Shown piece by piece: positions 1 to 32,000 of a DNA stretch of 32,000 nucleotides. Both the position numbers and the translations under genes were made by a program. Source of the stretch: Gammaproteobacteria bacterium. Its GTDB lineage: Bacteria > Pseudomonadota > Gammaproteobacteria > JBIOEC01. The notes under the pieces are model-generated. The model was not told where the DNA came from. It saw nothing but the letters and a program-made list of their open reading frames with translations, and searched no databases. The DNA lies in the NCBI GenBank assembly GCA_965279305.1, contig OZ257143.1, positions 1,560,001-1,592,000 of the forward strand. Reading direction: 5' to 3'. Within the stretch, counting starts at the first letter, position 1; each line of letters opens with the position of its first letter.

Positions 1-339
1 GGCAGGCACTATTAATAGGCCACGTTTACGATGAGTAAGCTGATACAAGGTTTCTAAGCGCTCAGCTATAATATCAGGGTGGGGCGAAAACGGATCGTAG
101 GGTAGCGTTTCCCAGTCGGGGAAAGTAAATACATTAAGATCGGGCTCAAAAAATTGGCAAGCCTCTGCTAAGCGCCAAACGGCTTGAGGCTCTACACATA
201 TCAATACAGTAAGGCCAGGATGCTTTTTGGCCGCTAAAGCGGTTTGAAGCGCAAAAAAGCTAAGATTTGAGGGCAAATTCCAGGTTATTTTATCTCCTGG
301 TTGTTGCGGTAAAACAGGTGTAGGTAAAGCAATCGACAT
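1..339 (-). CDS. mfd: Transcription-repair coupling factor Mfd, N-terminal 113 codons; the gene body runs off the left edge
   Basis: Not in the ORF track because it is truncated. The reverse complement from ATG (339-337) reads MSIALPTPVLPQQPGDKITWNLPSNLSFFALQTALAAKKHPGLTVLICVEPQAVWRLAEACQFFEPDLNVFTFPDWETLPYDPFSPHPDIIAERLETLYQLTHRKRGLLIVPA. The DWETLPYD.FSPH.DII..RL.TLYQL block is the conserved Mfd N-terminus. Confidence 0.75.
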   Translation of the reverse strand, partial: MSIALPTPVLPQQPGDKITWNLPSNLSFFALQTALAAKKHPGLTVLICVEPQAVWRLAEACQFFEPDLNVFTFPDWETLPYDPFSPHPDIIAERLETLYQLTHRKRGLLIVPA

Positions 340-433
340 ATAAGATTTTATAGTATGTTAGGTGGTTATATGATAGCATTTTTAGGGCTCACTGCAATGG
401 AAAAAGCCCATTGATCGATCATTAGGGATTCTT

Positions 434-1207
434 ATGAAAACTAAACTCTCTGTTTTAGGTCTTTTATCGGTCGCACTATTGAGTGCTGGCGGCTATTATT
501 TGGCTGAATATATCAAACTAGAGCAAGTCGATAATCAAGTAAAAGCGTGGAAAACCCGTTTAGGTGATTATATTACTTTTGAATATGATGTAATTAGCGC
601 TCGTTTATGGAGTAACAGTATTTCTTTAGAACGAGTATTAATTACTTACCCTACCTTAATGAGCATAGAAAAGTTAACTTTTGCGCCTGTTGAAATAGAT
701 GGTGAGCTTGAACAGTTATATATTGATGCAAAAGGTTTGAGCTTTACCGTCCCAGCCGCTACTGACTCATTAGCCTGGTATGGAAACCTTCAAATAGATT
801 ATCAATACGATTCAGCGAAAAAACAAATTGATTTAACTCTATTATCTGATTTTCCGCAATTATTGAACGGCGAAATTAAAACTACTTTACAAGAAATCAC
901 ACCTAATATTGATTTAGTATTTAGTTATCCTAATGTGCTTTTATCTTCTTTAAGCGTGCAATTTCAAAACTATGGATTATTGCAAACCATGGGGTATGGG
1001 AACAGTAACGACGCAGAACTCATAGAGTGGATGAATCAATTTGCTCAAAAAAACCAGAGACAAGCGTTTGCTGATTTTTGGTTAAAGAACATGCCCCTTA
1101 ATATTCAATTTTCACCTGAATATCCTGTGCCGCTCTATCGTCTCTTAGAAAACGATCGTTTATTTTGGCAACATCCTGCCGTTATCATGCAGCCATTGCC
1201 TGGTTAA
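434..1207 (+). CDS. Hypothetical membrane-anchored or secreted protein (257 aa)
   Basis: ORF track. N-terminal hydrophobic segment LSVLGLLSVALLSAGGYYL looks like a signal peptide or anchor. No family recognised. Confidence 0.6.
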   Translation: MKTKLSVLGLLSVALLSAGGYYLAEYIKLEQVDNQVKAWKTRLGDYITFEYDVISARLWSNSISLERVLITYPTLMSIEKLTFAPVEIDGELEQLYIDAKGLSFTVPAATDSLAWYGNLQIDYQYDSAKKQIDLTLLSDFPQLLNGEIKTTLQEITPNIDLVFSYPNVLLSSLSVQFQNYGLLQTMGYGNSNDAELIEWMNQFAQKNQRQAFADFWLKNMPLNIQFSPEYPVPLYRLLENDRLFWQHPAVIMQPLPG

Positions 1208-3615
1208 GCAGGAGTAGCAATTAACAAGGATTGCAAAGAGGGTGGTGGTGCTTCTTCTGTTTTTTGTTGAGTAGCAAATGTATCGGCAGTAAAATATTTA
1301 TTAACACTTTGCCCAAACGTTATTTTTTCAGGAACTGGCGCTTCTACTTTTTGCAATGAAGCAGTACTTACTGAGCTCGCCAGCGTTTCACTGGATTCTT
1401 CTTTGATTTGTTTGGGCGCTTTTTTAAACACTGCTTTATCATGCTTTCTTTGGACATAAGGTTTTATTGCATAAATAATTCGTTTCAAATTATCTTGAGT
1501 TGGACTTACTTCATAATCCGCAATAATATAGAGATTTTTTCGGGCATTTTCCATTTTTATTTCATGTTTAGTATGAAGTTGGGTATAACTGTTTTCACCA
1601 AAGCTAAACAATTTTCTTAAAAATAGACCGAATTTACCTAGAGCAGTAGTAGGTTGTTCCATTTTAGAATATGAACTATTGGAGCTAGGGAAAGTTAGAT
1701 TAACGATATAATTAAATACCGGTAATTGTGCTACACCTTCCAAGATGGATTTGGGTAATCCCATCACCAATGAAATAGAAAAAGATATGGCATAGGTAGG
1801 TAATATATATGGGAAAAAAATCAGTGCTTTTAAAATAATGCTTTTAGGTAAAGGAATATAAGCGCTTATTTTTTCAAATGGATAACGAATGTTGTAATAA
1901 ACTCTATGAGCAAGAGCAGCAAAAAGACTAGATAAATTTGATTTTGCACGGTATTTTTCATGGTATTCTAAGAAAAATGTTTTAGCTGCTTGAACGTCAT
2001 TAGCATTCCATTCATGTTCAGGCTTTAGTTCATAATTAATTGTATCAGGGGCAAATTCATTAATGGCATAAGGATCGGTTTTAAGTTTATTTCCACCATG
2101 CATGACAGCAGAAGAAACAATGCCTGCCGTTGCATAGCCTGCAAACAACGTCCACAAAGTGGTTATTCCTCCGGTAAGCAAACCCGTTAAATGAGCCAGA
2201 ATAAAAATAACGGTAATCACTACATATCTTATAAAGCGTTTAAACCACCAATTACTAGCCACATTAATCGTATCAGGCTCTAAGCCATCAAAAGTGCGAT
2301 GTAGATTCACAGATGCATGCTGAGCACGTCCTTTTCCAATTTCATGGCCAACGGCAGCACCCACTAAAGTGCCCAAAAAAGCTGATAAAGGAATGACAGC
2401 TATAGGGGAAAAAATAAATGAAAAAGCAGTTCCTAATACCGCAAATATGGCAGCAGATGCAGCTGCTGCTGTCGTGGTTTTATTATGAATACCAATATTT
2501 TGATCTTCTAAAGGACTGGTTCCACCACTAAATAAACGTAGTCTTTGATCGCTTACGGTAAAGCCAAGCAAATATTTGAGTTGTTTTTTTTGCTTTTTAT
2601 TTAAATCTAAATAGGTATCGGTTTTCCAGAATTTAAGGCGCTGATACCATTTTTTAGGTTTATTAATATCTTTAATAATTTCTTCAAAGTCTTTTTCAGT
2701 AAGGAAAGTGCTGTGATCGGATTTTTTTGATTTTATCTTTCCAAATCTGACATTAAATTTGATTAATAATGTATTAGCATCACGAATTTGGTTTAGCTCA
2801 TCATGGTTAAATGTATTATTATCCAGAATTTTAAATTTGTTAGAAATAGCTTTTTTTCCGATCTCTGAGTGGATCAATTGTATCGTTAGTCTTTCGGCTA
2901 ATTCAGGAGTGAGCTCGGCAATAGTTAGTTTGGAAGGAAGCCCAAAAACCTCACGTACCTGACTGATTTTCTCTTGGGTAAAGCCTAATAAGTATTTAAA
3001 AGTATTCCGCTTGGTCGCAGGGATTATTTCGGCTATTATATTTAATTCTCTATCGGTAAGAATTCTTTTTTTATTGGCTTTGGGAACAGAATTCAATGCG
3101 TAAAATTTTGCTTTTAAGTCGTTTTTTTGATTATTATTCAACTCTAGTTTTTTAGATAAAAGCTCAGCTTTTTTATCGGTTAGTTCAGAAACGTAGGTAA
3201 TGTTAAATCGTGTTTTCCATTTATTTCTTAATGCTTGACCTGCTTTCACGATTCCTCTTACTAAAAATGGAAACGAAAAGTTAATGGCAATAGCGCCTAA
3301 AACTAAAGTAGCCACTCCCCAACCCACAGGATTAGAAACAATAAGAAGAGCGGTAAAGGTAGCCGCGATGACAACGGCAATTAAGGTAATAATATTAAGG
3401 GCTCTATTTTGTCTTCGCTCTGTTCTTAATGCATAGGCGAGGGGAGTTTTTTCTGGGGTAATACTTTTATACTCATCGGTAGGTGAGGAGCTAAAAATAG
3501 AGCCTATACCGTAGAGAAGCGAATTGAGATAGGGAACGTATAAATCGACGTAGCGTTTAAATCTAGCATTAAAAGATAAATCTTCTGTTAGATAATGGGG
3601 TAATTCCTTAGACAT
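1204..3615 (-). CDS. Large orphan membrane protein (803 aa) with several hydrophobic hairpin clusters and an internal duplication
   Basis: ORF track. Long hydrophobic clusters include ALNIITLIAVVIAATFTALLIVSNPVGWGVATLVLGAIAINFSFPF, AAIFAVLGTAFSFIFSPIAVIPLSAFLGTLVGAAVG, YVVITVIFILAHLTGLLTGGITTLWTLFAGYATAGIV and ALIFFPYILPTYAISFSISLVMGL. Lys-rich soluble regions lie between them. GAGGGA lies upstream of the ATG. Confidence 0.7.
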   Translation of the reverse strand: MSKELPHYLTEDLSFNARFKRYVDLYVPYLNSLLYGIGSIFSSSPTDEYKSITPEKTPLAYALRTERRQNRALNIITLIAVVIAATFTALLIVSNPVGWGVATLVLGAIAINFSFPFLVRGIVKAGQALRNKWKTRFNITYVSELTDKKAELLSKKLELNNNQKNDLKAKFYALNSVPKANKKRILTDRELNIIAEIIPATKRNTFKYLLGFTQEKISQVREVFGLPSKLTIAELTPELAERLTIQLIHSEIGKKAISNKFKILDNNTFNHDELNQIRDANTLLIKFNVRFGKIKSKKSDHSTFLTEKDFEEIIKDINKPKKWYQRLKFWKTDTYLDLNKKQKKQLKYLLGFTVSDQRLRLFSGGTSPLEDQNIGIHNKTTTAAAASAAIFAVLGTAFSFIFSPIAVIPLSAFLGTLVGAAVGHEIGKGRAQHASVNLHRTFDGLEPDTINVASNWWFKRFIRYVVITVIFILAHLTGLLTGGITTLWTLFAGYATAGIVSSAVMHGGNKLKTDPYAINEFAPDTINYELKPEHEWNANDVQAAKTFFLEYHEKYRAKSNLSSLFAALAHRVYYNIRYPFEKISAYIPLPKSIILKALIFFPYILPTYAISFSISLVMGLPKSILEGVAQLPVFNYIVNLTFPSSNSSYSKMEQPTTALGKFGLFLRKLFSFGENSYTQLHTKHEIKMENARKNLYIIADYEVSPTQDNLKRIIYAIKPYVQRKHDKAVFKKAPKQIKEESSETLASSVSTASLQKVEAPVPEKITFGQSVNKYFTADTFATQQKTEEAPPPSLQSLLIATPA

Positions 3616-3815
3616 AGAGCTTACTTTCCCTCTGTTATCTCAATGTTAGATACTTTTCTATAGTAGACCAAATTACTTATTTTGTATATATTTTACACAC
3701 TTCTTTTCTGTTTGTAAATAGGAATCATTATCATTTAAAAGAGGACGAAGATCATAGCAAGAATACTAAATGCCGGTTATACTCTATTAATATGAATCTT
3801 TGACTAGGAGTTTTT

Positions 3816-4511
3816 ATGCGTAAATATCTTTTCCTTTTGGCTTTATCTACTGCATTTGTAACCGGTGCGTATGCTGATAACGCATCTACTCAAAGAACGA
3901 TTAATGTGCAAGGGCAAGGCGAAGTAAAGCTGGCTCCGAATATGGCCACCTTACAAGTAGCCGTTGAAACTAATGCTCCTGATGCCAAAACGGCCGTTCA
4001 AACGAATGCTGATAAAATGAATAAAGTGGTAGCTACTTTGAAGCAGAACTTAGGCGCAGAAGATAAAGTCTCTACTAGTCGTTATAATTTAGTGCCTACT
4101 TATGAATATGATAAAGACAGTAGACGTTCTACATTAAGCGGTTATCAAGTGACCAATTATGTCACTGTTTCTACTCAGAAATTGGATCAATTAGGTTCAC
4201 TTTTAGATGCAGCTACACAAGCAGGTGCTAACCGCGTTGAAAACTTACAATTTAGCCATGATAAATGGCACACTTATGAGCAACAAGCCTTGTCGCAAGC
4301 CGTTCTTGATGCGCAATTAACTGCTACGGTTTTAGCAAAAGCAGCACACGTTACTTTGGGTGAATTAATTACGCTACAACCTAGTTTTAGTGGAACAATG
4401 CCTATGCAAGAATTTAGCTTGGCTAAAACATCAACAATGTCTTCAACTCCTATTGAACCGGGTGATCTGGTGATTAATATGACAATATCTGCATCTTATG
4501 CTATTCAATAG
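3816..4511 (+). CDS. SIMPL/DUF541 family periplasmic protein (BP26/YggE-like)
   Basis: Signal peptide MRKYLFLLALSTAFVTGAYA. The block INVQGQGEVKLAPNMATLQVAVETNAPDAKTA...NADKMNKVVATLK and the C-terminal PIEPGDLVINMTISASYAI are typical of the SIMPL/BP26 family. Confidence 0.8.
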   Translation: MRKYLFLLALSTAFVTGAYADNASTQRTINVQGQGEVKLAPNMATLQVAVETNAPDAKTAVQTNADKMNKVVATLKQNLGAEDKVSTSRYNLVPTYEYDKDSRRSTLSGYQVTNYVTVSTQKLDQLGSLLDAATQAGANRVENLQFSHDKWHTYEQQALSQAVLDAQLTATVLAKAAHVTLGELITLQPSFSGTMPMQEFSLAKTSTMSSTPIEPGDLVINMTISASYAIQ

Positions 4512-4542
4512 TAGGGAATAGTACAAAAAAGGATAATGTCTT

Positions 4543-5304
4543 ATGTTTACGGCTTTGATTTTTGCTTTATTATTATTGGGCGTTTTCTGGGTAGCCAGAC
4601 ACCGTAGAAAATTAGCGATGGGATCTTTGCTTTCCTCTTTAGTTTTATTCTTTCTTTCCGCCTACGGTATTTTACCCGCCGTATTGTTACATTATCTAGA
4701 AACCCCTGAAATGTTTTTATCAGAGCCATTGTGGGGAGAAAGGAATGCTATTGTATTATTAGGTGGTGGAACCGTAGAGCAGCCCGGTACTGATCATATT
4801 TTACCAAGTCCTGGTGCTTATTCACGTATTTATGAAGCCGCACGTCTTTATTTTGCTTGTGAACAAAAAGCACAACGCTGCATTATTATTACAACAGGTG
4901 CTGATGTGACAGGAACAGGACAAACCGAAGCCGCTGCATATAGAGAAGCTCTTCTTGATATAGGCGTTAAAAACGCTGATATTTTACTTGAGCCTAAGAG
5001 CCGAAATACCTTTCAAAATGCTGAATTTACTCAAGCAATTATTCTAAAAGAAAAGCCCGATCAAATTTTCTTGGTAACTTCTGATATTCATATGAAAAGA
5101 GCAAAACTCTTTTTTGATTATTTTAAAATAAATCCAGTGCCAGCAGCATCAACTCATGAAGAGCCTATTGTTTCATTAGAACCTTCTAGCTTTAATTTAG
5201 CCTTATCGGATATGGCGATGCATGAATATATGGGAATAGCTCAATTTTATTGGTATAACCTAATGGGCTGGAATACTCAACCTAATACTGAGATAACACA
5301 GTGA
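4543..5304 (+). CDS. DUF218 family protein (ElyC/YcbC/YdcF-like)
   Basis: Two N-terminal TM segments. Followed by AIVLLGGGT, IIITTG, SRNTFQNAEF and FLVTSDIHMKRA, the motif series of the DUF218 fold. Confidence 0.75.
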   Translation: MFTALIFALLLLGVFWVARHRRKLAMGSLLSSLVLFFLSAYGILPAVLLHYLETPEMFLSEPLWGERNAIVLLGGGTVEQPGTDHILPSPGAYSRIYEAARLYFACEQKAQRCIIITTGADVTGTGQTEAAAYREALLDIGVKNADILLEPKSRNTFQNAEFTQAIILKEKPDQIFLVTSDIHMKRAKLFFDYFKINPVPAASTHEEPIVSLEPSSFNLALSDMAMHEYMGIAQFYWYNLMGWNTQPNTEITQ

Positions 5305-6296
5305 CAGAAAATCATTTTCGCCCTAATTGGTGGTTAAGAAGCGGACACCTTCAAACTTGTGTGGCCGCACTAACTGCCCGTGCCTTAATTCCTACGCGAG
5401 ATGAGTGGCTAAATTTGCCTGATGGAGACGTACTGGAGTTGCATTGGGTAGATTCAGAAAAAAAGGATGCGCCTATCTTATTATTGTTGCATGGTCTCGA
5501 AGGCTCTGTTTATTCTCATTATATACAAGGCATGTTGCAAGTAGCCAAGCAAAGTGGTTGGCGCGCGGTTGTTATGCATTTTAGAGGAAGCTCAGGCCAT
5601 ATCAATAGAAAGCCTGGGTGTTATCATGCCGGGCGTACAGAAGATTTACACGATGTGCTTTTACATATTAAATCTGTTTTTCCTGAATCTTCTAATATTA
5701 CAGCAATAGGTTATTCATTGGGTAGTAATTTGCTTTTAAAATATTTAGGTGAAAATCCCTTGCAAGCTTTTTTAAAAGCCGCTGTGGCAGTTTCTGTGCC
5801 TTTTGATTTGGAGGTTACTTCACGTTTTTTAAGCACAGGAAGAATGCAAAAAGTATATGAAAAGCGGTTTATGAAAAACCTAAAACGCACGATTGGATAT
5901 AAATTGCGTTTTAATATTGATATGCCTATCACCTTGTATGATCTAGAACAAATCCAAACACTTTATGATTTTGATGAAAAGATAACAGCGCCTTTACATG
6001 GATTTAAAAATGCTAAAGATTATTACAAAAGCTGTAGCAGTCGTCACTTTCTTCAAGGAATTAAAACACCTACTTTAATTATCCATGCAGAGGATGATCC
6101 CATTATTCCTAAAGCTACCATACCCAAAATGAAAAGAAAAAATCCAGCGATTCAATGGGATATTCAGCGTTATGGCGGGCATGTAGGTTTTATAGATGGA
6201 AGTCACCCTAAGCGTTTAGATTATTGGCTAGAAACGCGTATTCCGCGTTATCTTAATCTTTATATGGGTAAGGAACGCTCAGAGCGTATCGAGTAG
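5301..6296 (+). CDS. yheT: YheT-type alpha/beta hydrolase
   Basis: GTG start overlapping the upstream stop (GTGA). Motifs GHLQTC, LPDGD, LLLHGLEGS, VVMHFRG, YHAGRTEDL, nucleophile elbow GYSLGSN, PTLIIHAEDDPI, GGHVGFI and WLETRIPRYL follow the order I recall for E. coli YheT. Confidence 0.85.
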   Translation: MTENHFRPNWWLRSGHLQTCVAALTARALIPTRDEWLNLPDGDVLELHWVDSEKKDAPILLLLHGLEGSVYSHYIQGMLQVAKQSGWRAVVMHFRGSSGHINRKPGCYHAGRTEDLHDVLLHIKSVFPESSNITAIGYSLGSNLLLKYLGENPLQAFLKAAVAVSVPFDLEVTSRFLSTGRMQKVYEKRFMKNLKRTIGYKLRFNIDMPITLYDLEQIQTLYDFDEKITAPLHGFKNAKDYYKSCSSRHFLQGIKTPTLIIHAEDDPIIPKATIPKMKRKNPAIQWDIQRYGGHVGFIDGSHPKRLDYWLETRIPRYLNLYMGKERSERIE

Positions 6297-6950
6297 TTTT
6301 TTTGCTTCTTCTTCATCAATCAAAACAAACTTACCTCTGTTCAAATCGTAGTAATTCACATCGGCCGTCGCTAAATCAAACCACCACCCATGAAGTTTTA
6401 TTTTACCTTCGCGTAATTTTTCAGCTACAAGGGGGTAAGTTTTTAAATGCTCTAGTTGCTCTAATACATTAATTTGCGCTAGTTGATTATGGTTAGAGAG
6501 CCCTGGCTTAAATGCCACATTGTATTTTGATCCTTCATAACTGGTAAGAGCAGGAGCTGCATAAGTCAGCCATTGGTTAATGAAAGGGTCATCTTTGCCA
6601 TGGGCTTCTTGTAAAGCACACATCGCTCCGCATTCAGAATGACCACAAATAACGATGTCTTTTACTTTCAAATTACGTATCGAAAATTCGATGGCCGCTC
6701 CCACTGAAATATCAGAGCTATTAGGTTCTCTATCGCCGCCATAAGGGGGTACTAAATTGCCTATATTACGTAATACAAAGAGATCGCCTGGATCGGTGGA
6801 TGCAAATACGTTAGGAACCACGCGGCTATCACAGCAAGCAATAAATAGGGTATCAGGGGATTGCCCATATACTAGGTTGGAAAAACGAGCACGATAATCA
6901 GGCAGTGATTGTTTGCGAAAATCGATAATACCTTTGAGCAGCTTTTTCAT
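6279..6950 (-). CDS. Beta-class carbonic anhydrase (CynT-like)
   Basis: Zinc-ligand motifs CCDSRV and ICGHSECGA. The overall pattern (GDLFVLRNIGNLVPPYG, LHGWWFD) matches CynT-type beta-CAs. The 3' end overlaps the yheT 3' end by 18 nt (convergent). Confidence 0.9.
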   Translation of the reverse strand: MKKLLKGIIDFRKQSLPDYRARFSNLVYGQSPDTLFIACCDSRVVPNVFASTDPGDLFVLRNIGNLVPPYGGDREPNSSDISVGAAIEFSIRNLKVKDIVICGHSECGAMCALQEAHGKDDPFINQWLTYAAPALTSYEGSKYNVAFKPGLSNHNQLAQINVLEQLEHLKTYPLVAEKLREGKIKLHGWWFDLATADVNYYDLNRGKFVLIDEEEAKKLLDTL

Positions 6951-7036
6951 AAATCCTTACTTTCTCTGATAATAACTAGACCCTTGATACTAGCAAAGCT
7001 TCTAAAAACCTTCAAGTACTCTTGTTTTAGTCTTTT

Positions 7037-7064
7037 TTGACATCTGGACGATATTTGCTATAGT
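7037..7064 (+). promoter_or_regulatory. Sigma70-like promoter TTGACA-16 nt-TATAGT upstream of the 7113 gene
   Basis: TTGACA at 7037-7042 and TATAGT at 7059-7064, about 45 nt upstream of the ATG at 7113. Confidence 0.4.
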
Positions 7065-7112
7065 GAAAGAAGGCGCTTATCCCGCCAATGTATTTAACGA
7101 TGGGATCTCTTT

Positions 7113-7535
7113 ATGACTGAAAAAAAACATGCTGATGAATGGTCTGCCTTAAAAACCAAGATGAGACGTCGTTGGAAAAAATTAAGCGATGCTGATTTGA
7201 AAAAAGTAGTTTCTCTTGAGCAGCAAATAGCTGATATTCTAGAAAAAAAATACAAATACACTAAAAAGGCAGCATTTGCTGAAGCGGCTGATTTTTTTTC
7301 TCAAGTTACGCATGTTTCTGGGGATTACCACACCCAAATACACGATTTAAAAAATACTATTGCTGAAATGACTGATGGGTTTATCGAGCAAATTTACGAT
7401 ACCAAAGAAAAAATTCCGGAAATGGCTCAGGAAGGTGAAGAAAAACTGATTGATTCCATTAAAGAACATCCTTTATCCAGTTTAGGAATAGTGGCAGCCG
7501 CTGGGTTTATTTTAGGTTCAATTATAACCAAATGA
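7113..7535 (+). CDS. CsbD-like N-terminus fused to an ElaB/YqjD (DUF883)-like C-terminal membrane anchor
   Basis: The N-terminus EWSALKTKMRRRWKKLSDADLKKV...KYKYTK resembles the CsbD motif (W..KL.D.DL). The C-terminus EHPLSSLGIVAAAGFILGSIITK resembles the ElaB/YqjD tail anchor. Confidence 0.55.
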   Translation: MTEKKHADEWSALKTKMRRRWKKLSDADLKKVVSLEQQIADILEKKYKYTKKAAFAEAADFFSQVTHVSGDYHTQIHDLKNTIAEMTDGFIEQIYDTKEKIPEMAQEGEEKLIDSIKEHPLSSLGIVAAAGFILGSIITK

Positions 7536-7900
7536 AACTACCCAATAACGCATTGACTAAAACACTACAAACTTTACCTAAAGACTTTATTTATTTTACA
7601 GCGTGTAAAATAATTTTAGCCTTGCTAGTTTTTTTAAGCGTAGGTGCTTTATTTGTATTTGCTGCCATTATCCCTTTGCATATGTACAACGCGCCTTGGT
7701 GGGCCGTTGTAGCTGGCGGGTGGGGCGGATGGTTTTTCTTTTTAAGTATTTTCTTGGTCGCTTATTTTGTTTTACAAAGTCGCTATAGAACCAAATTAGA
7801 ATTACTGATTAATCTGGCCAATAAGCAAATTTTTGCCAGCTTAGGCATTTTTGCTTTTAATAATGTGCTACGTAAGCTTCATCTTAAGAAATCGCGATAG
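7532..7900 (+). CDS. Small two- to three-TM membrane protein, in the YqjE-like position downstream of the ElaB/YqjD-like gene
   Basis: ATGA start/stop overlap with the upstream gene. Hydrophobic segments IILALLVFLSVGALFVFAAIIPL and WGGWFFFLSIFLVAYFVL. The family assignment rests on gene order only. Confidence 0.5.
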   Translation: MKLPNNALTKTLQTLPKDFIYFTACKIILALLVFLSVGALFVFAAIIPLHMYNAPWWAVVAGGWGGWFFFLSIFLVAYFVLQSRYRTKLELLINLANKQIFASLGIFAFNNVLRKLHLKKSR

Positions 7901-10082
7901 ATGATAATGCGCTTACTGCAGGACTATCTGGCTCATCGTTAATATAGTTTTTCACCAAATCAGCGCCTGTCGTATCGTACATTTCTAACCATTTTAGGGG
8001 GGAGCGTCTTGAGCCCACTCCCTCGCGCAAAAAAACATCCGTCCATGCACTAACTGGTAGTTTAGATATTAATGCTTTGAGTAAGAAATAATTATTGATG
8101 GCTAATAATTCACGACCAGAAGGATGATGACATAGCCAATATAAAGCGCTGGTATTGGCATGCTTGCCTTTTTGCACTACATAATTCCAGGCGCTAGCGG
8201 GCAAGCTTAATACTCTCTCTAATAAAAGCAGATTATCATAAAACAAATCAATACCTGCATCATCACGACATAGTGAAAATAAACAACTGCTTTCACTATC
8301 TTGATCATACGATCCTTGAGATGTCCATACATGATCATCCATTTCTATTAAATAATAAATCAATCTAGGTTCTTTTGAGAGTAGTACTAAGCCTCTCTTT
8401 TGCGACATTAATATTGATAAAGGTGAAGTTCCTTTTAAAAAGCCACGTGATTCAATCGACCCCCATACGTATAGAGGCAATTTAGCGAGTATTTCAAAGG
8501 CTTTACCTACCTCTAATAAGTAAATCAGATCAGGAAGACAAATTAATTGTATGGCTGATAAACTTCTTTTTACAGAAAAAGGATTACTAAAATCCTTAGG
8601 CCTGAACGCTGCATACATTCTTGAGTAGTCTACCCCCCATTCACAATTTCTTGTTTTTGAAAAATCATTTTCAGGTTCAGAATCATTGCTTTTTACTGCC
8701 CACAAAACTTCACCCAGTCTACAAATTTTTTCTAATAATAAAGGCGATCTTGATAATAACTGAACAGAAAAGAGATTCATTAATGCATTTTGAAGTATAT
8801 TGCAATGTTCAAAAATAAGAGGTTTTATAATGGTCACAGAACCATCTTGTTGGTTGAATATTCTCCATTCGAGACTAGCTGCGCCATTTTGGTAGAATAC
8901 GATTTGTTTAAAGTAGTTTAAAATACTCTTAACACTCATGAAACAAACTCTTTTAAATAAAGGGTACGGTAGAGAAAATACACCGGTATGAAATGCTCGT
9001 TCCAAAATTTGTTGATCAGTAAAATGGATAGCTGCATCTACTAGGGTGTCCTCTGAAAATTCTTGAAATTTATCATCTAATAGAGGAAATGTAGTTAAAA
9101 CCCTATTATCTGAATCATGCGTTAATAATAAACCCAAAGCAGATAAAGCATTTTTTCTTTTGCTCCAAGTCTTTTCTGACAATCTGCACAATAAATTTCC
9201 AAAATCGCTATGAGATAACACTAGATTTATGCCCTCGGAGCTACTGAGCAAAGATTCCAATGGTTTTCGCGTAATTTGACCCAGATCATTTATCCCTCTT
9301 TTTCCCCACAGCTCATCCGGTAATGAGCAAAGCCTTCTAATTAATATAGGATGCTCTGCCATCCAAAAAATATCACTGGAAGAAAATAAAACATGCAACG
9401 GTGTCATATTGATGTCTGTAAACGGCCATATATAAGGATTAAATTGTGTAGTACAAGCCCATGCTTTCAATGAAAGAGAAGCAATTTTAGTAGTTAATGC
9501 AGGTTTTCGAAAGCAAGCATCGCTGGACAATAATAGACATGCTAAACGTAATGGAGTCTCATTATCCTGAACCATCCCAGGTGAATTTGTCCAACATGGG
9601 TCTGGTACTTCCGCAATAATATCAAAAAGTTGAGGATATTTTACTAAATATCTAGGGTTATTAAAAACTGACATTAAAAACTTTTTGGCCCAGAAAGGTA
9701 GTTTAAATATTAAGTCATTGAATAAATAATCATGGCGAAGCGAATATTCTAGTGAATAATCTAAGGTCTCACAAAAAAAATCTCCTAATCTAAGGTGGGC
9801 TACCGCAGCATATTCTGGATATGAAAAATACTCACTGACACGAGATAATATGAAAGAAGTTAATAAAGTTTGATTACCCTTAATATGATTTTCACTTTCT
9901 GAAAAAACGTTCGGTGTTTCAGAAAAAGGTAATTCCGGTATTTGCCTTAGCCTAGGTGCGCCAGAGTTCATTCTTGGACTATGAATGAAGACAGCAGAGG
10001 AAGGGCGCCTAATAACTTCAGGCACAGGACGTGGAGCAGCTTTAGATTTTTTCCAAGCACGCCCCTTTAATTTTTTAAACAT
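7884..10082 (-). CDS. Orphan 732-aa protein built from at least 8 degenerate ~45-50-aa repeats (LPxxxW...G...[ST]PL..L.....G..LL)
   Basis: ORF track. Repeats are visible by eye, for example LPASAWNYVVQKGKHANTSALYWLCHHPSGRELL, LPVSAWTDVFLREGVGSRRSPLKWLEMYDTTGADLV, LPLYVWGSIESRGFLKGTSPLSILMSQKRGLVLL and LPDELWGKRGINDLGQITRKPLESLLSSSEGINLV. Confidence 0.75.
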   Translation of the reverse strand: MFKKLKGRAWKKSKAAPRPVPEVIRRPSSAVFIHSPRMNSGAPRLRQIPELPFSETPNVFSESENHIKGNQTLLTSFILSRVSEYFSYPEYAAVAHLRLGDFFCETLDYSLEYSLRHDYLFNDLIFKLPFWAKKFLMSVFNNPRYLVKYPQLFDIIAEVPDPCWTNSPGMVQDNETPLRLACLLLSSDACFRKPALTTKIASLSLKAWACTTQFNPYIWPFTDINMTPLHVLFSSSDIFWMAEHPILIRRLCSLPDELWGKRGINDLGQITRKPLESLLSSSEGINLVLSHSDFGNLLCRLSEKTWSKRKNALSALGLLLTHDSDNRVLTTFPLLDDKFQEFSEDTLVDAAIHFTDQQILERAFHTGVFSLPYPLFKRVCFMSVKSILNYFKQIVFYQNGAASLEWRIFNQQDGSVTIIKPLIFEHCNILQNALMNLFSVQLLSRSPLLLEKICRLGEVLWAVKSNDSEPENDFSKTRNCEWGVDYSRMYAAFRPKDFSNPFSVKRSLSAIQLICLPDLIYLLEVGKAFEILAKLPLYVWGSIESRGFLKGTSPLSILMSQKRGLVLLSKEPRLIYYLIEMDDHVWTSQGSYDQDSESSCLFSLCRDDAGIDLFYDNLLLLERVLSLPASAWNYVVQKGKHANTSALYWLCHHPSGRELLAINNYFLLKALISKLPVSAWTDVFLREGVGSRRSPLKWLEMYDTTGADLVKNYINDEPDSPAVSALSSIAIS

Positions 10083-10281
10083 ACAATCTCAATCCGTGAA
10101 ATAATTTTGTTAAGCTACCATGTTTTTGTAAAAAAATTAAGTGAAATTTATCTAGCCTTGGGTAGGTTTATAGCTTGTTTGTCGCCCAAAACTGGCACAA
10201 TTGCGAATTCAGTGCTACCTTTCTTAAGGGAAGTCAATTCGATGATGAATTGGCTGTGTTACTACTTCATGGAGGAAACAA

Positions 10282-10665
10282 ATGATCACATCAATCTTTC
10301 TAGCGAAAGCGTTTACTATTTATCTTTTTATTCTGAGCATCGCATTATTTATGAACGCTCCTCATGCAAAAGCCGTTATTAAAGACGCGGTTAGCAGCCC
10401 AGCTATTTTAGCGCTTTCTGGAAGTTTAATGGTAATTGTGGGTGCTACTTTAGTACTTAACCACAATGTATGGACACCTAACTGGCATGGTGTTGTTACC
10501 TTGTTAAGCTGGGTTGTTCTTGTTAAGGGTGCTATTCGTTTAGCGTTCCCTGATGTTGCAAAAGACATGCTTAACAAATGTGCACAAAGCAAAAATGGTT
10601 TACAAATAAGCGCCGCAGTTGCCCTTGCTTTAGCGATTTACTTGGGCTACCACGTATTCATGTAG
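10282..10665 (+). CDS. Hypothetical 4-TM membrane protein (127 aa)
   Basis: Strong RBS GGAGGAAACAA before the ATG. The composition is hydrophobic throughout. Confidence 0.6.
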   Translation: MITSIFLAKAFTIYLFILSIALFMNAPHAKAVIKDAVSSPAILALSGSLMVIVGATLVLNHNVWTPNWHGVVTLLSWVVLVKGAIRLAFPDVAKDMLNKCAQSKNGLQISAAVALALAIYLGYHVFM

Positions 10666-10674
10666 GACATATAT

Positions 10675-10701
10675 GAGGGAAGGGCATATGGCCTTTCCCT
10701 C
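10675..10701. terminator. Hairpin between convergent genes, a possible bidirectional terminator
   Basis: GAGGGAAGGGC-atatg-GCCTTTCCCTC gives an 11-bp stem with one G-U pair. Only TTT follows on the plus strand. Confidence 0.4.
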
Positions 10702-10733
10702 TTTAGTAAGATTCAACCATCCTCTTCAAAAGC

Positions 10734-11369
10734 TTAAACAAATAAGTCAATAAAGAAATTAACAAAAGGACCTAAGATAATACTTAGTAGTCCAGTAGCA
10801 AATAAAACCAGCAATAATAAAAACCCAAAAGGCTCAATTCGATTATATTGATAGGCTATTTTTCTTGGCATAAAGCTAGCGATAACACGGCTTCCATCCA
10901 ATGGTGGAATAGGAAGCAAATTTAAAACCATTAATACCACATTGATAATCACCCCAATTTGACTCATGGTGAGAAGTGCAAACGCATAATTAATAGGTTC
11001 AGGATTAAATTTTAAAGAAACATGAGCTAAAACTGCCCAAAAAGCAGCCATAATTAAGTTAGAAAGAGGGCCAGCAATAGAAACGAGCGCTACATCGCGG
11101 CGTTGGTTATTAAAATTTTGCCACGTAATAGGAACAGGTTTTGCCCAACCAAAAATAAACCCTCCCAGAAGCAGCATAATGGCCGGCACGATGATTGTCC
11201 CAATAGGATCAATATGTTTTATGGGGTTAAGGGTAAGACGTCCCATTAGCTTAGCAGTAGGATCTCCTAATTTATTAGCCACCCAACCGTGAGCTACTTC
11301 ATGAAGAGTGATAGCAAAAATCACTGGAATAAAACTAATGGCAATTTTTTGAACAATTGATAATTCCAT
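10734..11369 (-). CDS. Site-2 protease family (peptidase M50) membrane metalloprotease
   Basis: HEVAHG (HExxH) sits in the first TM region. LNPIKHIDPIGT, GWAKPVPI and NLLPIPPLDG motifs are present. RBS GGAGAA. Confidence 0.85.
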   Translation of the reverse strand: MELSIVQKIAISFIPVIFAITLHEVAHGWVANKLGDPTAKLMGRLTLNPIKHIDPIGTIIVPAIMLLLGGFIFGWAKPVPITWQNFNNQRRDVALVSIAGPLSNLIMAAFWAVLAHVSLKFNPEPINYAFALLTMSQIGVIINVVLMVLNLLPIPPLDGSRVIASFMPRKIAYQYNRIEPFGFLLLLVLFATGLLSIILGPFVNFFIDLFV

Positions 11370-11431
11370 GTTTGTATTCTCCTATAAAGGCCAATTATAG
11401 GCCTGAACAAGAGCGGAAACAATCAACAAAA

Positions 11432-12547
11432 TTATTTCTTTTTTTGAAAGAGGCTTTTAAAAAAGCGGTATATTGGGCGCGAAAAAGGAATAGAAGTGGC
11501 TATTAAATACTTTATAGGCATTTTTTTTTCATAATTCGTTTCAAACGGAGGATAAAGACTTCCTAACCAGTCTAAATATTGTGGGATAGTTTTTCCCGTA
11601 GTGGCATAAATTTTTTGACTAAACGCTTCAGAAGCACATTGTGTAGCCTGATAAAGATAATCAAAAGCAAATATTCGATAAACAGGCACTTTATTGATAA
11701 CTGCTTGATGCCCTAAATACCATAAGGTATCAGCATCTTCTGAAAAAATGATATTACTAGAATAATCTGATCCAAAAATTTTAACGAGTTTATCAGGATA
11801 AGATACGGCCATTAATGCGTATTGTTTTAAAAATTGGGATAATTCATAAGAAAGCTTTGAATAGCTGTTTAAATTTTGGGCAGATTCGTTTCTACCGGTT
11901 TTCCAGACGGTTATTTTTTGCATAGTTTCTTTTGCAAACTTTACTTTTGATTGGAATAATAATCGGGTAAAAAATATCATATCTCCTATTCGGTGATAGT
12001 AAGATTCAAAACCACCCAGCTGTATATATTTTTGGGTTTTTATTAGCATTCCGCAAGGGTGAAGAGAATTCCCTAAAAAGAAAAAATGTTGTAAGTGTTT
12101 TTCCTGAGAGAACATGGAAATATCGCCGGAAAATAGGGTAATTGGCACTTTTTTTAAGGGTTTTCCTGACTCATCAACAAATAGATTGTTAAAAAAAACA
12201 GCGTCTAGCGCGGGATCCTCTTGAAAAAAAGAGAGTCCTAGAGCTATTCTCTCAGGGAAAAATATATCATCGGCAAAGAGAAAGGTTAAATATTCTGTAT
12301 CTGTTTTTAAGGCCTCAGAAACGGCAAATTCAGACTTCTGATTGATATTATTTCTAAATAATTGAACCCTTGGATCTTTGGTATATTCCTGAATTTGGCT
12401 CCAGGTATCGTCGGTTGAGCCATTATCCAGTATTTTAATCTTAATATTTTGATGAGTTTGAGCCAAAACGCTTTCTATAGCATTTAAACCATGAGGCATA
12501 TCGTTATAAAGCAAAACAATAACGGTTGTATCAGGGAGGGAGGGCAT
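11432..12547 (-). CDS. Family 2 glycosyltransferase
   Basis: N-terminal GT-A signature VIVLLYNDMPHGLNAIESVLAQTHQNIKIKILDNGSTDDT followed by FLFADDIF (DxD-like). Confidence 0.85.
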   Translation of the reverse strand: MPSLPDTTVIVLLYNDMPHGLNAIESVLAQTHQNIKIKILDNGSTDDTWSQIQEYTKDPRVQLFRNNINQKSEFAVSEALKTDTEYLTFLFADDIFFPERIALGLSFFQEDPALDAVFFNNLFVDESGKPLKKVPITLFSGDISMFSQEKHLQHFFFLGNSLHPCGMLIKTQKYIQLGGFESYYHRIGDMIFFTRLLFQSKVKFAKETMQKITVWKTGRNESAQNLNSYSKLSYELSQFLKQYALMAVSYPDKLVKIFGSDYSSNIIFSEDADTLWYLGHQAVINKVPVYRIFAFDYLYQATQCASEAFSQKIYATTGKTIPQYLDWLGSLYPPFETNYEKKMPIKYLIATSIPFSRPIYRFFKSLFQKKK

Positions 12548-12605
12548 AAAAATACTTCCTTTTTCCTATATGATACATGAGACTTGCCCGATGTAAAACT
12601 TCACA

Positions 12606-12626
12606 CCGCTGCAATGGCTGCAGCGG
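12606..12626 (-). terminator. Perfect 8-bp hairpin downstream of the small ORF; weak terminator candidate
   Basis: CCGCTGCA-atggc-TGCAGCGG. On the minus strand it is followed by TGTGAAGTTTT, a poor U-tract. Confidence 0.3.
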
Positions 12627-12643
12627 CGATATGCACCCGATCG

Positions 12644-12862
12644 TTACTTTTTAGGTAGTTTGGTAGTCCAAAACAATAAAGCTAAAGAAATACCACCATG
12701 TATTAGAATGCCATTCATATTAAGAGAAGGGATATCTGGGGTATGCAATACTAATTGCGCATGAAAGGGCAAATTGATGCTGTGCCATACTAAAATATGC
12801 AGTAAGGCATTAAAAAACTCTGCTCCTGCAGCAAATAAAACGAGATCTCTAAAGTTAAACAT
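12644..12862 (-). CDS. Small hydrophobic protein (72 aa)
   Basis: The track ORF runs 12644-12934. The internal ATG at 12862 is preceded by AAGGAGAG, so I prefer the shorter form MFNFRDLVLFAAG.... Two hydrophobic segments. Confidence 0.45.
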   Translation of the reverse strand: MFNFRDLVLFAAGAEFFNALLHILVWHSINLPFHAQLVLHTPDIPSLNMNGILIHGGISLALLFWTTKLPKK

Positions 12863-13007
12863 AACGCTCTCCTTGCGGTTGTTATTAAAATGAAAGTATA
12901 GTGTCTTACCGAGAAAAAACCAGGAACCTTCCAAGCTTTAGCAGATATCTGATTCCATTAATGCTAGAATATTTTTAGATGTTTAAATATTTTGGAGCTG
13001 AAATAAG

Positions 13008-13907
13008 ATGATTTCATTTAGGAACCTATTATCAATAACGTTAATATCAGCTTTAGGGGCTTTTTCTATGGCCTTTGCTGATAAAGAAGCGCCAACTCAA
13101 ACTATCGTACACAAAAAATTAATGGAACTTGAAGCGTCTGCTAATGGGCGATTAGGTATATCTGTGCTCAATACGGCAAACAATGAACATATTGAATACC
13201 GTGCTGAAGAACGTTTTCCTATGCAAAGTACGTTTAAAGTGATGGTGGTAGCGGCAATTCTTAAGCAAAGCATGAATGATGATCAACTTCTTCAAAAGAA
13301 AATCAGCTATACAAAACAGGATATTGCCACTTGGTCTCCTGTTACTGAAAAACATATTTCCAAAGGAATGACTATTTCTGAACTGTGTGCAGCCGCTATT
13401 ATGTATAGCGATAATACCGCCGCCAATCTTTTAATAAAAGAACTGGGTGGGGCAAACGAAGTGATGGTATTTGCTCGTTCTATTGGTGACTATACTTATA
13501 GCTTAGAAAGAAAACCAGAAGAGTTTGCCTCTATTCCTGCTGATATTAACTATACCTCCACACCTGCAGCTATGGAAAAAAGCCTAGAAAAAATAATATT
13601 GGGCGATGTATTAGGAACAAAAGAAAAAGAACAATTACTCCATTGGATAAAGGAAAATACAACAGGCGATCTGCGAATACGCGCCGGTGTGCCAAAAGGG
13701 TGGGTGGTTGCCGATAAAACGGGCTCTGGCGATTATGGTATCACCAATGATATAGCCGTGATCTATCCGCCCACTTGCAAACCCATTATAGCTAGCATTT
13801 ATTTTATACAAAACAAAAAAGAAGCGACTACGCGTCCCGATATTATTGCTTCAGCAACACGTTACATTATGGATGACTTAGCAGAAAATGATGACTGTTT
13901 AAAATAA
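13008..13907 (+). CDS. bla: Class A (serine) beta-lactamase homolog with an atypical omega loop
   Basis: Signal peptide ...GAFSMAFA. S-T-F-K at aa 74-77, SDN 60 residues later (Ambler 70/130 spacing) and KTG in ADKTGSG. The omega loop reads LERKPEEFASIP instead of L.R.EP.LN..IP. Confidence 0.9.
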   Translation: MISFRNLLSITLISALGAFSMAFADKEAPTQTIVHKKLMELEASANGRLGISVLNTANNEHIEYRAEERFPMQSTFKVMVVAAILKQSMNDDQLLQKKISYTKQDIATWSPVTEKHISKGMTISELCAAAIMYSDNTAANLLIKELGGANEVMVFARSIGDYTYSLERKPEEFASIPADINYTSTPAAMEKSLEKIILGDVLGTKEKEQLLHWIKENTTGDLRIRAGVPKGWVVADKTGSGDYGITNDIAVIYPPTCKPIIASIYFIQNKKEATTRPDIIASATRYIMDDLAENDDCLK

Positions 13908-13940
13908 TTTATATTTGCTTGACAACTTACTTTTTTAACT

Positions 13941-13969
13941 TTGATTCTATTAAAAAATAGGAGTATAGT
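13941..13969 (+). promoter_or_regulatory. Sigma70-like promoter TTGATT-17 nt-TATAGT
   Basis: TTGATT at 13941-13946 and TATAGT at 13964-13969, upstream of the 14034 start. Confidence 0.35.
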
Positions 13970-14033
13970 AAAAAAATAGTATTTGAACAAAGGAGAGCCG
14001 ATAAACTACTTTTTTATAATGAGGAAACAAGCC

Positions 14034-14465
14034 ATGAAAAAAATTATTTCTTTTTTATTACCTTTAACTCTTTTTACTACAGTTGTTTATGCTTATGAAA
14101 AATCGCTAGCAATAGAACTTTCTGTCACTCCTGATTTGCCCCCGGAGCAAAAGGTACTTATCTACTACGAACTTTACGAAGATGATAATCCTGTCGCTTT
14201 TAAAAATATGCTCTTATCCAATCAAGAAAGAGAAGTGGTTGAACCCCAAGACCAATCTTCCTTCGCAGAACAAATAAAATTAAGCTCTATTCAACTCCCT
14301 GGACAAGATAAATTAGCCATGCATGGCTTGGAAGATTGCTTAGCCGGTATTAATTACAATGAAGATAGCTATAGTATTGTACTAGCACTCACTATTACTA
14401 GCACAGAAGAAGAGATAAAAGCTTCTTGTGAGCGTTATGTAACTCAATATATTCCTCTACCCTAA
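14034..14465 (+). CDS. Hypothetical secreted protein (143 aa)
   Basis: The track ORF starts at TTG 13983. The ATG at 14034 follows GAGGAAACAAGCC and opens a classic signal peptide MKKIISFLLPLTLFTTVVYA. Confidence 0.6.
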   Translation: MKKIISFLLPLTLFTTVVYAYEKSLAIELSVTPDLPPEQKVLIYYELYEDDNPVAFKNMLLSNQEREVVEPQDQSSFAEQIKLSSIQLPGQDKLAMHGLEDCLAGINYNEDSYSIVLALTITSTEEEIKASCERYVTQYIPLP

Positions 14466-14648
14466 ATTTATCTTTAAGGTTGTAAAACTTAGATAAAGGC
14501 CGAGATGGCTTGCCTATAGGTAATTATTCCTAATTGCAAAAACTTGAGGCCAATAATTCTCTTGAATAATTCTCATTTTGTAAGTTAAATACAACATAAT
14601 ATATAGCAATTAACTGGTATAGGCTGCTTGTATATAATGTTATAATAA

Positions 14649-14668
14649 CCGGGTGATCAATCACGGGG
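14649..14668 (+). promoter_or_regulatory. Near-palindrome CCGGGTGAT-CA-ATCACGGGG just upstream of the response-regulator start
   Basis: GTGAT/ATCAC is a perfect inverted repeat with a 2-nt spacer, and 7 of 9 positions pair when extended. It lies between TATAAT-like boxes (14633-14646) and the ATG at 14677. Confidence 0.3.
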
Positions 14669-14676
14669 TATAAAGA

Positions 14677-15054
14677 ATGAAAACGATATTATTTGTAGAA
14701 GATGATGGGATAAATCAGGCTATTGTAAAAGGCATGCTAAATAAAATGGGATATTCAAATATTCAATTTGCAAGTACTGCTGCTCAAGCATTAGACTTAC
14801 TAGAAAATCCAGGCCTTAAAATTGACGCAATATTGATGGATCTGGGTCTACCAGATATGGATGGGGTTGAACTCACAAAAAAAATAAGAGCTAGCAGCCT
14901 TACTGCAAAGGGCGTTCCTATTATTGCTATTACTGGAAATAGTCGCGAAAAAGCCAAAGAAGAAAGTTTAGCAGCAGGAATGAATGCTTTTTTGACCAAA
15001 CCAGTTAAACGAGAAATTTTAGAAAGTACGCTCAGTGAATTTCTTAATGATTAA
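14677..15054 (+). CDS. Single-domain (CheY-like) response regulator
   Basis: Receiver signature ILFVEDDGINQ, ILMDLGLPDMDG (phospho-acceptor Asp), PIIAITGN and FLTKP. No output domain. Confidence 0.9.
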   Translation: MKTILFVEDDGINQAIVKGMLNKMGYSNIQFASTAAQALDLLENPGLKIDAILMDLGLPDMDGVELTKKIRASSLTAKGVPIIAITGNSREKAKEESLAAGMNAFLTKPVKREILESTLSEFLND

Positions 15055-15070
15055 AAAAAGACCAGGCTTA

Positions 15071-16702
15071 CTATTTTTTATTTTTCCAGTTTGTCCATGC
15101 CTCAACTATTTTTTTATCTAATTCACTAGGTAGAATAGGTTTTTTTATAAAATCGAAGCAACCCATCTCTCTCGCTTTATCGTACCATTTTTTATCTCTA
15201 TTTTGCTTTGGATGAAGGGATAATAATTTCATTAATGAAAAATATTTTTCATCTTTGTGGAGATTATTTATAAGCTCAAGTGGATTATTGATCTCGTCGT
15301 CTACTATTAAAATTTCAAAAGGGTTTTTATTTTTTAGTGCATCTTCCAGCTTATTAACTACCTCAGAGCTATTTGTCTTTGAAATAAAAGCTTGTTCAAA
15401 CTGATTAAAAAGTGTCTCAGTTGATGTAATTTTGTCGCTTACAATAAGTATACGGACTCTTTGATGAAGTTTTTCCCACTCGGATACGAAGAATGCCATA
15501 TCAAGGGCTTGAAATGGAAGGTTGACGGTAAATTTGGTGCCTTCTCCTGGTTCACTCTCAACCTCAACTTTACCATTAAGTTTATCTACCAACTCTTTTA
15601 CCACCGATAAACCAATACCATGGCCTGCTTTCAAGCCTTTATTAGATAACTCTAAGCGATGAAACCGCTCAAAAATTTCTTTATATTTATCTTTAGGTAT
15701 TCCTTTGCCTGTATCTTTTACGGCTATTTGCAAATCGATATTATCGCCTTCTTTAGAAAAGACACTCACTGATATAGAGATGTGTCCTTCATCAGTAAAT
15801 TTAACTGCATTACTAATCAGGTTAAGCAAAATGCTTGTGACACAATATGCATCGCTTATTAAATGGCGCGGGACATCTGCGGGATAGCAGATTATGATAT
15901 CTACGGGCTTATTTTTTAACTGGAATCTAAATCCGTCAACCACCGACTCTATAATTTCGAGTAAATTAAGCTCTTCTTGGACTATCTCAAGCGTCCCAGA
16001 AGCAATTTTTTTATAGTTCAATATATCATCAACAAGATCTATCACTCTCAATGTTGATTTTTCTTGCATAGTAATAAGCTCTTGTATGTCCTCCGGTAAC
16101 TCTGGTTTTCTATCCGAGAGGAGTTGTACTGTCCCATAAATACCATTAAGAGGTGTTTTAAAATCATGGCTCATGTTTTCCATAAAAGCATCTTTGGCAA
16201 GATTAGCTGCTTCTGCCTTTTCTTTAGCTTCTAGTAAAGCTGCTTGAGTTTCTTTAAGTTCAGTAACATCAAGAGAATTACCAATAATTCCTATAACATT
16301 ATCATTCTCATCTAAAAATGGAAGTTTAAGGGATGTAAAAAACCTACGACCTAGTTTAGGTAAATTTACAACTTCCTCTTTATAGAGGGGTTCTCGAGTT
16401 CGCATTACCTCAATGTCGTTTTGCCTTAGTTCCTCGGCTTGTTCGGGCCATAAATCGAAATCGGTTTTTCCTATAAAATCTTTGCGGGAAGCAATATTAA
16501 TAGCTTCTAATAATGCTTTGTTACAACCCAAATAATGGCCTTCTTTGTCTTTCCAGTAGAAGTTACCTGGCATAACATCTGTCATTTTTTCCAAATAGCT
16601 TTGAAAAGTGTTTTTTTCAGAAGGGCGATCGTTTGAGTTTTGAGGATTTTTCTTACTTATTTTATTAGAAGATAGTTGCTGAGCTTTAGTTTTCTTTACC
16701 AT
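15071..16702 (-). CDS. Cytoplasmic PAS-containing hybrid sensor histidine kinase (PAS, HisKA, HATPase, divergent receiver)
   Basis: H-box SHDFKTPLNG (His179), N-box LLNLISNAVKFT, G1 VKDTGKGIP, F IFERFHR and G2 GHGIGLSVV. C-terminal receiver-like region at aa 416-537. No TM segment seen. An alternative start lies at 16585 (Met40). Confidence 0.9.
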   Translation of the reverse strand: MVKKTKAQQLSSNKISKKNPQNSNDRPSEKNTFQSYLEKMTDVMPGNFYWKDKEGHYLGCNKALLEAINIASRKDFIGKTDFDLWPEQAEELRQNDIEVMRTREPLYKEEVVNLPKLGRRFFTSLKLPFLDENDNVIGIIGNSLDVTELKETQAALLEAKEKAEAANLAKDAFMENMSHDFKTPLNGIYGTVQLLSDRKPELPEDIQELITMQEKSTLRVIDLVDDILNYKKIASGTLEIVQEELNLLEIIESVVDGFRFQLKNKPVDIIICYPADVPRHLISDAYCVTSILLNLISNAVKFTDEGHISISVSVFSKEGDNIDLQIAVKDTGKGIPKDKYKEIFERFHRLELSNKGLKAGHGIGLSVVKELVDKLNGKVEVESEPGEGTKFTVNLPFQALDMAFFVSEWEKLHQRVRILIVSDKITSTETLFNQFEQAFISKTNSSEVVNKLEDALKNKNPFEILIVDDEINNPLELINNLHKDEKYFSLMKLLSLHPKQNRDKKWYDKAREMGCFDFIKKPILPSELDKKIVEAWTNWKNKK

Positions 16703-19700
16703 TCTGAATAAACCTTGTTTTTATTAAATAATCTATATATTTTTTTAAAAGATTATTATCTATGTTTGGATAAGCTAAATTTAACTTCTTAAATGCAACC
16801 CTGGTGTTATTATCACATACTTTGGATATTCCAGAAAGGCCTTCGTTCCATTCTATATTTGGATTCATATGTAATGATAATAAATTGAATAAAGCATTAT
16901 TCTCATCAATTTCAGCTAAATATTTACTTCTCCATTCACTGGAATCTACTATAGAAATAGGGAACCCATTGTTATTTAGGAACAAAATTAACTCTTTCCA
17001 AGTAATAGAATGGTTATTAGAAAAATTAAAAACATTTTTCTTAATGTCACTTTCTAATGAAATTTTTATAATTGATTCGGCCAAAAAATCCACCGGTAGT
17101 ATATTCAGTTCCATTTCCCAGTCAGGGGCTGCTTTCATTTGAATACAGCCTTTTAGCAAGAGCAGAAGATGATTTTTTTCGGAAGATACTCTTCCGGTCT
17201 GAGTATCCCCTAAAATCCAACCAGGTCGAAATATTTTAACAGCAATTCCCTTCAAATGGGCTACAGCCAATATCTTTTCAGAAGCCCATTTTGTTTGATT
17301 ATATCCATCTAATAAATGGGAAGAATTCGAAAAGTCTGGAATAAAGTCTTCAATTACTTCTTCTTCACTTATATATTCAACAACAGCTGATAGGGTAGAA
17401 ATATAACAGATTTTTTTTATTCTATTTAAAGTAGCTAATTTAATAACTTCGATTGTGCTTAAAACATTTTCTTGTCTAAGTATTTCATAACCATAAATGT
17501 GGTTTACATGAGCCGCATTATGGTATATGGCGTCAATTTTTTCAGTTAAAATAGAATAAGTTTCAGAAGATAAGCCAAGACAAGGAAGAGATATGTCTCC
17601 AAATAATGGTTTAATTCGATTTTTAAGCCTTAAATTCAAATCATATTTTTTTATGGTTTGATTTAATCGAACAACTGCTTGATCCATTGAGCTTGCTCTG
17701 ATCAAGCAATAAATATCACCCTCATATTCTCTTGATAAAGAAGCCAATAAATATGCGCCTAAAAAACCAGTGCAGCCTGTTATTAATATTGCGCCACCAT
17801 TTTTATTAGAGTGCTGACTATGTTTTCTTATATTGTATTTATTCCAGCTTATATCATCAGCTATAATTTTTTTACTTAATTCATCAATTTTTAAGTCTGA
17901 TTTATTGTAAATAATACGAGCCAGATAGGCAATTGTTGGAAACTTCAAAAATTCATGTATATTTAAATCAAAATTAAACATGCGCTTTACATCCAATATT
18001 AACTTGGTTAATAAAAGAGAATGACCTCCTAAATCAAAAAAATCATCCAAAACGCTCACTTTTTTCAAAAAAAATAATTTAGCCCATATGGTACATAACT
18101 TTTGTTCAATTTCACTGGATGGTGGCACATATTGAGATTGATATTCTCTTTTATCTTTATCTGGGAGAGGTAGTTTTTTGAAATCAATTTTACCATTTAA
18201 TGTTAATGGTATTTTATTAACTATTAAAAAAAATCGAGGGATCATGTAGTCAGGAAGGGTTTTTGACAATTCCCTTTTTATCTCTGATAAGACATTATTT
18301 CCAACCGATTTATCTTTAACTAAATATGCAATTAAATAATTTTCTTGGTTTTTTTCTTTAGCTTCGATTACCACGCATTGGAGAATATTTCCGTTTTTTA
18401 ATACAATTTTTTCAATACCCTCCAATTCAACTCTGTGGCCACGAATTTTAACTTGCTTATCAATTCGACCCAGATAATCTATCGTGCCTTCAGGTGTCCA
18501 CCTGGCAATATCCCCTGTCTTATACAAGCGATCATTCCCATTTTCTAAAAAAGGATTATTAATAAATTTTTCGTTTGTTAGTTCTACATTATTTAGATAC
18601 CCGATAGCCACTCCATCGCCCCCCGTAAATAATTGTCCAGGGACTCCAAGCGGAGTAGGGAGCAAATGCTCGTCCAGAATATATGCTGTAGTATTAGAAA
18701 TAGGTTTCCCTATAGGAATAGAATCAGAATAAAGATTGTTTTCACTCATTAAATAGGTCGTTGTAAAAGTAGTATTTTCTGTGGGGCCATATCCATTTAG
18801 TATATATTTTGGAGATCCCGCTTCGCATTGGATAAGTTTCTGCACTTTTTCAGGCTTAACAACATCACCGCCCACCAGCAAATAAGTTAAATTACTAAAC
18901 ATTTCAGGCATATTAGAAACATGCTCATGAAATAGAGGGGCAGTAAGGAACAAAATCGAGATTTTTTTATTTTTTAGAAAACGAGAAAATTTAATCGGGT
19001 TTAATAAGGAATCTTTGGAGACTTCTATAAGAGTTGCCCCATTTAAAAGAGCGCCCCATATTTCAAATGTAGCTGCATCAAAACTGATATTCGCGGCTTG
19101 TGCAACCTTATCGAAAGATTTTATAGAAATATAATTGGTGTTTTTTACTAGTCGGATAATTCCTTTATGGGTCACCATAACTCCTTTAGGTTTTCCGGTA
19201 GTACCCGAAGTGTAAATAATATAAGCCAATTGGCTTGAATCAAATGGGCACACTAAATTTTGAAAGTCTTCATTTTCAATATCGTGAGCCACTCCATCAG
19301 GAGAAATAATTTTTGAAGTAGTAATTTTTTTAATTACCTTAGTATATTTTTTTTTGACTAAAATTACTTCTGGTTTACAATCGGCTAAGATATTTTTTAT
19401 ATGCTCAATACCAGACATTGGATCTATAGGAATATATGAAGCACCAATCTTCAAAATGGCTAATAAATTAACAGCTAATGATAAATCATGGTCTGCCAAT
19501 ACCGCTATAAGACTATTTTTCCCACACTTGTTTTTTAACAAAAAATTAGCAAGTTTATTTGATTTTTCATTTAATTCTTTATATGTTAATGATTGACTAT
19601 TCGAAATAACTGCTTTATGGTCAGGGGTTTCTTTTACCTGTTCCTGAAAAATTTCAGTAATTGTTTTTTCCGATGGATAGGATGTTGTGGTTTTATTCCA

Positions 19701-21404
19701 ATCAAATAAAATTGATTGACATTCTTTTTCTGTTAAAAGAGATATTTGATCAATTTTATTTTTTTTATTATCCACTAAACTTTTCAATAAAATTGAAAAA
19801 TGTTGCGGAATATTATCTACAATCTGTTTCACGTATCTTCTCATTAATACTTCTTCATTAACTAGCCATGTTATTTTTCTACCATTCGTATTTATTATCA
19901 TAGCAACATCTGTGTTTAAAAGCCTTTCGATTTTTTCGATTGGATCATCAGTAATAAAAATACCAATTTGGGAGGCATGGATATAGTTACGTAAATCAGG
20001 GTATCGTTGCTGAATATCCTTTAAATATGATATGTTTTCAACAATTGATAAATAATGGGTATTAACTAAACTTACAGCTTCCCAAAAAGTTGTTTTTCCA
20101 TCTAGATCAACAAGAAAGGGAAGTGTTTCACTAAAAAAATCATTAATATTTTCATCTATACATTTTAATTTTGGATGGTATAAAAATATACCTAATGTCT
20201 CTTTATTGCCTAATTTATATAAATAAACCAACCAAATCGCTAATACTATCTGATAAAATTCCACCTCCGAAAATGCATTTTTAGCTTCTTCATAAATATC
20301 AATGGGTACAAATAAAGTATGTACAGTAATATATTTTTTATTCTTTAATATAGAGTTAGGCGCCTTAAGAAAGGGTAGGAGGGCAGGTTTAAAGCACCTT
20401 AGTTGCTTTACCCAAAAATATTCAAACTTTGATAAAGTACTACTTATTTTTTCAAATTCCTTTAAGTCATTGTCAGTAGGGCTGTTTAAGCGAACACCTA
20501 ATTTAAGATTATGTTTTTTAGCGACTTCTGCTAATGAGCAGGGCACACCTTCTATTGTTAAAATTTCAAATATTAATAGGTCATATGTTTTTGTGGAAAT
20601 CTGCCAATTATTTTCATCTAAATTTACCAATGTTCCAGGAAAATGCTTGGATTTTTCTGCTGTTATAGAACAATTTTTTATGGTAAATGCATCGCCTGAT
20701 ATTTTAAATTTTGTCAAACTTAATTGATTAATATAATGCCCCAATTCTAATGCTTTATATGTTTGTACTATTATTTCAGCAGATGAATTCCAGTTAATCC
20801 ATCCATTGCCAGGAGGCTTATGAAACACACTATAATAACTTCTTAATTCCAAGTTTTGAGGAGAAATTTGATATGCAGATTGTTCTAATTCTGGGATAAG
20901 TTTGGTAAATAATTTCACTCCTATCTGATAGCATTTCATGCTTAAACTAAAAGCCGTATCATTTTTTTCTATATTTATTTTTTCTTGTTTTAAAATACCT
21001 CCTCCATCGATCTGACTATTCATGATATGCCAAGTGACACCATGTGTTTTTTCATTATTAAGAATAGCCCATGAAGTAGGAAACAAACCTGCATATTGGG
21101 GTAGTAAGGCAGTATGAAAATTAATACTCAAAAATCTTGGTAAGCTTATGATATCGTCAGGAAGTATCTGGCTATTTATGATGCTAAATAAATAATCAAA
21201 TTCTTTTTTTAATAATGTTGGTTTAGCCTTTTCTATTGTTTTGAAACAAGGGATATTTTTTTCAGTAGCCCATTCTTGGATAGTATCAAGGGGAGATATA
21301 ATACCTAGACATTGCCATTTCCGTGATAGCAATATTTTTGCACAATCGATAAGCAAACTATCTTCTCCCACTAGAAAAAACTTCAGCGGAGCGGCATTTT
21401 TCAT
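16686..21404 (-). CDS. Single-module NRPS-like synthetase: formyltransferase-like domain, condensation-domain remnant, adenylation, PCP and thioester reductase domains
   Basis: F domain: INFHTALLPQYAG and QIDGGGIL. A1-A10 motifs include LTYKELN, AYIIYTSGTTGKPKGV, FDAATFE, NGYGPTENT, YKTGDIARW, GRIDKQVKIRGHRVELEGIE, LPDYMIP and NGKIDFKKL. PCP: FFDLGGHSLL. R domain: ILITGCTGFLGAYLL and YNQTK. Confidence 0.9.
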   Translation of the reverse strand: MKNAAPLKFFLVGEDSLLIDCAKILLSRKWQCLGIISPLDTIQEWATEKNIPCFKTIEKAKPTLLKKEFDYLFSIINSQILPDDIISLPRFLSINFHTALLPQYAGLFPTSWAILNNEKTHGVTWHIMNSQIDGGGILKQEKINIEKNDTAFSLSMKCYQIGVKLFTKLIPELEQSAYQISPQNLELRSYYSVFHKPPGNGWINWNSSAEIIVQTYKALELGHYINQLSLTKFKISGDAFTIKNCSITAEKSKHFPGTLVNLDENNWQISTKTYDLLIFEILTIEGVPCSLAEVAKKHNLKLGVRLNSPTDNDLKEFEKISSTLSKFEYFWVKQLRCFKPALLPFLKAPNSILKNKKYITVHTLFVPIDIYEEAKNAFSEVEFYQIVLAIWLVYLYKLGNKETLGIFLYHPKLKCIDENINDFFSETLPFLVDLDGKTTFWEAVSLVNTHYLSIVENISYLKDIQQRYPDLRNYIHASQIGIFITDDPIEKIERLLNTDVAMIINTNGRKITWLVNEEVLMRRYVKQIVDNIPQHFSILLKSLVDNKKNKIDQISLLTEKECQSILFDWNKTTTSYPSEKTITEIFQEQVKETPDHKAVISNSQSLTYKELNEKSNKLANFLLKNKCGKNSLIAVLADHDLSLAVNLLAILKIGASYIPIDPMSGIEHIKNILADCKPEVILVKKKYTKVIKKITTSKIISPDGVAHDIENEDFQNLVCPFDSSQLAYIIYTSGTTGKPKGVMVTHKGIIRLVKNTNYISIKSFDKVAQAANISFDAATFEIWGALLNGATLIEVSKDSLLNPIKFSRFLKNKKISILFLTAPLFHEHVSNMPEMFSNLTYLLVGGDVVKPEKVQKLIQCEAGSPKYILNGYGPTENTTFTTTYLMSENNLYSDSIPIGKPISNTTAYILDEHLLPTPLGVPGQLFTGGDGVAIGYLNNVELTNEKFINNPFLENGNDRLYKTGDIARWTPEGTIDYLGRIDKQVKIRGHRVELEGIEKIVLKNGNILQCVVIEAKEKNQENYLIAYLVKDKSVGNNVLSEIKRELSKTLPDYMIPRFFLIVNKIPLTLNGKIDFKKLPLPDKDKREYQSQYVPPSSEIEQKLCTIWAKLFFLKKVSVLDDFFDLGGHSLLLTKLILDVKRMFNFDLNIHEFLKFPTIAYLARIIYNKSDLKIDELSKKIIADDISWNKYNIRKHSQHSNKNGGAILITGCTGFLGAYLLASLSREYEGDIYCLIRASSMDQAVVRLNQTIKKYDLNLRLKNRIKPLFGDISLPCLGLSSETYSILTEKIDAIYHNAAHVNHIYGYEILRQENVLSTIEVIKLATLNRIKKICYISTLSAVVEYISEEEVIEDFIPDFSNSSHLLDGYNQTKWASEKILAVAHLKGIAVKIFRPGWILGDTQTGRVSSEKNHLLLLLKGCIQMKAAPDWEMELNILPVDFLAESIIKISLESDIKKNVFNFSNNHSITWKELILFLNNNGFPISIVDSSEWRSKYLAEIDENNALFNLLSLHMNPNIEWNEGLSGISKVCDNNTRVAFKKLNLAYPNIDNNLLKKYIDYLIKTRFIQNGKEN

Positions 21405-21580
21405 GTGATATTGATTCCTAAATTATCAACCGTTATGCAATGGTATTACCAGAATACTCAATTCTATCTTACGTAAGTTTAGCAAATCTGATAGTACATC
21501 ATTCTAGCGTAAAATAGGCTAGCGGTAACTGGATAAATATACTTATTCGAAGTCATTAGCTAATATAGTTTAATTACTTA

Positions 21581-21608
21581 ATTATACCTGTTGGTGACTA
21601 TCATTCAA
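21581..21608 (-). promoter_or_regulatory. Near-consensus sigma70 promoter TTGAAT-16 nt-TATAAT for the synthetase gene
   Basis: On the minus strand, TTGAAT is the complement of 21603-21608 and TATAAT the complement of 21581-21586. It begins 7 nt after the PPTase stop and implies a ~170-nt leader before the ATG at 21404. Confidence 0.5.
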
Positions 21609-21614
21609 TAGGTT

Positions 21615-22367
21615 CTATTGTATGATATTTGAGCAAGAGTGGTAGTAAATTTGATAATAAGAAGAGATCCCTTCATAAACTAGAGAGGCTTGATAATCCA
21701 TTTCTGCAGGTAATGGGATTAGCTGGTAAACGCTACCTTTAACAAATAAAATCCCTGGATTTATAACATTTAATGTATGTAATGGGTAAGTAAGCCCTTC
21801 GCCCATACATTTAATTAAAGCTTCTTTTCGTGTCCATATTTCAAAAAACGCTTTTTTCTGCTCTTGAAAGGATAAAGGTGATAGCATTTGGTATTCTTCT
21901 TCTGTAAATAACTCTTCGGCAATTACACCATAATCTATAATTTTTTTAATATATTCTACATCAATCCCCATCCTGTATTTTTTACCTACGGCTATCAGTA
22001 GGCAATTATTAGCATGTGAGATATTAAAGTGGATATTCTCGGTATTTTGAGAAGGGCTGATTTCAGGTTTTCCATATCGAGAATAGGCCATACGGATACT
22101 TTGTGGGGGCAGGTGGAGATAACTCCCTAATAAAATTCGCAAAATCCCTCTTGATAAAACATAATTTTGATAGGGTTCTTTTCGGGTATATGCGGATATC
22201 CTATCAAATTCATCAGGGCTTAAAAGTGGCTCCAATCTCGGAGTATAAGGCAGCAATTCATTAAACTTAATGCTCCATACATGTAATATGCCCGAAGAAA
22301 GTTCCGGGAATGGGGCGTTTAATTTTAATAGAGTGTTTAAGTCGACTTTTTGAATATTAAGGTTCAA
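21615..22367 (-). CDS. Sfp-type 4'-phosphopantetheinyl transferase
   Basis: Motifs YGKPEI, FNISHANN, GIDVEYI and WTRKEALIKCMGEGL. The track start is a TTG without an obvious RBS, so the start is uncertain. Confidence 0.85.
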   Translation of the reverse strand: MNLNIQKVDLNTLLKLNAPFPELSSGILHVWSIKFNELLPYTPRLEPLLSPDEFDRISAYTRKEPYQNYVLSRGILRILLGSYLHLPPQSIRMAYSRYGKPEISPSQNTENIHFNISHANNCLLIAVGKKYRMGIDVEYIKKIIDYGVIAEELFTEEEYQMLSPLSFQEQKKAFFEIWTRKEALIKCMGEGLTYPLHTLNVINPGILFVKGSVYQLIPLPAEMDYQASLVYEGISSYYQIYYHSCSNIIQ

Positions 22368-22526
22368 GATACTTTTTTTAATTGGCTAAAACCGCAAGAA
22401 TAGTGCTCGGCAGGATTTAGCCCAGTCTCCTCTAATTTTAGATTTTAATTATACCATGTAAGGTTGATTTTTTTCTTTAATATCTGGAGTAGCGGATTTT
22501 TCTGCAAGCGTTTTACACAGATTTGC

Positions 22527-22554
22527 TTGTAAAGTTGGTAGTTGATGATATGAT
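22527..22554 (+). promoter_or_regulatory. Possible promoter TTGTAA-16 nt-TATGAT
   Basis: Hexamers at 22527-22532 and 22549-22554, about 48 nt upstream of the ATG at 22603. Confidence 0.3.
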
Positions 22555-22602
22555 CTAGGTATATTCTTTATTTAAGAGCATCTAAGTTAAAGGAAATAAG
22601 AT

Positions 22603-23148
22603 ATGAATAACAAATTAAAAATTAGTTGCCTAGCTGCATTATCAATGATGTCTATAGCATGTATAGCAAATGCTGAAACAGCTCCTGAAAAACATATTGC
22701 TATTAAAAACTCTACCTCTAACATGTGTATAGCATTTAGCGCCACTGCAATTAATAGAGACGGAAATAAACTCGAGTTTGGTACTACAGAAGGGCAGTAT
22801 ATATGGCCAGGAGTATATTTCCTTACTGGCGCTGAATATGATGAAGTGTATTTAAGTAATCTAAAATTCTATAAAGTATCTGATCCCACCACATGCGCGA
22901 ATGCTGAGCTTGTAGCAGAATATAACTTTACTGATACACCCGACATGTGCAAAATTAAACCAGGCAGCATCAACGGTGGAATCATTGGCGCTCGAAATAC
23001 AATGCAAACCATTGATATTCATTATGATTTGATTTGGACAGGTGATAATCAAGGAAATACTTTCGCAGAAGGGATTTTATCTTGTGATAATGCTCATGCT
23101 TCTATTTATTATTCTAGCGACATCCCTGACAATATCATTACTGAATAA
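22603..23148 (+). CDS. Hypothetical secreted Cys-containing protein (181 aa)
   Basis: RBS AAAGGAAATAAGAT before the ATG. Signal peptide ...SMMSIACIANA-ET. No family recognised. Confidence 0.6.
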   Translation: MNNKLKISCLAALSMMSIACIANAETAPEKHIAIKNSTSNMCIAFSATAINRDGNKLEFGTTEGQYIWPGVYFLTGAEYDEVYLSNLKFYKVSDPTTCANAELVAEYNFTDTPDMCKIKPGSINGGIIGARNTMQTIDIHYDLIWTGDNQGNTFAEGILSCDNAHASIYYSSDIPDNIITE

Positions 23149-23153
23149 ACAAT

Positions 23154-23849
23154 ATGAACTCTAAACATCTGGAGTTTCATCGTATTGATCGTATTGGCTG
23201 GCTTCGTGCAGCTGTTTTGGGTGCCAATGACGGTATTATTTCAACAGCTAGCTTGTTGATTGGCGTAGCATCAGCCAATACCACTCATAGTGCATTATTA
23301 GTAGTAGGTGTTGCTGCGCTTATTGCAGGCGCTATGTCTATGGCAGCGGGGGAGTATATCTCCGTTAGTTCCCAAGCAGATATTGTAAACGCTGAAATCA
23401 AACGCGAAAAAATGGAATTAGCTGCTAATCCTCCAGGGGAAAAAGAAGAGCTAATTTCTATTTACATGAAACGTGGACTTGATCGTGCTCTTGCAACGCA
23501 AGTGGCTACACAATTAATCGCTGACGATGCCTTGGAAGCCCATATGCGTGATGAATTAGGTATTACTAATGCTGTGAGTGCACGCCCATTGCAAGCCGCT
23601 TTATCTTCAGCAGGTAGTTTTAGTTTGGGTGCTATTTTACCTATTATGGTTACGATTATTACGCCTATTTATTATTCAGTTCCTACTATTTTTATAAGCT
23701 CAATTCTTTCTTTAGCGCTATTGGGTGGTATCGCTGCCAAAATCGGCGGCTCAAAAATAAGTACAGGCGCGACTAGAGTCACCTTATGGGGAAGTATCGC
23801 CATGATAACCACCGCCGTCATTGGTTCCTTGCTGGGAACAGCCATATAA
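23154..23849 (+). CDS. VIT1/CCC1 family Fe/Mn transporter
   Basis: Signature WLRAAVLGANDGIISTASLLIGVASA, a second membrane block with MAAGEYISVSSQ, and C-terminal TM helices. It starts 5 nt after the upstream stop. Confidence 0.85.
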   Translation: MNSKHLEFHRIDRIGWLRAAVLGANDGIISTASLLIGVASANTTHSALLVVGVAALIAGAMSMAAGEYISVSSQADIVNAEIKREKMELAANPPGEKEELISIYMKRGLDRALATQVATQLIADDALEAHMRDELGITNAVSARPLQAALSSAGSFSLGAILPIMVTIITPIYYSVPTIFISSILSLALLGGIAAKIGGSKISTGATRVTLWGSIAMITTAVIGSLLGTAI

Positions 23850-23908
23850 CAGTAATTTTTTATGCATGGAGTTGAACCCACATAACCTATAAGTAATGGA
23901 TGCTTTAG

Positions 23909-23930
23909 GCGTGATAGCTCGTACTATCAG
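23909..23930 (+). repeat. Inverted-repeat site GCGTGATAG-ctcgta-CTATCAG upstream of the GT2 gene
   Basis: Arms GTGATAG/CTATCAG pair at 6 of 7 positions with a 6-nt spacer. The site shares the 9-mer GCGTGATAG with 25328-25336. Confidence 0.3.
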
Positions 23931-24111
23931 TCCTTGTATATAATCCTTTTAGCCCCCAATAAAAACTTGTTCTTTCTTAAAATCTCCTCACATCCCTAAT
24001 TTGTCCTATATTTGAATTAAATATGGCGTGTGTTATCATCCTCTTACATGATAGTGTCAGCAGCCATCGTCATTGACAGATAAGCGAGAGGAAAGCCAGC
24101 GAGTCAAAACT

Positions 24112-25326
24112 ATGCTTGATCACCATACCCCGTCTATCTCAATTTTAATCCCTTATTACAATGATGAGCAATTTTTACAAGCATCAATTCAGTCCGTATT
24201 AAATCAAACATTTAAAAATTTTGAACTTATATTACTTGATCATGCCTCTACTGACTCAAGCTCTAAAATTGCTCACTCATTTACAGATCCTCGCATTAAA
24301 CATATAAAGATGCCTTTTAATATTCATGGAGGTGGAGGACTTCTTTTAAAAGAGTTTTTATCCATGGCACGTGGAAAATATACAAAACTTTTTTGCGCAG
24401 ATGACTTAATGTATCCAATTTGTCTTGAAACATTGGTAAATTGTTTAGAAGAAAATCCAAATATATCAGCCGTTTTTTCTGATCTTGATTTAATCAACGA
24501 AAAAGGTGAAAGTAAAAATAAAACGTACTGGAAAATGATAGAGAGCCAAAACAAAAGTTACCCAGAACGTTTTTCTAAGAAAGCCATTTTAGCTATGAAT
24601 GATGCTCAAAAATTAAGAGAATTATTTTATGAGCATAATCCTTTTCCCTACCCTAGCAATATGATTGTAACATCGGTATTGCGCACTCTTAACGTAGATA
24701 ATGTTATTTTAGCTAATTTTGATTATATTCTATGGGTTCAATTTTTGACTGCTGGATATAAAACGATATTTATTTCAGAGTCACTTGTACAATATAGAAT
24801 ACATGCTAAACAGCAAAGCGGCGCTCATGTAGGCAAGGTTGTTTATAATAGAGTGAAATTTGAAAGATTATTTTGGGCTTTCTATTTTGCAGATGTAAAA
24901 TATTTTAAAATTATTAAAGAAGCTTTGTATGATGTGAAACAAATCAAAATGCTAGATGAAAATGATCAAGATTTATATGCTTTTGCAATATATAATTTTA
25001 TCTATGACTCACATCATTTAAAAACGAGCAAAATATCTGCAATGATGGGTATTTATCATATCTTGCAAAATGATGAATCGCGTCGAAAAATAGAAGAAAA
25101 ATTTGGATTTAATGTGGGAAATTTTCGCATGATGATGTCCGAAATCATTCTTTCAGACGAATCTAATAGGCTTAACATTAAAACACTATTAAAAAAAATA
25201 GTGGCGAAGATCCGAAGAATAATGCATAGGTTTATAAAAAATAAAATTAGGCACAGCAGTCCTCTAGTTTCGCCTACTACAAACGATGAGGCTCCACCTC
25301 TAGCAAGACAAATCGTGATTAAATAA
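24112..25326 (+). CDS. Family 2 glycosyltransferase with a long C-terminal extension
   Basis: ISILIPYYNDEQFLQASIQSVLNQTFKNFELILLDHASTDSS and FCADDLM (DxD-like). The track ORF starts at TTG 24073. The first ATG is 24112, and either start is possible. Confidence 0.8.
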   Translation: MLDHHTPSISILIPYYNDEQFLQASIQSVLNQTFKNFELILLDHASTDSSSKIAHSFTDPRIKHIKMPFNIHGGGGLLLKEFLSMARGKYTKLFCADDLMYPICLETLVNCLEENPNISAVFSDLDLINEKGESKNKTYWKMIESQNKSYPERFSKKAILAMNDAQKLRELFYEHNPFPYPSNMIVTSVLRTLNVDNVILANFDYILWVQFLTAGYKTIFISESLVQYRIHAKQQSGAHVGKVVYNRVKFERLFWAFYFADVKYFKIIKEALYDVKQIKMLDENDQDLYAFAIYNFIYDSHHLKTSKISAMMGIYHILQNDESRRKIEEKFGFNVGNFRMMMSEIILSDESNRLNIKTLLKKIVAKIRRIMHRFIKNKIRHSSPLVSPTTNDEAPPLARQIVIK

Positions 25327-25327
25327 A

Positions 25328-25360
25328 GCGTGATAGTAGATATATCAATCTCATGATATA
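25328..25360 (+). repeat. Cluster of TGATAG/TATCA inverted repeats between the GT2 gene and the recombinase gene
   Basis: GCGTGATAG-tagata-TATCAA is followed by a perfect inverted repeat TATATCA-atctca-TGATATA. Confidence 0.3.

Positions 25361-32000: not shown

Follow-up and report, generated by a model that had tools for sequence, protein, structure and literature searches.

The synthetase gene and the overlapping histidine kinase gene described here probably form a make-and-sense signalling pair, which, to judge from gene order and domain content, recurs in the Legionella-type loci examined. The pair lies in a 32,000-nt stretch of gammaproteobacterial DNA (contig OZ257143.1, positions 1,560,001 to 1,592,000), referred to as the window; all coordinates below are positions within it. 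The chance that it represents a Legionellales module of the 'cluster C' type, making a small molecule and connected to a sensor of its own, is, in our estimate, about even. A first-pass annotation had proposed that the locus both makes and senses a small molecule. The link between synthetase and kinase was borne out, while the sensing of the product by the kinase is something we infer.

ORF calls confirmed that the four genes of the locus are real, with the boundaries first proposed. A response regulator (14677-15054, 125 aa; Pfam Response_reg only, E 2.3e-25) is encoded on the plus strand. On the minus strand follow a kinase (15071-16702, 543 aa; Pfam PAS_4, HisKA and HATPase_c), a synthetase (16686-21404, 1572 aa; Pfam Formyl_trans_N/C, AMP-binding(+C), PP-binding and NAD_binding_4) and an Sfp/HetI-type PPTase (21615-22367, 250 aa, TTG start; Pfam ACPS and AASDHPPT_N). 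Pfam and NCBIfam domain calls on the four proteins recovered the enzyme, kinase and regulator types predicted in the first-pass annotation. Direct reading of the sequence also showed the kinase start and the synthetase stop region to overlap by 17 nt, at 16686-16702 (minus strand), with the kinase ATG at 16702, and the stops of regulator and kinase are separated by 16 nt, both as described earlier. No terminator-like site was found at the synthetase-kinase junction on the minus strand, and the kinase gene is probably co-transcribed with the synthetase gene.

The 210-nt intergenic region upstream of the synthetase (21405-21614, minus strand) had been thought to provide the gene with its own promoter and leader. 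It contains one promoter-like site, TTGAAT-16-TATAAT at 21608-21581, with 10/12 consensus matches, but such matches occur in the window at shuffle frequency (40 found versus 40.6 expected from shuffles), and the leader is unstructured (z +1.25) and had no match in Rfam. The 200-nt upstream stretches of 11 synthetase genes had no motif in common: the best 7-mer occurs at 7 of the loci, and shuffles reach up to 9. The impression that the whole block is AT-rich held for the synthetase gene (GC 0.307) but not for the kinase, regulator and PPTase genes, which at 0.345-0.352 are close to the window (0.360). The block as a whole was therefore rejected as a foreign AT-rich island. The repeat search gave nothing meaningful, the tRNA search found none, and the window encodes no DNA-binding output, Hpt, PAS-GerE gene or exporter. 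Large orphan ORFs are present in the window.

The synthetase is a monomodular NRPS with the order F - C-lobe remnant - A - T - R. Pfam and NCBIfam delimit the F (20505-21404), A (18165-19649), T (17913-18104) and R (16707-17789) domains, and a family profile aligned with McyB delimits the C-lobe remnant (19665-20420), all on the minus strand. The catalytic residues are intact: the formyltransferase triad N95/H97/D133, the phosphopantetheine serine S1129 in the LGGHS motif of the carrier domain, and TGxxGxxG at 1209 and Y1368/K1372 of the SDR-type reductase are invariant in 25 synthetase homologues. The A domain scores 377 bits against TIGR01733 (cut-off 317), with YTSGTTGKPKG at 731 and NGKID at 1070, and the reductase 276 bits against TIGR01746 (cut-off 213), with TGCTGFLG (TGxxGxxG) at 1209. 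The 'C*' element of the first-pass annotation was also found, as the stretch of residues ~329-580 corresponds to the C-terminal condensation-domain lobe (profile positions 329-578 with McyB 8hlk residues 200-469, E 1.6e-8). Its detection needed the family profile, since the spacer alone, compared with the PDB, matched only through its last 65 residues. A functional condensation domain was rejected because the C-terminal lobe is all that is present, and by direct reading residues 300-585 lack the HHxxxDG motif.

The best PDB match to the synthetase is LgrA (5ES5, 6MFZ; E 9e-216), and among NCBIfam families it aligns best with AusA, at a score far below that family's cut-off. Homologues come from Legionella species, whose members are 42-45% identical to the window synthetase. 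The specificity code of its A domain reads DAFFLGGTFK; most relatives carry DAFWLGGTFK and one subclade DAWT[IV]AAVCK, which we take to be the published Stachelhaus codes for Val and Phe, respectively. The codes are alignment-based, as a fixed-offset reading misplaces positions 299 and 301 in the Val-type enzymes, which have an 8-aa insertion. Because LgrA's own Val code differs from the classic one, the amino-acid assignment rests on the published codes instead.

A PAS kinase adjoins the homologous synthetases elsewhere as well: in 11 of 11 F-A-T-R loci, among the related Legionella-type loci examined, its gene comes next downstream, in the same orientation, with spacings that run from the 17-nt overlap to a ~90-nt gap. 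The genes flanking these loci are unrelated, and synthetase plus kinase are the conserved core. Fifteen further synthetase-kinase pairs were indicated by longest contigs of equal size in two match tables. The pairwise identities of the synthetases and of the kinase PAS domains correlate (Mantel r 0.88, p 4e-4). PAS kinases are also found downstream of related F-NRPSs ending in TE (loci L089 and L112), of an F-A-T-C-A-T NRPS (L124) and of a C-A-T-R synthetase (L170). Scanning genome contigs with the full-length family alignment was useless for synteny, as it retrieved generic A-domain motifs and unrelated NRPSs. Taken together, the invariable adjacency and a PAS subtype that follows the synthetase make a functional synthetase-kinase link well supported at the level of sequence.

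The link does not extend to a conserved four-gene system. The separate regulator is confined to one kinase subclade, most relatives instead carrying REC-Hpt inside the kinase, and the PPTase adjoins the synthetase only in the window (0 of the 10 other F-A-T-R loci). The latter finding speaks against a dedicated PPTase, as does the single broad-spectrum Sfp-type PPTase reported for Legionella genomes (PMC5126622). The best NCBIfam match of the window PPTase is HetI (E 2.3e-39, below cut-off), and it is possibly the general enzyme of its genome.

The kinase has no transmembrane segment (maximum 19-aa Kyte-Doolittle mean 1.29), in agreement with the first-pass annotation. On the minus strand it comprises a PAS sensor domain (16247-16600, residues 35-152), of a subtype found with F-A-T-R synthetases, a HisKA and HATPase transmitter core called by Pfam (15503-16210, residues ~165-400, H-box His179) and an atypical receiver-like domain (15074-15460, residues 415-543) that aligns to REC domains. 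Its description as a hybrid kinase is partly justified: the C-terminus keeps the acceptor Asp (D468), the Ser and the Lys of a receiver, but Pfam does not call it, SD stands in for the acidic pair, and an Hpt is lacking. The motifs xDK, IIDDE (with D468), LLS and KP are conserved across the kinase subclade, and conservation of the domain is limited to that subclade. A canonical tripartite kinase of the ArcB type was rejected, since neither Response_reg nor Hpt was found by Pfam in the window kinase; its relatives in Legionella do have REC-Hpt.

The regulator carries the motifs EDD, MDLGLP, ITGN and KP. In the window and in L169 and L170, the loci of the two closest foreign kinases with readable surroundings, a receiver-only gene is convergent with the kinase gene and lies 4-16 nt from its stop. 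The regulators of L169 and L170, in the same convergent position, are 65% and 50% identical to that of the window, which parallels the kinase identities (61% and 54%). The receiver-only regulator is, as far as sequence tells, the kinase's cognate partner. In L169 the sister kinase-regulator cassette has no adjacent synthetase, and beside it is a gene for a full-length VqmA homologue (PAS-GerE).

The window kinase has a mosaic make-up. In the transmitter it is 73-76% identical to three paralogues in the same genome (P0131, P0133 and P0134) and 36-41% identical to the F-A-T-R-linked Legionella kinases. Its PAS domain shows the reverse, being 33-39% identical to the paralogues and 50-59% identical to the F-A-T-R-linked kinases. 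The PAS domains of the paralogues have an insert and an Arg at a key Lys position (K126 in the window kinase), and they group with the kinase beside a dimodular F-NRPS (L089). With a transmitter like that of its own paralogues and a PAS domain like that of the F-A-T-R-linked kinases, the sensor domain tracks the synthetase; in the data set examined, this PAS subtype was found only next to F-A-T-R synthetases.

The AF2 model of the PAS domain has a pLDDT of 94.7. The profile of the domain gave the VqmA PAS as best PDB match (E 2.4e-11), and Foldseek gave VqmA-DPO (6UGL_A) as best fold match, with a TM of 0.83 and a small margin over BvgS and generic PAS/LOV domains. In VqmA, K101 hydrogen-bonds the ligand carbonyl (10.1101/2019.12.19.881847). 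The residue aligned with it in the window kinase, K126, does not vary across 40 PAS domains, and the positions of VqmA F67 and F99 are occupied by Leu/Ile and Ser/Val/Ala, respectively; these altered contacts would fit a different ligand. Sequences of this PAS class abound: at E<=1e-30 they form 7,089 50%-clusters, many of which have the domain in 5-30 tandem copies, so belonging to the class tells little by itself about the ligand. Three matches were all that a word-based protein search with the PAS domain alone retrieved.

For the product, its recognition by the PAS domain, and the direction and target of the signal, the prediction is as follows. The PPTase would prime the carrier domain, the A domain would load a branched-chain amino acid, Val or Ile, and the N-terminal F domain would formylate the carrier-bound amino acid using formyl-tetrahydrofolate. 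Going by the domain order, the terminal reductase would then release an N-formyl amino aldehyde, or the corresponding N-formyl amino alcohol if a second reduction follows; which of the two is not readable from the sequence. The formyl cap is expected to keep the released compound from dimerising to pyrazines or pyrazinones as free amino aldehydes do, and the product should hence be small, neutral and diffusible. The cytoplasmic PAS domain most likely binds this product or a close derivative, and ligand binding would set the autophosphorylation of the kinase. The phosphate would pass through the atypical receiver to the convergent single-domain regulator, and from there to an output encoded outside the window.

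A serious though rather unlikely alternative is that the product is directed outwards, at a host or at a competitor, where it might be a protease-reactive aldehyde or a formylated ligand of a host receptor. The kinase would then respond to a cue from inside the cell that has nothing to do with the product (amino-acid supply, redox state or host phase, for instance) and would time the operon. Peptide aldehydes act as protease inhibitors, the bacteria are of the Legionella-type intracellular kind, and ankyrin and kinase giants neighbour two of the loci (L081 and L168); these giants, like the large orphan ORFs of the window, are effector-like. The PAS class is moreover a generic sensory module. 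Across Val- and Phe-type partners the PAS domains are 45-66% identical and the synthetases 33-47%; with the PAS conserved beyond the synthetase and retained by partners whose amino-acid codes differ, a cue that they have in common, independent of the side chain, also fits. The PAS residues that separate Val- from Phe-type partners are confounded with phylogeny. Against an outward effector, the conserved unit lacks a DNA-binding regulator to control the operon, and the PAS subtype shifts with the synthetase type on a constant transmitter, which a generic cue does not predict. The VqmA-type carbonyl Lys is also invariant in the F-A-T-R partners but Arg in the paralogues without that synthetase.

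We consider it improbable that the kinase monitors the load or toxicity of the pathway, that is, the reactive aldehyde or a precursor within the producing cell, and adjusts detoxification or flux as feedback and not as communication. A cytoplasmic kinase without a transmembrane segment, encoded by a gene overlapping that of the synthetase, would suit this role, as would the aldo-keto reductase, Fe-ADH or short-chain dehydrogenase genes upstream in L081, L168 and L084. These reductase and dehydrogenase genes are, however, not conserved across the loci, and a multi-step phosphorelay architecture, with REC-Hpt in most relatives, is what signalling pathways that integrate inputs typically have. 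Being small and neutral, the product would in any case cross membranes, so feedback and communication are not separable by sequence. Among the findings against product sensing are the three paralogous kinases in the window's genome, the L169 cassette that occurs without a neighbouring synthetase, and the lack of a DNA-binding output, Hpt or exporter in the window. The paralogues and the L169 cassette are also what favours a kinase-regulator cassette that merely landed beside an NRPS gene, a very improbable explanation that the synteny data come close to refuting, given the constant pairing of closely spaced or overlapping same-strand genes despite unrelated flanks and diverged synthetases, and a PAS subtype specific to F-A-T-R neighbours.

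If the make-and-sense reading is correct, Legionella-type bacteria, for which one autoinducer system (Lqs) is characterised, would have a second, NRPS-based one. Its predicted ligand chemistry would be open to synthesis and direct testing, its receptor domain has a named candidate contact residue (K126), and nature would provide both specificity variants, of Val- and Phe-type, and a domain swap showing that sensor and output modules recombine. It would also give a first function to a bacterial F-A-T-R synthetase, a type so far characterised only in molluscs; we found no experiments on bacterial members in the searchable literature. More tentatively, and at somewhat less than an even chance, Legionellales may use modular private chemical languages, in which each small NRPS has as partner a cytoplasmic VqmA-like PAS domain fitted to its product, and such units are re-plugged by recombination onto transmitter/regulator cassettes. 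F-A-T-R enzymes would then make N-formyl and C-A-T-R enzymes N-acyl amino aldehydes or alcohols, with Val- or Phe-type codes, and the mosaic kinase of the window would be an example of such re-plugging of PAS plus synthetase. Such signalling, whether for quorum sensing or for host phase, would be of a new class and separate from Lqs.

The arrangement had not been recognised as a described system in the first-pass annotation. The F-A-T-Red NRPS is, however, already known as Legionella 'cluster C', which has the same architecture as the window synthetase and was described in silico only by Tobias et al. (PeerJ 2016, PMC5126622), who noted its clustering with a regulator gene, proposed a role in signalling and predicted an N-formyl amino aldehyde, alcohol or oxazoline as product. 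That the partner is a PAS histidine kinase is not stated there (PMC5126622); in our loci the adjacent regulator gene is a PAS kinase in 11 of 11. The window differs from cluster C in its truncated mosaic kinase, separate regulator and adjacent PPTase, and in its genome of 1.87 Mb. In domain order and size the window synthetase also resembles the mollusc FmtATR of the bursatellin pathway (JACS 2025, PMC11869996), a Tyr-specific Fmt-A-T-R enzyme of ~180 kDa for which four-electron reduction to an amino alcohol has been demonstrated with the T-R part and whose predicted product is an N-formyl amino alcohol (N-formyl-tyrosinol). This likeness is one of architecture. FmtATR is an animal gene with introns that feeds a tailoring pathway (ACT, P450, FMO) and has no kinase partner.

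The initiation module of the linear gramicidin synthetase, LgrA, likewise has an F domain that formylates carrier-bound Val, but it has no C-lobe between F and A and continues into elongation modules, whereas the window enzyme has a reductase after one module. The earlier analogy with PvfC (A-T-R) and AusA (A-T-C-A-T-R) holds in that these are small NRPSs releasing low-molecular-weight bioactive or signalling molecules reductively. It is imperfect because both lack an F domain, and N-formylation here would block the amine needed for pyrazine or pyrazinone formation. To our knowledge, neither has an adjacent PAS kinase.

Among kinases, ArcB gave the best NCBIfam alignment (kinase residues 28-539 with ArcB 148-646, PAS-HisKA-HATPase-REC), at 223 bits far below the cut-off of 838; unlike ArcB, the window kinase has no transmembrane helices or Hpt, and its receiver is atypical. 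In the VqmA-DPO quorum sensing of Vibrio cholerae, a small autoinducer that bears a carbonyl is received by a cytoplasmic PAS protein, with whose ligand-contacting Lys the window PAS agrees. The PAS identity is only ~24%, however, the two stacking Phe residues are aliphatic in the window PAS, and an NRPS takes the place of Tdh as signal synthase. A full VqmA-type system was rejected, as the window output is a histidine kinase and not a LuxR-type HTH; a true PAS-GerE homologue was seen only at the related locus L169. Two further systems, RpfF-RpfR (BDSF, Burkholderia) and Legionella Lqs (LqsA-LqsR-LqsS), employ enzymes and chemistry unrelated to those of the window, and their outputs and receptors are of other kinds, GGDEF-EAL in RpfR and a membrane kinase in LqsS. 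In both, the synthase gene adjoins the receptor gene; LqsR is a regulator without DNA-binding output, and RpfR senses its signal through a cytoplasmic PAS domain.

The four open reading frames are arranged exactly as described in the first-pass annotation, and the Pfam and NCBIfam domain calls agree for all four. A receiver-only regulator of 125 aa (Response_reg; 14677-15054, plus strand) is convergent with a kinase of 543 aa (PAS_4-HisKA-HATPase_c; 15071-16702, minus strand), and the minus strand also carries the synthetase of 1572 aa (Formyl_trans_N/C, AMP-binding, PP-binding, and the thioester reductase NAD_binding_4; 16686-21404) and a PPTase of 250 aa (ACPS/AASDHPPT_N; 21615-22367). The kinase ATG lies 17 nt within the synthetase gene, the stops of the regulator and the kinase are 16 nt apart, and the kinase, which had been called TM-less, is indeed without any hydrophobic segment. 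Its designation as a hybrid kinase holds in part, as a receiver is present, but an atypical one, and Hpt is absent. The AT-richness attributed to the whole block applies to the synthetase gene (GC 0.307) but not to the kinase, regulator, and PPTase genes (0.345-0.352). The promoter and leader proposed between the PPTase and the synthetase could not be substantiated: promoter-like sites in the window were no more frequent than by chance, and the leader upstream of the synthetase showed neither structure nor an Rfam match.

Upstream of the regulator, at a distance of about 0.8 kb, is a gene of the class-A-type beta-lactamase family (Beta-lactamase2, E 2.9e-46; 13008-13907), and a small secreted-looking ORF (13983-14465) separates the two. 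Orphan effector-like proteins are typical of Legionella-type genomes, and the products of two large ORFs of 803 and 732 aa without a Pfam match (1204-3615 and 7884-10082) resemble them. At 25393-26625 there is a phage-integrase-family gene, then a 1746-aa ORF without a Pfam match (26666-31906); local GC reaches 0.47 within this stretch, and no tRNA gene was found in the window.

Judged by its sequence, the window synthetase is genuine and intact, with F-C(lobe)-A-T-R architecture. Across 25 aligned homologues, none of its domains showed variation in the catalytic residues, namely N95, H97, and D133 of the F domain, the core motifs of the A domain, S1129 of the T domain, and TGxxGxxG at 1209 and Y1368/K1372 of the R domain. 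The condensation-domain remnant proposed between F and A was correctly recognized: by family profile, the 280-residue spacer is a condensation C-terminal lobe (matching McyB 200-469, E 1.6e-8; remnant at 19665-20420), and the HHxxxDG motif is absent from it. Such a remnant after the F domain was the rule in F-initiated NRPSs of metagenomes (about 74 of 80 loci, L086-L165). The A-domain specificity code of the window synthetase is DAFFLGGTFK. One subclade of its relatives carries DAWT[IV]AAVCK, the Phe code. In most relatives the code is DAFWLGGTFK, known as a Val code from the literature (Stachelhaus 1999). The expected product would be an N-formyl-Val/Ile aldehyde or alcohol.

The neighborhoods of ten other F-A-T-R genes (L081-L087, L166-L168) were compared with that of the window. 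In each of the ten, and likewise in the window, the gene directly downstream on the same strand encodes a PAS-HisKA-HATPase protein; the two genes overlap in some cases (17 and 14 nt) and are at most about 90 nt apart. The synthetase-PAS-kinase pair is thus conserved in all F-A-T-R loci read, and no other neighbor is common to them. The pairwise identities of synthetases and kinase PAS domains are correlated (Mantel r 0.88, p 4e-4, nine pairs), and in two match tables, 15 further kinase matches agree with a synthetase match in the length of the longest contig, which suggests that each such pair is on one contig. The refutation named in the first-pass annotation, that such synthetases are never adjacent to the kinase elsewhere, is thus decisively contradicted. 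A PAS kinase also follows two dimodular F-C*-A-T-C-A-T-TE synthetases (L089, L112), an F-A-T-C-A-T synthetase (L124), and a C-A-T-R synthetase (L170); in about 60 more distant F-NRPS loci, no such kinase adjoined the synthetase within the flanks read. One Legionella bin has two C-A-T-R synthetase genes directly upstream of its F-A-T-R and kinase pair (L085:1-12659), and the same contig carries a second F-A-T-R and PAS-kinase pair (L167) at a distance of about 40 kb. Adjacency of a PPTase to the F-A-T-R synthetase was seen in the window only, and because Legionella is reported to use a single general Sfp-type PPTase (PMC5126622), the description of the window PPTase as dedicated is not established.

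Most F-A-T-R partner kinases are of the (PAS)-PAS-HK-REC-Hpt type (790-934 aa), and the window kinase falls in a subclade in which the receiver is atypical and Hpt is lacking. Its 1.87-Mb genome encodes three paralogues outside the window (P0131, P0133, and P0139; 55-66% identical overall), and in P0131 and P0133 the transmitter plus atypical receiver are >70% identical to those of the window kinase, but the PAS domains differ. Against these two and P0134 of locus L169, the window kinase is 73-74% identical in HisKA, 73-76% in HATPase, and 68-73% in the receiver, but 33-39% in PAS, whereas against the Legionella F-A-T-R-linked kinases the values are 35-55% and 36-41%, no full-length receiver match, and 50-59% in PAS. 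The paralogue-type PAS has a 5-residue insert and an Arg where the F-A-T-R-type PAS has a Lys, and it groups with the kinase adjoining the dimodular NRPS of L089 (54-55% identity); the kinase linked to the C-A-T-R synthetase of L170 has a third PAS subtype. These domain-by-domain identities mark the window kinase as a mosaic, the PAS domain of which tracks the type of the adjoining synthetase independently of transmitter lineage. We take this tracking as the strongest evidence for a functional tie of the PAS domain to the synthetase.

Among solved structures, a profile built from twelve synthetase-linked PAS domains best matched the ligand-binding PAS of VqmA from Vibrio cholerae (E 2.4e-11); the BvgS PAS ranked below it. 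The modeled PAS of the window kinase (pLDDT 94.7) had VqmA-DPO (6UGL) as its top fold match (TM 0.83, rmsd 2.4 Å), with many PAS domains scoring nearly as high at the fold level. VqmA contacts the carbonyl of its ligand through a K101 hydrogen bond and the ring through stacking of F67 and F99, and it also binds the linear N-acyl amino-ketone Ala-AA (10.1101/2019.12.19.881847). K101 aligns with window-kinase residue K126, which does not vary among 40 PAS domains, and the residues at the F67 and F99 positions are aliphatic here. Between the partners of Val-type synthetases and those of Phe-type synthetases there are consistent differences at five PAS positions, among them PGNF vs PGSI and the equivalent of VqmA Y36, but as each group also forms a clade of its own, this is only a lead. 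Across partners, conservation is higher in the PAS than in the synthetase. The PAS class is very common, with 7,089 clusters at E<=1e-30 in a profile search of the protein library, and often occurs in tandem (5-30 copies) within proteins of 1000-4800 aa.

The closest foreign kinases, those of L169 and L170, are 61% and 54% identical to the window kinase, and both are adjoined by a convergent receiver-only gene a few nt from the kinase stop; the window regulator is 65% and 50% identical to these counterparts. For this reason transmitter and regulator form a conserved cassette, in which the kinase very likely has the window regulator as its partner. The window encodes neither an Hpt nor a DNA-binding output. 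In L169 (9001-11683), a 209-aa PAS-GerE protein homologous to VqmA over its full length (E 1.7e-11) comes after the kinase and a convergent 125-aa regulator, and no synthetase is found near the cassette. L170 (946-8368) repeats the window layout: a PAS-PAS kinase gene lies 48 nt downstream of a C-A-T-R synthetase of 1468 aa, and after it come a convergent regulator and a stand-alone Hpt gene. It departs from the window in that the synthetase starts with an acyl-capping domain and the phosphorelay is fully split.

The locus thus combines a mosaic kinase, the sensor of which tracks the synthetase, with a cognate regulator. We give an even chance to the make-and-sense mechanism, for which we infer the product, its binding by the PAS domain, and the phosphorelay target. 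A product acting outward as an effector, with the kinase dedicated to its timing, is a tentative alternative and rather unlikely, since the PAS subtype follows the adjoining synthetase and not the transmitter lineage. That the kinase serves internal feedback on flux or toxicity is improbable. A meaningless adjacency can hardly be entertained with a same-strand PAS kinase downstream in every F-A-T-R locus.

Homologues of the window synthetase (about 1530-1615 aa, 33-45% identical) come from Legionella cardiaca, L. jamestowniensis, L. maioricensis, and many Legionella-like metagenome bins. The type corresponds to Legionella "cluster C" of Tobias et al. (2016), who predicted an N-formyl aldehyde, alcohol, or oxazoline as its product and, as clusters B-D adjoin a transcriptional-regulator gene, suggested novel signaling compounds (PMC5126622). 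Since the synthetase type and the signaling guess are already published in silico, the window locus does not count as categorically new, but it is well defined and can be tested directly. Our literature search found no experimental work on any bacterial F-A-T-R member.

The best solved-structure relative of the window synthetase is LgrA, the F domain of which formylates carrier-bound Val; unlike the window enzyme, it is without the condensation-lobe spacer. The only characterized enzyme with Fmt-A-T-R order is the mollusc FmtATR, for which four-electron reduction by the reductase gives N-formyl-tyrosinol as the predicted product (PMC11869996). The window enzyme shares this order and a similar size with the mollusc enzyme, the bursatellin synthetase, for which an ancient bacterial origin was suspected (PMC11869996); Legionella-type intracellular bacteria would be plausible candidate donors. 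The products of PvfC and AusA, on the other hand, become pyrazines or pyrazinones by amine-dependent dimerization, a route that the formyl cap should block in the window product.

Follow-up and report, generated by a model that had tools for sequence, protein, structure and literature searches.

A predicted F-C*-A-T-R synthetase with an isolated condensation C lobe, encoded next to a PAS histidine kinase gene

Sequence analysis of a gammaproteobacterial DNA stretch of 32,000 nucleotides (the window, i.e. the whole stretch that was analysed) showed a single ORF on the minus strand (16686-21404, ATG start) which encodes an NRPS of 1572 amino acids. This one polypeptide carries six parts in the domain order F-C*-A-T-R: a formyltransferase of two subdomains (F), an isolated C-terminal lobe of a condensation domain (C*), an adenylation domain (A), a peptidyl carrier or thiolation domain (T) and a thioester reductase (R). 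Its sequence is that of database protein P0025 (100% identity), and it is probably an intact, self-contained one-module synthetase. It belongs to a widespread family, already described from sequence in Legionella and partly tested in molluscs. The new point is the conserved linkage of the NRPS gene to a gene for a PAS kinase, which hints at a signal-and-sensor pair. The computations establish the identity of the domains, the conservation of the catalytic residues, the fold of the C lobe, and the distribution and synteny of the family.

Domain organisation of the synthetase

The formyltransferase consists of a catalytic N-terminal subdomain (aa 1-190, 20835-21404, minus strand) and an Fmt/ArnA-type C-terminal subdomain (aa 200-298, 20511-20807, minus strand). 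Pfam detected Formyl_trans_N at residues 77-167 (6e-17) and Formyl_trans_C at 200-298 (1.7e-4), the latter just above the cutoff with 22.2 versus 21.1 bits. The initial annotation of this DNA, made by inspection of the letters, had recognised an Fmt/PurN-type signature in INFHTALLPQYAG, which begins at aa 94 and includes N95 and H97, and in QIDGGGIL, which begins at aa 131 and includes D133; all three residues are indeed at these positions. N95 does not vary among 80 family members, and H97 and D133 reach a conservation of at least 90%; an HxxLLP loop is conserved in these relatives along with the Asn-His-Asp triad. In the PDB, the sequence matches sugar N-formyltransferases, Fmt, ArnA and the F domain of LgrA. 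An Fmt-like C-terminal subdomain had also been proposed, and besides the Pfam match this agrees with the NCBIfam ArnA model, to which aa 44-317 align at model positions 47-315, and with an AlphaFold (AF2) model of aa 1-600. The latter superimposes on whole Fmt (3tqq) with a TM score of 0.86, normalised to the target, and an rmsd of 3.0 Å, and on the ArnA formyltransferase domain with a TM score of 0.85. For the entire Fmt fold the pLDDT exceeds 95, and as modelled the F domain is a complete Fmt/ArnA-type formyltransferase.

The A domain (aa 586-1072, 18189-19649, minus strand) is recognised by Pfam AMP-binding (586-937, 7.5e-74) and AMP-binding_C (997-1072), and scores 377 bits against the TIGR01733 amino-acid adenylation model (cutoff 317); with D776 and K1072 present, it is the complete amino-acid-activating domain that had been postulated. 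Its closest solved relatives are GrsA-PheA (390 bits) and LgrA. The carrier domain (aa 1101-1164, 17913-18104, minus strand; PP-binding 2.1e-10) has Ser1129 in a GGHS motif. The R domain (aa 1206-1566, 16707-17789, minus strand) scores 276 bits against TIGR01746 Thioester-redct (cutoff 213), matches NAD_binding_4 at 1208-1445 (2e-56), and contains the TGxxGxxG motif as TGCTGFLG at 1209-1216 as well as Y1368 and K1372. The ORF and all residues cited for it in the initial annotation were found again in the translation, and its domain assignments (F with C-terminal subdomain, C-lobe remnant, A, PCP and R) were backed by every computational test run. Its list of expected Pfam families was correct for Formyl_trans_N/C, AMP-binding, PP-binding and NAD_binding_4 but not for a partial Condensation domain, as the Pfam Condensation profile gave no match in the 1572-aa protein even at E<=1.

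The C* segment and related loading modules

Rather than a catalytic condensation domain, the segment of ca. 265 amino acids between F and A (aa ~311-575, 19680-20474, minus strand) is a lone C lobe of the C*/ADA type which keeps the canonical C-A linker and the C:A interface. Both the N lobe and the HHxxxDG motif are missing from it. Searches with phmmer aligned it with C domains inside multimodular NRPSs and placed its start, by extrapolation, 23-30 residues past the HHxxxDG of the aligned domains. The AF2 model of C* has a pLDDT of 91 and a pTM of 0.87, and its top 50 Foldseek matches in the PDB are only NRPS C, Cy and X domains (E down to 8e-11). The phmmer register and these fold matches confirm that aa ~318-575, where the four strings quoted in the initial annotation were located (at aa 327, 383, 423 and 556), form a C lobe; equally, an HH dipeptide is absent from the whole protein, as had been noted in support of a missing HHxxxDG. 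E328, W331, P429 and R467 are invariant in the 80 relatives. The stretch best conserved with respect to ordinary modules is the C-lobe end plus the C-A linker (region residues 224-290, corresponding to aa 524-590), which matches C-A junctions in many multimodular NRPSs.

Isolated C lobes preceding A domains are known as C* (ACVS module 1) and ADA (Lys2-type alpha-aminoadipate reductases), and are needed for activity in these enzymes (PMC7884236). Like the segment described here, they lack the N lobe and HHxxxDG and stand directly ahead of A, and the Lys2-type order ADA-A-T-R is that of the window NRPS minus F. In ACVS and Lys2, however, the lobe is the protein N-terminus, whereas here a formyltransferase is fused ahead of it, and the C* and ADA lobes of these enzymes are said to keep only the C6-C7 motifs, partly, whereas the C* segment in the window also aligns through the C5-like region. 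By analogy, C* is most likely a structural platform that would keep the F domain in place on the A core and may assist adenylation or docking of the carrier domain. The 600-residue model of F plus C* (pLDDT 93, pTM 0.87) is confident as a whole and is consistent with a rigid unit. The architecture probably originated by a formyltransferase taking the place of the C-domain N lobe in an ordinary C-A-T module.

A role of C* beyond that of a scaffold is conceivable but doubtful. F and C* together would then act as a pseudo-condensation domain, with F standing for the N (donor-side) lobe and C* guiding the aminoacyl-carrier arm toward the formyl donor, comparable to its part in shaping the substrate cleft of a real C domain. 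In agreement with such a role, C* starts where the boundary of N and C lobe is expected, a continuous helix (aa 311-337) joins it to F in the confidently modelled unit, and it is kept in essentially the whole family, irrespective of what comes after T. On the other hand, in real C domains the acceptor PCP is considered to bind at the N lobe, a part that this protein lacks (PMC7884236), and LgrA carries out formylation without any C lobe.

The initial annotation considered the domain order unusual, but this was not borne out. Formylating loading modules commonly take the form of an F + C-lobe + A + T head, which occurs with many types of tail in at least 487 GTDB species genomes; C lobes ahead of A domains are known, as discussed above, and F-A-T-R proteins have already been described from Legionella and molluscs (see below). 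The atypical case is LgrA rather than the window NRPS. The LgrA initiation module loads valine. Its F and A domains (F-A-PCP, linear gramicidin; PDB 5ES5, 6MFZ and others) are homologous to those of the window NRPS, and its N-terminal formyltransferase likewise acts on the amino acid on its own module's carrier. However, the LgrA F domain (residues 45-144) matches only aa 67-167 of the window NRPS, i.e. the catalytic subdomain, and the LgrA A domain begins at residue ~200, versus aa 577 here; LgrA therefore has neither a full Fmt-type C-terminal subdomain nor a C lobe. In accordance with the earlier comparison, it thus represents a short type without a C remnant and without a directly adjoining reductase, continuing into a second module where the window NRPS continues into R.

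The F + C* + A + T head seems to be present also in OzmO, CongA and PtxE, the F-A-PCP loaders of oxazole polyketides. Streptomyces proteins of 1152-1158 amino acids, one of them from S. avermitilis, align across the whole first 600 residues, and the published loaders of ca. 1150 amino acids match these family members in size and domain content (PtxE, annotated F-A-PCP, has 1154 residues and OzmO is its homologue). Members with a glycine code (DILQLGLIWK) also occur within the family. Unlike the window NRPS, the OzmO/CongA/PtxE loaders are specific for glycine, lack an R domain and pass N-formylglycine on to a PKS for formation of the oxazole.

Legionella-like loci and the linked histidine kinase

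Full-length relatives of the F-A-T-R protein, with 35-42% identity, were found in 14 Legionella-like loci, including L. drancourtii, L. moravica, L. drozanskii, L. nautarum, L. maioricensis and Legionella-like MAGs. The paper by Tobias et al. (2016, PeerJ, PMC5126622) describes a monomodular NRPS of this F-A-T-Red layout in Legionella 'cluster C', predicts an N-formyl amino aldehyde, alcohol or oxazoline as its product, and names L. drancourtii in its genome table. Layout and predicted product are thus shared with the window NRPS, the product being a prediction in both cases. The Legionella-like relatives differ from it by an identity of only about 40% and by the A-domain code, in which the window protein has F, not W, at position 278. 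Neither the C-lobe segment nor a linked kinase is mentioned in the part of PMC5126622 that was available.

Directly downstream of the NRPS gene, and overlapping it by 17 nt at its stop codon, lies an ORF (15071-16702, minus strand) for a predicted soluble histidine kinase, in which Pfam recognises PAS, HisKA and HATPase domains; a receiver-like tail is weak (E=0.0023). No minus-strand terminator-like site was found between the two genes. A homologue of this kinase adjoins the NRPS in all 14 F-C*-A-T-R loci and is directly downstream on the same strand in 13, where between a few and some tens of nucleotides separate the two. No other neighbour is conserved in these loci, and neither transporter nor tailoring genes are conserved alongside the pair. 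Relatives of the kinase are PAS-HK-REC-Hpt hybrids. A single-domain response regulator (14677-15054, plus strand; Response_reg 2.3e-25) is convergent with the kinase in the window, and its counterpart receiver sequence sits within a larger hybrid kinase ORF in related loci.

The linkage raises the possibility, which we consider rather unlikely, that the NRPS synthesises a diffusible or intracellular signal for which the co-transcribed PAS kinase is the receptor or feedback sensor, a reading of its biological role that would not conflict with the chemistry proposed below. The strict conservation and position of the kinase gene, the ORF overlap without an intervening terminator-like site, the PAS domain behind a hydrophilic N-terminus, the hybrid nature of the kinase's relatives and the lack of conserved transporter or tailoring genes all suit such a pair, and PvfC, a single-module A-T-R enzyme, belongs to the autoinducer-producing pvf cluster (PMC10512218). 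The linkage could, however, equally reflect a kinase that controls NRPS expression.

On the other side of the NRPS gene, 213 nt upstream, an Sfp-type 4'-phosphopantetheinyl transferase is encoded (21615-22367, minus strand; Pfam ACPS and AASDHPPT_N), which probably activates Ser1129. None of the 14 Legionella-like F-C*-A-T-R loci has such an adjacent PPTase gene; the arrangement was seen only in some more distant F-NRPS loci. The gap between both genes has a sigma-70-like promoter match (TTGAAT-16-TATAAT, 10/12; 21581-21608, minus strand), a mere candidate because promoter-like sites are no more numerous in the region than in shuffled sequence.

Predicted substrate, cycle and product

Motif anchoring gave the specificity code DAFFLGGTFK (D776, A777, F780, F819, L843, G845, G871, T879, F880 and K1072), identical to the code that had been derived by hand. 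The same alignment columns read the textbook codes DAFWLGGTFK, DAWTVAAVCK and DILQLGLIWK in relatives. A single residue separates the window code from the Val code DAFWLGGTFK, as originally stated, and the latter occurs exactly in many full-length relatives. We know of no citable published code identical to DAFFLGGTFK. Judged from this code, the substrate is most likely a branched-chain aliphatic amino acid, valine or isoleucine.

From the domain composition we infer the following cycle, which as a whole, including an N-formyl Val/Ile-type product, appears likely. Ser1129 would be converted to the holo form by the neighbouring Sfp-type enzyme or by the general PPTase of the genome. The A domain would activate a branched-chain aliphatic L-amino acid, with Val or Ile favoured by the code, and load it as a thioester. 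With N10-formyl-tetrahydrofolate as donor, the F domain (Asn95, His97 and Asp133) would formylate the carrier-bound amino acid at its alpha-amine, as in LgrA. Finally, the reductase would release the N-formyl-aminoacyl thioester with NAD(P)H, yielding N-formyl-valinal or -isoleucinal (two electrons) or the matching amino alcohol (four electrons), which could cyclise to an oxazoline; sequence alone cannot distinguish between the aldehyde and alcohol endpoints. The product class given in the initial annotation, an N-formyl branched-chain amino aldehyde or alcohol, was supported by each computational test performed.

A partly tested counterpart is the mollusc FmtATR of the bursatellin/oxazinin pathway, in which Fmt-A-T-R are joined in one protein of ca. 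180 kDa (JACS 2025, PMC11869996), close in size to the 1572-aa window NRPS and of the same domain order. Its predicted product is N-formyl-tyrosinol, and its T-R fragment catalyses the four-electron reduction of N-formyl-tyrosyl thioesters to this alcohol; the fragment alone worked, and full-length FmtATR gave no reproducible activity (PMC11869996). The authors state that, invertebrates aside, the bur-ox genes have their closest homologues in bacteria (PMC11869996). Unlike the window NRPS, FmtATR is animal-encoded, with introns, Tyr-specific and clustered with tailoring enzymes; homology through the C* segment is suggested by protein size alone.

Legionella-like bacteria live inside host cells, and the closest named relatives of the locus are Legionella species and uncultured Gammaproteobacteria, which would suit a product that is not a signal but a warhead-type inhibitor, an N-blocked amino aldehyde directed, like peptide aldehydes, against serine, cysteine or threonine proteases of a host or competitor. 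Aldehyde release is possible for the R domain, and N-formylation would stop the self-condensation to pyrazinones known for free amino aldehydes (PMC10512218). Such a function is nevertheless improbable, as one N-formyl residue offers very little for recognition, reduction by the mollusc R domain goes all the way to the alcohol, and an export or self-resistance gene is not conserved with the NRPS. Less credible still is a dead F domain, or one acting elsewhere, which would leave a plain PvfC/Lys2-like A-T-R amino-acid reductase whose free amino aldehyde would form pyrazines or pyrazinones by dimerisation: C*-A-T-R corresponds to the layout of Lys2-type enzymes and the NCBIfam alpha-aminoadipate reductase model gives 417 bits, but its cutoff is 1030, the code is Val-like and not aminoadipate-like, and both the conserved triad with its HxxLLP loop and the confidently predicted Fmt fold argue against it.

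PvfC/AusA-type enzymes, the products of which are tied to signalling or virulence (PMC10512218), resemble the proposed F-C*-A-T-R synthetase in being small, loading aliphatic amino acids and using reductive release. They differ in having no F domain and in forming free amino aldehydes that proceed to pyrazinones, a route N-formylation would block. The NCBIfam AusA model aligns to the window NRPS from aa 354 to 1178.

Domain organization of the synthetase

The NRPS is encoded at 16686-21404 on the reverse strand as a single uninterrupted ORF of 1572 codons. Pfam searches identified Formyl_trans_N (aa 77-167, 62.4 bits, cutoff 26.1), Formyl_trans_C (aa 200-298), AMP-binding (aa 586-937), AMP-binding_C (aa 997-1072), PP-binding (aa 1101-1164, 41.2 bits, cutoff 20.8) and NAD_binding_4 (aa 1208-1445), and the order of the Pfam and NCBIfam domains places the formyltransferase (F) domain N-terminal to the adenylation (A) and carrier (T) domains within one polypeptide. 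A match to the NCBIfam AusA model begins at aa 354. The carrier domain has the GGxS serine as Ser1129 in GGHS. The terminal reductase (R) domain passes the thioester reductase model TIGR01746 (276 bits, cutoff 213) and contains the TGxxGxxG motif for NAD(P)H binding (TGCTGFLG, 1209-1216) together with the Y1368/K1372 pair. These residues had all been cited in the initial annotation and are in place, as are those it cited for the F domain, N95 and H97 in INFHTALLPQYAG and D133 in QIDGGGIL. Of the profiles it anticipated, those for F (N- and C-terminal parts), AMP-binding, PP-binding and NAD_binding_4 were found, and the partial Condensation match was not.

In a PDB sequence search the first 310 residues were closest to sugar N-formyltransferases with a C-terminal subdomain (QdtF/FdtF, 2e-19), with Fmt and ArnA ranking next; the match to the F domain of LgrA was limited to aa 67-167. 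The NCBIfam ArnA model covers aa 44-317. For aa 1-600, an AlphaFold model based on 80 relatives reached a pLDDT of 93 and a pTM of 0.87. Its first ~310 residues fit the whole of Fmt (3tqq) with a TM score of 0.86 normalised to the target and an rmsd of 3.0 Å, and superposition on the ArnA transformylase domain gave a TM score of 0.85, also normalised to the target. N95 does not vary among the 80 relatives, and the conservation of H97 and D133 is 90% or higher. From sequence and model, the F domain is a complete transformylase with two subdomains and is probably active.

The segment between F and A (aa ~311-575), here called C*, was examined by phmmer and fold comparison, since the Pfam Condensation profile gave no match to the 1572-aa protein even at E<=1. 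Searching 1.84 billion representative proteins with aa 301-590 returned 4849 matches, among which are the protein's own family and internal positions of large multimodular NRPSs. In nine of these multimodular NRPSs the alignment, traced back to aa 300, starts 23-30 residues past the HHxxxDG motif of the target, which is approximately the boundary between the N lobe and the C lobe of a condensation (C) domain. The best-conserved stretch, aa 524-590, corresponds to the final part of the C lobe, the C-A linker and the first part of the A domain, and matches C-A junctions in many multimodular NRPSs (phmmer) as well as in McyB and Txo1 (PDB). When a separate model of aa 301-600 (pLDDT 91, pTM 0.87) was compared with PDB structures, the top 50 fold matches consisted solely of condensation, cyclisation or X domains of NRPSs, including Txo1, the C domain of LgrA module 2, TycB, McyB, EntF and SrfA-C, with E values down to 8e-11. 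The condensation remnant proposed in the initial annotation is therefore real, given the sequence register relative to HHxxxDG, the conserved C-A junction and the fold matches. The segment measures only ~265 aa, as against ~450 aa for the two-lobed (N plus C) pseudodimer of a true C domain. The HHxxxDG motif of NRPS condensation domains is absent: as had been claimed, the 1572 residues contain no HH dipeptide. Judged by alignment and model together, C* is an isolated C lobe that lacks both the N lobe and the catalytic histidines.

Domains of the same kind are the C* of ACV synthetase module 1 and the ADA domain of Lys2-type reductases, and in both groups of enzymes they are needed for activity (PMC7884236). 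In the window protein C* directly precedes the A domain via a canonical C-A linker. We infer that C* is non-catalytic, that it would keep the C:A interface and the linker of an ordinary module, and that it most likely holds the F domain in place. The last proposal is consistent with the model of aa 1-600, in which a continuous helix (aa 311-337) joins F and C* and the two form a confident single unit. Lys2-type reductases have the order ADA-A-T-R; identity of the window protein with a Lys2-type alpha-aminoadipate reductase was rejected because TIGR03443 scored 417 bits, far under its cutoff of 1030.

Distribution of the formylating head and published relatives

When GTDB species, represented by one genome each, were scanned with an alignment of aa 1-600 as query, at least 487 confirmed relatives were found, the highest identity among the genome matches listed being 39%. 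Almost all of the best 80 of these loci show a match that extends to about aa 588-600. The best 80 come from Legionella, Rickettsiella, Rickettsiales, Holosporales and many cyanobacteria, and further from Entotheonella, Acidobacteria, Chloroflexi and Desulfobacterium. Protein searches showed that the tails following the common F-C*-A-T head vary and consist of a thioesterase, a luciferase-like monooxygenase, further modules, a reductase, or nothing at all. The form without a tail is represented by Streptomyces proteins of ~1150 aa, including one of S. avermitilis, which fit the description of PtxE (1154 aa, published as "F-A-PCP" and homologous to OzmO) and of CongA, which was described likewise as F-A-PCP. 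LgrA, the only solved example, is a short exception in which the A domain starts at residue ~200, whereas 575 aa precede the A domain of the window protein, and the direct F-A joining of the LgrA type is not found here. In view of the spread of the head, the published F-A-PCP loaders and the exceptional position of LgrA, the domain order, which the initial annotation had considered unusual, is the rule for formylating loaders, and by sequence comparison C* is a family-wide feature of these enzymes. The segment that is usually drawn empty in "F-A-PCP" loaders is a conserved condensation-domain C lobe. This suggests that formylating loaders arose from ordinary C-A-T modules, and it is relevant to the choice of domain boundaries when NRPSs are engineered.

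Some genomes harbor at least two copies of the module, for example those with locus L005 (Legionella sp. MAG, PEQK01000016.1) and locus L077 (Pyrinomonadaceae MAG), the latter containing a tandem pair of F-C*-A heads. Seven proteins of ~1570 aa (P0228, P0232, P0235, P0238, P0242, P0247 and P0273) form an F-C*-A-T subfamily with a luciferase-like monooxygenase (PF00296); one PF00296-bearing F-C*-A-T protein is named as a member of the MupA/Atu3671 family by one source.

The reductase-terminated form is found in a part of these loci. When the whole protein was run by tblastn against the best 80 of the at least 487 loci, full-length matches (aa 10-1566, 35-42% identity) were obtained in 14, among them those of L. 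moravica, L. maioricensis, L. drozanskii, L. drancourtii, L. nautarum and a Tatlockia MAG; the others include several Legionella or gammaproteobacterial MAGs. As it combines F, A, T and R in a single chain and has full-length homology to the Legionella proteins, the window protein belongs to the monomodular F-A-T-R synthetases. The text of Tobias et al. (2016) on Legionella "cluster C" describes a monomodular NRPS with a predicted N-formyl amino acid, its reduction to an aldehyde or alcohol and possible cyclisation to an oxazoline, and L. drancourtii was among the genomes analysed in that work (PMC5126622). A study from 2025 placed a ~180-kDa mollusc Fmt-A-T-R protein in the bursatellin pathway. 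[quoted passage not shown] The N-formyl (or N-acyl) branched-chain amino aldehyde or alcohol predicted in the initial annotation agrees with the mollusc study and with what Tobias et al. state on cluster C, and as a prediction it is already published rather than new. Its biochemical interpretation is reasonable; the novelty it claimed for the architecture is not supported. The window protein is a fairly divergent member of an already described NRPS type. So far, none of the bacterial F-A-T-R synthetases has yielded an isolated product, and the gene therefore represents a compact one-protein route to unexplored N-formyl amino aldehydes or alcohols.

Predicted substrate specificity and proposed mechanism

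The A domain passes the amino-acid adenylation model TIGR01733 (377 bits, cutoff 317), and all acyl-CoA ligase models remain far under their cutoffs, for which reason a fatty-acyl-AMP ligase was rejected. The nearest solved relative is GrsA-PheA (390 bits), as compared to ~300 bits for a single LgrA A domain. The equivalents of Asp235 and Lys517 are present as D776 and K1072. Placing the specificity residues by motif anchoring gave D776, A777, F780, F819, L843, G845, G871, T879, F880 and K1072, corresponding to the code DAFFLGGTFK, and the same alignment columns were read in the relatives. The latter display DAFWLGGTFK (many proteins of ~1570 aa), DAWTVAAVCK or DAWTIAAVCK, and DILQLGLIWK, which we take to be the textbook codes for Val, Phe and Gly, respectively; their occurrence in the relatives supports the choice of columns. 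Since DAFFLGGTFK differs from the relatives' DAFWLGGTFK by a single change, the pocket is, as far as the code residues indicate, a W278F variant of a Val-type pocket, and Val or Ile is a sensible guess for the substrate. DAFWIGGTFK likewise denotes Val. By their codes, reductase-terminated relatives form at least two specificity groups, one with the Val code DAFWLGGTFK and one with the Phe-like codes DAWTVAAVCK/DAWTIAAVCK. Members with the Gly code DILQLGLIWK end at the T domain or a thioesterase, or are part of longer proteins. Two F-C*-A-T-R proteins encoded on the same 120-kb Legionella contig (P0234 and P0267) have the Phe-like codes DAWIVGAVCK and DAWTIAAVCK.

The entire reaction chemistry is inferred. 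In the proposed mechanism, the carrier domain would be phosphopantetheinylated, possibly by the Sfp-type PPTase encoded 213 nt upstream. Val or Ile would then be loaded by the A domain, after which the tethered amine would be formylated by F with N10-formyl-THF as donor, and the R domain would use NAD(P)H to release N-formyl-valinal by a two-electron reduction or N-formyl-valinol by a four-electron one.

Histidine kinase and further gene neighborhood

Immediately downstream lies a gene for a soluble kinase of PAS-HisKA-HATPase architecture that has a weak receiver-like tail (15071-16702, reverse strand), the ORF of which overlaps the stop codon of the NRPS gene by 17 nt. In an all-ORF comparison covering loci L001-L003, L005-L008, L012-L014, L016, L018, L037 and L046, a soluble PAS histidine kinase was the only conserved neighbor, present in 14 of 14 F-C*-A-T-R loci and located immediately downstream on the same strand in 13 of them. 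No conserved tailoring, export or resistance gene was found beside the NRPS-kinase pair in the 14 loci. The kinases of the relatives are usually larger hybrids, that of L. moravica having receiver and Hpt domains. Several F-C*-A-T loci without R in Legionella-like genomes are also flanked by kinase homologs.

The pairing suggests either that the kinase regulates the NRPS or that the two are related as signal and sensor. A loose precedent is PvfC, a single-module A-T-R enzyme from an autoinducer-producing cluster (PMC10512218). It is also conceivable, though we consider it rather unlikely, that the NRPS and the presumably co-transcribed soluble PAS (hybrid) kinase constitute an unrecognised signalling module of Legionella-like bacteria, in which the NRPS would produce a small N-formyl amino aldehyde or alcohol, or a derived oxazoline, for the PAS domain to sense. 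If so, the specificity variants of the relatives (Val-type, Phe-type, and F278 here) would amount to "dialects" of the signal. The strict pairing of synthetase and PAS kinase in Legionella-like genomes offers a testable idea of the purpose of the product; neither this point nor the C lobe overturns current understanding. A stand-alone response regulator is encoded at 14677-15054 on the forward strand, convergent with the kinase gene. In related loci, the corresponding receiver sequence belongs instead to the ORF of the hybrid kinase.

The Sfp-type PPTase gene (21615-22367, reverse strand) is located directly upstream of the NRPS gene. This adjacency occurs in none of the 14 Legionella-like F-C*-A-T-R loci and is restricted to more distant F-NRPS loci (L020, L025, L043, L051, L052, L057 and L068). 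For Legionella, one general Sfp-type PPTase has been reported.

A promoter scan performed no better than with shuffled sequence (40 sites found, 41 expected), and the window contains no tRNA gene. Its G+C content is 31-38% over most of its length. A VIT-family protein encoded nearby shares 61-71% identity with proteins from Legionella species and uncultured Gammaproteobacteria, and the source is presumably a Legionella-like gammaproteobacterium. The NRPS-kinase region (16001-22000) has a G+C fraction of 0.31-0.32, lower than that of its surroundings (0.34-0.38), and a value of 0.45 is reached at 26001-28000, within an ORF for 1746 aa. This ORF (26666-31906) and those at 1204-3615 (803 aa) and 7884-10082 (732 aa), all on the reverse strand, encode proteins without a Pfam domain at E<=0.001. 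A phage-type integrase gene is located at 25393-26625, and a class A-type beta-lactamase gene of the Beta-lactamase2 family at 13008-13907 on the forward strand.
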